Shown here: positions 1-64,000 of the stretch, in pieces
How positions within the stretch are numbered: position 1 is the stretch's first letter
Layout of the letters: every line of letters begins with the position of its first letter
NCBI GenBank assembly: GCA_963674595.2
Contig: CAXXFV010000023.1
Span: 32,001-96,000 of the forward strand
Direction: 5' to 3'
DNA length: 64,000 nt
DNA from: a bacterium
GTDB lineage: Bacteria > Zhuqueibacterota > Zhuqueibacteria > Residuimicrobiales > Krinioviventaceae
Translations under genes and position numbers: made by a program
Notes under the pieces: model-generated
Told to the model about the DNA's origin: nothing
Database searches by the model: none
The model's input: only the letters and a program-made list of their open reading frames with translations

Positions 1-556
1 GGATGATGATGTTGTGTATTAGTGAATCTTTATGAAAAAAATAAGCGAACCAAAATAAAGCAAGGGTGATAAAAAATGTTCCATACATGTCGACATTTAT
101 ATATGCCCATGAAAAGTATAAAAATTGTCCGGACAGGATCAAAACCAGAGGGGTTAATATGAGCAAAAATTTGTTTTTAAAAAGAAAAAAAGCAATAAAT
201 CCGCTCATGATTACAATAAGGCTGGACAGTATGGCCAGCAAAAATTTCCCCGGCAATAAGACGTTTCGCGGATGGTAATAGGGAAATCCCAGTGAAACGT
301 TTTGGTTTTGGCTGTTTGTTGTTGCGAGTCCGATTTTTAATGCAAGGGTGTTGATATAAATCGGTAGCGATGGATAGTTAAAGAACTGCGGATTTAAACT
401 GCCGGTTTGCAGAATACGCATGGCGTTATTGTTTATTGCAGATTCATCAACATGCAGCGGGTAGGGATTTGTGTTTAAAATATGAGTGATTCGAATTGAC
501 AGAGCAATCAGGAAAAGAATAATGATTATGCAGAGAGTGCTTTTATGTGAACTCAT
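1..556 (-). CDS. GT-C fold membrane glycosyltransferase (ArnT/PMT, GT39/GT83-like), partial; runs off the window start
   Basis: Not in the ORF track. My translation from ATG at 556 is open to base 1: MSSHKSTLCIIIILFLIALSIR...PLHVDESAINNNAMRILQTGSLNPQFFNYPSL... The first TM helix is followed by the DE loop and later hydrophobic helices. Confidence 0.7.
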   Translation of the reverse strand, partial: MSSHKSTLCIIIILFLIALSIRITHILNTNPYPLHVDESAINNNAMRILQTGSLNPQFFNYPSLPIYINTLALKIGLATTNSQNQNVSLGFPYYHPRNVLLPGKFLLAILSSLIVIMSGFIAFFLFKNKFLLILTPLVLILSGQFLYFSWAYINVDMYGTFFITLALFWFAYFFHKDSLIHNIII

Positions 557-702
557 ATTTTATTAGACTAATATTAGGTTATTATATGATTTATAGAAAT
601 ATAGGTGTAATTTTTACAAAAAGATAGCAATAATAAAAGTGGTATCAAAATAAATTTTCTGTTTTACAGGAATTTAAAAATATCAAAATGAAAATAAAAG
701 CA

Positions 703-731
703 TTGACAAATTTAAATTGAATTGCTATTTT
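703..731 (+). promoter_or_regulatory. sigma70-type promoter for the regulator/PUL-like locus
   Basis: TTGACA (703-708), 17-bp spacer ending in TGn, TATTTT (726-731). Confidence 0.65.
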
Positions 732-739
732 GTCACAAC

Positions 740-758
740 TAGGTATACCAGGTATGCT
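740..758. promoter_or_regulatory. Candidate GntR-type operator
   Basis: Palindrome GGTATACC (742-749) plus a second AGGTAT half-site just downstream of the predicted start of transcription of the GntR-HTH gene. Confidence 0.45.
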
Positions 759-777
759 TTTAAGATTGGATCAATAA

Positions 778-1863
778 ATGCCCCGTTCATTTCCTTTATA
801 TGAAAAAGTCGCCGAGTCAATTCGAGAAAAAATTTTAAGCGGTAAGCTGCCCGTTAATACAAGGCTCTCTTCTCAAAAGGAGCTTGCCGAAACTTATAAC
901 GTGAGTCTTATAACAGTTAAAAGGGCATTGTTGGAGCTTGTTAACGAAGGACTGCTTATCGGTCAACCTGGAAAAGGGGTTTTTGTAAAAAGCATTCAAC
1001 AACCAAAACAACATAACGTTGAAACGAAACCATGTATCGGCGTTGTTATTACCGAATTATTAAGTCCGTTTTATTCAAAAGTATTAAGTGGTGTTGAAAA
1101 AGAAGCATCGCAAAATGATTACATTGTGCTTTTTTCAAATCCAAATCGTAAAGATGACGACGAAGTACAGCAAATAAACCGATTTCTTGAAGCAGGCGTA
1201 AAAGGTGTTGTTGTCGCTTCAAGAAAATGTAATCAGCAAGTTCCGCCGTTTTTAGATGAGTTGCGTAAAAATGAAATACCACTGGTTTTTGTTTCCTATA
1301 TTTCTGATTTATCCATGAATTATATCGGCAGCGACCATCAAAAGGGCGCCTATTTAGCGACTGATTTTTTAATTAAACGAAAATATCAGCATATTGCTTA
1401 TGTTACACCGGAACTTCATAACCCACTCAGTGAACTACGCTTTCGCGGCTATCGTGAAGCGCTGTTTGATGATGGCAGAGAGCAAAAAGACCTGAGTGTT
1501 TTTTCTTTAAAAACTGACTTGTCTTATAATCGTTTCGAGGCCGGTTATGAATTGGGCCTTCAAATAGTAATGTCTGATAACCGTCCTGACGCAATCTTTG
1601 CCTTTTCTGATTTGGTTGCTTTGGGATTAAAAAGGGCATTTTTGGAACAAAATATTCGCGTTCCGGATGATTTAGCGATTGTGGGTTTTGATGATATTCC
1701 CATGGCGCAACATTCGGTTATTCCGTTAACGACTGTCAGGCAGCCGTTGGAAAAAATAGGCAGTTTGGCGTTCGATACATTACTGCGTAAAATAAATGGT
1801 GATAATTCAAGTACACGAATTGCATTAATGCCGGAATTGATCATACGTTCATCAACCCGGTAA
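778..1863 (+). CDS. AraR-like transcriptional regulator (GntR wHTH + LacI-type sugar-binding domain)
   Basis: N-terminal LSSQKELAETYNVSLITVKRAL...GKGVFV (GntR); C-terminal VPDDLAIVGFDD...PLTTVRQP (LacI/PBP). Confidence 0.92.
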   Translation: MPRSFPLYEKVAESIREKILSGKLPVNTRLSSQKELAETYNVSLITVKRALLELVNEGLLIGQPGKGVFVKSIQQPKQHNVETKPCIGVVITELLSPFYSKVLSGVEKEASQNDYIVLFSNPNRKDDDEVQQINRFLEAGVKGVVVASRKCNQQVPPFLDELRKNEIPLVFVSYISDLSMNYIGSDHQKGAYLATDFLIKRKYQHIAYVTPELHNPLSELRFRGYREALFDDGREQKDLSVFSLKTDLSYNRFEAGYELGLQIVMSDNRPDAIFAFSDLVALGLKRAFLEQNIRVPDDLAIVGFDDIPMAQHSVIPLTTVRQPLEKIGSLAFDTLLRKINGDNSSTRIALMPELIIRSSTR

Positions 1864-1890
1864 ATTTATTTAATATTTTGAGAGTTTTTT

Positions 1891-3486
1891 TTGGGCTTTG
1901 GCGTCTGGGATTTTATTGTAATTATTGTTTTTTTTGTGGTCGTTTTGACCATAGGTTCTTTGGCATTTAAAAAAGTCCGTACAATTGATGATTTTTATCT
2001 TGGCGGCCGTCGGTTTGGAAAGCTGTTATCTATTGCCCAGAGCTTTGGTACCGGGACCAATGCGGCACAGCTTATTCTGGTAGCAGGCGCATCCTATCAA
2101 TTAGGTATTGCCGGAATCTGGTATCAGTGGTACTGGTTGTTTTTAACACCGTTTTTTTGGCTTTTAGCGCCGGTTTACCGCCGAATGGGTTATGTTACCC
2201 TGGCTGATTTTTTTCAGGAACGATATGGCGACCGTGTTGGACGCAGTTATGCACTGGTTGGATTGTTATATATTATCATAAATTCCGGCCTGATGTTAAA
2301 AAGTATCGGTATTACCATTGAAGCAATTACCGATGGTAAAGTACCTTTTGCGACTTCGATTATAACCGTATCCACTATGATTGTGATTTATGGACTGACC
2401 GGCGGATTATTCGCCGCTGCGTTAACCGACCTTATTCAAGGTGTGATTACAATTATTTTTTCCTTTATTATTGTGCCTTTTGCGCTCGCTCGGATCGGCG
2501 GATTTTCTGCTTTGCATCAACAGTTGCCGGCAAATATGTTTGATATGTTTGCTATTAGTGAAGTTACACCGTTTTTTTTAATAGCAACAACAATAAATGG
2601 CTTTGTGGCTATGGCTGTTTACCCTCATCACATGGCCATGATGGGATCAGCCAAAGATGAGTTAACGGCACGTATCGGTTGGGTTGGTGGAACGTTTATA
2701 AAGCGGTTTATAACCATTGGATGGGTTTTTACCGGAATTTTTTGTGCTGTTCTGTTTCCCGGACTTGGTGTGGCAGAGCGCGATATGGCCTTTGGATTAA
2801 TTATTAAAGAGTTTATTCCTGCCGGACTTTTAGGATTTATGATAGCGGCTTTGCTGGCGTCTATTATGTCAAGCTGTGACGCTTATATGCTATCCGGTGC
2901 TGCCCTGGTAACACAGAATTTAAGCCCGCTTTTTCGTAGTGAAAAGTTAAAATCCTTATTAGGAGCGCGTATTTTTTCAATCATTGTTTTGGGCTGTTCG
3001 GTGTTGTTTGCTTTTTTTATTCCGTCTCTTACGGATGGTCTCAAGATTTTATGGCGTGTCATGGCGCTATTCGGAATCGCTTTTTGGGCAGGCATTTTAT
3101 GGCCAAAGGCAAATGCCACAGGCGCTGTGGCAAGTATTTTTTCCGCTTTTTTTGTAATAATGGTAACAGGGGATATAAATGGTTTTGGTTTGCACTGGTC
3201 GATAGAAAAGCAAATATCCGCCTATTTGCCAATTGGTTTAATAGCGATGATTATCGGAAGTCATTTTACAAATCGTGCTTCCCAAAACAAATTAAAGGAT
3301 AAAGTACCCAAAAGTTTAATTGTTGACAGTGTATCAGGAAGAACTGGTTTGCTGTTATTGGATATATTTAACACAAAATTAGAAAAGTTATGGTCTTTAT
3401 ATAAAATTGATATCGGGGGTGTTTTAGTTTCTTTACTGATCATTATATTATTATCAGGTTTATTGTACTTGTTAACAATATTATAA
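1891..3486 (+). CDS. Sodium:solute symporter (SSS) family transporter
   Basis: DDFYLGGR, FFQERYG, TD(L)IQG, AALLASIMSS motifs; ~13 TM segments; TTG start. Confidence 0.9.
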   Translation: MGFGVWDFIVIIVFFVVVLTIGSLAFKKVRTIDDFYLGGRRFGKLLSIAQSFGTGTNAAQLILVAGASYQLGIAGIWYQWYWLFLTPFFWLLAPVYRRMGYVTLADFFQERYGDRVGRSYALVGLLYIIINSGLMLKSIGITIEAITDGKVPFATSIITVSTMIVIYGLTGGLFAAALTDLIQGVITIIFSFIIVPFALARIGGFSALHQQLPANMFDMFAISEVTPFFLIATTINGFVAMAVYPHHMAMMGSAKDELTARIGWVGGTFIKRFITIGWVFTGIFCAVLFPGLGVAERDMAFGLIIKEFIPAGLLGFMIAALLASIMSSCDAYMLSGAALVTQNLSPLFRSEKLKSLLGARIFSIIVLGCSVLFAFFIPSLTDGLKILWRVMALFGIAFWAGILWPKANATGAVASIFSAFFVIMVTGDINGFGLHWSIEKQISAYLPIGLIAMIIGSHFTNRASQNKLKDKVPKSLIVDSVSGRTGLLLLDIFNTKLEKLWSLYKIDIGGVLVSLLIIILLSGLLYLLTIL

Positions 3487-3499
3487 AACAGGAAGACTT

Positions 3500-6334
3500 A
3501 TGAAAAAATGTTTATTCATAATTTTACTCGTTTCCAGTCTCAATTCATACGCCGGCATTACCGGAAAAATTGTTGGTAAAGTGGTAGAAGCCGAAACCGG
3601 TACGGCTTTACCCGGTGCAAATGTGCAGCTAAGCGGAACAATGAAAGGCGCAGCAACAAATCTGGATGGTGAGTTCCGAATAGTGAACCTTCAGCCCGGC
3701 AAATATACCCTTGTTACAACATATATTGGATATAAACAAAACAGTATGGAAATTACCATCAGCCCGAAACAAACTCTATCCATTAAGGTTGAAATGGTTT
3801 TTGAAACACTCAAAGGTGAAGAGGTTGTTGTAACAGCGCAGCTTGAGGGCCAGGCACGTGCCATAAATCAGCAAATAGCCTCCAACACTATTGTGAATGT
3901 TGTTTCTCCGGACAAAATTCAGGAACTGCCGGACCAGAATGCTGCCGAATCTCTTGGACGACTTCCCGGTATATCCGTTCAACGTGATGCCGGTGAAGGA
4001 CAAAAAGTTGTGGTTCGTGGTTTGTCCCCCAAGTTTAATTCTATTACTGTTAATGGCGAACGTATCCCGTCAACGGATGAGGAGGACCGTTCTGTTGATT
4101 TGAGTATGATTTCTCCTGATATTTTGGCCGGAATTGAAGTATATAAAGCATTAACACCGGATAAAGACGGTGATGCCGTCGGTGGTACGATTAATTTTAC
4201 AATTCGCAAGGCCCCGGAAAATTTTCATGGTGATGTACGTCTTCAAACAGGATATAATGACCATGAAGAAAAATTTGGACTTTATAAAGGCAGTTTTAGT
4301 GTCAGTAATCGGTTTCTTAATAATAAAATAGGTGTTTTGTTTACCGGAAACACTCAACGGGCAGACAGAAGTTCAGACCTTTTGGATGCCAGTTATACTT
4401 TTTCAAAAGATAAAGGTGACGAACGGGGCACTGTAGAGGTTGCCGATTTAAACCTTGTAGACCGTCTTGAAACCCGTGACAGATATGGCGCCAGCATAGC
4501 CGTAGATTATGATCTGGAAAATGGCCAGATTTTATTCAGCAGTTTTTGGGGCCTCACAGAAAGAGATGAAATTCGCCGTCGCAAACGATATAGGGTTGGT
4601 GAAGCCAGAGTACAATATGATATGCGGGACCGGGAAATAAATACTTCCCTATACACTAATTCTTTAAGCGGTACTCATATTTATAAAAGCCTGGAAATTG
4701 AATGGCGTGGTTCCTATTCGAAAACCAAGCAGAATATGCCATTCTCTCACTATGCTTATTTTCAGGAAAAAGCGCCGTTTTACAATAATATTATAACGGA
4801 CAAGGGACCGACATATATACCTGAAGGTGCCAAAAATAATCTCGATGAAACCTATTTTAAACGTGGTTTCTTGGATGAGCTGTATGTAAAAGATAAAGAT
4901 TGGACGGCTCAACTTAATGTTAAATATCCGTTCACTTTTGGACCAAAGATTTCAGGTTACATAAAAGCAGGCGGAAAAATACGCGATAAAGAAAGAATCC
5001 GGGACATTACACAATATATGACCGATCATTTGGAGTTTGTGGATGTTGTTGATATATATAATGCTGATCCCGCCGGTTTTTACAGAGATCTTGTAATTAC
5101 GGATGATGATCGTATTGGAATTAAAAGTTTTATTAATCCTGGTTTTAGTACCGGTGATTTTTTAAACGGTCAATATGAATTCGGACCGGGATTAGATGTT
5201 GATCAACTCAATGAATTCAAAGACTATTATCGCAGCAAGTATTATTTAAATACTGTTATTGATCTTGAAGATTACACGGCCAGTGAACAAATTAAAGCCG
5301 GTTATTTTATGTCGGAGATCAGCTTTTTTGAAAAAATTATGATTTTGGGCGGTCTTCGTTATGAAAAGACAAATAATGATTATGTCAGTATCTGGGGAAC
5401 GCCTGTTTCCACGAGCGGTACAACGACCATTGCATCCGCCTCTGACACGACCGGTAAAAGGAGCTACGAAGAAGTACTGCCTATGATACATTTACGAATT
5501 AAACCCTTGCAGTGGTTTGATATTCGTTTGGCAATGACAAAATCTCTTTCAAGACCGAACTATATTAATCTGGTCCCCTGGAGGGCTGTTTATCAGGGTG
5601 AAAATGAGATGGAACAGGGTAATCCAAACCTTATGCATACAAAATCCTGGAACTATGATGCGTTTTTATCTTTTTACAATCGGCTGGGTTTGTTTACCAT
5701 CGGCGGATTTTATAAAAAATTGACGGATATTGATTATCTGTATGTTCACAGAGTTCTTGATAAAACAGATCCATATTATGGTTATAATTTAACAGAGCCG
5801 GTGAATTCGCAATCCGATACAGAGGTTAAGGGATATGAACTTGAAGTGCAGACGAATTTGAAATTCTTACCCAGCCCGTTGGATGGTATTGTCCTTTATT
5901 CCAATTATTCACATATAAAATCAGAAACATTTTTCCCCTATTTTGAAATTGGTCCCAGAAGTACGGAACCACCTTATCAACCGACAATTATAGATACAGT
6001 TCGTGCCGGAAGGATGCCCGGTCAGGCGGATGATATTCTTAATTTTTCTATTGGTTATGAAAAGGGAGGGTTTTCCGGCCGTATATCCTTTACTTACCAG
6101 GGTGATATTATACAGACTATAGGGGAGAGAAGTGAGCTTGATGGTTTTATAGATTCTTTTTCACGATGGGACCTTGCTCTTCAGCAGAAAGTTTATAAAC
6201 AGACGAGTATTTTTCTGAATATTAATAACCTGACTGATGAAAAAGAAGCTGCATATTTGGGAATAGAGAGTTTTACCACACGTGCCGAATATTTTGGCAT
6301 GACAGCTGATTTAGGAATTCGTTACAAGTTTTAA
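3500..6334 (+). CDS. TonB-dependent receptor with N-terminal carboxypeptidase-regulatory-like domain (non-SusC type)
   Basis: Signal peptide; GKIVGKVV...LPGANV domain; plug LPDQNAAESLGRLPGISV...DGDAVGGTIN; GNPNL; C-terminal YKF. Confidence 0.93.
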   Translation: MKKCLFIILLVSSLNSYAGITGKIVGKVVEAETGTALPGANVQLSGTMKGAATNLDGEFRIVNLQPGKYTLVTTYIGYKQNSMEITISPKQTLSIKVEMVFETLKGEEVVVTAQLEGQARAINQQIASNTIVNVVSPDKIQELPDQNAAESLGRLPGISVQRDAGEGQKVVVRGLSPKFNSITVNGERIPSTDEEDRSVDLSMISPDILAGIEVYKALTPDKDGDAVGGTINFTIRKAPENFHGDVRLQTGYNDHEEKFGLYKGSFSVSNRFLNNKIGVLFTGNTQRADRSSDLLDASYTFSKDKGDERGTVEVADLNLVDRLETRDRYGASIAVDYDLENGQILFSSFWGLTERDEIRRRKRYRVGEARVQYDMRDREINTSLYTNSLSGTHIYKSLEIEWRGSYSKTKQNMPFSHYAYFQEKAPFYNNIITDKGPTYIPEGAKNNLDETYFKRGFLDELYVKDKDWTAQLNVKYPFTFGPKISGYIKAGGKIRDKERIRDITQYMTDHLEFVDVVDIYNADPAGFYRDLVITDDDRIGIKSFINPGFSTGDFLNGQYEFGPGLDVDQLNEFKDYYRSKYYLNTVIDLEDYTASEQIKAGYFMSEISFFEKIMILGGLRYEKTNNDYVSIWGTPVSTSGTTTIASASDTTGKRSYEEVLPMIHLRIKPLQWFDIRLAMTKSLSRPNYINLVPWRAVYQGENEMEQGNPNLMHTKSWNYDAFLSFYNRLGLFTIGGFYKKLTDIDYLYVHRVLDKTDPYYGYNLTEPVNSQSDTEVKGYELEVQTNLKFLPSPLDGIVLYSNYSHIKSETFFPYFEIGPRSTEPPYQPTIIDTVRAGRMPGQADDILNFSIGYEKGGFSGRISFTYQGDIIQTIGERSELDGFIDSFSRWDLALQQKVYKQTSIFLNINNLTDEKEAAYLGIESFTTRAEYFGMTADLGIRYKF

Positions 6335-6430
6335 AGATTAAATTAAAATTTGTTGAAAGAAAGGAGGAAGCAGGATTTTTTTTAAAAAATAATAGTAACA
6401 AATCGTTGAATTTAAGAGGAGGTTCCACAA

Positions 6431-9106
6431 ATGTTACATGTTAAACGGTTATTACCTTTATCGATAATCGGTTTTCTTTTAGTTGCAAGTAATTTTGTTC
6501 TTGCACAAAGAATTGTTAACGTCGATCCGGGTTTTGAGACATTAAACAAAGCGATAGACGAAGATACGACCGCCACAGGAGAACGGGTAGATTTGAACAC
6601 CGTGTATGTACTTGAAAGAGGTGGATTGTATTTGTTAAACGGTACGATAGAAAATCGTTTTCCTTTAAAAATCCATGCAGCCGAGGGAGAGGGAGCACGC
6701 CCGATCCTTCAGCCGGCAGTGGTATCCGGAGGAGTATCGGACTTGCCGTTTACCCCACGTGATGATCTGGAGATCAAAGGCTTGTATGTAACGGGAGAAG
6801 ATGAATTGGGTGGATTGAATTCCCGAATTATACGTGTCCGTGGAGATTCGGCACGAATAGCAATAGATGATTGTCATCTGGATAAATCGAGTCAGGCAGG
6901 ATTTCGAATTGATACGGATTGGACGCGGTTGATCTTGACGAATACGATCATCAGTAACATAGGCGAAACTGTAAGTCCGAACAATGGACGAGGAATTGAT
7001 GATCGCGGGAATGACATCGATTCGTTGGTTGTGGAAAATTGTACCTGGTACAATTTGACAAGCCGGGCGGTTCGCGATGATGGCGGCGTTATCAACTATG
7101 CCAGGTTTAATCATAACACGTTTGTTAACCTTGGACAACGTGTTGTGACATTTGGGCCGACAAACACGGCGATATTCACGAATAACATGGTCGTGAATGG
7201 CGGATACTATGGCAACAAGATGCTGGTAGAGGAAGAACTGGCGAATGTAGTGATTGATCCGGGTGATGCGGTAGAGCAGGTTCGTGACATCCGCAATAAC
7301 AACTTTTATTTTGATCCGGCCCTGGCAGGTGCTTTTCCTGATACGGTAGCTGCAATGCCGAATTTTGGAGCGACGGCCCAGGCAGCTATTAATGCGGCTG
7401 GTGCAGGCAGTACGATTTTGGCGGAAGCAATTACATTTACCAATGGTCCTGCCACACCAACAGAAGTTATGACATCCTGGTATACGAATCCGGGCGCCGA
7501 GATACAACCGGATTTGGATACATCCGGTGAACCTTTTGATTTTTCCTATCCAACATCATCAGCTTCTTATACAGGCGCTACATCAAACCAACCTATCGGT
7601 TCTCTTGTATGGTTTGATATGGAAATAATTCCAACTCCGCCTTTTGTTCCTGAACCTCGTTATGTCCAGGTCGATCCGGGTTTTGAGACATTAAACAAAG
7701 CGATAGACGAAGATACGACCGCCACAGGAGAACGGGTAGATTTGAACACCGTGTATGTACTTGAAAGAGGTGGATTGTATTTGTTAAACGGTACGATAGA
7801 AAATCGTTTTCCTTTAAAAATCCATGCAGCCGAGGGAGAGGGAGCACGCCCGATCCTTCAGCCGGCAGTGGTATCCGGAGGAGTATCGGACTTGCCGTTT
7901 ACCCCACGTGATGATCTGGAGATCAAAGGCTTGTATGTAACGGGAGAAGATGAATTGGGTGGATTGAATTCCCGAATTATACGTGTCCGTGGAGATTCGG
8001 CACGAATAGCAATAGATGATTGTCATCTGGATAAATCGAGTCAGGCAGGATTTCGAATTGATACGGATTGGACGCGGTTGATCTTGACGAATACGATCAT
8101 CAGTAACATAGGCGAAACTGTAAGTCCGAACAATGGACGAGGAATTGATGATCGCGGGAATGACATCGATTCGTTGGTTGTGGAAAATTGTACCTGGTAC
8201 AATTTGACAAGCCGGGCGGTTCGCGATGATGGCGGCGTTATCAACTATGCCAGGTTTAATCATAACACGTTTGTTAACCTTGGACAACGTGTTGTGACAT
8301 TTGGGCCGACAAACACGGCGATATTCACGAATAACATGGTCGTGAATGGCGGATACTATGGCAACAAGATGCTGGTAGAGGAAGAACTGGCGAATGTAGT
8401 GATTGATCCGGGTGATGCGGCAGAGCAGGTTCGTGACATCCGCAATAACAACTTTTATTTTGATCCGGCCCTGGCAGGTGCTTTTCCTGATACGGTAGCT
8501 GCAATGCCGAATTTTGGAGCGACGGCCCAGGCAGCTATTAATGCGGCTGGTGCAGGCAGTACGATTTTGGCGGAAGCAATTACATTTACCAATGGTCCTG
8601 CCACACCAACAGAAGTTATGACATCCTGGTATACGAATCCGGGCGCCGAGATACAGCCGGATTTGGATACATCCGGTGAACCTTTTGATTTTTCCTATGC
8701 CACAACAACAGCTTCCTATACAGGTTCTACAGCCGGTCAACCTCTTGGATCACTGGTCTGGTTTGATATGGACATTATAACCTCAGTAGAAAACCAGAAT
8801 CCTTTTGATTCCGTAACAGATTTGCCTTCAACTTATAATCTCGTTGGCAACTATCCAAACCCATTTAATCCTACAACGGAAATTGTTTATAATGTTGCTC
8901 AACCCGGTAATGTCCGATTAACGGTTTATAATTACCTGGGACAAAAAGTGGCAACACTTGTTGATAAACATCAGGCGAGCGGTTCCTACCAGGTTACATG
9001 GAACGGTCTTGATGACAGCGGACGCCAAATGTCTTCAGGACTCTATTTTTATCGCTTTGAAGCAAATAATTTCCAACAAACCAAAAAAATGATTTTAATG
9101 AAATAA
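6431..9106 (+). CDS. Secreted protein with two tandem right-handed beta-helix-like domains and a C-terminal FlgD-Ig/T9SS-type sorting domain
   Basis: Signal peptide; Asn-rich repeats (ENCTWYN, FNHNTFVN, FTNNMVVN); C-terminal NYPNPFNPTTEI...VTWNGLDDSG...SSGLYFYR...KKMILMK; GAGGAGG RBS. Confidence 0.8.
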   Translation: MLHVKRLLPLSIIGFLLVASNFVLAQRIVNVDPGFETLNKAIDEDTTATGERVDLNTVYVLERGGLYLLNGTIENRFPLKIHAAEGEGARPILQPAVVSGGVSDLPFTPRDDLEIKGLYVTGEDELGGLNSRIIRVRGDSARIAIDDCHLDKSSQAGFRIDTDWTRLILTNTIISNIGETVSPNNGRGIDDRGNDIDSLVVENCTWYNLTSRAVRDDGGVINYARFNHNTFVNLGQRVVTFGPTNTAIFTNNMVVNGGYYGNKMLVEEELANVVIDPGDAVEQVRDIRNNNFYFDPALAGAFPDTVAAMPNFGATAQAAINAAGAGSTILAEAITFTNGPATPTEVMTSWYTNPGAEIQPDLDTSGEPFDFSYPTSSASYTGATSNQPIGSLVWFDMEIIPTPPFVPEPRYVQVDPGFETLNKAIDEDTTATGERVDLNTVYVLERGGLYLLNGTIENRFPLKIHAAEGEGARPILQPAVVSGGVSDLPFTPRDDLEIKGLYVTGEDELGGLNSRIIRVRGDSARIAIDDCHLDKSSQAGFRIDTDWTRLILTNTIISNIGETVSPNNGRGIDDRGNDIDSLVVENCTWYNLTSRAVRDDGGVINYARFNHNTFVNLGQRVVTFGPTNTAIFTNNMVVNGGYYGNKMLVEEELANVVIDPGDAAEQVRDIRNNNFYFDPALAGAFPDTVAAMPNFGATAQAAINAAGAGSTILAEAITFTNGPATPTEVMTSWYTNPGAEIQPDLDTSGEPFDFSYATTTASYTGSTAGQPLGSLVWFDMDIITSVENQNPFDSVTDLPSTYNLVGNYPNPFNPTTEIVYNVAQPGNVRLTVYNYLGQKVATLVDKHQASGSYQVTWNGLDDSGRQMSSGLYFYRFEANNFQQTKKMILMK
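6521..8775 (+). repeat. Intragenic tandem duplication, period 1149 bp
   Basis: 6521-7549 matches 7670-8698 with only two differences found by eye (7272T/8421C, 7507A/8656G); the homologous tails 7550-7626 and 8699-8775 are diverged. Confidence 0.95.
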
Positions 9107-9120
9107 CATGTTTGTTTATA

Positions 9121-9158
9121 CCATGCCGGATGTTTTTACATTCGGCATGGTTCCTTTT
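9121..9158 (+). terminator. Intrinsic terminator / stabilising hairpin
   Basis: CCATGCCGGATGT-TTTT-ACATTCGGCATGG followed by TTCCTTTT, right after the 9106 stop. Confidence 0.75.
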
Positions 9159-9285
9159 AATGTTTAGGTACCGGGTATTGAAAAACCCGTTTTAGAAAGA
9201 CCAGGAAATGTTGTCAAATGTTTGCACGGGGACGTCATTATATATGCCTTGTTATAAACGGCATAAACAGATCGGAGTTTGAAAA

Positions 9286-11823
9286 TTGAAACATAAGAAA
9301 AGTTACTGTTTTAGTAAGGAAGGTTGGCTGTTTTTATTCCTGGTTGGCTTGCTTTTTATTAATGTTTGTTTCAGTTTTTCAAAACAGCTTGATAACAACA
9401 TAATGTATCGTTTTGATGCCGGAATGGATTCCTGTACATCTCGTACGGATATTACTATTTCCCCGGATGATTTATATCATCCCGCAAAAGGGTATGGTTG
9501 GACAAATCCTCCTTTAACCACATTCCACCGTTCACAATTAAAAAGGTCCCGTAATTCATTCACCATTGATGGAGTAACGGCAAAGAATGTTGCCTTTCGT
9601 GCTGACGTACAGCCCGGAATATGGCATTTTTTACTGTGGATGGAATCCGGGATTGAAGATTCCTGCACGGCCCTTTTGGTTGTCAATGAAAAGTCTGTTC
9701 CGCTTGGCTGGCATAGTTTTTCAAAATCAGCCGAACCACCTACCCGGTTAAAAAAAACATATCGTTTTTTTCAGCAGGCATTTGATGTAACAGAGCAATC
9801 ATTTTCGTTCCAAATGACAGGTGTGCAGGATTCGTTAAGAATATTGGGCTTTGCGCTTATTCCCGATAAAAAACCGCAAACGGAAATTGAAAACCGGCTT
9901 TTTGAGAAAATTAGCCAGGCCGGACGTTATAAGTCTGATTTGTCCTTATCCTCGCTTTTGACAGAGTTTGAAAAGTTAAAAACAAAAAATCCTCTGGACC
10001 CTTTTTACGGCTATTGGTATGAACAGATTTTTCATCTTTTATCCGCTGAAAAATTGATCAATATGAAGGGCTGGGAATGGGCCATGGAACAAACCGGGCT
10101 CGGCATTTTCCCGCGTTATTATCAATGTGTTATGTTGTTGGACGGGATTTTAAACAATAATGTTGATAATTCCCCGCTGTTTGAAAGGGCGCTTTGGTAC
10201 CGTGGTAAAATATTATACTGGCTGGTTCAGGAAGGAAGTGGCGCCGGTTCCCGTATACAATATATTAAAGATCTTTCCTGTTTGAAAAATAAATATCCGA
10301 ATGATCCTGTACTGAAAATGTATCTTGGTGAACAGGTCCCCACTCCTGCATTGTGCGATACCTTAAAGCCTGGTCCGGATGTTCCGGACTGGGCTTATTG
10401 GCAGTACCGGGTTTTGTGTAAAATGCAAAATATTGCACATTGGTGGGTAAACGAAGCTCAGGCGGACAATGGTGAACTTGGCGGCAAATTGGGTGATGAT
10501 GTTGAGATTCTCAGATGGTGGTCAACTTTATTGGTAATGGGGGATAAAACCGTCATCAAAGGCTGGAAAAAATTAGCCGATTGTGTGTGGACTCATCCTA
10601 AAACATATAACGGATATTCGGCCCGGCCGCTGGATGTTGAACATGCGGCCGAATACATTGCTGATTCAGCGCCCCAGTTGCCTCTTGTGTTGGATGACAG
10701 CATTTATACAAATCGTTTGAAATTTTCCGCAGATTATTTTGATACGTTATGGACCGGGTTCAATAATAACAAAAACCGGTTTTTCCGTTCAGCATGGTTC
10801 AGTTCTACAAAAGTTTTGTCGGAACCTCCGCGAAACCGAGATGTGGATTATAACGCCCGTGCCGTTAAAGCGGTCCGTTACTGGGCATGGCTGAAAAACG
10901 ATCCCCGGATCATTCAATCGTTATATGAATGGTCAAGCTCCTGGGCAACGGTATCCATGCAAACTGACAAAGGAAAACCAAAAGGTCTTGTGCCTGTTTC
11001 TGTTCGCTTTCCTGATGAAATGGTTAATGGAGAGGTCCCGGATTGGTACAGTACAAATATGTACTGGGGGTACTTTAACTGGAAACACCATGCCGGGGCC
11101 ATGGTTTTGGATCAGTTATTATTTTCCTATATGATGAGTAAAGACGATTTTTTGTTACAACCACTGAATACAACTCTTGTACTTTTACAGAAATATTTAG
11201 CAAAACCGCCGATAAATCCGGAATATGGTTCGGAGCAATGGGCTGTTGACGTACTTTATTCAAACGGCTTTTTTTGGAACGTTGCTTCTGAGTGGAGGCT
11301 TGTAACCGATGATCCTCGGTTTGATGAATTGTTTCTCAAATATGGTCCGCCTTTTATCCGATATTATCTGACAGGACAAGAAGAGCTTCTTGTCAATCAT
11401 CTGAGGGAAATGGATGAAAAATTATCATATAATTTTCAAATGGTTACCTCTGAAGCAATGCATACGGACAGGGTCTATGTGCGCGGATATGAAGATGTAA
11501 AAGCCATGCTCACCGGTGATTTGGTCCACGAAAGCATGTCCCCCTATTATATCCTTACCTGGGAAAATACCCGATCCGGTTTTACGGCCTTTGTGAAAGA
11601 TTTTAAAAAGGATTATCTCAGGATAGAATCCTATAATTTTTTGCCTCAACAGCAAAAACCAACGATCCGATTATGGAATTTGGAACCCGGACGTTATGAA
11701 ATGGTGGTCCGTGTAAATGGCAATGAAAAACACCAGTTTTTCCAACATAAAGTAAAAGGAACGCGTGTATCGTTGGATTTATTGCCTCAGCTATTAACAG
11801 AAATAGTTATACAAAAACAGTAA
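9286..11823 (+). CDS. Secreted hypothetical carbohydrate-active protein (N-terminal galactose-binding-like domain, C-terminal alpha/alpha-toroid-like domain)
   Basis: N-terminal hydrophobic segment; YRFDAG...KGYGW start; Trp/Tyr-rich helical region with QADNGELGGKLGDDVE; locus context. Confidence 0.5.
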   Translation: MKHKKSYCFSKEGWLFLFLVGLLFINVCFSFSKQLDNNIMYRFDAGMDSCTSRTDITISPDDLYHPAKGYGWTNPPLTTFHRSQLKRSRNSFTIDGVTAKNVAFRADVQPGIWHFLLWMESGIEDSCTALLVVNEKSVPLGWHSFSKSAEPPTRLKKTYRFFQQAFDVTEQSFSFQMTGVQDSLRILGFALIPDKKPQTEIENRLFEKISQAGRYKSDLSLSSLLTEFEKLKTKNPLDPFYGYWYEQIFHLLSAEKLINMKGWEWAMEQTGLGIFPRYYQCVMLLDGILNNNVDNSPLFERALWYRGKILYWLVQEGSGAGSRIQYIKDLSCLKNKYPNDPVLKMYLGEQVPTPALCDTLKPGPDVPDWAYWQYRVLCKMQNIAHWWVNEAQADNGELGGKLGDDVEILRWWSTLLVMGDKTVIKGWKKLADCVWTHPKTYNGYSARPLDVEHAAEYIADSAPQLPLVLDDSIYTNRLKFSADYFDTLWTGFNNNKNRFFRSAWFSSTKVLSEPPRNRDVDYNARAVKAVRYWAWLKNDPRIIQSLYEWSSSWATVSMQTDKGKPKGLVPVSVRFPDEMVNGEVPDWYSTNMYWGYFNWKHHAGAMVLDQLLFSYMMSKDDFLLQPLNTTLVLLQKYLAKPPINPEYGSEQWAVDVLYSNGFFWNVASEWRLVTDDPRFDELFLKYGPPFIRYYLTGQEELLVNHLREMDEKLSYNFQMVTSEAMHTDRVYVRGYEDVKAMLTGDLVHESMSPYYILTWENTRSGFTAFVKDFKKDYLRIESYNFLPQQQKPTIRLWNLEPGRYEMVVRVNGNEKHQFFQHKVKGTRVSLDLLPQLLTEIVIQKQ

Positions 11824-11842
11824 CATAAAAACAGGTTTAATT

Positions 11843-13600
11843 GTGCAGCTTTCTCTACCAGACTGGATTATAATTTTATCCTATGTATTGTTCACACTCG
11901 TTGTGGTTTTCTTTTATGTGAGGCGGGCCGGACGTGGGACTGACGAATTTTTTGCGGCCGGGCGTTCGCTGCCCTGGTGGCTGTTGGGTACTTCCATGGT
12001 TGCCACCACCTTTAGTACAGATACACCCAATTTAATTACAAATGTTATTCGTGAAAAGGGTGTTGCCGGCAATTGGATTTGGTGGTCCTTTTTGTTGACC
12101 GGTATGATGACGGTGTTTTTTTATGCCCGGTTATGGCGCCGCTCCCAGGTATTAACTGATTTGGAATTTTACGAAATCCGTTATTCCGGCACATCGGCGG
12201 CAATTGTTCGGGGTTTTCGGGCCCTTTATCTGGGATTGTTTTTTAACTGCGTTATTATGGCAACCGTTACCCTGGCTGCGGCAAAAATAGCCAATGTTTT
12301 GTTTGGTTGGTCACGGCTCGAAACGGTCATTTATGGCTCTATTGCCGCTGTTGTGTTTACCGCGCTATCCGGATTATGGGGTGTGGTTGTAACGGACCTT
12401 ATCCAGTTTATTATGGCAATGACCGGCGCCGTTGCAGCAGCTTATTTTGCTTTACAGCACGAGGCTGTCGGAGGCCTGGACGGGCTTGTATCTAAACTTG
12501 ATCCGCAGACATTACAGCTTTTACCGGATTTTGGTAACTGGGAGCTTGTTGTTACGGTCCTTATTATTCCCTTGACGATTCAATGGTGGTCGGTGTGGTA
12601 CCCCGGTGCGGAACCCGGCGGCGGCAGTTATATTGCGCAGAGAATGCTGGCGGCCAAAGATGAAAAACATGCCTTTAAAGCGACGTTGTGGTTCAATATT
12701 GCCCACAATTGTTTGCGTCCCTGGCCGTGGATTATTGTGGCCCTGGCCTCCATGCTGGTGTTCCCGGAACTATCGGATATACAAAAAATGTTTCCACACG
12801 CTGCGGCTGACCTTATCGGCCATGATATGGCCTATCCGGCCATGCTTGTGTTTCTGCCGACCGGATTTAAAGGGATAATGGTTGCTTCTTTATGTGCCGC
12901 CTATTTGTCCACTATGGATACCAGTTTAAACTGGGGAGCATCCTATCTTGTTCATGATTTTTACAGACGATTTATGCAAAAACAAAGGACGGAACGGCAC
13001 TATGTCAAAGTGTCCCGGTTTGTCACCTGCGGCCTCATGATCATCACTGCCGGTATTACATTTTTGCTTGTATCGGCCCGCGAAAGTTTTCAACTGTTGT
13101 TATCCATAGGCGCCGGAACAGGTTTGATCTATCTGTTGAGATGGTTCTGGTGGCGGATTAATGCCTGGTCAGAGATCGCTGCCATGACAGGTTCTTTTAT
13201 TTGTTCTATTGTTTTGTTTTTTATAAATAAATCAGGCCATGCCATCCCTTCTCATATTTCGCTGATCATAACCGTTTTTTTTACAACATTAATCTGGTAT
13301 TTAGTGACGCTGCTGACAAAACCGGATTCCCAGGAAACATTGGAACGTTTTTACAAACTGGTCCGTCCTTTTGGATCCGGCTGGAAAATGATCCGTGAAA
13401 AAAGTAATTTACCACCGTCTCCGGATAGCCTGCCTCATTGTTTTTTAGGCTGGATTTTGGGTTGTGTTTTCGTCTATTCCGCATTGTTCGGGACCGGACA
13501 TATTGTCTATGGTCAATATTGGCAGGCAGGCGTTTTTGCTGTTGTTACGCTTTCAAGTGGTATCGGTTTGGGCTGGTTGTTACCGAAAATTTTAAAATGA
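11843..13600 (+). CDS. Sodium:solute symporter (SSS) family transporter
   Basis: EFFAAGRSLPWW, SMVATTFSTDTP, EIRYSG, VVVTDLIQF, YIAQRMLAAKDE. Confidence 0.92.
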   Translation: MQLSLPDWIIILSYVLFTLVVVFFYVRRAGRGTDEFFAAGRSLPWWLLGTSMVATTFSTDTPNLITNVIREKGVAGNWIWWSFLLTGMMTVFFYARLWRRSQVLTDLEFYEIRYSGTSAAIVRGFRALYLGLFFNCVIMATVTLAAAKIANVLFGWSRLETVIYGSIAAVVFTALSGLWGVVVTDLIQFIMAMTGAVAAAYFALQHEAVGGLDGLVSKLDPQTLQLLPDFGNWELVVTVLIIPLTIQWWSVWYPGAEPGGGSYIAQRMLAAKDEKHAFKATLWFNIAHNCLRPWPWIIVALASMLVFPELSDIQKMFPHAAADLIGHDMAYPAMLVFLPTGFKGIMVASLCAAYLSTMDTSLNWGASYLVHDFYRRFMQKQRTERHYVKVSRFVTCGLMIITAGITFLLVSARESFQLLLSIGAGTGLIYLLRWFWWRINAWSEIAAMTGSFICSIVLFFINKSGHAIPSHISLIITVFFTTLIWYLVTLLTKPDSQETLERFYKLVRPFGSGWKMIREKSNLPPSPDSLPHCFLGWILGCVFVYSALFGTGHIVYGQYWQAGVFAVVTLSSGIGLGWLLPKILK

Positions 13601-13615
13601 TATGTGGATTTTTAA

Positions 13616-14686
13616 ATGACATCAAAAGAACGAGTATTAGCCGCTGTTAATCACAGGGAATCGGACCGGGTCCCCATTACCTTTGACGCTGAAATGGAAG
13701 TGTATATAAATTTATTCAAATCCCTGGGTATTAATACCCGTGAAGAATTATTTGATTTTCTTAATGTTGACACCTGGATGATTTTGCCTGAAAATTTTAT
13801 CTATCCAAAGGACCAGGAAAATTTGATGACAAAAACATCGATATGGGGGTTTCGGACAAAAAATACCTTTTATAGCGGCGGCAGTTATGATGAATTGTCA
13901 TGGTCTCCCCTGGCAGGGGAAAATGATATTGATGATATAAAAAAATTTCCGTGGCCGTCTGATGATGCGTTAGGTTTTTCCGGATTTCCTGCTGAAATTG
14001 ATCTTTATAAACAACGGGCCATTATCGGCGTGTTTACCTGGGGCGCTTATTTTATTGCCACCCATGTGCGCGGCATTGAAAATTTAATGCTCGATTTTGC
14101 CCTGAATAAAAAATATGCCCACTATTTAATCGATACCATTGCGGACCGTTCCTTGTTTTTTTTGGAAAAAATGTTGAACGAATATGGTGATGGGATTGAT
14201 ATCGTTTACATGGCGGACGATTATTGTTCGCAAATCGGACCCTTTTTTAGTCCGGACAATTTTACAGAATTTGTCGTACCCTATCTTTCCAAGTTAGTGG
14301 AAACGGTACACAAACATGATAAAAAATTTCTGCTGCACGTGTGCGGCGCGGTCCGGCCTTTACTGCCGATGATTATTGATGCCGGTGTGGATATGCTGGA
14401 GCCGATTCAAACACGGGCACAGGGCATGGGGCCCGAAGGACTGAAACAGGACTTTGGCAAAGATATCTGTTTTTATGGGGGAATGGATTTGCAGCATATC
14501 CTTTGTCATGGTACAGAACAGCAGGTCGCTGAAGAAGCGCGATTCCTGATTGATGTGCTGGGTAAAGACGGCGGTTATATATTTGGTCCCGGTCATACAT
14601 ATATTCAGGTGGATGCGCCGTTGGAAAATATTTTGACAATGTATAAAACAGCTTATTCCTATCGCCCCCATTCGGTGAACAAGTAA
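13616..14686 (+). CDS. Uroporphyrinogen decarboxylase / MtaA-CmuA methyltransferase-like family protein
   Basis: MTSKERVLAAVNH..DRVP, RGIENLMLD, ADDY, LHVCG, PIQ, FYGGMDLQ, GGYIFGPGH. Confidence 0.85.
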   Translation: MTSKERVLAAVNHRESDRVPITFDAEMEVYINLFKSLGINTREELFDFLNVDTWMILPENFIYPKDQENLMTKTSIWGFRTKNTFYSGGSYDELSWSPLAGENDIDDIKKFPWPSDDALGFSGFPAEIDLYKQRAIIGVFTWGAYFIATHVRGIENLMLDFALNKKYAHYLIDTIADRSLFFLEKMLNEYGDGIDIVYMADDYCSQIGPFFSPDNFTEFVVPYLSKLVETVHKHDKKFLLHVCGAVRPLLPMIIDAGVDMLEPIQTRAQGMGPEGLKQDFGKDICFYGGMDLQHILCHGTEQQVAEEARFLIDVLGKDGGYIFGPGHTYIQVDAPLENILTMYKTAYSYRPHSVNK

Positions 14687-14697
14687 AAGGAGATTCT

Positions 14698-15945
14698 ATG
14701 GAAAACATGTCTGTTAAAACAAAACTGGCCCTGTTTTTTGCATCTATTGCACCCGGCATTTTTATGATTGGTTATAATATCGGGACCGGCAGCATTACAA
14801 CAATGGCTTCGGCCGGAGCAAAATATGGAATGACCCTGATATGGCCGTTGCTGCTGTCCTGTATTTTTACCTTTATTCTGATTTTTACTTTTGGACGATA
14901 CACAGCGGTTACCGGTGATACGGCGCTATACAGTTTTAAAAAATATTTTGGCAAGCCCTGGGCAATTTTTGTACTTATTTCTTTACTATTCAGCGAATGG
15001 GTGTCCTGTATGGGTGTGATGGGCATTGTTGTGCAGGTGGTTCAGGAATGGTCCCGACCACTGACAAGTTCCGGAAACGGATTTAACACGATTATTCTGG
15101 CTATGATTTTTGGTGCCATATTATATTTGATGTTTTTAAAAGGGCAGCATCAGTTTTTTGAAAAAATTCTGGGCGTTTTTGTTGCTATTATGGGCTTATC
15201 GTTCATCTTTACCATGTTTATGGTTATCCCGGACCCTGTGCAGGTATTAAAGGGCCTGGTACCCAGAATGCCAAAAGAATCCAATGCCGCTTTGTTAATG
15301 GCCGGTATGGTGGGAACAACAATGGGCGGGATTTTGTATGTCGTCCGGTCTATTTTAGTGCAGGAGAAGGGATGGACCGTTAAAGACCTGAAAACGGAAA
15401 AAAGAGACGCCTTTATTTCTTCATCAATCATGTTCCTTCTAAGTGTGGCTATTATGGCCTGTGCCGCCGGAACGTTATATCCACGGGGACTGGTTGTGGA
15501 AAACGCTATTGATATGGTCAAACTTTTGGAACCTCTTGCCGGACGGTTTGCCATTTCCATATTTGTGGCCGGCATTGTCAGCGCCGGATTGTCATCTCTG
15601 TTTCCCATTATCTTACTCGCGCCCTGGTTGTTTGCCGATTATAATAATAAACCCAGAAATTTGCGTTCCCTCAGTTCAAAACTACTGGTTTTGTTTGGTG
15701 TGCTGTTGGGACTGGTTGTGCCGATTTTTGGCGGCCGACCGGTCCTGGTGATGATTGTTGCCATGGCCCTGGCCGCAGTGGCCACACCGGTTGTGGTGTT
15801 GTTGATGACAATTTTAATCAATCGAAAAAAATTAATGGGTGAGCATACCGCCTCTGCAGGTTTGAATATATGGTTATGGCTTATTTTTATCTTTACGGTC
15901 TTTACGGCTGTTATCGGTATAATCGGTATTGCCGGACTCGTTTAA
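14698..15945 (+). CDS. NRAMP-family (MntH-like) transporter
   Basis: IAPG...IGTGSITT..SAGA.YG, AGMVGTT; ~11 TM segments; lacks the canonical DPGN. Confidence 0.8.
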   Translation: MENMSVKTKLALFFASIAPGIFMIGYNIGTGSITTMASAGAKYGMTLIWPLLLSCIFTFILIFTFGRYTAVTGDTALYSFKKYFGKPWAIFVLISLLFSEWVSCMGVMGIVVQVVQEWSRPLTSSGNGFNTIILAMIFGAILYLMFLKGQHQFFEKILGVFVAIMGLSFIFTMFMVIPDPVQVLKGLVPRMPKESNAALLMAGMVGTTMGGILYVVRSILVQEKGWTVKDLKTEKRDAFISSSIMFLLSVAIMACAAGTLYPRGLVVENAIDMVKLLEPLAGRFAISIFVAGIVSAGLSSLFPIILLAPWLFADYNNKPRNLRSLSSKLLVLFGVLLGLVVPIFGGRPVLVMIVAMALAAVATPVVVLLMTILINRKKLMGEHTASAGLNIWLWLIFIFTVFTAVIGIIGIAGLV

Positions 15946-15959
15946 AAATGGAGGAATGA

Positions 15960-16871
15960 ATGTATAACGAACAAATAACATGTGCATATTTATATATTAT
16001 TACAAAATACGGTTATCCACCGCCGGCAGAAAATACGATTGATTATTTAAAACAGATGAAAGAATTGGGATTTAAAAGTATTGAACTGGAAGGTATCCGC
16101 GAAAAACATCTTTTGGATATGTACAGCAGGCGCTTTGACATACATCAAAATTTGGAAAAGTTGAATTTGACGGTACCTTATTTTTGTGTTGTTTTGCCGG
16201 GACTTGCTTCGGCGGATAAAAAAGAACGTAATAAAAATATAACATTGTTTGAAATAGGCTGTAAAATCGCCCAATTGATTGGAGCCAAAGGAGTTCTCGA
16301 TAATGCACCGCTTCCGCCGTATCAGTTTCCGGATGATATTCCTGTTGTGCGCCATTATGACGAGGATGTTCTTTTAAATGCCCATTTGCCGCAAAATTTT
16401 AACTGGAAAAATTATTGGCCGGAATTAATTGAGACCTTTCGTAACGCCTGCGATATTGCCGCAAGCTATAATCTGACCTTTCAAATGCATCCCTGTCTGG
16501 GATCGCTGTCCTCAACATGCGATGCATTTTTATATTTTTATGACGCTGTCGGTCGTGACAATCTGCGTTTTAATTTTGATACGGCCAATCAATATATGCT
16601 AAAAGACAATCTCATTCTGTCCCTTTACCGCCTGGCTGATCACATCGATTATATTCATTTATCCGATAACCGTGGTTTAAAAGTAGAGCACTTGACACCC
16701 GGACAGGGCACTATCAATTGGGACCTGTTTTTTGAAACATTGGATAAAATCTCTTTCAAGGGGCATATCGGTTTGGATATTGGCGGCGCAGAATCCGGGA
16801 TTGATGATATTGAAAATGCCTATAAAACAGCCGCAGAATGGTTGTCCGATTCCTGGCAAAAGAAGGTATAA
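15960..16871 (+). CDS. Sugar-phosphate isomerase/epimerase (xylose-isomerase-like TIM barrel)
   Basis: LGFKSIEL, NFDTAN, YIHLSDN, EHLTPGQGTINW, FKGHIGLD. Confidence 0.85.
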   Translation: MYNEQITCAYLYIITKYGYPPPAENTIDYLKQMKELGFKSIELEGIREKHLLDMYSRRFDIHQNLEKLNLTVPYFCVVLPGLASADKKERNKNITLFEIGCKIAQLIGAKGVLDNAPLPPYQFPDDIPVVRHYDEDVLLNAHLPQNFNWKNYWPELIETFRNACDIAASYNLTFQMHPCLGSLSSTCDAFLYFYDAVGRDNLRFNFDTANQYMLKDNLILSLYRLADHIDYIHLSDNRGLKVEHLTPGQGTINWDLFFETLDKISFKGHIGLDIGGAESGIDDIENAYKTAAEWLSDSWQKKV

Positions 16872-19475
16872 ATGATGAAAAAAAATATTTTTTGTGTGTT
16901 CTGTTTTATATTTCTCGTTTCAACGTTTTCATTTGCTGAAGATTTGCACCTTGTGCCCTGGCCGCAAGAGGTAACCCGGCTGGACAGTGTTTATAGGTTC
17001 TCATCGGAAAATAGCCGGATTGTCATTGAACCGGAGAATGATTCGGATATGCAATTTGCAGCAAAGCAACTGCAACAGGAAATTAAAAATGATGCTGAAA
17101 TTGATATAAAAATTACCGATCAGGACAATCCGTCGGCTCAGATATTACTGACTTTAATGCCGAATAAAAAAACGATTAAAGAATTAAAAGAGAATGGACT
17201 GGTACTTGATGAGAAATTAGGTGATGAAGGGTATGTGCTTTTTGTACAACCGAAAAAAATTATCATTGCAGCAAAAACTTCAAGCGGTGTGTTTTATGGC
17301 GTACAAACACTTAAACAGCTTGTTCGGGTCCATATTGATAAAAACAGCATCCCCTGTGTAGCTGTCAGGGATTGGCCGACATTACAGCTTCGCGGCGTTT
17401 CCGACGATATCAGTCGCGGGCCCATTCCGACTATGGAATTTTTCAAAGAGTGCATTCGCCGCTATGCCGAGTTAAAAATCAATATGCTGAACTATTACAC
17501 GGAAAATGTGGTCAGGACGAAAAAACACGGTTGTTTTGCTCCTTCCGGGGCATTGACTTTGGAGCAAATCCGCGAGCTTTCCGGTTACGCAAAAAAATAT
17601 CATATCGATCTTGTGGGCTGTTTCCAGTCTTTTGGTCATTTTGAAAAAATTCTGGAATATCCTCAGTATGAACATCTGGGTGAGATGGGATCGTTATTAT
17701 CACCGGCTTATAAAGAGTCTTATCAACTGCTGGCCGATATTTACAGCGAGCTGGTGCCGGTTTATCCGTCGCCATATTTTACCGTTCTGTGTGATGAATT
17801 GTGGGCGTTGGGTAAAGGCGCCAGTGAAAAAATGGTAGCGGAAAAAGGACGCGCCCGGATCTTTGCCGACCATGTCAACTGGTTACATGATGAACTGGGA
17901 AAATATAATAAAAAGATCCTGGTTACCGCAGATGAACCGTTGCAGCACCCGGACATGTTCGATTTGATGAAAAAGGACATTATTCTTTTGCCCTGGGATT
18001 ATAGTGGTAAAGAATCCTTTAGCGACATGCTGCAACCCATAGCAGACCACGGATTTAATTTTCTGGTAACAACCGGTGTTAACGGCTGGCGGAAAACATT
18101 CCCTGTTTTAAATGAGAGTCTGGTAAATATTAAAAATTTTGTTCGTGACGGTGTTCGTTATAATGCTTTGGGTATGTTAAACACGACCTGGGACGAATGG
18201 GGCTCCGGATTTTTTACCAACAACTGGTATGGTATTGCCTACGGGGCGGATCAGGGTTGGCATTCGGAAAATTCTTATTCAGACGATTTCGGAAACAGAT
18301 TTTCTGCTGCAATTTATGGTGATAAATCAGCAACTGTTTACAAGGTAATAAAAACCTTAACTGATGTGGCGAGCATTCCGCCGCTGCGGAACTATGAATC
18401 AACCGTATTTTTCAGTCGTCTTTTCCCGGATGTTGGATTGTCTGCCCAGTTGTCAATTCTTTACTGGAATGATTTGAAAGCAGCAGGTGAAAAAGCATTA
18501 CAACTGTTACAAAAGAGCCCAACAGCGTTGTACAGCAAAGACATGTTATATTTACGCTACGCGGCTGATCAGTTGATTTTTATGGCGGATTACCGAATGG
18601 CCGTGCTTCAGACTGCTGAATATTATCGCCAGGCTTGTTTGAACCAGAATGATAAAGACGCGTGTAGAAATTATTTATTAAAATCCATTGAATTGTTGTC
18701 ATCCATTCGTCAGCGTTGGCAAGGGCTTGAAGAACAGCACAAAAATTTATGGCTTTTGGAAAACAGGAGCTATTGGCTGGAAAATATTGTCGAGCAATTT
18801 CAGTTGCTGGAAAATGATTTGGATGATGTTATCGGACGTTTGACAAACGCCTATTCTGATTTTGAAAAGGGTATCTTTTTGCCGTCACCGGCGCGAGTGC
18901 GGTTGGCTGTTAAAGAGTTAAGGGGAAATTTTTTCCAGACCTGGCTTTTATGCGGCAGTTTTCCCAATCCAAAAGACAATCCCGATGCGCCTTCTCATTC
19001 ACCGGCATGTGTCGGATTTCGAACGGATTATTTAACGGCCATTGGCGGTGAAACGAATGCCAAACCGACCGAAGGGCTTTATGTACAAAGACCGGAAAAG
19101 TCCCAAATTTCATGGAAAATGCATACCACCAACCTTGGTGCTAAAATCGATCTGAAAAATTTGTTTGATTTTGCGGAACGGTCTGTAGCCTATGCCTATT
19201 GCGAAATTATGGCACCGGAAAATATGACCGTCAAGGCGGCTCTGGGCAGCAATGACGGGGTTAAAGTCTTTCTGAACGGCCGTTTGCTCCATGAAAAACA
19301 TGAACTGCGCTTTGTTAAAATCGATGAAGACGTGGTAGATTTTTCATTGCAAAAGGGCACAAACAGAGTGTTGCTGAAAATTGATCAGGGACGCGGCAAG
19401 TGGGGTTTTGTCTTTCGTTTAAAAGACGTTCCGATTGAAAATCGTGGGAATCTTTATACCATTAAAGAGGAGTAA
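16872..19475 (+). CDS. GH20-like glycoside hydrolase with C-terminal beta-sandwich (PA14/galactose-binding-like) domain
   Basis: Signal peptide; LVPWPQ, DEGYVL, GVFYGVQTL.Q, DWP..RG..DDISRG; SFGH; catalytic CDE; C-terminal GSNDGVKVFLNG...KGTNRVLLK. Confidence 0.82.
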   Translation: MMKKNIFCVFCFIFLVSTFSFAEDLHLVPWPQEVTRLDSVYRFSSENSRIVIEPENDSDMQFAAKQLQQEIKNDAEIDIKITDQDNPSAQILLTLMPNKKTIKELKENGLVLDEKLGDEGYVLFVQPKKIIIAAKTSSGVFYGVQTLKQLVRVHIDKNSIPCVAVRDWPTLQLRGVSDDISRGPIPTMEFFKECIRRYAELKINMLNYYTENVVRTKKHGCFAPSGALTLEQIRELSGYAKKYHIDLVGCFQSFGHFEKILEYPQYEHLGEMGSLLSPAYKESYQLLADIYSELVPVYPSPYFTVLCDELWALGKGASEKMVAEKGRARIFADHVNWLHDELGKYNKKILVTADEPLQHPDMFDLMKKDIILLPWDYSGKESFSDMLQPIADHGFNFLVTTGVNGWRKTFPVLNESLVNIKNFVRDGVRYNALGMLNTTWDEWGSGFFTNNWYGIAYGADQGWHSENSYSDDFGNRFSAAIYGDKSATVYKVIKTLTDVASIPPLRNYESTVFFSRLFPDVGLSAQLSILYWNDLKAAGEKALQLLQKSPTALYSKDMLYLRYAADQLIFMADYRMAVLQTAEYYRQACLNQNDKDACRNYLLKSIELLSSIRQRWQGLEEQHKNLWLLENRSYWLENIVEQFQLLENDLDDVIGRLTNAYSDFEKGIFLPSPARVRLAVKELRGNFFQTWLLCGSFPNPKDNPDAPSHSPACVGFRTDYLTAIGGETNAKPTEGLYVQRPEKSQISWKMHTTNLGAKIDLKNLFDFAERSVAYAYCEIMAPENMTVKAALGSNDGVKVFLNGRLLHEKHELRFVKIDEDVVDFSLQKGTNRVLLKIDQGRGKWGFVFRLKDVPIENRGNLYTIKEE

Positions 19476-19479
19476 ATAA

Positions 19480-20730
19480 ATGATGAATTCGGTTAAAACG
19501 GTGATCACAATTTTAATTAGAGTTTTTATGCTTTTAGCAGTCTCTGTCTTTGCCCAGGATTGGGCGGAATTAAAACCGGCTGTTCTTGAGGCTATTCAGG
19601 ATGGTGCGGATTATGCCTCGGATGTACTTTTGGATGAAAACGGCAAGAGCCGTTGCGACTATCATCTGGTGCAGGGAAAGTGGTACGATTATGAACCGCC
19701 GTGGCATACCGGACAGCTTGTTTATGCTTTGGTTGATGCTTATGACATTACAAAAAATGAAAAATATTTGCAGGCTGCCGTCAGGGCCGGAAACTGGTGG
19801 AAAAGCCTTGAAATTACAGACCATCCGAAATTAAAGGGAATGCTGCGTGCTGTCCATGGAGATACTAATCCTCATATCGTTTTTGCCACGGTCAGCGACG
19901 GGTCGGCAGGGCTGTTTTTATTAAGCAAAACAACCGGAAACAACGAGTATGCCGATGTGGCAACATCCGCAGGTGACTGGATGATGAAAAACATGTGGGT
20001 GCCTGAACAAAAAGTGTTTTATGATTGTGTGAACCCGGAGACGGGAGAGGTGTTAAAGGAAAAAAGTCCCTTTTGGCCGGATAAGGAACAGCAAGAATTG
20101 TTTGATGTGTCCCGTCCGAATAATGAAGGTTCTATCTTTAAAGACATGTTTGAGCATACCGGCAAAAAGGAATACATGGACATGTTTATCACCCTTTGCG
20201 AAAGTCTGTTAGAGTACCAGGACGAATATGGATTATGGATGGATTTTATGCCGAATGACAAAGAAAGTGGGTATTTTCATCCGCGTTTTAATCTCTGGTA
20301 TGCGGAATCTTTACTTGAAGGGTATGAACTGACAGGTGATAAACGATATTTAATGGCCGCCAAAAAGACCGGTGATTTTTATGTCAATTTTCAAAAACAG
20401 GACGGCACGTTTTATTATAAAAACTATGTGGATGGTCACAGTTCGACCAAATCCATTTGCGGCTCTGCTGTTTCCTTTGCCGGAATCATCTGGCTGAGGT
20501 TATTGGAATATGGTGTCGGGGACCACTATAAAGACAATATTGAAAAATCCGTAAACTGGCTTGTTACAAACCGGTATGCTAAAGACCATCCGGACCCGAA
20601 TCTGGCCGGCGGTTTTTTTGAAACACGGGTGCGTTTTATTAAAGGCAATGTCTGGATTGTAAATCGGGATATTGCCACAGCTTTTGGTGTACGTTTTTTA
20701 AGTGATTTTTACAGGTTTTTGGAAAAATAA
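19480..20730 (+). CDS. Secreted six-hairpin (alpha/alpha)6 glycosidase/epimerase-like protein (AGE/GH76/GH88-like)
   Basis: Signal peptide; repeated helical units AYDITKNEKYL..A, GYELTGDKRYL.AA. Confidence 0.6.
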   Translation: MMNSVKTVITILIRVFMLLAVSVFAQDWAELKPAVLEAIQDGADYASDVLLDENGKSRCDYHLVQGKWYDYEPPWHTGQLVYALVDAYDITKNEKYLQAAVRAGNWWKSLEITDHPKLKGMLRAVHGDTNPHIVFATVSDGSAGLFLLSKTTGNNEYADVATSAGDWMMKNMWVPEQKVFYDCVNPETGEVLKEKSPFWPDKEQQELFDVSRPNNEGSIFKDMFEHTGKKEYMDMFITLCESLLEYQDEYGLWMDFMPNDKESGYFHPRFNLWYAESLLEGYELTGDKRYLMAAKKTGDFYVNFQKQDGTFYYKNYVDGHSSTKSICGSAVSFAGIIWLRLLEYGVGDHYKDNIEKSVNWLVTNRYAKDHPDPNLAGGFFETRVRFIKGNVWIVNRDIATAFGVRFLSDFYRFLEK

Positions 20731-20776
20731 AAATATCACCTGGGGGATTTTATTTTTACTGTAAAATTTAATATCG

Positions 20777-21859
20777 TTATCTTTTCCATACTATATTTAT
20801 AGAAAAAGTTGAATAATTTTCCCATTTGTCATAATCAACAATATAACTGGGTTGTTTCATATTTAAATAGTTAATAACAATGTTTAGTGGATATTTCATA
20901 TCTACAAAATGTTCAATTGGGAGATTGATACCGGCCCCATATGTTATATCCGTTACTCTGTCTTTATTACTATAACCTCCCGGCATATTTAGCGAATAAA
21001 CTCCCATTCGAATAAATAACAAATCTAAAAATGAAAATTCACCGCCTGCCTTGAAAACAGTTTTATAAGAATAATTCAGCACATCTTCATACTCTATATT
21101 GAGCAGAAATCCATATTTATACCGGTTTTCCAAAACAGTATTTGGACCAAATGAGAATTGATATGCGGTACCGGCTCGTAAAATTACCGGAAACACAACT
21201 CCATTTTTAATTTTGGTGCCAAACATGTCGTAATAATCCATCGTCACATTCGTGATATTTTGGATTGAAAGCCCAAAATGCATTTTTCGGTTTTCATGTT
21301 TTGTCTTTTTTATTTGAATAGTTTTTTTTATTCCCAGGTCAACCGGATAGGCTGTAGATGTTTCATAGTTTAATTTATCCTGATATATATTAAAATTAAC
21401 GCCGACTGCTAATAAGGAACCGAATGATTTGGCGTAATTAAACGTATAAAGAGATACTCCAGGGGTGTATTTTTCAGGTTCTTGATTGATTCCAGAGGTT
21501 GTTTTGCTGGTTTCTTGACCTAACGAATAGTGATACCAACTTAATCCAATCACGCCATATTCTTTAGACCCATAGTTGACGCCTAAAAAATGATAAAAAG
21601 CCTTTTCAGCAAGATATACGGGACTTGAATGCGAGTAACCCAGATCAAAACCTTCAAGTTGATGATTTCCGGCTGGATTTGCGAGGATGGTAAACACACC
21701 GTCATTATTCGCCACCAAAGTTCTTCCCATGGATTCTGATTTTGTACTGTTTGAACGTTCTAAATAGAGCCCGGAACTATACTTTTCATATTCTTTATAA
21801 AACGCAAACAATTTGGTTTGAATAAAAAGTAGTAGAATTAACAGAAACAGCTTTTTCAT
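20777..21859 (-). CDS. PorV/PorQ-family outer-membrane beta-barrel protein
   Basis: Signal peptide; SMGRTLVA....TILANPAG motif; alternating beta-strands, FPVILRAG, GGEF...LFIRMG. Confidence 0.7.
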   Translation of the reverse strand: MKKLFLLILLLFIQTKLFAFYKEYEKYSSGLYLERSNSTKSESMGRTLVANNDGVFTILANPAGNHQLEGFDLGYSHSSPVYLAEKAFYHFLGVNYGSKEYGVIGLSWYHYSLGQETSKTTSGINQEPEKYTPGVSLYTFNYAKSFGSLLAVGVNFNIYQDKLNYETSTAYPVDLGIKKTIQIKKTKHENRKMHFGLSIQNITNVTMDYYDMFGTKIKNGVVFPVILRAGTAYQFSFGPNTVLENRYKYGFLLNIEYEDVLNYSYKTVFKAGGEFSFLDLLFIRMGVYSLNMPGGYSNKDRVTDITYGAGINLPIEHFVDMKYPLNIVINYLNMKQPSYIVDYDKWENYSTFSINIVWKR

Positions 21860-21976
21860 TTTTTTCTCCGTAAATTGTTTCTTATGGCAATTAGTTTTTC
21901 TGTCTTTTTAGTTTTCCCCTGTACCGGATGTTATGAGATTTATCAATTAATAAAATGATGCACCCCCAATTTATTT

Positions 21977-22567
21977 TTATCCCTGATAAAAATGGTCCCT
22001 TTGCCAGGATTTTGGATTGTTTAAAATATAGGATGTTATTTTATTGTAATCTGTTTGATTATAAATAATGTGATCATAAAAAGATTTTTGCCATTCAAAC
22101 CTGTCTGTGCTGATTTTATTGATACGGCGGGAAGATAATGATTTAAAACCCCGAATCATTTCACATAATCCGTGTATTTTTTCTGATTTTGGATGTCGGC
22201 AATCCTCTTCTTTTAATGTCGTGTATTCGGATTTTTTTGACAAATCACCTGGATGCTGGTCTTCATGATTGTTATGGTTATTCTTTTCATTATTTATTTG
22301 GATCAGCATGTGCACATGATTCGGCATGATAACATAAGAGTGTACCACACAATTTGGATATTGAAAAGGTAACTTTATCAGGCATTCCCGGACTATTTGT
22401 CCAAAGGCTGAATAGTACATAGTTCCGTCAAATATCCAGCCAAAAACAGTTTTTGAATGTTTTACACATGTTGTTACAAAATAACATCCGTTATGGCAAT
22501 AATCATGTTCTTTCAGGCGAACAGCTCTGTGATTTTCAAATAATGATTTGGAAATATTTGCCGACAT
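21977..22567 (-). mobile_element. REP-associated tyrosine (Y1 HUH) transposase, RAYT-like
   Basis: RLKEHDY...YFVTTC, VIMPNHVH (HUH), IRGFKS.SSRRIN, WQKSFYDHII, YILNNP. Confidence 0.85.
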
Positions 22568-22765
22568 AAGTACTCTTGGGTTTTATATACAACTCTATTT
22601 ATGGACCCCTGATAAAATTTTGACGGGATTTCAACAAGATGTTGAGAATACGTCCGGTTTTACCCGCCCCAGATACAACAGCCCACAACTGTATTTATTA
22701 ATTATAAAACATCTGTTTAAATTTAGCAAGTGTTAATTTGAAATTTTTTCTAAAAAAATTATTTC

Positions 22766-22788
22766 GGGACAGGACCCATTCCTGCCCC
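22766..22788. repeat. GC-rich hairpin: degenerate REP or terminator of the DUF1080 gene
   Basis: GGGACAGG-ACCCATT-CCTGCCCC between the RAYT 5' region and the 22799 stop. Confidence 0.4.
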
Positions 22789-22798
22789 ATAAAATTTT

Positions 22799-24070
22799 TT
22801 ATAATTCTTTGATAAAAATATTGGTAAACTCGACAGGATCACCGTGATGCTGCAAAGCAATGGGACCTGTTTCCGGCATGTCCGGAAGCTCTGCGTTGTT
22901 TATAACCCGTTTTCCGTTTAGCAATACGGTAACAAAACTGCCTTTAACCGTAATTTCAAACCGGTTCCATTCACCGATGGGATTGTCGGCATTGACGATT
23001 GGTGTTGCTGCTTTTCTGATTTGTGCCGGCATTTTATCATCTGTACGGTATCCCCAAATTTCTCCCGATCCGATGGGCCAGTTCCAGATATTGATTTGAC
23101 TTTTGGATGTTCCCCGCAAATAAATTCCGCTGTCTCCGGCATCCGGAACAGTGACTTTAATCTGTTTTCCTCTTTTATTTACAGCATAGGATCCGTCCGG
23201 CAGGATAACCTGCACAGCATCCGGCTTGGGCTCTGAAGGCTGCCGCCAGTCAACAATCAATACAAAATCTTTATAATTTTTTGCAGTCCACAAATGACGG
23301 TCTTCGCCCTCGGCCTCGCTTTTTCCGTCGTAAGAAATAATCCCGTCTTTAACCTGCCAATGACCTTCATTCCCCTTGACATGTTTCCAGCTATCCAGAT
23401 TAACATGATTAAAAAGACTGACAAATCCTTGTGCCGGAAGAGCGGTTGTTTGTTCATTCGTGCTGGAGGGCGGTAATTCTCTGATATTGATATTTTTATA
23501 ATGAACAGAAGAACCGTTTGTTGTTAAACAAATATATCCTTTACGTGGATTACAATTAAAAACACGCTGAACATTACCGTTTATCGTCGCGGTCAACATA
23601 CCGTCCAGAGATTTTATCCGGCAGGTATTCCATTGTTTATTCGGCTTGGAGCTTTTTCCTTTATCTTTTTCAGCGCTGTCTTTAATCATGAATGCATTGT
23701 AAAGAGGACGAATGCCGTTACCTTGTTCGGCGTCAAGATTTATTTCAATGGATCGCATAAACGCCCTGCCTGTGGCCGGCAGGGCATCGGCATGAACCAG
23801 TAAAGCATTTTCCCCTTTCAGGTCCTGCCGCTGCCATTCCAGTTCCAGGATATAGTTTTCATACTGTTTATCAGTCCTCAGCACACCCTGTGGTTGACCA
23901 CTGCATTTAAGGATTTCATTTTCAATGGCCCACGTATCCGGACTGTTGTAAGCATTGGTCCATCCCTCCAGGTTTTGGCCGTTAAAGAGAGAGATTAAGG
24001 GTTCTTTTGCCTGCATACACACAGACGTAAATAAAGCCAGTATAATAACAACATATTTATAAGCTTTCAT
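22799..24070 (-). CDS. Tandem DUF1080 (3-keto-disaccharide hydrolase-like) secreted protein
   Basis: Two copies of SLFN(G/H)..L..W...Y.(N/D)(Y/F).L..(E/D)W; DSGIYLRG; GEWN; GPIALQHHG. Confidence 0.88.
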   Translation of the reverse strand: MKAYKYVVIILALFTSVCMQAKEPLISLFNGQNLEGWTNAYNSPDTWAIENEILKCSGQPQGVLRTDKQYENYILELEWQRQDLKGENALLVHADALPATGRAFMRSIEINLDAEQGNGIRPLYNAFMIKDSAEKDKGKSSKPNKQWNTCRIKSLDGMLTATINGNVQRVFNCNPRKGYICLTTNGSSVHYKNINIRELPPSSTNEQTTALPAQGFVSLFNHVNLDSWKHVKGNEGHWQVKDGIISYDGKSEAEGEDRHLWTAKNYKDFVLIVDWRQPSEPKPDAVQVILPDGSYAVNKRGKQIKVTVPDAGDSGIYLRGTSKSQINIWNWPIGSGEIWGYRTDDKMPAQIRKAATPIVNADNPIGEWNRFEITVKGSFVTVLLNGKRVINNAELPDMPETGPIALQHHGDPVEFTNIFIKEL

Positions 24071-24111
24071 TTTTTTCCCCTTAACGTTTAGACCTGTTCT
24101 GCCGATGAAAA

Positions 24112-24888
24112 TTATTTTAATTCATCAAGCCAGTTTTTTAATGTTGCGGCATCCTGTAAAAATTGTTCCGGTGAATTGTTTTTAACAAATTCCAGCATGG
24201 CATCGCGGTCATTGGATAGTGTATTGGCAAGTTTTAAATAGTCCAGCCAGACGTTTTCTCCTGCCGACAAAGGAAATTGTTCCCTGTTCTCACCGTTAAA
24301 TGTCCAGTGAAAGACATGGAGATTACACAATTTCGGTAACAGCTTTTCCAGTCCTTCAAGGCAATATGATTTATCTTTACCGTTTGTCGGCTGCCAATAG
24401 GACAGGATATTGGAATGGTCAACATCTTTAATAAGCTGCTGGGCTGATTCATTGGTGTCTGTTAATGTATCGGAATGATATTCGTAGGCAATTTTAATAC
24501 CTTCTTTTTGGGCTATGTCGGCAATGCGTATGGAATCGTCGGCCACTTTTGTTCGATAATCCGCATCAGCAAGAGCAGAACCTTTTTGTCCGGCCCAAAC
24601 CCGAATGACAGGGGCCTCAAGAGCCAGGGCAGAAGCCAGTACGGCATTAAAAGACAGTCCCTGGTTTTCGCTCTCGGCAACACGATAATAAGAACCATAA
24701 GCGGCAACTCTTAATCCGGCGTTGCGGGTCATTGCTGCAACATCTTGGGCTGTTTTTTCTTCACCATGGGGAACATGAACATCTCCGCCCCACTCAATAC
24801 AATCCAGTTGTGCCTGTTCTACAAGTTGAATTATTTCATCGGTTTTTAATTGGCGAAAGGTAACGGAAACAAGTCCGGGTTTAATCAT
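24112..24888 (-). CDS. Sugar-phosphate isomerase/epimerase-like TIM barrel protein
   Basis: GLVSVTFR, IEWGGDVH, YGSYY, IRVWAG, EYH..TLTD, YWQP, HVF.W, MLEF. Confidence 0.82.
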   Translation of the reverse strand: MIKPGLVSVTFRQLKTDEIIQLVEQAQLDCIEWGGDVHVPHGEEKTAQDVAAMTRNAGLRVAAYGSYYRVAESENQGLSFNAVLASALALEAPVIRVWAGQKGSALADADYRTKVADDSIRIADIAQKEGIKIAYEYHSDTLTDTNESAQQLIKDVDHSNILSYWQPTNGKDKSYCLEGLEKLLPKLCNLHVFHWTFNGENREQFPLSAGENVWLDYLKLANTLSNDRDAMLEFVKNNSPEQFLQDAATLKNWLDELK

Positions 24889-24980
24889 TATAAGGTCCTT
24901 TATATTTTTAGGATTTAAGGATATTTTTTATTTAATAATATTTTATATGAAAAGAATAATTAAAATTTATAACAACAAAC

Positions 24981-26168
24981 TCAGATCGAATCATAAACCG
25001 CTTGTCTGTTTTCATCCGGCAGTTTTACTTCGTTAAAAAAGGTCATGCCTTTAAAACGGGGATTGGTTTTGTAATATTCTTTGCCCCATTTTATAATGGA
25101 CTTTATATATTTTGGTCCTTTGGGCGGTAGTTTGTAATTATGGGGAGCATCTCTGCGAATGGTTGTGTGCAGGTAAATGTCCATTGGCGCCAGAAAATCG
25201 ATAACTTTTTGTATTTCTTCAATTTCCTGTTCTTTATGACGGCCTTCACAATAGGGCATAAGAAAATCACAACCGATTTCTTTGAGTGTTTTCGGATCAT
25301 GCCCGCGATCAAGTTGGAATTTTGCAATATCACCATCTGATGGTGAAAATCCGGTATAAAATCCGAATTGGAAGTTTGGATTGATGGATTTGGCCAGATT
25401 TTTTAAATCGATCAGGGTATCACGAATCCGGATAGCCTTCCATTGTCGAATTTCCGTGGTAGATAATTCGTCCATCTCTTTTCCGGTGTCCTGTTTTATA
25501 CGTTGAAGCGAATCTGTACAATAACAGGTGTCTCCTGAATAGGATGGATGTTCCAATACAATACCATCAAGGTCTTTATATCGGGTCAATACATCTGTAA
25601 TTTTATCGCGCATATATTGGTGTGCCTGACTGCTGTCACAACAAAGGTGTAGTGTTTCTGTGGCTTTGCGTTCATATTCGCCGGCTTCCGGTGGAGTTTG
25701 ATGGATACTGCTGCCGTCTTTTTTGGTTAAAAATTTGACTCCCGGATATCCTTCCTTAACGCCGATCATACCCAGATATTTTATTTCTATAAAAATTTTG
25801 ATGTTTAAAGAGTGTGCTTTTTTAATTATTTTTGAAAAGAATTCCGTTTCTTCAAATGCATTGACCGCTTTTTTATCCACTTGGAGTTTTAGTTTTTCAT
25901 TTTTCACCGGCCATGCCAACCCATGGTTCAGAGGCGAATAATATCCGTGGCTTGCCATCATAACTATTAAATGCCCCATCCCGTGGGCATGCATTTCATC
26001 CAGCAGATTGCTGAAATAATCATATCCCAGTTTTCTATCATTGGTTTCGTATGTTAAACAGGTGGTCCATCCGAAATTCATTTTTTTGTGATTTGTTTTA
26101 TGGCAGGCAACATTCCAAAAAGCAAATGGTAATGTACCCAATATTTTGATAAACTCCTGACGTTTCAT
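24981..26168 (-). CDS. Exported (Tat-like/lipoprotein) TIM-barrel glycoside-hydrolase-like hypothetical protein
   Basis: MKRQEFIK...NVAC leader; IIKKAH...IKI, DLDGIVLE...CYC motif typical of GHL-type barrels. Confidence 0.5.
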   Translation of the reverse strand: MKRQEFIKILGTLPFAFWNVACHKTNHKKMNFGWTTCLTYETNDRKLGYDYFSNLLDEMHAHGMGHLIVMMASHGYYSPLNHGLAWPVKNEKLKLQVDKKAVNAFEETEFFSKIIKKAHSLNIKIFIEIKYLGMIGVKEGYPGVKFLTKKDGSSIHQTPPEAGEYERKATETLHLCCDSSQAHQYMRDKITDVLTRYKDLDGIVLEHPSYSGDTCYCTDSLQRIKQDTGKEMDELSTTEIRQWKAIRIRDTLIDLKNLAKSINPNFQFGFYTGFSPSDGDIAKFQLDRGHDPKTLKEIGCDFLMPYCEGRHKEQEIEEIQKVIDFLAPMDIYLHTTIRRDAPHNYKLPPKGPKYIKSIIKWGKEYYKTNPRFKGMTFFNEVKLPDENRQAVYDSI

Positions 26169-26416
26169 AGCCGTTTTCCTTTTCCTTTTATGTTGGGACC
26201 AGAATAGCAGAATGTTTGGATATTATCCGTTTTTAAAAGATAATAATTTTTTATCTATAATTCCAATACTGAAGATTAAATATTTATGAAAACCGGTTAG
26301 AGTTTGAGATTTTTTGTCTTTTCCGTTCAGGTTTATGAACCAATTATCAGACAATTGAAAAGGGATTTTTAAAATATCTTGTCAGATGAAATTCAGTTTA
26401 TTTTGTTAAAAAGGAC

Positions 26417-26445
26417 TTGCAACCATATTGTATAATTTGTATTAT
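26417..26445 (+). promoter_or_regulatory. Candidate sigma70 promoter
   Basis: TTGCAA-17 bp-TATTAT upstream of the GH127-like gene. Confidence 0.4.
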
Positions 26446-26538
26446 TTTGTTTGATATGGTTTAAAAAATATTTTATCAATATTCCTGATAATTCCTGTTT
26501 AAACGTGAATGTTATACCTTGTTTATGGAGTAACCAAA

Positions 26539-28667
26539 ATGAACCTGCTGTGCCGCAGCCTGATTTTTTTATTACTGGTAATGATGTCCTGTGAAAATCA
26601 AAAAGTTTCTATAGTTAAAAATCCGGATGCTAATATTAATAACAGCAATTATGTGTCCAACAGAGCTCCTTTACAACCTGCGCCGCTTATCAAGCTGCCG
26701 CTGGGTTCTGTCAGGGCAAATGGCTGGTTACAGCATCAGCTTGAATTGACAGTAAACGGTGCGGCTGGTCATTTGGATGAGCTCAGTTATTTTTTACAGG
26801 ATAGCAACGGATGGCTGAATCCGGATGGTATCGGCTGGGAAGAGCAGCCCTACTGGCTGCGCGGATTTTTACCCCTGGCCTTTTTAACGCAGGACAGCAG
26901 CGCGTTGAATAAAGTCGATAAATGGATAAATGCCGTACTTTCCGGTCAGGATGACGATGGATTTTTTGGACCGCAAAATTTGCGGTCTGTTCCGGGCAAA
27001 CAGGGGCAACAGCTTTGTGATTTGTGGCCGCACATGGTGATGATTGATGTGTTGAGACAGTATTTTGAAGTTACAGGAGATGAGCGTATCATCCTGTTTT
27101 TAACCCGTTTTTATGAGTTTTGTCTAAAGATTCCGGATGAAGAATTTATCAATATTGAATCTTTGGTTGATCCTTCCCGCTTTCCCGAGTCGTGGAAAGC
27201 CTGGAATCAGAATGTCGTCTGGAAAAATAAAATGCAGCATATACGGGCCGGCGACATGGTGCCGCATTTTATCTGGTTGTACAATTATACCGGAGAGACC
27301 TGGCTTCTGGATTTGGCTGAACGTTTTTATAAGAAAATAAAACCATCAGAGGACCAATGGCTTGAAGGACATAATGTTCATTTTGCACAACGTTATAATT
27401 ATTTTGGGTGCATTCCTTGCTTTCCGGCAATCCGGATGATATTAAAAAGTCAGAGTACTGGTATACCATGCACATGGAAACCTGGGGACAGCAGCCGAGG
27501 GGTATTTTTGCCGCAGATGAACGAGTTCGCGATGGGAAAACAGACCCCCGTCAGGCATTCGAAACGTGCGGTATGATTGAATTTACCAAAAGTTTTTATC
27601 TGTTGGGACAAATTTCCGGTGACCCCATGTATGCCGACCGTTGTGAAGATATTATGCTGAACCATTTTCCCGTTGCGCATTCACCGGATTATCGGGCACT
27701 GCATTATTTAACCGCATCCAATATGCCGCAGCTCGATGCCGGAAATAAACACGATTTTTACAATCAAAAACCGCAGCTTTGTTACTCTCCCCATATGTAT
27801 CGCTGCTGCCAGCATAATGACGCTATGGGCTGGTCATGGTATGTTCAGCATTTATGGCAGGCAACATCTGATAATGGGTTGGCGGCCTGGCTTTATGCTC
27901 CCTGTACGGTAAAAGCCAGGGTTGGCGATAATAAACCGGTAACGATAGAATCTGTTACCGGTTATCCGTTTAAAACAAATGTTGAACTGAAAATAACAGA
28001 GGCAAACGCCGCCCGGTTCCCCTTGTACTTGCGGGTTCCTGCCTGGTGTCAACAGTTTAAAGTACTTTTGAACAATGAACCAATTGACGTTGAAACTGAA
28101 CCTCAAAATTATGTTTGTATCAATCGTACCTGGAATTCCGGGGACATTGTGCAAATTTCCATGGACAATGAAATAACTCTTACAACTTGGCCGAACAATG
28201 CCAGTGTTACCGTCAATCGCGGACCCTTGAGTTATTCTGTCAAGATTGATGAAAAGTGGAAAAACTTTAATCGATTTAAAATGAGTGATGAATGGAAAAA
28301 GAGTGCCGGTTTTTCCACACCCGTCTCTGTTAAAATTGATATTAAAAAGTGGCCGGAATGGGAAGTTTTTCCTGCAAGTCCCTGGAATTATGGCTTGCTG
28401 ATAGATCAACAACATCCTAAAGAGTCGTTTACTGTTTTCGAAAGCGATACCCTGGCTGAAAATCCGTGGACTGTGGAAACTGCACCGGTCCGTTTGACTG
28501 TAAACGCCAGGCGAATACCATCCTGGTCTTTGGACAAGAGCCAAACCGTTGAGCCATTACCGAAAAGTCCGGTTGTTTCAACAGAGCCAACCGAACAGAT
28601 AACATTGATTCCGTTAGGCTGCGCACGATTACGGATTGGCTGTATGCCGGTTATTTTAGGAGAATGA
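26539..28667 (+). pseudogene. GH127/GH146 beta-L-arabinofuranosidase-like lipoprotein, split by one frameshift near 27402-27408 (probably a sequencing error)
   Basis: ORF1 (GGAG RBS, ATG 26539, lipobox MMSC, GWEEQPYWLRG, HNVHFAQ) and overlapping ORF2 (FETCGMIE, RCCQHN, YPF, LRVPAW, RGPL.YS, LIPLGCARLR) join in frame if one base is added in TTTTGGG. Confidence 0.8.
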
Positions 28668-28706
28668 TTGCTGTTTTATAGATAATAAAAATTTAAGGAT
28701 ATTATT

Positions 28707-30164
28707 ATGTCGGAAAACAGGTATACACGACGTTCTTTTGCCAAACATTCCGCAATGGCTGCCGCAGCTATGGCATTTATAAACTGCAATCCGTTTTGTA
28801 AAAAGTCTAAAGGGAAAAGACCCAATATTTTGTTCGCCATAGCCGATGACTGGGGATGGCCGCATGCGCGGTTTTACGGCGACAAGGTCGTAAAAACGCC
28901 TGCATTTGAAAGCATTGCCCGTAATGGCATCCTTTTTAATAATGCTTTTGTAACAGCGCCTTCCTGCACACCTTCGAGAAATTCAATTCTGACCGGTCAG
29001 TATCACTGGCGTTTGGAGACCGGGGCAAATTTACACAGCCGTTTTCCGGACGGACCGCAGACTTTTCCAAATATTTTAGAGGACAATGGTTATTTTGTGG
29101 GTTCGTGCAGTAAATCTTTTGGCCCGGGAGCGGACCGTGAAAGACCGGTAGCCGGAATAAAATATGATAATTTTGAAATTTTTTTGCAGACTGCGCCAAA
29201 AGACAAACCGTTCTGTTTTTGGCTGGGCTCCAAAGACCCGCATCGCACCTACGAATGGCAGTCAGGCGTTAAAAGCGGTATGGACCCTGACGACGTACAG
29301 GTCCCGCCATGTTTACCGGACACAAAAGAGGTACGCACGGATATTTGTGATTATTACTGGGAAGTACAGCGATTTGATAAAACTGTTGGCGACGCTCTCG
29401 AACTTTTAGAGGAGTCCGGTGAACTGGACAATACTCTTATCATTATGACCGGTGATAACGGCTGGCCCTTCCCGAGGGGAAAATCTAATCTTTATGATCT
29501 TGGAGTACATGTTCCGCTGGCCGTTCAGTGGGGTGACGAAATTAAAAAAGGCCGCGTGATAGATGATTTTGTCAGTCTCGCCGATTTTGCACCCACATTT
29601 TTTGAGGCTGCCGGTTTAGATGTTCCGGAGGATGTGACGGCTAAAAGTTTAATCAGCTTGTTTGAATCCAACGAATCCGGATGGATCGATCCTGAACGTG
29701 ACCATGTCCTCACCGGCAAGGAACGTCATACCCTGGCCCAGGCAGATAGTATGAGCGGCACACCCATGCGCGCAATTCGGACAAAGGATTTTCTTTATAT
29801 ACACAATTTTAAACCGGACCGCTGGCCGGCAGGTGCGCCGAAAAATCTATATGGCAGAGCTTTTCGTGACATCGATGACAGTCCGACAAAATCGGTCATT
29901 CTCGAAAATAAAGACCGTCCGGAAATGAAAAAATATTTTAAACTCTGCTGTGGTAAAAGACCGGCTGATGAATTGTATGACTTGCAAAAAGACCCGGACC
30001 AGTTGACAAATGTGGCGGATGATCCCACCTATAAACAGGATTTAAAAGAGTTAAAAAAGCGACTTTTTGATGAACTGAAACAGACAAAAGACCCTCGTGT
30101 TTTGGGAAAAGGGGATGTTTTTGACAATTATCCCTATCTCGGAAAAAAACCGGTTATAAAATAA
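28707..30164 (+). CDS. Cys-type formylglycine sulfatase (sulfamidase-like)
   Basis: Tat-like TRRSFAK leader; PNILFAIADD; CTPSR..ILTG; DPHR; GDNG.PFPRGK; ELYDL..DP. Confidence 0.92.
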   Translation: MSENRYTRRSFAKHSAMAAAAMAFINCNPFCKKSKGKRPNILFAIADDWGWPHARFYGDKVVKTPAFESIARNGILFNNAFVTAPSCTPSRNSILTGQYHWRLETGANLHSRFPDGPQTFPNILEDNGYFVGSCSKSFGPGADRERPVAGIKYDNFEIFLQTAPKDKPFCFWLGSKDPHRTYEWQSGVKSGMDPDDVQVPPCLPDTKEVRTDICDYYWEVQRFDKTVGDALELLEESGELDNTLIIMTGDNGWPFPRGKSNLYDLGVHVPLAVQWGDEIKKGRVIDDFVSLADFAPTFFEAAGLDVPEDVTAKSLISLFESNESGWIDPERDHVLTGKERHTLAQADSMSGTPMRAIRTKDFLYIHNFKPDRWPAGAPKNLYGRAFRDIDDSPTKSVILENKDRPEMKKYFKLCCGKRPADELYDLQKDPDQLTNVADDPTYKQDLKELKKRLFDELKQTKDPRVLGKGDVFDNYPYLGKKPVIK

Positions 30165-30184
30165 ACATAATTCGTGGAGGCTTT

Positions 30185-31546
30185 ATGAAATCGATTAATA
30201 ATAGCAATATTTCACGCCGAACGTTCCTTGCCGCTTCAACCCTTGCTGCATTTTCCTTTCATTATGTACCAGGTCGATTGTTTGGCTCTGAGGCCCCCGG
30301 TAACAAATTGAATATAGCAGGAATCGGTGTCGGCGGCATGGGCGGCAGTAATTTAAGCCGATGCGAATCAGAAAATATTATTGCCCTGTGCGATGTTGAC
30401 AGCGATTATGCGGCCAAAACCATTGAAAAATATCCAAAGGCAAAGGTGTATACGGATTATCGGGTCATGCTGGAAAAAGAAAAAGACATTGATGCTGTCG
30501 TTATTGCCACACCGGACCATACCCATGCTGTTATAACCCTGGCAGCTTTGGAAGCCGGCAAGCATGTTTACTGTCAAAAACCGTTGACGCATACGGTATA
30601 CGAAGCCAGAACAATTAAGCAAGCGGCCCGAAAATATAATGTTCAAACCCAGATGGGGAACCAGGGCCATTCTTCCGAGCATATACGATTATTGAAAGAG
30701 TGGCTTGATGACGGTGTGATAGGTGATGTCAGAGAAATTTACGCCTGGACGGACCGGCCTGTCGGTGGTGATATCTGGTCGACCTTTGCCGTTAAAGCCG
30801 CACCGAAAGATACACCACCAGTCCCGGCATCTTTAAATTGGGATTTATGGCTGGGACCGGCTGCTTACAGGTCTTATCATCCGGATTACCACCCCATGGC
30901 CTGGCGTGCCTGGCTGGATTTCGGCACCGGCGCATTGGGTGATATGGGATGCCATATTCTTGATCCGGCTTTTTGGGCGCTTGATTTGGGCGCACCGACA
31001 CAGATCGAAGCCACGTCCACACATTGGCAGGAGGACGTCAGTTCGGAAACGTTTCCCAGGGCTTCTATTGTGCGCTATCAATTTCCACAACGGGGAAACA
31101 AACCACCGGTAAAATTGACCTGGTATGACGGACGGTTGATGCCGCCTTTACCGGACAGTTTTGAAAGCGGTCGAAAATTACCGGCAAGCGGCGCTATTTT
31201 AGTCGGTGATGACGGCTGCATTTTGCACGGTTCTCATGGCGCACACGGGATGCGGCTTGTACCGGAATCGAAAATGCAAAGCTACAAACGTCCGAAAAAA
31301 ACACTGCCGCGTGTAACGGGTACGCACGAAGAAGACTGGATCCGCGCCTGCAAAGACGGCAAACCGGCCAGTTCCACGTTTGAATATGGCGGTGCGTTAA
31401 CAGAAATGGCGCTTTTGGGTGTTTTAGCAATCCGTATGAAAGACCAGCGTTTGCAATGGGATTCTGAAAATATGAGATTTACAAATAATGAAGAAGCAAA
31501 CAAATTACTGCATATAGACTATCGTGCCGGCTGGAAATTAGGATAA
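30185..31546 (+). CDS. Gfo/Idh/MocA family oxidoreductase (Tat-exported)
   Basis: SRRTFL; IGVGGMG; IATPDHTH; HVYCQKP; GALGDMGCH. Confidence 0.93.
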   Translation: MKSINNSNISRRTFLAASTLAAFSFHYVPGRLFGSEAPGNKLNIAGIGVGGMGGSNLSRCESENIIALCDVDSDYAAKTIEKYPKAKVYTDYRVMLEKEKDIDAVVIATPDHTHAVITLAALEAGKHVYCQKPLTHTVYEARTIKQAARKYNVQTQMGNQGHSSEHIRLLKEWLDDGVIGDVREIYAWTDRPVGGDIWSTFAVKAAPKDTPPVPASLNWDLWLGPAAYRSYHPDYHPMAWRAWLDFGTGALGDMGCHILDPAFWALDLGAPTQIEATSTHWQEDVSSETFPRASIVRYQFPQRGNKPPVKLTWYDGRLMPPLPDSFESGRKLPASGAILVGDDGCILHGSHGAHGMRLVPESKMQSYKRPKKTLPRVTGTHEEDWIRACKDGKPASSTFEYGGALTEMALLGVLAIRMKDQRLQWDSENMRFTNNEEANKLLHIDYRAGWKLG

Positions 31547-31576
31547 CCGGATTGAAATAAAAGAGAGAACACTTGA

Positions 31577-32422
31577 ATGGGACATGAAAACAAAAAACAG
31601 CTTTACAGAAATCTTTTGATTTTTACGGTGGTAACCCTTGGTTCCGGATGGATTGCCATGTGGCTGAATGTTAAATCTACCGGACAGCCCTCTCAGGGTA
31701 TGGGTATTTTATTGTGGCTTCTTGCACCGTTGTTGGTTTCTATTATACTCCGTTTGTTTGCCGGCGACGGATGGAAAGATATGGGCATTTGTTTAAATTT
31801 TAAAAATAATATACGATGGTATGTTGTAACAATCATGCTTTATCCTGTGTTGATTGGTTTTATTCTATTGCTGGGCTGGTTGACCGGATGTACTGCTTTA
31901 TCCGGATTTTGCACAAAAGGTTTTGCTCTGTTTTTTCAATTACTTTTGGCAGCGTTGGTTGGTAATTTTTTCAAGAATATTTTTGAAGAGTTTGCCTGGC
32001 GGGGTTATCTGGCTCCAAAAATAAACAAACTCGGCTGGAACAGTTTTGCGTCCCACATTGCGGTCGGACTTGTATGGGCAGGATGGCACCTGCCCTATTA
32101 CATCGGCTTGCTGGACCCGACGGATATTCACAAATACACGCCTTTAAATATGTCTGTTTTTATCCCGTTTGTTTTCCTGGGCCTCATTGCGGCATCAGTT
32201 GTTTACGGAGAATTGAGACTGCTCACCAATTCCCTGTGGCCGGCCCTTTTGCTGCACACCATCGGCAATGCTATTATTTTGACACTGTTGATGGAAAATT
32301 TTGTATCCATTAAAACAAAGGCCCACTTTTTGTTTTCACCTTCGTTTGAAGGTCTTTTGATGATTTTATTGTGTTTGTTGACAGGTATTGTATTGAACAG
32401 GGTGAGAGTGAAAAGGATGTGA
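31577..32422 (+). CDS. CPBP (Abi/CAAX) family intramembrane metalloprotease
   Basis: EEFAWRGY, WAGWH, LLH...N motifs; multiple TM segments. Confidence 0.9.
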   Translation: MGHENKKQLYRNLLIFTVVTLGSGWIAMWLNVKSTGQPSQGMGILLWLLAPLLVSIILRLFAGDGWKDMGICLNFKNNIRWYVVTIMLYPVLIGFILLLGWLTGCTALSGFCTKGFALFFQLLLAALVGNFFKNIFEEFAWRGYLAPKINKLGWNSFASHIAVGLVWAGWHLPYYIGLLDPTDIHKYTPLNMSVFIPFVFLGLIAASVVYGELRLLTNSLWPALLLHTIGNAIILTLLMENFVSIKTKAHFLFSPSFEGLLMILLCLLTGIVLNRVRVKRM

Positions 32423-32452
32423 TTTTTATCCTGAAAAAGAATTGATAAAAAA

Positions 32453-33151
32453 TTACTCTTTTATCATCATTTTATAACCCTTGCCGTGCAGATTTTTGAT
32501 CTCAATACGTTCATCTTTTTTTAAAAAACCTCGCAGTTTGCTGATGTAAACATCCATGCTTCTGGCGGTAAAATAGCTGTCATCTTCCCATATTTTATCA
32601 AGAGCGGTTTTTCGTTTGAGCAGTTGGTTTTTGTTGACAGATAATAAATAAAGCAGTTCCGATTCTTTAAACGAAAGTTTATAGTTTTCATTATTAAATA
32701 TCAACAACTGTTTTGAATAGTCAAATATATATCGGCCCAAATGAAAAATTTCCGAATTATTTTTTGAATGTTGGTTTTGGGTCCGTTTCAACACGGCTTG
32801 AATACGCAACAACAGTTCTTCCATACTGAACGGTTTGGTAACATAGTCGTCACCGCCGATTTTAAATCCCTCTATCCGGTCTTCTTTTAAAGATTTGGCT
32901 GTTAAAAAGATAATGGGAACGAGTTTATTATGCTCTCGTATTTTTTCAGCCAATGTGAATCCATCCATAACCGGCAGCATAACATCAATCAGACACAGAT
33001 CAAAAGACTGGTTTAAAAATTCATCTAGTGCATCCAGTCCGTTTTCGCATCTTACAATAGCATAGCGCTGCAATTCCAGCGATTCCTGCAAAATAAATCC
33101 CAGGTTCGGGTCGTCTTCCACCACAAGTATTTTAGTGTTTTGTTGCGTCAT
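32453..33151 (-). CDS. OmpR-family response regulator (RprY-like)
   Basis: VEDD, DVMLP, IIFLTAK, DDYVTKPF, wHTH with YFTARSMDVYISKLR. Confidence 0.93.
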   Translation of the reverse strand: MTQQNTKILVVEDDPNLGFILQESLELQRYAIVRCENGLDALDEFLNQSFDLCLIDVMLPVMDGFTLAEKIREHNKLVPIIFLTAKSLKEDRIEGFKIGGDDYVTKPFSMEELLLRIQAVLKRTQNQHSKNNSEIFHLGRYIFDYSKQLLIFNNENYKLSFKESELLYLLSVNKNQLLKRKTALDKIWEDDSYFTARSMDVYISKLRGFLKKDERIEIKNLHGKGYKMMIKE

Positions 33152-34763
33152 TTATTTCGTTATATAAAGGTAACATGATTTCAAAAACAGTGCCTTTTCC
33201 CGGTTGACTTTTTACTTTTACCGAACCCTTATGGGCCTGAACGATCAATTTGACATAGCTCAAACCAAGGCCAAACCCTTTTACATTATGAATATTTCCG
33301 GTCGGTACTCTGAAATAGCTGTCAAATATCTGCTTTTGATATTCAACAGGGATGCCGATGCCGTTATCGCTGATTTTTATCAGGACATTGTTTTCTGAAT
33401 TTGCCGTTGTTATCCGGATTTTAGGATTCTGCTGATTGTATTTGACAGCGTTATCCAGCAAATTAAACAGCACATTTTCAATATGGACGGGATCGGCATA
33501 GATTAACGTATCAAGTGCCTCCAGCGATAATGTAATAGCGCCTGGATTTTTTTTTAATTGTAATTCAAAGCTCTTTGCTGCTTGTGTAATCAGTTTATGT
33601 ATATCCAGCGGTTTTAAATCCAGGTCAATGTCATTGTTTTCAAATTCCGCCAGTTGTAATATCTTTTCAACATGCTGTTCCATTCGGGTTGTTTCGGTTT
33701 TTATAATCTCAAGATATTGTTTGGTTTTGTTCTTTTGCTGCTGCACTGCCGGATGTCCTAGTGATTCACCGGCCAGGGCAATGGTTGAAATCGGGGTTTT
33801 AAACTCGTGTGTCATATTGTTGATAAAATGGACCAAAAGGGCGGCAAAACTTTTTTGTTTATAGACAATTTTTAAAACATATAAAAAACAAAAAAAGATG
33901 ATGAGAATAAAAACAAATGATGAAATGATCCAAATGCCGGTTTGTCTGAGTAGAAATATATTCTTATGTGTAAAAGAGACAACCAGATCTTCAGACGGTT
34001 GAAAAAAATCGTTTGGAAAAAGTTTAATGTGATAGGGATTTTTCAGATGGATGTTTTTGTGTTTTTTATAAAGGACAGAATCTGTTTTTGTGTTTATAAT
34101 GGCATAATTATAGGGTGTATCGATTTTGTACTTTTGAAATGTCGTGGATATCAATGAATCCAGGGATGTTAATTGAATCCTTTCGAACACCGGTTTGGGT
34201 TTGATGATCAGGTCCTGCATGACTTTTTCGACAAGCTGTTGTTTGGCCTGTTTTGATTGTTGAAACGGTTGGCCGGATATTTTTGTTTTAATCATATAAT
34301 CTATACTATCAGGTTCGCCTGGATAGCTTCCTGATGTCGTTTTGTTCGAAGCATTATTGGGGAAATAATACATTTTTTTTACAGCGGCGCTTGTTTTATG
34401 TGCCGTGTCGCTGGATATTTGGCTAAAATCAGTTATAATCTGCATCATCACTTTTGTGCTTTCGCCCATGACATTCTGTGTAGAGTCTTTGGTGATGAAT
34501 ATTCGTGTAAGATTTAAACTGTCATTTCCTTGTGTATCAAAATCTGTTGATGATGCATCAAGTTTTACTGTAATATTGTCGGCAATTTCCCTCATTTCCA
34601 GCCTTTTGACAATATCATGCAAACAATTTTCCGCAACGTTGTTAAAACTTTCTGTTTCCAGTTTCAGGGCGTGATGAAACAAATAGATTTGCAGACTAAT
34701 CAAACCGATCAGAGCGGCTGAAATGAATATGATAATGGTAATGATTCTTTTCTCAGGTTTCAT
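33132..34763 (-). CDS. Membrane sensor histidine kinase (RprX-like)
   Basis: Two TM helices around a periplasmic domain; H-box FINNMTHEFKTP; NLLDNAVKY; DNGIGI; GFGLGL; overlaps the regulator gene. Confidence 0.93.
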   Translation of the reverse strand: MKPEKRIITIIIFISAALIGLISLQIYLFHHALKLETESFNNVAENCLHDIVKRLEMREIADNITVKLDASSTDFDTQGNDSLNLTRIFITKDSTQNVMGESTKVMMQIITDFSQISSDTAHKTSAAVKKMYYFPNNASNKTTSGSYPGEPDSIDYMIKTKISGQPFQQSKQAKQQLVEKVMQDLIIKPKPVFERIQLTSLDSLISTTFQKYKIDTPYNYAIINTKTDSVLYKKHKNIHLKNPYHIKLFPNDFFQPSEDLVVSFTHKNIFLLRQTGIWIISSFVFILIIFFCFLYVLKIVYKQKSFAALLVHFINNMTHEFKTPISTIALAGESLGHPAVQQQKNKTKQYLEIIKTETTRMEQHVEKILQLAEFENNDIDLDLKPLDIHKLITQAAKSFELQLKKNPGAITLSLEALDTLIYADPVHIENVLFNLLDNAVKYNQQNPKIRITTANSENNVLIKISDNGIGIPVEYQKQIFDSYFRVPTGNIHNVKGFGLGLSYVKLIVQAHKGSVKVKSQPGKGTVFEIMLPLYNEINDATKH

Positions 34764-34801
34764 GGTTAAAAATACAATATTTTAAAATCAAATTCACGGA
34801 C

Positions 34802-34837
34802 TTTAACACTTTTTAACATTTTCTAACCTTATTTAAC
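34802..34837. promoter_or_regulatory. Four direct TAAC boxes at 10-bp period; candidate response-regulator binding site
   Basis: ctttaacact ttttaacatt ttctaacctt atttaactag: TAAC at 34804, 34814, 34824, 34834, in the divergent intergenic region. Confidence 0.7.
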
Positions 34838-34910
34838 TAGGGCATGAAATTGAGAAATATTATTTTGGCGATGTAATAAATATTTTATTGTAAAAAAAAG
34901 AGGTCCTGCC

Positions 34911-35672
34911 ATGAAACGTATTATCATTAACTCTGTTTATTTGATTTTGCTTATATGTTCAAGTGTGTTTTCCCAGGCCAGGATGCAAAAAATCATGCTG
35001 CAAGGTGATGACATTTATATAAGCCGTGAACTGGAAACTGTTATCGTCGGTAAGGACGGTGTTGTCACGGTCGCTACCTTAATGCCCCTGGAAATGCGGT
35101 CACAGGAATACCGGTCTATAGATATAAATGAAGGGGACACCATCCTGTATTTTAATGCTGAAAAGGTTAAATCAGCCAAAGAGATCGAAAAATTGTACAA
35201 CAGCATAGCTGTCGGCGGGGGAATAAAACTTGGGATAAAACGCGGCCCGGAAATGCACCTGATCAGTTATGCCAAGATCGATCCGGCAAACCTGCCCCAG
35301 GGACAGCGGATGGTTGTTCGTACAATGGACAAAGATCCGGATATGAAAATGATGGATTCTGATAAGGTCATTATCAAAAAGACGGATAACATGCTGCCGT
35401 TAATGAGCGAAGGCATTATTCTGGAAGATGTGGAGAATGCCGTTAAGATTTCCGAGACATTTGATGTTAAAAACAACCTTTTCAAAAAAGGCGATATTAT
35501 TGTGTCGATGAACGATCAATCCGTAAAAACGATCAAAGAATTCGATGAAATGTATCAAAAAATAAATATCGGTTCTGAAATTTCTTTGAACATCCAGCGT
35601 GGACAAAACAATCTAAAGCTGGTTTATAACAAATCCAAAGCTCCTGAAATTATTAAAAAAGATAAAGAATAG
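34911..35672 (+). CDS. Secreted tandem-PDZ protein without a protease domain
   Basis: Signal peptide; INEGDTILYFN.EKV...IKRG and FKKGDIIVSMNDQSV...IQRG PDZ signatures. Confidence 0.72.
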   Translation: MKRIIINSVYLILLICSSVFSQARMQKIMLQGDDIYISRELETVIVGKDGVVTVATLMPLEMRSQEYRSIDINEGDTILYFNAEKVKSAKEIEKLYNSIAVGGGIKLGIKRGPEMHLISYAKIDPANLPQGQRMVVRTMDKDPDMKMMDSDKVIIKKTDNMLPLMSEGIILEDVENAVKISETFDVKNNLFKKGDIIVSMNDQSVKTIKEFDEMYQKINIGSEISLNIQRGQNNLKLVYNKSKAPEIIKKDKE

Positions 35673-35682
35673 GTGTATATAC

Positions 35683-37176
35683 ATGTTGAAACGGATATGC
35701 CTGACGGCGTTGGTATTTACTGTTCTGACAGATTTTTGTTCTGCGCAGACTGGTTCCTACTTTAATCAACGGGATGACCAATATACGTTGTTGGGATTAA
35801 AACGGGCCAAAGAAGCTTTTGATATGGCCAGAAATAATTTAAACCGCGTTCAGGAAATGTTTGATAAGGGCCTTGTGTCTCGTCAGGATTTGGACCAGGC
35901 AAAAAATTTGTTCACAGATGCCGAGGTTAATTATCAACAATCCCTGCTGGCGGTCATTTTTGAAAAACAGCATGTCAGTGTGCAAACAGCGGTGAAATAC
36001 CAGGCCAAAGACGGTCGGAAACATGTGCGTCTGGTTTTGGCAAACACGTCTGGTGGCAGCAGCGAATTTAAAAAACTGATCAATATTGATGATGAGCTTT
36101 ATCACGCGTTAAAACCCGAAATCATTAACGATGTTTATGTCTCTCTGATGAATGACGACCAGGCAATTATCAGTCAACCCTATGAAATGAAAATAGACCG
36201 GCTCCTATTTGGGCAGCCCGCTACGTTGGATTTTACACTGCTTCAGGACCTGGATGCCGTGTCCGTAAATATTATTTATGGGCGGGGTTACAGCAAATAT
36301 TCCAAAGTGTTTTTGCAAAAGGATGCTTCAGAAAACAAGGTTATTGTTCAGGCTGAACAGTTTTCTCAGGAAGTGGAACTGGGCAGTTCCGCCTCATTAG
36401 ACCTGACTTTGGAGCTTTTCAGTGGAACTTTGAACACGTTTAAACTACAGGTTGTTAATTTACCACAGCAGATAAATCGATATTTTATTGAGCCTGAAAG
36501 TCAGGCCCGGTTGTCACAGTTTAAATTCACCGAGAGTACCTCCACACGACGGGTTTCGCTTCAGGTGTTTTTACCGGACCGGCCGTCGGAACAGGTGGTT
36601 ATAGATAAGCCGTTGCCGTTTTACGTTCTTGTCATTCCGGCTGATATGTGGAATAAGACGGATGATTTTCAGACGAAATTCTGGACACAGGAGGAACTGG
36701 ACGCGCTGCATATCGGATATGTCAAGCTGGAACTTGTACCGCGCGGCATCGGCAAGCTTTTGGTAAGGGCGCCTCAGCTTTACTATTCTATCAAACCGGA
36801 TGATAAAGTGGACATGGAAATAGAACTTGTCAATGAAGGTACGCGCCGGCTGGATAATATTGAAATTGAGGTAGATGCTCCGTTAAACTGGCAAAAAATC
36901 GTTTCACCTGAATTAACACCGAATCTTGACATAGCCCAGGAAAACAAAATTTCTCTACAATTGTTGCCGCCGGAAAATGTTGCTGTCGGCCGGTATGAGT
37001 TTCGAATCCGTTCAACATCGTTGTCCGACAATCGGCCGGTCACCGGCGATGATAAAACCGTGATCGTCAGAGTTGAGGCAAAAACAAACATTTTCGGAAC
37101 ACTGTTGATTGTTCTGTTTATTGTGTTGATTTCGGTTACCATGGTTGTTTTTGCAATTCGGTTGTCGCGAAGATAA
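35683..37176 (+). CDS. Periplasmic membrane-anchored protein: MFP-like alpha-hairpin + Ig-like/NEW3 domains + C-terminal TM helix
   Basis: Signal peptide; ARNNLNRVQEMFDKGLVSRQDLDQAK; LVNEGTRRLDNI...PLNW...PPENVAVGRY (NEW3); C-terminal hydrophobic helix then RLSRR. Confidence 0.7.
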   Translation: MLKRICLTALVFTVLTDFCSAQTGSYFNQRDDQYTLLGLKRAKEAFDMARNNLNRVQEMFDKGLVSRQDLDQAKNLFTDAEVNYQQSLLAVIFEKQHVSVQTAVKYQAKDGRKHVRLVLANTSGGSSEFKKLINIDDELYHALKPEIINDVYVSLMNDDQAIISQPYEMKIDRLLFGQPATLDFTLLQDLDAVSVNIIYGRGYSKYSKVFLQKDASENKVIVQAEQFSQEVELGSSASLDLTLELFSGTLNTFKLQVVNLPQQINRYFIEPESQARLSQFKFTESTSTRRVSLQVFLPDRPSEQVVIDKPLPFYVLVIPADMWNKTDDFQTKFWTQEELDALHIGYVKLELVPRGIGKLLVRAPQLYYSIKPDDKVDMEIELVNEGTRRLDNIEIEVDAPLNWQKIVSPELTPNLDIAQENKISLQLLPPENVAVGRYEFRIRSTSLSDNRPVTGDDKTVIVRVEAKTNIFGTLLIVLFIVLISVTMVVFAIRLSRR

Positions 37177-37190
37177 TAAAAGAGGTTTTT

Positions 37191-37966
37191 ATGCAAGTTA
37201 ATAAAATGGAAAGTCTGTTTAAAAATTCCAATTCACCTCAACCGGTTCTTGAGGCTGACAAACTGACAAAAAGATACGATAATGGTGTGTTGGCTGTTGA
37301 TAATACGAGTTTTAAAGTATATCCGGGACAGATTTATGCCATGCTGGGTGCAAACGGCGCCGGTAAAACCACGTTGATTCATCTGTTCCTGAATTTTATC
37401 GAACCGACACAGGGTGTTGCCCGGATCGATGGCGTTGGCGCACAACGCGAGCCATTGTTTGTTAAACAACGGCTGGCCTATGTTTCAGAAAATGTAATGC
37501 TTTATTCGAATTTTACCCCGGTACAAAATCTGGATTATTTTTGCAAACTGGCCGGGCATAATCACTATACCCGACAGGACTATGAGGCCACACTTTCCCG
37601 GGTGGGACTGCAATCCTCAAGTTTTACAATGAAATTAAAAGATTTTTCCAAAGGCATGCGTCAAAAATGCGGAATTGCGATTGCCATATTAAAAAATGCG
37701 CCGGTTATTTTATTGGACGAACCCACCTCCGGGCTGGACCCTAAAGCCGGTCATGATTTTATTCAGCTTTTGGCTGAAACTCAGGCAGGAGGGAAAAGCA
37801 ATTTTTAATGTCAACCCATGATATTTTCAGGGCCAGACAGGTTGCCGATACTGTCGGCATCATGCGTTCCGGAAAGTTACTGGTTGAATACACACAAATG
37901 GAACTGGAACAAAAAAATTTGGAACAACTCTATCTCGACTATATGATGGGTGAAACGGAAAATTAA
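37191..37966 (+). pseudogene. ABC transporter ATP-binding protein, frameshifted near 37770-37807 (probably sequencing errors)
   Basis: Walker A GANGAGKT, FSKGMRQK, LLDEPTSGLDP. LRQEGKAI lies in a second frame and MSTHDIFRARQVADTVGIM...LEQLYLDYM in a third, ending TAA 37964-37966. Confidence 0.85.
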
Positions 37967-37982
37967 TTTTTAGGAACGTTAT

Positions 37983-39398
37983 ATGATTAAAACGATAATG
38001 AAAAAAGAGCTGTTGGAAATTATCGGTTCCCGAAAGTTTCTGGTGACTTTTTCAATATGTTCTTTGTTTATAATACTGGCATTTTTTGTAGGGACGCAAA
38101 ATTACAAAAAAAATTATGCCCGCTATCAGGCTGCCTGTTCGGAAAACCTGCGTCAATTCAGCGGTTTGACGGATTGGACCCAGGTCACCGGATTTAAACT
38201 GTTTTTACCGCCGCGTCTGTTAGAGTCTCTGGTGACGGGTGTTTCCAATGATATCGGTCGGACCATTAAAGTGTATGGACGCGGAGAGTTATCAACCCAG
38301 GACAGCCGTAACAGCGGCAATCCTTTGTTCGCTGTTTTTCAATTTCTGGATTTGACGTTTATTTTTCAAATCGTGTTGTCCTTGTTTGCTGTTTTTTTAA
38401 CCTATAATTCTGTAAACGGTGAAAAAGAACAGGGGACCTTGAGACTGACATTTTCAAATGCCGTTCCAAAAGACAAGTTTATTCTCGGTAAAATGACAGG
38501 CTCTTTACTGGCCCTGGTCCTTCCTTTATCCATCCCGATTTTGCTGGGTTGCCTGTTGATGCCTCTTCAGGGCATTCATTTACAGATTCAAGAGTGGCTG
38601 CAATTGGGACTGGTTTTATTAACCGGCATCGTTTATGTGGCAAGTTTTCTTTTTCTCTCTATTTTTGTGTCTGTACTGACAAAAAAATCTTCAACATCGT
38701 TTCTGGTGCTGCTTGCCTTGTGGATTGTTTTTGTATTTATTATCCCCAATTCTTCGGTTGTCATTGCCGGTCATGCTGTGGATGTCCCGTCTGTTGACTA
38801 TATGAATTATCAAAAAGGACAATATCGCGCCCAGCTTTTTAACCGGGAAAGAGAAAAGCTGAACGCGTTTAAACCATCCAGTAACGGTGATATGGAAAAA
38901 ATGCTGCAAGAGTTTGAAGAGTTTATGGATGATCTTGGCAAATCCAGAAATGAAAAAATGCAGGAATATACCAATCGTTTGAATGAACAGCGTTTAAACA
39001 AGCAAATAGAGCAACAAAAACTGGCTTTTGGCTTTTCACGGCTTTCTCCGAGTGCGGTTTTTACTTTTGCCGTAACCAGGCTGGCGGGCAGTTTTATCGA
39101 TTTAAATCAACATTTTTTACAACAAGCCGGCGAATATCAAGCGCAGTTTCTGCAGTTTATGAAAAGCAAAACCGGAATTGTTCCTGACAAGGGCGCGGTC
39201 ATTATGAAATTGAACGACGATAATTCAAAGCAGGAAACACCGATTAATTTAATGGAACTGCCGGAATTTAATTATCAAGATTTTGCTTTTACGAATTCCA
39301 TTCAAAGCGCTCTGCTGGATATATTTTTACTGGTTATGCTGAATGTTGTATTGTTTTTTGCGGCTTTTTTAGCATTTTCACGATATGATGTCAGGTAA
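37983..39398 (+). CDS. ABC-2 type permease with large extracytoplasmic domains
   Basis: GEKEQGTLRLTFSNAVPK..FILGK; LSP; C-terminal FSRYDVR. Confidence 0.88.
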   Translation: MIKTIMKKELLEIIGSRKFLVTFSICSLFIILAFFVGTQNYKKNYARYQAACSENLRQFSGLTDWTQVTGFKLFLPPRLLESLVTGVSNDIGRTIKVYGRGELSTQDSRNSGNPLFAVFQFLDLTFIFQIVLSLFAVFLTYNSVNGEKEQGTLRLTFSNAVPKDKFILGKMTGSLLALVLPLSIPILLGCLLMPLQGIHLQIQEWLQLGLVLLTGIVYVASFLFLSIFVSVLTKKSSTSFLVLLALWIVFVFIIPNSSVVIAGHAVDVPSVDYMNYQKGQYRAQLFNREREKLNAFKPSSNGDMEKMLQEFEEFMDDLGKSRNEKMQEYTNRLNEQRLNKQIEQQKLAFGFSRLSPSAVFTFAVTRLAGSFIDLNQHFLQQAGEYQAQFLQFMKSKTGIVPDKGAVIMKLNDDNSKQETPINLMELPEFNYQDFAFTNSIQSALLDIFLLVMLNVVLFFAAFLAFSRYDVR

Positions 39399-39412
39399 AG
39401 GATGAGGATGAA

Positions 39413-40869
39413 ATGATAAGGTTGATTTTAAAAATGAGATAAAAAATATTGTTGCCGGTCCCAAATTTGTCATGACGTTTATAATTTCTACATTACTGGT
39501 CATGCTGAGTGTATATTTGGGCATTTTGAATTATCAGGCGCATCTGGAATCCTATTATGCCGGGGAGCAGTTGGTTAAACAGGAACAGAACAACCAGATG
39601 TCCTGGGCGCAATTTGATACCAAGGTTTATCGAAAACCGGAGCCCATGCAAATATTTGTGTCCGGTGTCAGCAACGATATCGGTCGTTATACCCATATTT
39701 TGGCATCACCTGTCAAACTGGTACACAGCATCTATAGCGATAATCCGATTTTTGCCGCATTTCGGCTGCTGGATTTCCAAACAGTTGTTATGGTCATTTT
39801 ACCTTTGCTGGCTATTTTATTTACTTTTGATGCCGTAAACCGTGAAAAAGAAAACGGTGTGCTGGCACTGGTGTTTTCAAATGCTGTTCCCCGAAATAAA
39901 TATATTTTGGGGAAATTTATCGCGATCTGGACAGGACTGGTAACACCTGTTTTACTGGCTGTTTTATTGGGTTTTCTTTTTGTACTGATGTTCGGAATAG
40001 CGTTGACCGGTCGGGAATGGTTATTTCTTTTTGTCATGTTGATGGTTTCGCTGGTGTATTTTTCATTTTTTATTGCCTTTGGTGTTTTTATCTCCACATT
40101 GACAACCCGTTCCGCCGGTTCTTTTTTAATATTAATTGCCGGGTGGATTATTATGGTATTTTTTATACCTCGGCTCGGCATTATGTTGTCTTATCAAGTT
40201 TATCCTGTGCCGTCAGTTGAAGAAACCGAGGCAAATATTCAGGGCTATGCCAACCTGGAATGGGCCAAATTTGCAAAACAACTGGAAGGCCTGTGGCAGG
40301 AACGTAATCGTGCCCAAATTGATATGACGGAACAACAAAAACAGGATTTTCAGAATGAATCCATGTGGCTGTGGATACAGCAGGAGGATTCCATGAGAAA
40401 AGCTGTGCTTGAGGATATAGATAAATTTACGGACAAGAGCCATCAACAGATCAGGAACCGGCAGACACAGCAGGAGGATCTGGCCTTGAACTTTTTTAAA
40501 TTATCGCCCGCCTCTTTGCTGCATACGGTGCTTTTGAATATTGCCGAGACGGACATTCATTTAAAAGCACGGTATGAAACAGATGCAGAACAGTATAAAA
40601 ATGTATTGTCCGATTATGTTGTGAAAAAAGAAAAATCCGAAGGAAATATCGGCGGAATACGTGTTACTTTTGGTCCAGCCGGTTTGAAAATTGATACGGG
40701 TCGTCAGGCGCAGTTAAACACAAGTGATATGCCGGTTTTTGAAAAATCCTGCTTGTCTTTTGGAACGCTGTTTCTTTCTTCGTTAAACTCTATCATGCTG
40801 TTGCTGTTTTATACGGTTATTTGCCTTGCAGGCGCTTTTGTGGCCTTTACACGGTATGATGTGCGGTAA
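39413..40869 (+). CDS. Second ABC-2 type permease; true start probably 39413 with a 1-nt indel at 39426-39434
   Basis: REKENGVL..VFSNAVPR..YILGK; FTRYDVR. Adding one T gives MIRLIFKNEIKNIVAGPKFVMTF, which parallels the first permease's MIKTIMKKELLEIIGSRKFLVTF. Confidence 0.85.
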
Positions 40870-40919
40870 GGTTTTTGAACGTTATATATCCTGGTTTTTT
40901 ATTCGGTACTCTTTTTCCT

Positions 40920-41140
40920 GTCATGTCTGTTTCGCGGGAATGACAAAGTTGGCGAATTAACGCAAATCCTGCTGAAACATAAAATAATCTGCTCATTGGG
41001 ATCAATGGTTTTAAATCTGCTTTGTTTTTTTGTCATGCCTGTGAAAACAGGCATCCAGTGTGAAAAGTCTATTCTGGATTCCCGTTTTCGCGTGAATGAC
41101 AAGATTAGCGAATTATTACAAACCCTGCTGAAACAAAAAA
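40920..41140. repeat. Two tandem copies of a GTCAT...ATGAC palindromic miniature element
   Basis: 41032-41100 GTCATGCCTGTGAAAACAGGCATCCAG...CTGGATTCCCGTTTTCGCGTGAATGAC; internally deleted copy at 40920-40944; both followed by a shared tail (GCGAATTA...CAAA.CCTGCTGAAACA.AAAA). Confidence 0.8.
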
Positions 41141-41200
41141 CCGATTCATTAAATTTAAAACCCGCCTGTTAACGATATACTAAAAGTAACATTAAAAATC

Positions 41201-41229
41201 TTGCTTCAAAACGGCAAAATAGCTATTAT
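41201..41229 (+). promoter_or_regulatory. Candidate sigma70 promoter
   Basis: TTGCTT-17 bp-TATTAT, 30 bp upstream of 41259. Confidence 0.45.
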
Positions 41230-41258
41230 ATGAAAAAATCGAAATCAAAGAATGAATC

Positions 41259-41657
41259 ATGAATGAATTAGCTCAGCGCAAGTGGACGATTTTAGCGATT
41301 ATTGCCATTGTTCCCATTGGATTTTTTGCCAAATTTTATACCGGTCCTGCCTGGTTTTGGGTGAACAACTCTTTTAGCGGTGTGTTTTACGAACTGTTTT
41401 GGTGCTTTGTCGGTTTTTTGTTCTTTCCAAAGTCGAGGCCGTTCATTATTGCATTGACGGTTTTAATTATCACCTGTCTCTTAGAGTTTATGCAACTGTG
41501 GCACCCTCCGTTTTTGGAGATCATCCGTCAGACCTTTTTAGGCCGCACTCTTTTGGGTACTTCATTCACCTGGTCTGATTTTCCTTATTATTTTATCGGC
41601 TGCGGTCTTGGATGGTTTTTGATTGCCTGGCTTAAAAAACTGGAAAACAATCATTAA
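41259..41657 (+). CDS. DUF2809-like membrane protein
   Basis: LEFMQLWH.PFL..IR.T..GR.LLG.SF.W.D..YY.IG pattern. Confidence 0.78.
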   Translation: MNELAQRKWTILAIIAIVPIGFFAKFYTGPAWFWVNNSFSGVFYELFWCFVGFLFFPKSRPFIIALTVLIITCLLEFMQLWHPPFLEIIRQTFLGRTLLGTSFTWSDFPYYFIGCGLGWFLIAWLKKLENNH

Positions 41658-41678
41658 AATTTTTCAAAATTTTTAGTT

Positions 41679-42605
41679 ATGACAGAACATGAAACAGATT
41701 TCGAGTTGAACAATGATTTTGCCGGATTCAAGCAAAAAATAAGGTCCATATACCCGAAACTGTACCTGGGGACGTGCAGTTGGAAATATGATTCCTGGAA
41801 GAATGTGCTTTATTCGAATAATGTGATGAACCATCTTGAGGAATACAGCCAATATTTTAACAGTGTTGAAATTGATCAATGGTTCTGGTCACTGCATGGT
41901 GCCGATAAAGTGTCGTTACCAGATATAAAAACTGCCCGTGAATATGCCGCATCGGTTTCCGGTGATTTTAAATTTAGCGTCAAAGTACCGAACAGTATAA
42001 CGCTGACCCATTTTTACAATCGTAATAAAAACGAACCTTTGGTTGAAAATCCTCATTTTTTATCCAATGATCTGTTCTCCCGGTTTTTGGAAAACATCTC
42101 ACCGTTGGCAGACCGGCTCGGCCCGATCATGTTCCAGTTTGAATATTTGAACAAGCAGAAAATGGTTTCTCAACAGCATTTTCTACAGCAGTTTGCTTTG
42201 TTTATTAAAAAATGCCCCTCTGAATTGCAATATGGCGTTGAGATAAGAAATCCGAATTATCTGAACGTATCTTATTTTAAGTTTTTAAGAGAGTTTAATT
42301 TAACACATGTCTTTTTGCAGGGTTATTACATGCCTTCCATTTTTCCGGTATTAATAAGTTTTTCTCATTTACTCAAGGATTGTGTTGTTATTCGTCTTCA
42401 CGGGCCGGACCGCAAGGGGATAGAAAGTGAAAGCCGGGGAGACTGGAACCGAATCCTGCAATCCAAAGATACTGAAATTCATGAACTGACATCTATACTT
42501 GAATCGTTATTTAAAAAACAGCATGAAATTTACATCAATGTCAACAATCATTATGAAGGGTCTGCGCCCCTTACGGCCAAAAGAATTTTAGATGGTTTGG
42601 ACTGA
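41679..42605 (+). CDS. DUF72 (YecE-like) protein
   Basis: GTCSWKY..W, YF.SVEID, FSVKVP..ITH-like, QF, VEIRN, IRLHG, NNHYEG.AP. Confidence 0.88.
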   Translation: MTEHETDFELNNDFAGFKQKIRSIYPKLYLGTCSWKYDSWKNVLYSNNVMNHLEEYSQYFNSVEIDQWFWSLHGADKVSLPDIKTAREYAASVSGDFKFSVKVPNSITLTHFYNRNKNEPLVENPHFLSNDLFSRFLENISPLADRLGPIMFQFEYLNKQKMVSQQHFLQQFALFIKKCPSELQYGVEIRNPNYLNVSYFKFLREFNLTHVFLQGYYMPSIFPVLISFSHLLKDCVVIRLHGPDRKGIESESRGDWNRILQSKDTEIHELTSILESLFKKQHEIYINVNNHYEGSAPLTAKRILDGLD

Positions 42606-42694
42606 TTGTATATTTGTTGTTGTTTTTAATTTGAAAATCCCATACAATATATTATCAAACTTAACTGTTCTGGTGGTCAATTGGGAGAAACAAA

Positions 42695-44959
42695 ATGAGA
42701 TCAATGCATAAAGGCGAGTTGTCTTCACTTACAGATGATTTTGTGCCTGCAGAATTTTTACATGAATCGAATGATCCCTATTTTTTAAGAAATTCCATTA
42801 CAAATCCGGATCGGTTTCGTGATCTAAAGGCGGACGAAATCGAGACGTTGGTCAAAAATATGAACACAGCACAGAACTGGAATAAAATTCAGGTTACTGA
42901 TAATTTTAATCCTGCTCTTGTCAGGTCCTGTGAATTTTTGGGGATGGTCCGAATTGGTGATTTGGAAGAAAATTTTTTGGAATATCATGATATCCGTTTA
43001 CCGGTCGGTCTATCAAATTGTGTTATAGAATCCTGCGATATTGGTAATAATGTGGTTTTGCGAAATATCGCCTACATTGCCCATTACATCATTAAAGACG
43101 AATGTATTTTATTTAATATCGATGAGATGATAACAACCAATCACGCTAAATTTGGTGTTGGAGTTGTGAAAGACGGTGAACCGGAAAGTGTGCGTATATG
43201 GCTGGAATTGGGTAATGAAAACGGCGGACGTGCTGTTTTGCCCTTTTCCGGGATGCTTTCGGCAGACGCCTATTTGTGGTCAAAATTTCGCGGTAACACC
43301 ACATTAATGGAGCGCCTGAAAGAGCTAACGGAAAAAACGAGCGACACTCAACGCGGATATTACGGGTGCGTTGAAAACCGCTCTGTTATTAAAAATTCAA
43401 GAATTATCAAGGATGTAAATATTGGGTCAGATGCCTATATCAAGGGGGCCAATAAGCTTAAAAATTTGACAATTTTATCTTCCGGCAAGGAACCTACCCA
43501 GATCGGGGAGGGAGTTGAACTTGTAAACGGTATTGTCGGTTATGGCGCCAGAGTTTTTTATGGATGCAAAGGTGTTCGTTTCATAATGGACAGAAATACC
43601 CAGTTGAAATATGGCGCCCGGTTAATAAATTCCTATCTCGGTGCAAATTCAACCGTTTCCTGCTGTGAAATTTTGAATAATCTTATTTTTCCTTTTCACG
43701 AGCAGCATCATAATAACTCTTTTCTGATTGCCACCACAGTCATGGGACAGAGCAATATCGCTGCCAGCGCGACCATCGGCAGTAATCATAATTCACGGTC
43801 CCCGGATGGTGAAATAACAGCCGGACGTGGATTTTGGCCGGGGCTGTGCAGTAATTTTAAACATAACAGCCGGTTTGCCTCTTTTGTTCTTGTTTCCAAA
43901 GGTAATTATCGGTATGAGCTGAATATTAAAATTCCATTTTCATTAGTCAGTCAAAATATTCCGGAGGATCGTTTACAGGTTATGCCGGCCTATTGGTTTT
44001 TGTACAATATGTATGCTATTGCCCGCAATGACTGGAAATTTGCCAAACGCGACAAAAGGGCTGTTAAAGAGCAGAACATTGAGATGAATGTTCTGGCCCC
44101 GGACACGGTTGAGGAAATGTTTTCTGCTATTGATCTATTATTACCGGCAATCGGTCATGGAATTGTTCAGTATAAAGGAAATAAAGTTGATGAAAATATT
44201 CCTGAAAAAGAATTGACGGAAATTGCCAATGATTTTTTAAATACATATCAGGGTGATGAACAACTCAAAAGAATTGAAAATAAAATCAAGGTACATCTGG
44301 ACGGATTTGAAAATTCCAGAAAATATACAGAAATCCTAAAACCAATCAGCGGTGTTTTAGCGTACAAGGACATGATTTTATATTATGCTATGACCACGTT
44401 GCTGGAATTTTTGCAAAATGAACAAAATCAAACCCTGTTGAATAAAGTATCCGGATTGTCGGACCTTTCGGATTTATTTACAAATCCGTTTGATAAACAC
44501 TGGTGGAATTTAGGCGGTCAGCTTGTTTATCAGGATGATCTTGACGAGTTGATAGGAGACATTAATTCCAAAAAACTGGATTCATGGCAGGATATTCATC
44601 AGCGTTACCATGCTTTGTGGAAAATTTATCCTTTCCAAAAAGCTAGTCATGCCTGTTTTTCTTTACAGCGGGTGCTTGGTAAATCTTTGACGGAACTAGC
44701 GAATAAAGATTGGGTTGATTTGTTTCAGAAAACCCTGGATATTCAAATAGAAATCGAAAACAGAACGCGCAAATCAAGGGAAAAAGATTTTATAAATGAT
44801 TTTCGTAAAATGGTATACGAAAATGATGAGGAAATGAAAGCTGTAATCGGTAATCCTGATGATGATGGTTTTTTAGAGGTGATGCGGGATAAAACAGTTG
44901 CCTTGAAAAACAATATCGATGTTGTCGTCAACCAGTATTATCGTAAAAAGAGGGAGTAA
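42695..44959 (+). CDS. DUF4954 family protein (left-handed beta-helix-like repeats)
   Basis: NENGGR.VLPF, IKGANKLKN, QIGEGVELVNG, CCEILNNLIFPFHEQHHNNSFL, TIGSNHNSR..DGEI.AGRGFWPG, MPAYWF.YNMYA. Confidence 0.82.
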   Translation: MRSMHKGELSSLTDDFVPAEFLHESNDPYFLRNSITNPDRFRDLKADEIETLVKNMNTAQNWNKIQVTDNFNPALVRSCEFLGMVRIGDLEENFLEYHDIRLPVGLSNCVIESCDIGNNVVLRNIAYIAHYIIKDECILFNIDEMITTNHAKFGVGVVKDGEPESVRIWLELGNENGGRAVLPFSGMLSADAYLWSKFRGNTTLMERLKELTEKTSDTQRGYYGCVENRSVIKNSRIIKDVNIGSDAYIKGANKLKNLTILSSGKEPTQIGEGVELVNGIVGYGARVFYGCKGVRFIMDRNTQLKYGARLINSYLGANSTVSCCEILNNLIFPFHEQHHNNSFLIATTVMGQSNIAASATIGSNHNSRSPDGEITAGRGFWPGLCSNFKHNSRFASFVLVSKGNYRYELNIKIPFSLVSQNIPEDRLQVMPAYWFLYNMYAIARNDWKFAKRDKRAVKEQNIEMNVLAPDTVEEMFSAIDLLLPAIGHGIVQYKGNKVDENIPEKELTEIANDFLNTYQGDEQLKRIENKIKVHLDGFENSRKYTEILKPISGVLAYKDMILYYAMTTLLEFLQNEQNQTLLNKVSGLSDLSDLFTNPFDKHWWNLGGQLVYQDDLDELIGDINSKKLDSWQDIHQRYHALWKIYPFQKASHACFSLQRVLGKSLTELANKDWVDLFQKTLDIQIEIENRTRKSREKDFINDFRKMVYENDEEMKAVIGNPDDDGFLEVMRDKTVALKNNIDVVVNQYYRKKRE

Positions 44960-44966
44960 CAAGTGA

Positions 44967-45770
44967 ATGAAAATCTATATAACGCCGAACTATGATGTGA
45001 TGAGTAAAGCGGCCGCTCGTATTATTGCTGATTTGGTCAATAATAAAGCTAATGCTGTTCTCGGGCTGGCAACAGGAGGAACGCCAATCGGTACTTATCA
45101 GGAATTGATACGGATGCATGAACAGGAAAATCTTGATTTTTCCCAAATTGTCACCTTTAATCTGGACGAATATTTGGGCATCGGTTTGGAACCGGAAAAG
45201 AATTATCATCAGGACCAAAGTTATGGCCGGTTTATGTATGAAGAGTTATTCAAACATATCAATATTTCCCCCGAAAAGTGCCATATTCCGGACGGTAAAA
45301 CTGAAAATCCTGAAAAACATTGTTTGGAATATGAAGGCAGTATTAAAAAGGCAGGCGGTATTGACCTGCAATTGCTGGGTATCGGTGGTGACGGACACCT
45401 GGCGTTTAATGAACCGGGTTCTTCTTTATATTCGCGCACACGGATTGTTGATCTGCATGCCCGGACAATTGAAGACAACTGGCACAGCTTTTTTAAAAAT
45501 AGCGGGTTTGTAAAAACGGACATGCCCCGTCAAGCGTTGACGATGGGCGTGGGGACTATACTGGAATCCCGGCACGCTGTAATGCTTGCCTCGGGAAAAC
45601 AAAAAGCTGAAATAATCGCCAGGGCATTGGAAGGACCTGTAACATCACAAGTTACCGCTACTGCCCTGCAACTGCATCCCGGAAAAGTCACCGTCATACT
45701 GGACAAAGAAGCCGCTTCTGAACTTGTAAACAGGCAGATTTGTTATGAAATAGATGATATAGATTCTTAA
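44967..45770 (+). CDS. nagB: Glucosamine-6-phosphate deaminase
   Basis: LGLATGGTP, FNLDEY, LLGIGGDGHLAFNEPG, ALTMGVGTI, EGPVT...ALQLH. Confidence 0.93.
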   Translation: MKIYITPNYDVMSKAAARIIADLVNNKANAVLGLATGGTPIGTYQELIRMHEQENLDFSQIVTFNLDEYLGIGLEPEKNYHQDQSYGRFMYEELFKHINISPEKCHIPDGKTENPEKHCLEYEGSIKKAGGIDLQLLGIGGDGHLAFNEPGSSLYSRTRIVDLHARTIEDNWHSFFKNSGFVKTDMPRQALTMGVGTILESRHAVMLASGKQKAEIIARALEGPVTSQVTATALQLHPGKVTVILDKEAASELVNRQICYEIDDIDS

Positions 45771-45791
45771 TATTTTATATTTTATTATTAA

Positions 45792-48215
45792 TTGGAGGAA
45801 TGTGTGAAAATCAAATCCCTTATAACAACCATTTTAATTCTGGTTCCCTTTTGTCTTTCCCATGCAGATGATTTGTCGCAGTGGACCAATCATCTTATTC
45901 CCTTACCGAAAGAAATAACGATAACAGGTGAAACAAGCATTGCATCCGACAGCATTATGCTGGTCCTTCCTGAAACAAAAGATATTCTCATTCAAGCGGC
46001 TGTTAAGGAATTGGGAATTTCATCCGCTAATAAAAGTCCTTTTACGATTCAGTTATGTTTGACGAGTGAAAAAAAAGTTTCAAAAAAGGTAAAAAAATCA
46101 TTGGCCAAGGTCGCTAATTCTGAACAAGCTTATGCCATTCAGCCGATTGAAAAAGATGGTGAATTTATTGGATTGCAATTTATAGCCAATTCACCGATTG
46201 GGCTGCTTTACGCCGTCCGGACTTTTGTACAGTTGGTGCCGGTAAATGAAACCTTTTGGGAGATTCCTCAGGTAACTGTTTTGGACTGGCCGGACCTGTC
46301 CGAACGCGGAGAATGGGGCTGGAATTTGCCTCATGACAAATTTGGACTGGCTGCGTTGAAAATGAATGAAGTGGAAATGCATTCCCGTTTGGGATTTTTT
46401 GAGGACGGGCAACCCCGAGCCCGGTTTGATGAAGACATGCTGCGAGAAGCGCATCAAATTGGTATTCAGATTGTTCCTGTAATCAGTCACATGGAGCAAT
46501 TGGCAAAAACAGGATTGTTCAAATATTATCCGGAATTGGCGGCTGTGCCGGAGCCCGGAAAACCGTTACCAACGGATTATCAGCCGGCATTGTGTTTTTC
46601 TCATCCCAATGCCGTACCTGTTATCGCTGCCTGGATGCGTCAATTACTTTCCTATGACCGGGTCAATGATATCAATGTCTGGCTTGCGGAACTTGACGCT
46701 CCCTGTTATTGTGATCGCTGTAAAGGCGGTGAACCTTTTGAAATGCAAACCCGGGGTATTGTTAAAGCATTTCGTGAAGTGAAAAAAGAGTTTCCAAATG
46801 CACACATGCGTTTGCTGCTCACTCAGGCCAGTTATAAAGTGAATGACAAAATTTTGTCTGCAATAGATCCGGACACCCGAATAACATATTATCATGGTCA
46901 TAAAACCTATGACAGCTCACGTGATCCCATGATCTATCCTTTACTGGAAGATTTTTCACGATCAGGCGGATGGCTGGGCGTTTATCCGCAATTGACAAAT
47001 TCCTGGCGTACGGTTTTTCCCTTTACAGGACCGCAGTTTATTCAGGCCAGAATGCAGGAATTTGTGGATAAAAAGCTGCAAAGCTTTAGCGGATATGCCA
47101 CACCGGCCAACTGGTATTATGATTTTAATATTGCCGCTTCCGCCGAATGGAGCTGGAACAGTCACGGGCGTTCTGTTCATGAATTTGCAGCCGCCTATGC
47201 TACACTTATCGGGCTGGAGAATCCTCAGGCCTTTGCCGACTGGGCAGAGCTGATTGGTGATATCGGCTGGAACCTGGCTGAAAGCCGGGTTGTGGAAAGT
47301 TTTATTTTTAATGCCGGAAATGCCGTTTTTATCGATGGTGTTATTACCGACGGTACATTATATTCAAAGGAAAATCCTATAACATTCGGAAAAGGAATCC
47401 TAAGGTCCTATCCGGATATGAACGCGCTGGACAATGATGTTTTACGGGCCCAAAAAGCTTTAACTATGGCAGAACAGGCCGCTGAACCTTTGATGATAGA
47501 TGAGTCCATGTGCGTGTTGGGGACATTAAACTATGTAAAATCTTATAAAATTTGTGCCGATTTGCTGAATACTCCGGATGTTGAAAAAAGCCAATTTAAT
47601 AATGCATTAAACCGGCTTGATAAAGATGCAATGTATTTAACAGTTGTAATGAATCAGTGGGGTGCACGACAATATCCTGCAGAGCGGAATTTTGTACATT
47701 ATCGGCTGAGAGATTCAATTGATTTTGCGGCCAACAACAGTGAAATGATCAGACAGGCTGCGCTCAAGATTCTGCCCGACGACCCCTATGAAGAGTATCG
47801 TTTTCAGCAGGTTTCCGAATGGACGACCAGTGATTTTGATACGACTGATAAAGCTGTTTTTTGGATGGATATCACGGACTATCTGGGGCGATGTGGTGAA
47901 TACGATGTTCGGTTTATGTTTGAAGAGGGAACATCCGGTGTTTATACGAACAGCGTCACCCTGTTAATGGGGCCATCCAAAGAATCGGCGAATCCCATAG
48001 ATTTGGACAAGTGGGAAGCAAAATTAAGCCGTTATGGCCGTTATATTGAATACTGGATAACCGTACCTGAAATGCCTAAAAAATTATCTACCATCAAAGA
48101 CAGATATTTTATCAAGGCAGAAATTACCGGTCCAAAAATGGAACTACCGGCAGAACGACGGCAAACAAACGGTAAGATTTTTATCCGCAAATCCTGGCGG
48201 GATGCGGTGTTATAA
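45792..48215 (+). CDS. Secreted GH20-domain-2-containing glycoside-hydrolase-like protein
   Basis: Signal peptide; LIPLPKE, EQAYAI, GLLYAVRT..Q, DWPDL.ERG; barrel with WLAE...CYCDRC rather than the GH20 DE pair. Confidence 0.6.
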   Translation: MEECVKIKSLITTILILVPFCLSHADDLSQWTNHLIPLPKEITITGETSIASDSIMLVLPETKDILIQAAVKELGISSANKSPFTIQLCLTSEKKVSKKVKKSLAKVANSEQAYAIQPIEKDGEFIGLQFIANSPIGLLYAVRTFVQLVPVNETFWEIPQVTVLDWPDLSERGEWGWNLPHDKFGLAALKMNEVEMHSRLGFFEDGQPRARFDEDMLREAHQIGIQIVPVISHMEQLAKTGLFKYYPELAAVPEPGKPLPTDYQPALCFSHPNAVPVIAAWMRQLLSYDRVNDINVWLAELDAPCYCDRCKGGEPFEMQTRGIVKAFREVKKEFPNAHMRLLLTQASYKVNDKILSAIDPDTRITYYHGHKTYDSSRDPMIYPLLEDFSRSGGWLGVYPQLTNSWRTVFPFTGPQFIQARMQEFVDKKLQSFSGYATPANWYYDFNIAASAEWSWNSHGRSVHEFAAAYATLIGLENPQAFADWAELIGDIGWNLAESRVVESFIFNAGNAVFIDGVITDGTLYSKENPITFGKGILRSYPDMNALDNDVLRAQKALTMAEQAAEPLMIDESMCVLGTLNYVKSYKICADLLNTPDVEKSQFNNALNRLDKDAMYLTVVMNQWGARQYPAERNFVHYRLRDSIDFAANNSEMIRQAALKILPDDPYEEYRFQQVSEWTTSDFDTTDKAVFWMDITDYLGRCGEYDVRFMFEEGTSGVYTNSVTLLMGPSKESANPIDLDKWEAKLSRYGRYIEYWITVPEMPKKLSTIKDRYFIKAEITGPKMELPAERRQTNGKIFIRKSWRDAVL

Positions 48216-48220
48216 TTTGA

Positions 48221-48254
48221 ATAAAAAAAGGAGGCAATCGCCTCCTTTTTTTAT
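48221..48254. terminator. Bidirectional intrinsic terminator
   Basis: AAAAAAAGGAGGC-AATC-GCCTCCTTTTTTT between convergent genes. Confidence 0.88.
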
Positions 48255-48790
48255 TTTAAATGTTTCCCGGATTCGATATAGGGTTTGAATCGATCAACCA
48301 AAAAATGGCGCCAAACTTTATCAACAATCTCTTTTGTGCCTTTAGCAATTTCCCCGGAAGCATGTACATCAAGTTGCAGTCGTGTAGAATCTTTTTCTAC
48401 AGGTGTAAATGTATAGGTACACACCATTTGCAATGCCTTGCCCGAAAAACCCAGGGGACCGTCAAAGCGTAATATTTTGCCCCTGTGTGCCAGAATCACC
48501 GTAGCATGTTTGGCCCCGTTGCCGCTTTCATTAAATATTTCATAAAAACCACCGCCGGGTTTCGGTTCAATGTATAATTTTAACGGCTTTTCAGAAAACG
48601 AATGGTCCCACCATTCGGAAATGTCGCCGGTTATGGCGTCGTAAATTGTTTCCGGTGTTCCGGGGAGGATCAATTTTTGTTCAAAAGAAAACGTGCTGTA
48701 ATTTGAACCCTCTCCCTGCGTTGATTCTTTCTCACAGTGACAGAACAACACCAAAACCAGTAACAGGCTGGAAATTTTATATATGTTCAT
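48251..48790 (-). CDS. SRPBCC/AHSA1-like exported protein (possible lipoprotein)
   Basis: Likely start 48790 after AGAGG; LFCHC leader; PETIYDAIT..ISEWW, EPKPGGGFYE, LRFDGPLG, terminal W..FL helix. Confidence 0.7.
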   Translation of the reverse strand: MNIYKISSLLLVLVLFCHCEKESTQGEGSNYSTFSFEQKLILPGTPETIYDAITGDISEWWDHSFSEKPLKLYIEPKPGGGFYEIFNESGNGAKHATVILAHRGKILRFDGPLGFSGKALQMVCTYTFTPVEKDSTRLQLDVHASGEIAKGTKEIVDKVWRHFLVDRFKPYIESGKHLK

Positions 48791-48833
48791 AACTGCCTCT
48801 AATAAAAGTGTAATTAGTGAAAAAAAAGTTTGT

Positions 48834-50183
48834 CTATTTTTTACGCCTGCACACGATTGTAACACAAAGCAGTAAAAACACAGCCGTCATGCTGAAAAAC
48901 AGAGACTGACGGATGAAATAGGTCTTTTTACCCTCTGTCGGCATGAATGAATAGGCAAGCGGTGGTTTAAATAAATAGGTTTTAACGTTTGTCCAGAAAA
49001 AGGCCTTGTCTTTTAAAAGCATTGAATAAATGTTGCGGATCTCTTCACAATTTGGTGTTCGGCGGTATTTTATGATCGCGTTTTTAACAAGCTGTCCTTT
49101 AACGACCCGGTTACACCAAGAGAGCGGAACGGTAACAATAGAATCTTTACCGGCATCTATATCCAGCTTTTCCCATTCCCAGTCCTTATAAATCCTGGCA
49201 AAAGTGCTGTCAAAAGCATCATACTGGTTCAGGTGAAAAAGGTCTGCCGTATTAAGCACAAGACCATTTCTGTCTGTAATATAAATGTGGCTGTGTGCCA
49301 GGTCTACAAATGTCCACCGGTTCTGTTCTTTGATATAAGATTCAGCCCAGGAATGCCCTGTATAGGTAATGGTATTGTCCTGGGTATTGGCCCCAAAAAG
49401 ATAACGCGTGGGAATTCCGGCCCGATTGGCAAAAAATGTATAAATTTGTGCGTGTTGGGTGCACCATCCTTTGCCGGTGCCGTTTACCATTTCCTGGTAA
49501 ATCAACCAGGGATTCATCCAGCGAAAATCATCTTTTGGTACGCCCCGAGCATTTTTTAAGGCAATTCTGAGGTACTTTGATAATTTTTCCATTTTTGTAA
49601 AAGTGGGGTCTGATGGAAGAATGCCCATTTCATTACAAATAATGTCATCCGCTTTTTTTAAATTTTCTTCACCAACATAGGCATAATCATCCAGCCAGTA
49701 ACTCACGGGGTATTGTTTAAAGGAGCCGTATGGTACGTCTGACGTTATGGTATAAACATCATTGCGTTTCATACCACGTTCTGCATAATATTCTTTAGAA
49801 ATAAAACGTATATCGAAATCAAGGTTCGGACCGTTGCCTTCCGGCAGGGGTTTTAAGGTATATTTTTTATATTCAAGCTCATCTCCGTTTAGTTTTATTC
49901 TGGGCTTTGTACCATAAATGATTTCTGTTGGTACATCATCAATAAAAAGCTGCCATTTTTCAGCCTGTCCGGACCAGGTAATATTCAGTTCCAGAACATC
50001 CCGATCAATTATTTTCCAGTTTTTAATGCTGGGTACATCCAGCGGGTAATAGAGCGTTGCATAGCTGGTGGGGTAATAGGATTGTTCCCAGTCGCGTTTT
50101 AAAAACACCCAAATATTTACAATGAGTAGAATGATTAAGAGGAAAGCGGTCCATAAAACAGGACGGTTCAGAGAGCATTTCAT
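48834..50183 (-). CDS. Membrane-anchored transglutaminase-like (Cys-His-Asp) protein
   Basis: N- and C-terminal TM helices; GWCTQHA...AGIPTR, GHSWAE, WTFVD triad. Confidence 0.8.
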   Translation of the reverse strand: MKCSLNRPVLWTAFLLIILLIVNIWVFLKRDWEQSYYPTSYATLYYPLDVPSIKNWKIIDRDVLELNITWSGQAEKWQLFIDDVPTEIIYGTKPRIKLNGDELEYKKYTLKPLPEGNGPNLDFDIRFISKEYYAERGMKRNDVYTITSDVPYGSFKQYPVSYWLDDYAYVGEENLKKADDIICNEMGILPSDPTFTKMEKLSKYLRIALKNARGVPKDDFRWMNPWLIYQEMVNGTGKGWCTQHAQIYTFFANRAGIPTRYLFGANTQDNTITYTGHSWAESYIKEQNRWTFVDLAHSHIYITDRNGLVLNTADLFHLNQYDAFDSTFARIYKDWEWEKLDIDAGKDSIVTVPLSWCNRVVKGQLVKNAIIKYRRTPNCEEIRNIYSMLLKDKAFFWTNVKTYLFKPPLAYSFMPTEGKKTYFIRQSLFFSMTAVFLLLCVTIVCRRKK

Positions 50184-50246
50184 TTTTTTCTCCTTTATAC
50201 GAGCGTATGATTTTATGCATCAATGTCGTACAAAGCAAGAAAAAAA

Positions 50247-51683
50247 TCAAGCTGTTTTAGAATTTTTTAATTGTTTTAATATAGAGGGTAAATATTGAAA
50301 AAGATAATCAATGTCCTGCAGGGTATTTTCAAGACCAAAGCTGAAGCGGATAATTCCATAATCCCTGGTGTCGGTTCCGAGAGAACGAATAACATGCGAG
50401 GTTTCCGTACTTCCCGCACTACAGGCCGACCCGGAGGAAACGTATATACCGATTTCATTTAAACTTAATAAAAGGGCACCGCTGTCAATGCCTTTAAACC
50501 CAATATTCAAATTATTGGTGAGCCTGTTATTTAAAGAACCGTTTATGATAAAATCAGAGGTTGTATTTTTCAGTTTTTCGAGAAAATATGTTTGCAGTGT
50601 TTTAAAACGATTATATTCCTGAACTCTTTCACTAACAGCAATTTTGGCAGCTTTTGCCAATGCGGCGATATAGGCAATATTTTCAGTACCGGCACGTTGC
50701 CCATGTTCCTGACTGCCGCCGTGAATAAGGGGTGATATTTTTGTGTCTTTGCTGATATATAAAGCACCAATGCCTTTGGGAGCATAAATTTTATGTCCGG
50801 ATAATGATAACAATGAAATACCGGTGGTTTTTGGAGCAAGTTGTATTTTGGCAAAAGCCTGAATGGCATCAACCATAAATGGAATGTTGTACGTGTTGCA
50901 AATTGCACCAATTTTGTCAATTGGGTTTATTGTTCCGATTTCATTATTAACCGCCATTATAGAAACAAGAATAGTATTTTTTTTGATCATTTTTTCGAGA
51001 TTGGTAATATCTACCAAACCATCGGGTGTAATATCCAGATAAGAAACCTGAAATCCCAATGTTTCCAGCCATCGCAGTGTTTTCAGAACAGAGGAATGTT
51101 CGTATTTACTGCTGATAATATGTCCCTTTTTATCAAGATGTTGAAAAGCAATTCCTTTTATGGCAAGATTATTGGCCTCTGATCCGCTTCCGGTGAAAAT
51201 AATCTCTTCCGGCAATACATCAAGCGTTTTGGCAATTGTGCTCCGTGCTTTTTCAATTTCTTCATAGGCATTTTTTCCAAGAACGGTGCTGTTACTGGGA
51301 TTACCAAAACCAAATGGATTATCAAAATAGTTATTGAGGACCTTTTTGACTTCGGGACGGATATAGGTTGTTGAATTATGGTCCAGATAAACATGCCGGA
51401 TTTTGTCTACATCAACGTGGGCAATGGGTTTACAGCCGTCATTCGTTGTTTGTATGGGAATGCCGACCCATGAATATACCGAGTTTAATTCATGCGGGAA
51501 CAAGCTTTTCAACTCTTCTCTTGTTACCCCCAATGATTTATATAGGATATGATAAAGCGGTCCAACACGATATTTATGATAATGCTCGTAGGCAAAATTT
51601 AAAATTTCGTAATGCCTGTGGTCAAGTGTTGTATTTGTTAAGCGGGCCATTTGGTGAATGGTTGTTTTGACAAGATTATCCAT
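50247..51683 (-). CDS. Group I cysteine desulfurase (IscS/NifS-like) with N-terminal TusE/DsrC-like domain
   Basis: YLDHNSTT, FTGSGSEANN, NNEIG, SGHKIYAPKG, RAGTEN, SSGSACS; residues ~10-85 resemble the DsrC helical fold and end in GC. Confidence 0.85.
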   Translation of the reverse strand: MDNLVKTTIHQMARLTNTTLDHRHYEILNFAYEHYHKYRVGPLYHILYKSLGVTREELKSLFPHELNSVYSWVGIPIQTTNDGCKPIAHVDVDKIRHVYLDHNSTTYIRPEVKKVLNNYFDNPFGFGNPSNSTVLGKNAYEEIEKARSTIAKTLDVLPEEIIFTGSGSEANNLAIKGIAFQHLDKKGHIISSKYEHSSVLKTLRWLETLGFQVSYLDITPDGLVDITNLEKMIKKNTILVSIMAVNNEIGTINPIDKIGAICNTYNIPFMVDAIQAFAKIQLAPKTTGISLLSLSGHKIYAPKGIGALYISKDTKISPLIHGGSQEHGQRAGTENIAYIAALAKAAKIAVSERVQEYNRFKTLQTYFLEKLKNTTSDFIINGSLNNRLTNNLNIGFKGIDSGALLLSLNEIGIYVSSGSACSAGSTETSHVIRSLGTDTRDYGIIRFSFGLENTLQDIDYLFQYLPSILKQLKNSKTA

Positions 51684-51697
51684 AATTTCTTTCTCTG

Positions 51698-52582
51698 TTA
51701 AAAATCGCCGGCGGATGGATACATGTGAAACGGAAAACCATTTTGTGAACGTTGCATGGCATCTACTATGGTTTCGAAAATTTTAAACGGCATTGCCAGT
51801 CCCAGCCGTTCTGCCTCATACTGGGCTATAATTCGGCTTCCAAGACAATAGGATGAAACATTTATTTGTTGTTCGAGATAAGGACGGGCAATCAGATCGG
51901 AGCCGACCGCACGCAGCCCTCCCATATTGGCGATGACTCTTTTTCCTGTATCGTATTGAAAAGCCTGAATAATACGTGTCAGTTCTACCGGTCTGACATC
52001 ACATAAAACCAGGTCAGGCTCAAGGTCATAGTCCTTTGAATAAAAAAACACGGCCTGTGTCGTTGCCGGTTGAATGGCCGTCATCTCCGCTACGGCTGCT
52101 TTGGCGGTATCAACATCTTTGAATCTGCCGCTGTCCTTTTCACCAAAAAGACAAAATTCTTTTTTACCGGCTGCATGACAGGCATAAACAAGACCGTCTG
52201 TAAAATCTTTGGGAGAAGGCGGAACAAAATTGTTTTTTTCGTTATATTGTTCGCGCATTAAATCCGTATAAACTCGCGGACCTTTTAAGGGATTTGGATC
52301 ATTCTGATCTACGAGTCCGAGAGAAATTGCAGCGGCAATACAGCCGATGTTTTCTTTAGACAGGCATATTGCATCACCTGTTGACGCTTGTCTTACGGCC
52401 TGGCAAGATGTCAGCGAAATAGAGTCGGGATGATGCTCCCATACTGCGTCCGGAACAGTGTCGGTTTGTTTGTAAATTTTGATAAAAGTAGTGGGTATTT
52501 CCAGTCCCTCTATGCCGAAACTGTGTACCAGATTATCATAAAGGTGTGTCAGGTCGATTTCTTTCATCTCCTTGAATTCCAT
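51698..52582 (-). CDS. DUF169 (COG2043) family protein
   Basis: SCQAVRQA..G, IGC.AA..SLG, EPDLV, SYCLGSR, LAMP. Start uncertain (52582 chosen; ORF open to 52636). Confidence 0.75.
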   Translation of the reverse strand: MEFKEMKEIDLTHLYDNLVHSFGIEGLEIPTTFIKIYKQTDTVPDAVWEHHPDSISLTSCQAVRQASTGDAICLSKENIGCIAAAISLGLVDQNDPNPLKGPRVYTDLMREQYNEKNNFVPPSPKDFTDGLVYACHAAGKKEFCLFGEKDSGRFKDVDTAKAAVAEMTAIQPATTQAVFFYSKDYDLEPDLVLCDVRPVELTRIIQAFQYDTGKRVIANMGGLRAVGSDLIARPYLEQQINVSSYCLGSRIIAQYEAERLGLAMPFKIFETIVDAMQRSQNGFPFHMYPSAGDF

Positions 52583-52781
52583 TGTGTTATGTCTGTTTGT
52601 AGAAAAGAAGATCAAAATAGTATTCAAAAAATACAAAAATCATACCATGTTACATTGTGAAAAAAGTCTTTATTTTTTTCAAGAAATAAACTATGTTTCA
52701 GTACATAAAGATTGCTTGCTGTTATTATATATTTTTAATCTCATATTTTTGTTATTGAAAATCCGTTAATGAGGAGAAAAG

Positions 52782-55343
52782 ATGATCAAGTTCCCTTTTC
52801 AAAATCTTGACCTGCCCTTTAAAGATCGGGTTGAGGATTTTGTAAGCAGAATGACGTTGGAAGAAAAAATTTCACAAATGGTGCACGATGCCCCGGCAAT
52901 AGAAAGACTGGGTGTTCCCAAATATAACTGGTGGAATGAATGTTTGCATGGTGTCGGCCGTGCCGGATTGGCAACAGTTTTTCCGCAGGCGATTGGTATG
53001 GCGGCTGCTTGGGACGCTGAGATGATGTTTGATATAGCAACCGTTATTTCAGATGAAGCGCGGGCCAAACATCATGAATATTTGAGACAGGATAAACATG
53101 AAATATATCAGGGACTCACCTTTTGGACGCCCAACATCAATCTGTTCCGCGATCCCAGATGGGGGAGAGGCATGGAAACCTATGGTGAAGATCCCTATTT
53201 AACGGCTAAACTGGCTGTTCCGTTTATTAAAGGATTGCAGGGAGATAATGAAAAATACCTGAAACTGGTCGCTACGGCAAAACACTATACGGTCCATAGC
53301 GGACCGGAAATTGATCGTCACACTTTTGACGCTCAAACAAGTGATCGTGATTTTTGGGAATCCTATATGCCTCATTTTGAAGCCACGATTAAAGAAGCAA
53401 ATGTTTACTCTATCATGTGTGCCTATAATCGTTTTCGTGGAGAAGCCGCCTGCGCCAGTAATTTTTTAACAAATGAAATTTTACGGGACCAATGGGGATT
53501 TGACGGCTATGTGGTTTCTGACTGCGGCGCCATTTATGACGTTTTTGCCCATCATAAAGTTGTCAATTCAAAACCGGAAGCGGCGGCGCTGGCTGTTAAA
53601 TCGGGAACGGATTTGAATTGCGGCTGTGTTTATAACAGTCTTGGCGAAGCTGTGCAGCAGGGATTGATTACGGAAGCGGAAATTGATGTTGCTGTTAAAC
53701 GATTGTTCCTTGCCCGTTTCAAATTGGGAATGTTTGACCCGGAACAAGATGTGTCCTATGCGCAAATTCCCTATTCTATTGTGGACTGTGACAAGCATAA
53801 AAAAATCGCTTTGGAAGCTGCTCAAAAATCAATTGTTTTACTGAAAAATGAAAATAATTTATTGCCATTGTCCAGGGATGTCAAATCCGTGGCTGTTATA
53901 GGTCCAAATGCCAATGATGCGGACACGCTGCTGGCAAACTATAACGGATATCCTGCTGATCCGGTTACGCCGTTACGCGGTATTCAGGAAAAAATCGGAG
54001 CGGATAAAGTTTCTTTTGCCTACGGCTGTTCCTGGGCCAAGGAATTGCCGCTCATGGAAATAATCCCCTCTTTAGCATTATTCACAAAAGAAAATGGAAC
54101 AGTTGTCAACGGACTCAAGGCGGAATATTTCAATAACCGCGATTTATCCGGTGAACCTGTTTTTTGCCGGATTGATAAAGAACTTGATTTTACCTGGTGG
54201 GAAAAAGCGCCGGCCGATAATTTAAATGCCGACGGTTTTTCAATTCGCTGGACAGGCAAACTTGTCGCACCGGATTCCGGCAGATATGCCATTGGTGCCA
54301 ACGGTATGAGCGGCTACCGGATTTATTTACAGGAAGATTTGCATGTTGATTATGAGAGTCCGGATGAAGCGGTTACGCAATATGAGTATATTGATTTGCA
54401 AAAAGGACAGGAATATAAACTGGAAATAGAGTTTTACAAAACGAACGGAACCAGCAAGTTTCAATTGCTTTGGGAACAGCCGAATGTCGATTTACAAAAT
54501 CAGGCCCTTGATATTGCCGCCAAGTCGGATGTTGTTGTTATGTTTATGGGACTTTCACGCCGTCTTGAAGGCGAGGAGATGAAAGTTAAAGTGCCTGGGT
54601 TTGATAATGGTGATCGTGTTGAAATTGCGTTACCGGCGGTACAGGATGAACTGATGAAAAAAATTCATGCACTTGGAAAACCGGTTGTGCTGGTGCTGTT
54701 GAACGGCAGTGCGGTTTCATTTAACTGGGCGGCAGACACTGTTCCGGCCATTGTTGAAGCCTGGTACCCAGGTCAGGCTGCCGGACAAGCCATTGCGGAT
54801 GTCCTGTTTGGTGATTATAATCCGGGCGGACGGTTACCGGTGACTTTTTACAAATCTGTTAATCAACTGCCGCCGTTTCATGATTATAACATGCAGGGTA
54901 AAACCTATCGCTTTTTCAGAGAAGAACCTTTATATCCGTTTGGTTATGGATTGAGTTACACCAATTTTAAATACAGCAACTTGCAAATGCCAAAAACTGT
55001 AAAATCCGGAGAAAATGTCCGGGTTTCTGTTGATGTTGAAAATGGCGGGCAACGGGCCGGGGATGAGGTTGTACAGCTTTATGTTACGGATGTTAAAGCA
55101 ACGGTCCCGGTACCGATATGTTCTTTGCAGGGTTTTAAAAGAATATCTTTAGAACCCGGACAAAAGCAGACAGTGGAATTTGTTTTAACACCCAGACAGG
55201 TGTCTGTAGTTGATGATGATGGTAATTTCGTTGTTGAACCGGGAGAATTTGAAATTTTTGTCGGTGGTAAACAACCGGGATTTATCGGTCGCTGCGACGC
55301 AGAAACAACACAGGTTATCAGTCAGGTGATTGAGATTAGTTAA
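52782..55343 (+). CDS. GH3 beta-glucosidase/beta-xylosidase with PA14 insert and Fn3-like domain
   Basis: WWNECLHG, RDPRWGRGMETYGEDP, KH, YVVSDC nucleophile, SIVLLKN, EGEE, WYPGQ, FGYGLSYT. Confidence 0.95.
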   Translation: MIKFPFQNLDLPFKDRVEDFVSRMTLEEKISQMVHDAPAIERLGVPKYNWWNECLHGVGRAGLATVFPQAIGMAAAWDAEMMFDIATVISDEARAKHHEYLRQDKHEIYQGLTFWTPNINLFRDPRWGRGMETYGEDPYLTAKLAVPFIKGLQGDNEKYLKLVATAKHYTVHSGPEIDRHTFDAQTSDRDFWESYMPHFEATIKEANVYSIMCAYNRFRGEAACASNFLTNEILRDQWGFDGYVVSDCGAIYDVFAHHKVVNSKPEAAALAVKSGTDLNCGCVYNSLGEAVQQGLITEAEIDVAVKRLFLARFKLGMFDPEQDVSYAQIPYSIVDCDKHKKIALEAAQKSIVLLKNENNLLPLSRDVKSVAVIGPNANDADTLLANYNGYPADPVTPLRGIQEKIGADKVSFAYGCSWAKELPLMEIIPSLALFTKENGTVVNGLKAEYFNNRDLSGEPVFCRIDKELDFTWWEKAPADNLNADGFSIRWTGKLVAPDSGRYAIGANGMSGYRIYLQEDLHVDYESPDEAVTQYEYIDLQKGQEYKLEIEFYKTNGTSKFQLLWEQPNVDLQNQALDIAAKSDVVVMFMGLSRRLEGEEMKVKVPGFDNGDRVEIALPAVQDELMKKIHALGKPVVLVLLNGSAVSFNWAADTVPAIVEAWYPGQAAGQAIADVLFGDYNPGGRLPVTFYKSVNQLPPFHDYNMQGKTYRFFREEPLYPFGYGLSYTNFKYSNLQMPKTVKSGENVRVSVDVENGGQRAGDEVVQLYVTDVKATVPVPICSLQGFKRISLEPGQKQTVEFVLTPRQVSVVDDDGNFVVEPGEFEIFVGGKQPGFIGRCDAETTQVISQVIEIS

Positions 55344-55348
55344 AAAAT

Positions 55349-55377
55349 AAAAGGACAGCTTAAAGCTGTCCTTTTTT
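55349..55377. terminator. Bidirectional intrinsic terminator
   Basis: AAAAGGACAGCTT-A-AAGCTGTCCTTTTTT between convergent genes. Confidence 0.88.
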
Positions 55378-55390
55378 CTATTATGAAATT

Positions 55391-56710
55391 CTAAATAACA
55401 AACGTCAGTATTGCAAATATATCAATAATCACAAGCGTCAGGGAAACCTCTTCTTTTTTTCCTGTTAAAACTTTTATGGCAGTCCAGCTTAAAAATCCCC
55501 ACACAATACCCTGGGTTATGGAATAGGTTAATGGAATAAGTATCATTGCCAAAAATGCAGGGATGGCGTCGTCATATTCGGACCAGTTTATTTTCAACAC
55601 CGGTTTCATCATAAATACGCCCACAAGGACCAGCGCCGGGGCCGTGGCAATTGTCGGAATGATGGAAAGGACCGGAGAAAGAAACATAAAGGGTAAAAAT
55701 AATATCCCGGCAACAACCGCTGTTAACCCGGTGCGGCCGCCCTGTTCAATACCGGCGGCAGATTCAATATAACTGGTACCGGCGCTGGTGCCGAACAGTC
55801 CGGAAATGGTTGTTGAAAAACCGTCAACAATTAATGACTTTTTTATATTTCTCGGTTCACCGTCTTCGTCCCGCAAATCTGCCGCTTCAGCCACACCGAT
55901 AAAAGTCGACAAGCTGTCAAACATGTCCGTAAATAAAAACGCAAAGATAACCGGCCACAAGGCAAATTTTAAAGAGCCGGTAAAATCCAGGGCAAACATA
56001 ACACTAAAATCCGGTTTGGCAAAAAGGCCTTTCCAGGTTACCAGTGTAGATGTTCCGAAATTAATGGCAGAAGCGTCACCATAGAGTCGGCCGATTGGAA
56101 ACGCTAAAATTGTGGTTGCAATGATGCCAAAAATCAAGGCGCCGTTTATTCGTTTAATGACCAAAATAGACGTGACTAACATTCCCAAAAGAAAGGTGAT
56201 GGTAATTGCGTTCAATTCACCAATGCCGTTGATAGTAGATGGATTTGCTACGATGAATTTGGCGTTAACCAGTCCGATAAACGAAATAAACAATCCGATA
56301 CCGCCGGCTACGGCATAGCGCAATTGTTGTGGAATGGCTTTAACGATAAACGTTCTGATGTTTAATATGGACAGGACCAAAAAAACAATTCCGGACCAGA
56401 ATACAGCGCCCAGTGCCGTGCGCCAGTCTACTCCCATTCCTACGACAATGGAATAGGTAAAAAATGCATTGATCCCCATACCGGGTGCGAGAATAATCGG
56501 ATTGTTGGCATAAAGTCCCATGGCAATGCTGCTGAATGCACTGACGAGTATTGTTGCTGTTAAAACACCGCTGAATGGCATCCCGGCATCACCAAGAATG
56601 GACGGATTGACAATAATAATATACAAAGTCGCCAAAAAAGAGGTGATTCCGGCGATAATTTCAACTTTAACGGATGATTGATATTCTTTTAATCGGAATA
56701 ACCGTTCCAT
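55391..56710 (-). CDS. NCS2/AzgA-family purine permease
   Basis: EIIAG.T.F...YII.VNP, LAPGMGINAFF, GIGLFI, YIESAAG..QGGRTG, PLTYSI..G. Confidence 0.92.
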   Translation of the reverse strand: MERLFRLKEYQSSVKVEIIAGITSFLATLYIIIVNPSILGDAGMPFSGVLTATILVSAFSSIAMGLYANNPIILAPGMGINAFFTYSIVVGMGVDWRTALGAVFWSGIVFLVLSILNIRTFIVKAIPQQLRYAVAGGIGLFISFIGLVNAKFIVANPSTINGIGELNAITITFLLGMLVTSILVIKRINGALIFGIIATTILAFPIGRLYGDASAINFGTSTLVTWKGLFAKPDFSVMFALDFTGSLKFALWPVIFAFLFTDMFDSLSTFIGVAEAADLRDEDGEPRNIKKSLIVDGFSTTISGLFGTSAGTSYIESAAGIEQGGRTGLTAVVAGILFLPFMFLSPVLSIIPTIATAPALVLVGVFMMKPVLKINWSEYDDAIPAFLAMILIPLTYSITQGIVWGFLSWTAIKVLTGKKEEVSLTLVIIDIFAILTFVI

Positions 56711-56724
56711 TGTTTACTCCTTTA

Positions 56725-57378
56725 TTAAAAAGTCCACTTGATTGCCAAGGTCGGCATAAACTCAACTTTGTCTGTTGGTAAAAAGTTTTTACTGATTTCA
56801 ACTTCGCTGCCGATTGCAATTGTCGAATTCAGATTATACCACACCTGCGGTTCTGCCTGTAAAACATTTTTTTTGATACCGTTAATGTCCTGTGACCATA
56901 TATCCATATACCCGGTAAAATGGATTTTATCATTGTAAAAAGAATTGAACCAGACAAATGTTAGTTGATAATCCGGGGCATCGGACGTATACATATTTCG
57001 GTACAAAATTTCGGTATTGATCACTGTAATGCCCAGATTAACCGGATACATGAATCCAACCATCCAGGCGTTGTGTAAAGGACCCCATAAAGCAGCGCCG
57101 TCGTTATATTGAATGGTTGCCGACAACTTTTTATTACCAACCGGCAGGGTAAAATAACGTGCAATTTCCCAATATCCGAGGGACATGCTTTTGTTGCCCT
57201 CATTATCATAATCCATATCTACAAACCAAAAGGTGCTCCCCAATTTGTCTGTTTTAAACATTTCCAGTGTTGTGGTTACATATTTTCTGTTTTCTCCCAT
57301 ATCATAATGGACCTGAAGGTTTTGTGAAAAAATATTTTGTGTTAAAAACAGTAAAACAAAAGTAATATAGAATTTCAA
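56725..57378 (-). CDS. DUF5020 (Tsx-like nucleoside channel) outer-membrane protein
   Basis: TTG start at 57378 after AGGAG; QNLQVHYD, TTTLEMFK.D..GSTFWFVD, YWEIAR, EPQVWYN, PTLAIKWTF. Confidence 0.75.
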   Translation of the reverse strand: MKFYITFVLLFLTQNIFSQNLQVHYDMGENRKYVTTTLEMFKTDKLGSTFWFVDMDYDNEGNKSMSLGYWEIARYFTLPVGNKKLSATIQYNDGAALWGPLHNAWMVGFMYPVNLGITVINTEILYRNMYTSDAPDYQLTFVWFNSFYNDKIHFTGYMDIWSQDINGIKKNVLQAEPQVWYNLNSTIAIGSEVEISKNFLPTDKVEFMPTLAIKWTF

Positions 57379-57580
57379 GAAAATTCTCCTCAAAATAGTA
57401 AAAAAAAATAAATTTTTGTATAATATGATAAATATATTTTTTTTATGAATAAAAAACAATCATGAAATAAAGAGACTGCTTTTTTAACAAGCCTGTTTAT
57501 ACTTTTAATTATTTTTACTATCTTGAATATGAGAAAAAGTGATTTCAAACGAAACGATTTATCACACATTTCGTAAATGA

Positions 57581-58408
57581 ATGAGTAATTTCATTAAAAG
57601 GTGTTTTATGAAAACCTGGCGTTCCAAATTTCATGAAATTATATTTGAGGCGGATACCAAAGCCGGCAAATTGTTTGATGTGTTGTTGATTATCATCATT
57701 TTGCTGAGTGTTTTTGTTGTTATGCTGGACAGCGTCCATGCTTTCCGGGACCAGTTTGGGTCTCTGCTTTATGCACTCGAGTGGCTTTTTACTATTCTAT
57801 TTTCCATAGAGTATATTCTTCGCCTTATGTGTGTCGGCAGACCTGTTAAATACGCAACCAGTTTTTACGGTGTAATCGATTTTCTGGCAGTTGCACCAAC
57901 CTATCTGAGTTTGTTGCTGCCGGGAACACAATTTTTGCTCGTCATTCGGTTGTTAAGGATTTTGCGTATTTTCAGGGTCTTTAAGCTGGTGCAATATATC
58001 CGTGAAGCCGGTCAGTTAAACCAGGCATTGCGTGCCAGCCGCCGTAAAATAACCATCTTTTTATTTATTGTGCTGGTTTTGGTGGTTATTTTCGGTTCGC
58101 TCATGTATGTTATTGAAGGAGAGAAAAACGGTTTTACCAGTATTCCGCGCAGTATTTACTGGGCCATTGTTACGCTTACAACAGTGGGATATGGTGACAT
58201 CTCTCCCAAAACCAATTTGGGTCAGGCCTTGGCAGCTATTATTATGATATTGGGTTACGCTATTATTGCTGTTCCAACCGGTATTGTTACCGTGGAAATG
58301 AGCGCGGCCATGTCCCGTGATATTTCAACACAAGCCTGCCCTCAATGCAGTGCCGAAGGGCATGACAAGGATGCCAAGTTTTGTAAATATTGTGGTGCAA
58401 AATTATAA
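57581..58408 (+). CDS. Voltage-gated-type 6TM potassium channel with C-terminal zinc ribbon
   Basis: S4 RLLRILRIFRVFK; selectivity filter TTVGYGD; CPQC...CKYCG. Start may be 57608. Confidence 0.92.
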   Translation: MSNFIKRCFMKTWRSKFHEIIFEADTKAGKLFDVLLIIIILLSVFVVMLDSVHAFRDQFGSLLYALEWLFTILFSIEYILRLMCVGRPVKYATSFYGVIDFLAVAPTYLSLLLPGTQFLLVIRLLRILRIFRVFKLVQYIREAGQLNQALRASRRKITIFLFIVLVLVVIFGSLMYVIEGEKNGFTSIPRSIYWAIVTLTTVGYGDISPKTNLGQALAAIIMILGYAIIAVPTGIVTVEMSAAMSRDISTQACPQCSAEGHDKDAKFCKYCGAKL

Positions 58409-58420
58409 AGTGACACGTGG

Positions 58421-59908
58421 ATGAAAAATAATATAATTTCTCAACTTGCTGAATTCAGTGAGGATTTGGCGGATATAAAAAATTATAAAAGTATTGCTCA
58501 AAAGGCCATGGATTTTATCGAAAATAACTTTGATCCTGTAGTATGGTCCCTGATGCTTTTTGACGCACACGATTTTTCTTTTAAAGAAGAACAGTTTCGG
58601 GGAGTCAGGTTTTCCCGCACTGTCGATCCCTATATAAAATTATCCGGAGATGTCAACGCCAGTATCGCCCAGGGCGGAGAAGTGCTGGTGCTTCCGGACA
58701 AAAATGCCTTCCAGTTTTTAATGCTCTTTGATCAGGATTTGTATAATACCTGCGAGCTGCGATTTCCTTTTTCCATTGGTGAAAAATATTTGGGCGTGTT
58801 GAACCTGGGACCAAAACAGTCCGGTACCGATTTTACAGTCCAGGATATTGATGTGTTTCGCATTTTGGTTAATCTGGTTTCAAATGCCTGTCTGAACTGT
58901 TTTGAAACACTGGACAGGGATGAAGTAAGAACAGTCCCAAAAACCAAATCTTTCTCCACTTGTTGTTACAAAGTTAAAAACAGAAGCAGCGATTTTGACC
59001 TGCTGGGCAGCTCTGAAGCCATTCTGAAAATCAATCTGTTGATTGACAGGGTAGCTATTGAAGAAGTTCCGGTATTGATTACCGGTGAAAGCGGTACGGG
59101 AAAAGAGCTTGTAGCCCGGTCCATACACATGAAGAGCGGCCGAAACCAGAAGCAGCTTGTGGCCATGAACTGCGCTGCCTTGCCGGATTCTCTGGTGGAA
59201 AGTGAATTGTTTGGTCATGAAAAAGGGGCCTTTACCGGGGCCTTTGCGCAAAAAAAAGGCAAGTTTGAATATGCGCACCAGTCCACACTGTTTTTGGATG
59301 AAATCGGAGATATGAGTCTGCCGACCCAGGCAAAACTGCTGCGTGTGCTTAATGACGGACATTTTCAGCGAGTCGGTGGAAATCATTCCATGTTTTCCGA
59401 TGCGCGGGTTATTGCCGCAACAAACAAAGACCTGCGCACCAGCATGAAAGAGGGCGATTTTAGAGAAGATTTGTTTTACCGTATTAATGTTTTTCAAATT
59501 AATATTCCGCCGTTACGTGACCGAAACGACGACGTCATCATGCTTTCTGAACATTTTTTCCAATTTTTTAACAAACAATATCAACGCAAACTCGCCGGAT
59601 TTGATAAAACTGTTGTCGACTGGCTGCTGGGTTATGAATTTCCGGGGAATGTAAGGGAGTTGAAAAACATTATCGAACGCGCTGTTATCATGGAAACACA
59701 TAATAAAATTACGTTGGAGCAAATGCCGCATAGGGATGTTGTGCAAAAAGATCGTTCGGACACGCCACAGTCAAAACTGGCTGATCTTGAGCGGGAACAT
59801 ATTCTGGCTGTCATGCAGCAAGTGGATCATAACAAAAGCGCGGCCGCACGCATCCTGGGGATTGCCCGTAAAACACTTCGGGAAAAACTCGCCAAATATA
59901 ATATCTAG
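58421..59908 (+). CDS. Sigma54-dependent enhancer-binding protein (GAF-like + AAA+ + Fis HTH)
   Basis: GESGTGKE, ESELFGHEKGAFTGA, LFLDEIG, FREDLFYR, PGNVREL, NKSAAARILGI.R.TL; GAF-like N-terminus without a receiver Asp pocket. Confidence 0.93.
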   Translation: MKNNIISQLAEFSEDLADIKNYKSIAQKAMDFIENNFDPVVWSLMLFDAHDFSFKEEQFRGVRFSRTVDPYIKLSGDVNASIAQGGEVLVLPDKNAFQFLMLFDQDLYNTCELRFPFSIGEKYLGVLNLGPKQSGTDFTVQDIDVFRILVNLVSNACLNCFETLDRDEVRTVPKTKSFSTCCYKVKNRSSDFDLLGSSEAILKINLLIDRVAIEEVPVLITGESGTGKELVARSIHMKSGRNQKQLVAMNCAALPDSLVESELFGHEKGAFTGAFAQKKGKFEYAHQSTLFLDEIGDMSLPTQAKLLRVLNDGHFQRVGGNHSMFSDARVIAATNKDLRTSMKEGDFREDLFYRINVFQINIPPLRDRNDDVIMLSEHFFQFFNKQYQRKLAGFDKTVVDWLLGYEFPGNVRELKNIIERAVIMETHNKITLEQMPHRDVVQKDRSDTPQSKLADLEREHILAVMQQVDHNKSAAARILGIARKTLREKLAKYNI

Positions 59909-59953
59909 GTGGTACGAATCGTACCAGTTCAGGGTGGGGGATACGTACCAGTT
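59908..59953. promoter_or_regulatory. Tandem upstream activator sequences (enhancer)
   Basis: Perfect palindrome TGGTACGA-A-TCGTACCA (59910-59926) and a degenerate copy; CGTACCAGTT repeated 24 bp apart. Confidence 0.7.
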
Positions 59954-60052
59954 GCTGTACGTTTTTTGAATGCAATTCATAAAATAAAAAATTGTGTTGC
60001 TGTAAGTGCAATAAATACAATGATAAAATTTTTTTGATACTTTTTCCAATTA

Positions 60053-60067
60053 TGGCATGACGGTTGC
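60053..60067 (+). promoter_or_regulatory. Sigma54 (-24/-12) promoter
   Basis: TGGCATG-ACGG-TTGC matches TGGCACG-N4-TTGC. Confidence 0.85.
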
Positions 60068-60120
60068 CTGAACAAGGCTGTAAGAGAGAACAATTGGCAT
60101 TTTAATATTAGGAGTGTATC

Positions 60121-60537
60121 ATGTTTAAAAGATCATTGATTTTAAATTTATTGTTAACAGCTATTATCTGTTCCGTAGCATTTGGGCAGGCACATGCAAC
60201 AACAAAACCTTTGGATAAAAAAGACCAGGAATTAATACAATCACTACAGGATGATAATTTGGGTATTCGCACAAGTGCCGCACAGCTTCTTGGTGAAAGA
60301 GGTATAAAAGCCGCTGCCGATGATTTAATGGATATGTTGAAAAACGACAAAGAATATCGTGCACGCATAGTTGCCGGTATGGCCCTTTTGGAAATGGGCG
60401 CCGAAAACGCCTACGATTCTGTTAAACACCAGGCAGAACATGATAAAAACAAAACCGCACGAAATGTGTTACGCGGTGTTGTCAAACGTATGGAACGGGA
60501 ACAAAAAGTTACATTCGCAACTCCAGAAAATAATTAA
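60121..60537 (+). CDS. Small secreted HEAT-repeat protein
   Basis: AGGAG RBS; signal peptide; LIQSLQDDN..IRTSAAQLLGE, L..MLKND....ARIVAGMAL.EMG. Confidence 0.8.
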   Translation: MFKRSLILNLLLTAIICSVAFGQAHATTKPLDKKDQELIQSLQDDNLGIRTSAAQLLGERGIKAAADDLMDMLKNDKEYRARIVAGMALLEMGAENAYDSVKHQAEHDKNKTARNVLRGVVKRMEREQKVTFATPENN

Positions 60538-60545
60538 GCCGGAAA

Positions 60546-60575
60546 GGCCCCATGAAAATGGGGCCATTTTTGTTT
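60546..60575 (+). terminator. Intrinsic terminator
   Basis: GGCCCCAT-GAAA-ATGGGGCC followed by ATTTTTGTTT. Confidence 0.75.
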
Positions 60576-60617
60576 GGTTCGTCTTGTAATGCTGGTCTAG
60601 GGGAAATTAAAGTTATT

Positions 60618-63212
60618 TTATTTTAGTTTTTTTTCTACTCTATTTAATAACTTTAAATCGTCCTCTTCAGTAAAGGTTTCTTTGTTAATGTCTTGAATGA
60701 GTATTCTAATTGCTTCTTTTTTTCTTGAATCAGATATTTTAATTTTGTCAATGGTTTTAATAGCAAACAAAATATCTTCTTTATTATGAGAAACAAGCAA
60801 ATGTTTTATTTTTTCGGCAATTAAATTATGAATTACATTATCTGAGATTGATTCTGTTGAGAGAAATTCTATTAAACCAGTAAAATTGTAATCATTTTTA
60901 TCTAATTCCTTTAAAACTATTTTTATGCTTTTTCTTATTGCTTCTTGTGAAATTTCTGCTTCACGAAGTTTGTTGAATACCTCTACAAGCTCATCATAGT
61001 CTGCTTCATCTAGTGTTTCATTTATAATAACCTCTATAATTTCACTAGCCCCTAATTTATTAAGGACGCCTATTATATCCAGTTTAACATCGCTTGATAA
61101 TTTATTAACCTCTGTTTTAAAAGATTCTATTAATACCGGATTTTTCAATATTGTCGAAAGCCACTGAATTATAGTTTCCTTATTTTCTCCATTTATTAGG
61201 TTAATATAATTTCTAAAGATTTTCGATATCTGATTCTGATTTAAGCCATTGTCTTTTGTGGTTATTGAAAGCATTAAATTAATAGTTGATGCTATTTCTA
61301 TTTTCGTATCCCAATCGCTAACTTGAGTGAAACGTTCAATAACTTTTTGAGAAAATGGCCAATTATAAACTTCAAAATGATTTATGATATCTTTATAAAG
61401 GGTATTTATATATTGTATAATTTTATGTGATTCATTCCTAGAAAAGAAATTGTTTAACCAGGTTATTTGTTGATCGCTTTGAGATGATATATTTGTTACA
61501 TAATAAAGCTCTTTAATACTATTTGTTAGAATTAATAATGATTCTTGATATATGCTATTATTCCATGCTAAATTATAAGTAGACCAAAAATAATCATGCT
61601 TTGCTTGAAGAGTGTTATGAATATTTGTTGTTATTTCATCGTCATTAGTAAATTTTAGTAATATGCTTAACTCCTTTAACCAAAATGGAAGAGTTTTAAG
61701 ATCATTTATATTTTTAATAAAGCTTAATACCTTTATTAGATAATTTTCATATTGTTTGTTTGATAATCCATTGGATTTTGTTAAAATGGATATTATTTTA
61801 ACTTTGTATATATTTTCATCATCGTCAACGTTAACAGATATTTCATTTATAAATTGGTCAGTTAAGTTACTATTAATTAAATTTTTTACAACTTCATGAT
61901 TTGAAAGAATATCCTCTATTTCATTTATAAAATTGAAATCCTCTTTTATAAGTGAAATGAATTTAGGAGAAATTTGTTTATAATCTTTTGGGGATTCTTG
62001 AAAAGTACGGATGTACTGAATTAAAAGTTGTTTGCTTTTATTTTCGTTATTAATCGTCTCTATGACAGTTGGTTTTAAATGAGATGTTAGTGAATTGTTA
62101 TTTTTAATAAAATTAAGTAGTAATTTACTATCTAAATCTAATATTATTTTCTGAATATTTGAAGAATTAATAAAGTTTTTAAAGTTACCTAAAAATTTAC
62201 CCTTACCATATAAAAGATTATTAATATCTTCTTTGAGTATTGAATCAAGCGAAAGTTGAAACAAAAGATTTAAAATATTAACGATCGTTGTTTTAAACTC
62301 ACCTCTTCTAATTGCTTTTTCAAACTTTGTATCAATGAATTCAATTAGTTTAGAGCCTGTTAATTCTTTGTTTTCAATTTGTTGTTCAATGCTTTCAAAA
62401 TCATTTGATTCCACTAATTTATTTGTAATATCAGGAATATCTCTGAATGAGTCTTTAGTGTTAAAGAATAGTTCATAGTTAGTGTGGTTTGGTTTAATAT
62501 GTTCCGTTCTTCTGAAAAAGCGTATTTGTTCATCTTTCAACTTAATATCACTGATTTGTTGAATTTGGTGAAGGTCTTTTATCAATATAGGAGTTTCTTT
62601 TAAATTATTATAAATGTCTGGCCATTCTTCTCGAATAATCAACAGTTTTGTGAAAAATGCTAAATTATCTGTAATTGATTTATTCGGAATAATTTTACGT
62701 CCTTCCTGAAAATTTGCTAGTAATAACTCCGTTTGTAAGACATTTAAGAATTGAATTATTTTTCTGGGATTTTTTGAAAATTCTTGAGAAATAATGGATA
62801 TAACTTCTACAGGAAAGCCAAGTTTATATTCCTTATTTAGCGTTTTAGCAAAGTCAAACAAATCTCCTTCTGATATCCTTTTTATATAAATGGTTGTATT
62901 AAATAGTTTTCTGATGAACTCGTTTGGGTCATTACCACATTTTTCTATATGTTTTTTTATTTCGCTTTCATCAATTGGAATAATAAATATGACATTTTTT
63001 TGTTCCAAGAAATTTTTAATTGTTAGTAATAATTCAAATGCAAGGTCCTTATGGCATCTATCGATATTATCAATAACAATTACTATTTTTTCGATATTTT
63101 CTTTCTTATTGCTTATAATGCTGTTTAGCCATTGCCATTTAATTTTTTGTTTATTGGTTAAACTGTTTATAATTTCTGTAATACTTATCTTTGAACTTGA
63201 GAAAAGGGCCAA
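60618..63212 (-). pseudogene. KAP-family P-loop NTPase, 5'-truncated by IS insertion
   Basis: Walker B IVIVIDNIDRC, EFIRKLFN, NPRKIIQFLN; no Walker A and no RBS; very AT-rich; abuts the IS. Confidence 0.8.
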
Positions 63213-63250
63213 AAATATTAAATTAGTCTATTATGAAAAATGGAGGCCCA

Positions 63251-63556
63251 ATGAGCAAACGAAGACGCTTTACTGCTGAAGAAAAAGTCCAAATTTTAAG
63301 AGAACATTTAGAAAATAAGATCAGCATATCCGAAATAGCTAAACAATATAATATTCATCCTGTAGTTATACACAGATGGAAAAAAGAGCTCTTTGAAAAT
63401 GCGCTTGACGGTTTTTCCGGCAAACATAAAAAGCGTAAAGGAAAATCTGTCAAAGAAGAACGTCTTGAAACCAAAGTCAGCAAAATGCAGGAAGTCATCA
63501 CCGAACTCTCCACAGAGGTCGTTGATTTGCGAAAAAAGTATTTTGGGGCAACCTGA
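63251..63556 (+). CDS. IS3-family transposase OrfA
   Basis: TGGAGG RBS; MSKRRRFTAEEKVQIL...ISEIAKQYNIHP..IHRWKKE HTH and coiled-coil tail. Confidence 0.88.
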   Translation: MSKRRRFTAEEKVQILREHLENKISISEIAKQYNIHPVVIHRWKKELFENALDGFSGKHKKRKGKSVKEERLETKVSKMQEVITELSTEVVDLRKKYFGAT

Positions 63557-64000
63557 AAAAGACATGGGTTGCTCCTGATGTTAGAGATGATGTTTTGTCT
63601 TCTCTGCAAACGTTAACGGCAAAGACCGGTGTTCCTTTGAGTTTATTACTCAAGACCATTGGTTTGTCCTGGACCCGGTACTATGACTGGCAAAAACGTT
63701 TTGGTCAACCAAATCAACATAACAGCGACACACCTCGCAGCTTTTGGCTGGAACCGTGGGAGTGTCAACGTATCATAAAATACAAAAAGGAACATATGCA
63801 GATCGGCTATAAACGACTGACCTATATGATGCTTGATGAAAATGTTGTTGCTGTGAGCCCGTCAACGACCTATCGTATTCTGCGGAACGCCGGACTCACA
63901 AGTCAATGGAATAACAGTACGTTACAATCAAATAAGAAAGGCTTTATTCAACCCAAAAGACCGCATCAGCATTGGCATATAGATATTTCCTATATTGCCT
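63538..64000 (+). CDS. IS3-family transposase OrfB (DDE integrase), partial
   Basis: Open -1 frame not in the ORF track: VFWGNLKKTWVAPDVRD...YYDW...GYKRLTYMMLD...SPSTTYRILR...PHQHWHIDISYI (first catalytic Asp). Confidence 0.85.

Follow-up and report, generated by a model that had tools for sequence, protein, structure and literature searches.

A DsrC/TusE-like domain fused to a cysteine desulfurase and paired with DUF169 forms a candidate sulfur-mobilising module

The IscS-TusA-TusBCD-TusE-MnmA relay of E. coli (families PF04358 and TIGR03342) provides sulfur for tRNA 2-thiouridine. In the SufS-SufE, CsdA-CsdE and NifS-NifU systems, the persulfide of the desulfurase is handed to a Cys on the mobile loop of a dedicated partner protein. 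DsrC, the relative of TusE known from dissimilatory sulfite reductase, has a second Cys ten residues before the Cys of its arm.

Here, we analyzed a stretch of 64,000 nt of bacterial DNA (the window), in which a DsrC/TusE-like domain is fused to a desulfurase and accompanied by a DUF169 gene (Table 1). As in the E. coli Tus relay, a type-I desulfurase would feed a carrier of the DsrC family whose only Cys lies on a flexible arm. Unlike in that relay, the carrier is fused before the enzyme, the first ~22 positions of the profile are missing from it and its Cys is in the middle of the chain. The module also differs in its surroundings, with no genes for TusA, TusBCD or MnmA among those adjoining it and with DUF169 as the constant partner. 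The presumed logic of transfer from desulfurase to acceptor is that of SufS-SufE, CsdA-CsdE and NifS-NifU, but the acceptor is DsrC-like rather than SufE- or IscU-like, is tethered at the N-terminus and is complemented by a second protein, DUF169. A literature search, judged partly on titles and abstracts, returned no description of a DsrC/TusE-desulfurase fusion. We regard the module as a real variant of the desulfurase-carrier sulfur relays that is undescribed in the literature searched, with a putative path of sulfur through it.

Table 1 Features of the fusion-DUF169 module, in positions of the window.
Feature	Position	Strand	Remarks
Fusion gene	50247..51683	(-)	478 aa + stop: DsrC/TusE-like domain, arm, cysteine desulfurase
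DsrC-fold domain, residues 1-75	51459..51683	(-)	five helices; without the family's N-terminal hairpin
Arm/linker, residues 76-97	51393..51458	(-)	low-confidence; invariant Cys84, then invariant Lys85
Type-I cysteine desulfurase domain, residues 98-478	50250..51392	(-)	NifS/IscS-like, intact; Aminotran_5 and NifS profile matches
Cys84 codon	51432-51434	(-)	arm of fusion protein
PLP Lys298 codon	50790-50792	(-)	desulfurase domain
Catalytic Cys421 codon (SSGSAC)	50421-50423	(-)	desulfurase domain
DUF169 gene	51698..52582	(-)	294 aa from Met at 52582; PF02596 match
DUF169 Cys60 / Cys81 / Cys246 codons	52403-52405 / 52340-52342 / 51845-51847	(-)	codons checked
Spacer, 14 bp	51684..51697	(-)	DUF169 stop (51698-51700) to fusion ATG (51681-51683)

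The positions given in the original prediction for the fusion reading frame, for Cys84 and for the 14-bp gap all agreed with the sequence. This spacing represents an operon-like coupling of the two genes; at other loci (e.g. L028 and L032), the gap is only a few bases or the genes overlap. The open frame of DUF169 extends further, to a TTG at 52636. Neighbours of the module in the window encode a transglutaminase-like protein, an AHSA1-like protein, GH20, GH3 and a permease, and, as had been claimed, iscU, nifU, suf, mnmA and thiI are absent from the genes adjacent to the fusion. A scan for promoters and terminators yielded 18 promoter-like sites versus 15.3 expected, an uninformative result. 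An assembly or frameshift artefact could be ruled out because the identical architecture is shared by 35 independent sequences.

The C-terminal part is an intact desulfurase. Aminotran_5 (PF00266) matches residues 98-461 with an E-value of 1.5e-70, and the NifS model covers its positions 1-375 of 379. The class-V aminotransferase fold, the PLP Lys and a catalytic Cys within an SSGSAC loop assign the domain to type I. Lys298, Cys421, His196, Asp272 and Gln275 are invariant in 35/35 homologues. The domain is a distinct branch of the IscS/NifS group, and its scores stay below the equivalog cut-offs for both NifS (TIGR03402; 410.7 bits versus 530.75) and IscS (TIGR02006; 353.6 versus 643.2). The window's genome contains 22 Aminotran_5 matches, three of which score above the fusion, and it encodes a separate canonical TusE away from the module, again unlike the E. 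coli arrangement. With other desulfurases and a canonical TusE at hand, the fusion is an accessory gene and not the housekeeping desulfurase.

For the N-terminal extension, a TusE-like carrier had been proposed, and profile searches did find DsrC homology. Pfam DsrC (PF04358) matched residues 6-65 in hmmscan with an E-value of 5.7e-5 and 23.9 bits versus a cut-off of 24.9; in a six-frame search of the genome, the same model reached 26.9 bits on the fusion and thus exceeded the cut-off. TIGR03342 gave 25.2 bits, far below its cut-off of 53.5. Searched against the PDB by phmmer, the extension matched DsrC 1yx3 (E 1.3e-5), a profile of six homologues matched DsrC in 7/7 cases (best E 1e-8), and hhalign of the extension against the genome's own TusE returned a probability of 94.8%.

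The structural prediction points in the same direction. The AF2 model of residues 1-100 has a pLDDT of 84.3, with 92-97 for the blocks of residues 1-70, 49 for the arm block 81-90 and values below 50 for residues 82-86; the arm around Cys84 is hence predicted to be flexible when the DsrC-like domain is folded alone. In a Foldseek search, the best 8 of 51 rows were all DsrC-family chains (TMq 0.51-0.67, probability 0.95-1.00, rmsd 1.1-2.5 A over 62-80 columns, E-values from 6.6e-3 to 0.57), and none of the 51 rows had an E-value of 1e-3 or lower. By AF2 and Foldseek together, residues 1-75 have the helical fold of DsrC. They share this fold and the LFPxG motif with the DsrC of dissimilatory sulfite reductase (PDB 2v4j, 2xsj, 3or1, 1yx3), but the second Cys, the free C-terminal arm, the N-terminal hairpin and the DsrAB context of that protein are all missing. 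The extension is therefore a DsrC/TusE homologue with a single arm Cys, as proposed, but not a whole TusE: the Pfam match begins at profile position 23 of 107, leaving positions 1-22 unmatched, and 21 residues are missing from its N-terminal segment in the alignment with the genome's TusE.

Cys84 is the sole Cys in residues 1-100 of the window's protein. It is invariant in 35/35 full-length homologues (alignment A3) and in alignment A5 (34 rows), in which a second invariant Cys as in DsrC sensu stricto does not occur. Compared by eye, the arm keeps the DsrC layout LFPxG, helix, G-I-P and then Cys. Counted from the G of LFPxG, or from the residue equivalent to it, this Cys falls at +19, versus +17 for the corresponding Cys in the genome's own TusE. 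Cys84 lies on a low-confidence arm, but this arm is an interdomain linker instead of a free C-terminus, since Cys84 is residue 84 of 478 and the desulfurase domain follows the arm. One short metagenomic representative, P0015, extends as far as the arm but has no Cys there; as its tail is unlike that of any other member, it may be a frameshifted read.

This DsrC-like domain is found only as a desulfurase fusion and in no free-standing form. When 1.84 billion representatives were searched exhaustively with HMMER, 17 matches were returned, 15 of them proteins or fragments of the fusion family and two multi-DsrC repeat proteins. A word-index search with residues 1-110 retrieved just two proteins and understated the size of the family, as became clear from the HMMER search and from the scan of species genomes described below. 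The fusion also shows that a DsrC arm can function, or can at least persist, as a tether within a protein instead of a free C-terminal tail, which widens the view of the uses of this carrier family.

DUF169 is a widespread family without known function, and our literature search returned no functional account of it. To the module it is tightly linked. Scanning species genomes, we identified 31 loci that carry the fusion, spread over about a dozen phyla; at 30 of them, the gene immediately upstream is DUF169, in the same orientation. The remaining locus begins 4 bases before the fusion gene, so that its upstream neighbour cannot be judged. The same arrangement occurs in 4/4 genomes of the same family; DUF169 is hence present wherever its presence can be judged. 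Both proteins are 50-61% identical across these phyla. All three features on which the original prediction had been staked, a DsrC fold, a conserved Cys84 and co-location with DUF169, were thus found.

A prediction of the complex between the fusion and DUF169 had also been proposed. The pair clearly exceeded the controls, with a median ipSAE of 0.51 versus 0.01 for the best control, agreement of the runs in at least 82% of the contacts and a partner pLDDT of at least 88, but was graded only as 'weak support'. In the calibration of the tool, the pass mark was reached by 58/80 solved complexes and 2/110 mismatched pairs, and passes at an ipSAE of 0.60 or lower comprised only 7/80 solved complexes plus both passing mismatches. 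Judged by this calibration, a pass at 0.51 would more often be wrong than right unless the pairing is already likely.

The DUF169 protein matches PF02596 with an E-value of 4.3e-29 (102.3 bits versus a cut-off of 27) and belongs to this family. Cys60, Cys81 and Cys246 are invariant in 30/30 module copies and are kept in 4/4 aligned non-module paralogues; an insertion specific to the module subfamily, at roughly residues 92-150, is gapped in the same four. In the AF2 model (pLDDT 89.5), each of the three Cys lies at the N-terminus of a helix. Comparison with the PDB by Foldseek yielded nothing at E-values up to 1e-3 (best GAPDH, E 0.06, TM 0.14). VIA-align in its wide setting gave a best Z of 4.4 for PfaB, followed by thiolase/ketosynthase and PheRS-beta at Z 3-4, scores that appear too weak for naming a fold. 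By sequence, DUF169 had 0 matches in the PDB and 0 families in NCBIfam, and a protein atlas search returned DUF169 clusters alone. Longer fused forms of DUF169, including a triple fusion with the fusion protein, were likewise not found, although such a search is weak evidence.

From these observations, we infer with moderate confidence a dedicated two-protein module that mobilises sulfur from Cys421 via Cys84 to DUF169. With its catalytic residues intact, the NifS/IscS-type domain would take sulfur from L-cysteine and form a persulfide on Cys421, from which it would pass to Cys84. The arm may serve as a flexible tether between carrier domain and enzyme, so that the first step of the relay would take place within a single polypeptide or its dimer. 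The helical DsrC-like domain would then dock DUF169 and deliver the sulfur to a pocket of the three invariant Cys, where it might be held as a persulfide or used to build a metal-sulfur centre. As no clear fold relative was found, the chemistry of DUF169 is a guess. Linking a DUF169 subfamily to a private desulfurase with a DsrC-type carrier of its own provides a testable hypothesis for this family, namely that it receives sulfur on the three invariant Cys.

An unlikely, though not far-fetched, alternative is that DUF169 is itself an Fe-S or other metal-sulfur protein, an enzyme or sensor, for which the fusion acts as the private cluster-building desulfurase and Cys84 as scaffold ligand or shuttle, comparable to NifS serving nitrogenase. 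This reading overlaps with the relay favoured above and differs in that DUF169 is client rather than carrier. It would fit the position of the three Cys at helix N-termini and their retention in distant paralogues, as well as NifS being the best-scoring model (410.7 bits) for the desulfurase domain. It is also consistent with the many genomes that hold DUF169 paralogues without the fusion (among 41 relatives of the window's genome, the family is present in 14 and the fusion in only 5), whose copies general Fe-S machinery could serve. However, searches of DUF169 by Pfam, NCBIfam, Foldseek and VIA gave no match to Fe-S or other metal-binding families or folds, an IscU or NifU scaffold gene is absent from the vicinity of the module in the window and from its conserved neighbours, and three Cys alone are insufficient to define a cluster site.

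Rather improbable is a role of the DsrC-like domain as a docking or regulatory, helix-turn-helix-like module, with Cys84 as a redox switch whose disulfide with Cys421 would turn the enzyme off or lead to sulfide release. The missing N-terminal part of DsrC, the location of Cys84 away from any free end and the frequent proximity of signalling genes (see below) agree with such a switch, whereas the conserved arm layout does not, and the strict pairing with DUF169 favours a hand-over partner. Selenium might be mobilised instead of sulfur, with the NifS-like domain as a selenocysteine lyase and Cys84 carrying selenium to DUF169. NifS-type enzymes are able to act on selenocysteine, and the window's genome uses selenium, with an in-frame TGA in its selD. 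Moreover, one table of a comparative selenium study lists a DUF169 gene among the candidate YedE-associated genes (PMC5322559). Still, we consider this highly improbable: the selenocysteine lyase model scores 93 bits against a cut-off of 525, the catalytic Cys is retained as in true desulfurases, and selD does not track the five module genomes. Being carried by 41/41 relatives (37 over the cut-off), selD is non-discriminating as a phyletic marker.

A third recurrent partner, overlooked in the original prediction, is a cytoplasmic protein with an NMT1_2 binding-protein-like domain, often in the order REC-NMT1_2-CheW. In the subfamily linked to the module, an HPCC motif is invariant. Such a protein is encoded within 8 kb of the module at 12/31 loci; in the window's own genome, its gene is unlinked to the module. 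In the counts that follow, related genomes are non-independent samples. Among 41 genomes of the window's order, the same five hold the fusion and the NMT1_2 subfamily, and the other 36 hold neither (0/36). Among 41 relatives of genome G042, all six fusion-bearing genomes also hold the subfamily, which occurs without the module in 6/35. Four of five further module genomes have it elsewhere in the genome; in the fifth, G043, it is absent at E-values up to 1e-10.

Histidine kinases, receiver domains and CheW-type proteins often adjoin the module as well, and stand-alone NMT1_2 proteins adjoin CheY/CheX. Of 20 flanking proteins searched with Pfam, all but those with NMT1_2, kinase or receiver matches had unrelated functions, among them beta-lactamase, adenine deaminase, RecJ, WD40, radical SAM, malic enzyme, rhodanese and carboxypeptidase. 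These were dismissed as partners, recurring only in close kin.

The recurring link is a hint that sulfur trafficking may be connected to chemotaxis-type signalling, and the HPCC-containing NMT1_2 proteins that travel with the module are the best lead for the final client of the putative relay. A bolder and quite improbable extension is that the pair forms the input or maturation machinery of unrecognised cytoplasmic chemotaxis and two-component sensors, with sulfane sulfur or a sulfur-containing cofactor loaded onto HPCC and DUF169 as a new persulfide or cluster carrier. If this were true, cellular cysteine or sulfur status would be coupled to motility or gene control via the HPCC site of the sensors.

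A similar gene neighbourhood is listed for Dde_0597, a DUF169 gene in the 'nitrate cluster' of Desulfovibrio alaskensis G20, together with a PtxB-like binding-protein-like gene, a PAS histidine kinase, a response regulator and a TauE-like permease (PMC4001038). The published cluster table contains this permease instead of a desulfurase fusion, but its binding-protein-like, kinase and regulator genes echo the NMT1_2, kinase and receiver genes of the module (PMC4001038).

The DUF169 gene and the fusion gene are tightly coupled on the minus strand of the window. The DUF169 gene lies upstream and 14 bp separate its end from the ATG of the fusion gene, the same spacing as in the original prediction. 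The class-V aminotransferase family covers residues 98–461 of the fusion (Pfam, E 1.5e-70), in which the PLP-binding lysine K298 and, within the motif SSGSAC, the catalytic Cys421 are present. In NCBIfam it scores highest with NifS (410.7 bits), followed by IscS (353.6 bits), each short of its equivalog cut-off.

Locations of the module genes and of other features discussed in the text
Feature	Location	Strand	Remark
DUF169 gene	window 51698–52582; open frame extends to 52636	minus	Pfam DUF169, E 4.3e-29
Fusion gene, 478 aa	window 50247–51683	minus	ORF read
DUF169-fusion pair	window 50247–52582	minus
REC-NMT1_2-CheW gene, window's genome	contig C15:298174–300138 (L063:7174–9138)	minus	other contig than window
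REC-NMT1_2-CheW gene	L049:5127–7094
REC-NMT1_2-CheW gene	L032:5074–6984
TusE region, window's genome	contig C16:115148–118447 (L009)
selD, window's genome	contig C4:13190–14113
DUF169 split in two frames	L029:7093–7976		Desulfobacteraceae assembly
Rhodanese-domain protein	L037:9559–10128	minus	Caldilineaceae locus
Radical SAM gene	L035:4747–6546		Desulfobacterales-type locus
Radical SAM gene	L048:5034–6911	minus	Desulfobacterales-type locus

The N-terminal extension of the fusion is a relative of DsrC. Residues 6–65 align to positions 23–89 of the 107 in the Pfam DsrC profile (E 5.7e-5; 23.9 bits against a cut-off of 24.9), and the same site reached 26.9 bits for DsrC in a six-frame genome search. 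In the PDB, DsrC 1yx3 was the top phmmer match of the extension (E 1.3e-5), and all seven sequences matched by a six-homologue profile were DsrC (best E 1e-8). Alignment by hhalign with the canonical TusE of the same genome gave a probability of 94.8% over residues 9–67. An AF2 model of residues 1–100, built from 34 sequences, shows five confident helices (block pLDDT 92–97 through residue 70) followed by a low-confidence tail (block 81–90 at 49); the best eight Foldseek rows for this model were all of the DsrC family (TMq 0.51–0.67), with no E-value at 1e-3. Compared with DsrC/TusE, ~21 N-terminal residues are absent. The only cysteine of the domain, Cys84, lies at +19 from the residue equivalent to the LFPxG glycine (here Glu65 of LFPHE), whereas the cysteine of the genome's TusE is at +17 (read by eye). 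From the DsrC matches, the single Cys84 and the arm spacing, we consider the domain TusE-like, with an arm that runs on into the enzyme instead of ending. This bears out the predicted DsrC/TusE-like N-terminus that lacks the inner cysteine.

The fusion is no chance event but defines a conserved family. When one genome per species was scanned by pattern, 31 fusion loci were returned, assigned by record titles to Thermodesulfobacteriota, Chloroflexota, Planctomycetota (Scalindua), Nitrospirota, Nitrospinota, Acidobacteriota, Gemmatimonadota, Ignavibacteriota, KSB1, SAR324, Spirochaetota and a Bacteroidota-labelled group. Cys84, suggested originally as the persulfide carrier, is invariant across 35 aligned full-length fusions, as are K298, C421, H196, D272 and Q275. 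In one short metagenomic representative (P0015) the arm is reached without a cysteine and the tail is unlike all others. An exhaustive HMMER search with residues 1–98 over 1.84 billion representatives returned 17 matches, comprising 15 fusions or fragments and two multi-DsrC repeat proteins, and no convincing free-standing form of the domain.

DUF169, paired with the fusion in the original prediction, is its constant partner. Of the 31 species-scan loci, 30 have it immediately upstream in the same orientation, and the last one starts 4 bases before the fusion gene; it is also upstream in all four fusion-bearing genomes of the window's family. Cys60 (TSCQA), Cys81 (NIGC) and Cys246 (YCLG) are invariant among 30 DUF169 copies, and each stands at a helix start in the AF2 model (pLDDT 89.5, pTM 0.89). 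Among seven loci examined, the four alignable distant non-module paralogues all retain these cysteines and lack a long insertion of the module copies. In metagenomes the module subfamily is frequent, with 504 proteins at E≤1e-3; the 119 matches listed besides the window's own protein show 55–64% identity. Searches of the PDB by sequence and by fold gave no convincing solved-fold relative. At L029, DUF169 is split into 228 aa and 73 aa, owing to a frameshift or to faulty sequencing.

Predictions of the complex from full-length fusion and DUF169 with custom alignments scored 0.51, 0.61 and 0.49 (controls 0.01, 0.00 and 0.00), with at least 82% of contacts agreeing between runs, a partner pLDDT of at least 88 and no interface reported. 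In calibration, the mark was reached by 58 of the 80 solved complexes and by 2 of the 110 mismatched pairs, and scores of ≤0.60 were held by only seven of those 80 and by both mismatches that passed. The prediction tool rates the result as weak support for binding of DUF169 by the fusion.

The best-supported reading of the module is a private sulfur relay. The data show the components and the linkage of their genes, from which we infer each transfer step: cysteine would yield a persulfide on Cys421, the persulfide would move on to Cys84 in the tether arm, and the sulfur would then reach the three-Cys site of DUF169. The same three cysteines would also suit a rival reading, in which DUF169 is the Fe-S protein served by a dedicated desulfurase. 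The relay might instead handle selenium: selD of the window's genome, like that of most relatives, has a single TGA in frame, so this lineage probably makes selenoproteins. A further rival would make the DsrC-like domain a redox switch or a docking element. The window's genome also has several other desulfurases and a canonical single-Cys TusE (105 aa, ending GKPQGCV). The TusE gene is flanked by a DsrE-like gene (159 aa) and a gene of 220 aa (neighbour names by eye); beyond this group lies a flavoprotein resembling sulfide:quinone oxidoreductase (by eye). Our literature searches turned up no account of a desulfurase fused to DsrC or TusE and no function for DUF169. The only experimental mention found concerns another DUF169 gene, which shares a Desulfovibrio 'nitrate cluster' with a kinase, a regulator and a binding-protein-like gene (PMC4001038).

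A looser third partner is a binding-protein-like gene of the NMT1_2 family (PF13379), present within 8 kb in 12 of the 31 loci, either alone (~310 aa) or as receiver-NMT1_2-CheW (about 640–680 aa). The latter architecture is unusual, resembling CheV with a ligand-binding insert, and we know of no description of it. The motif HPCC is invariant in 12 NMT1_2 copies. In Desulfobacterales loci a hybrid histidine kinase stands beside the pair instead, and in one Scalindua locus a PAS-GAF kinase. In the window's order (41 genomes), the fusion and the NMT1_2 subfamily occur together in five genomes and are both absent from the other 36; among 41 relatives of the genome containing L034 (record labelled Desulfosudis oleivorans), the subfamily occurs in six of six with the fusion and 6 of 35 without, counts that indicate a tendency rather than a law because related genomes are not independent samples. 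Four of five other module genomes have the subfamily elsewhere, in one case amid genes for a CheY-like protein (by eye), CheX and a sigma-54 activator.

Same-family genomes have REC-NMT1_2-CheW, DUF169 and the fusion in this order, followed by two more shared genes (by eye, for a pseudouridine synthase like RluA and an epimerase like GalE). The window's pair occupies a different genomic site from these copies (L049–L051 and L020), among unrelated neighbours (transglutaminase-like, AHSA1-like, GH20, GH3 and permease). Its fusion protein is 53–55% and its DUF169 51–59% identical to theirs, against 73–76% for NMT1_2, and in a tree with poor support for its deep branches the fusion groups with a metagenomic protein (96/93), not with its own family's copies. 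Grouping, lower identity and site together suggest that the pair was replaced or relocated by gene transfer in this lineage. Elsewhere, one locus encodes a rhodanese-domain protein immediately downstream of the pair, and two have divergent radical SAM genes upstream; neither neighbour recurs widely. Within the window, positions 60001–64000 have a G+C content of 0.29–0.31, compared with about 0.40 in the remainder.
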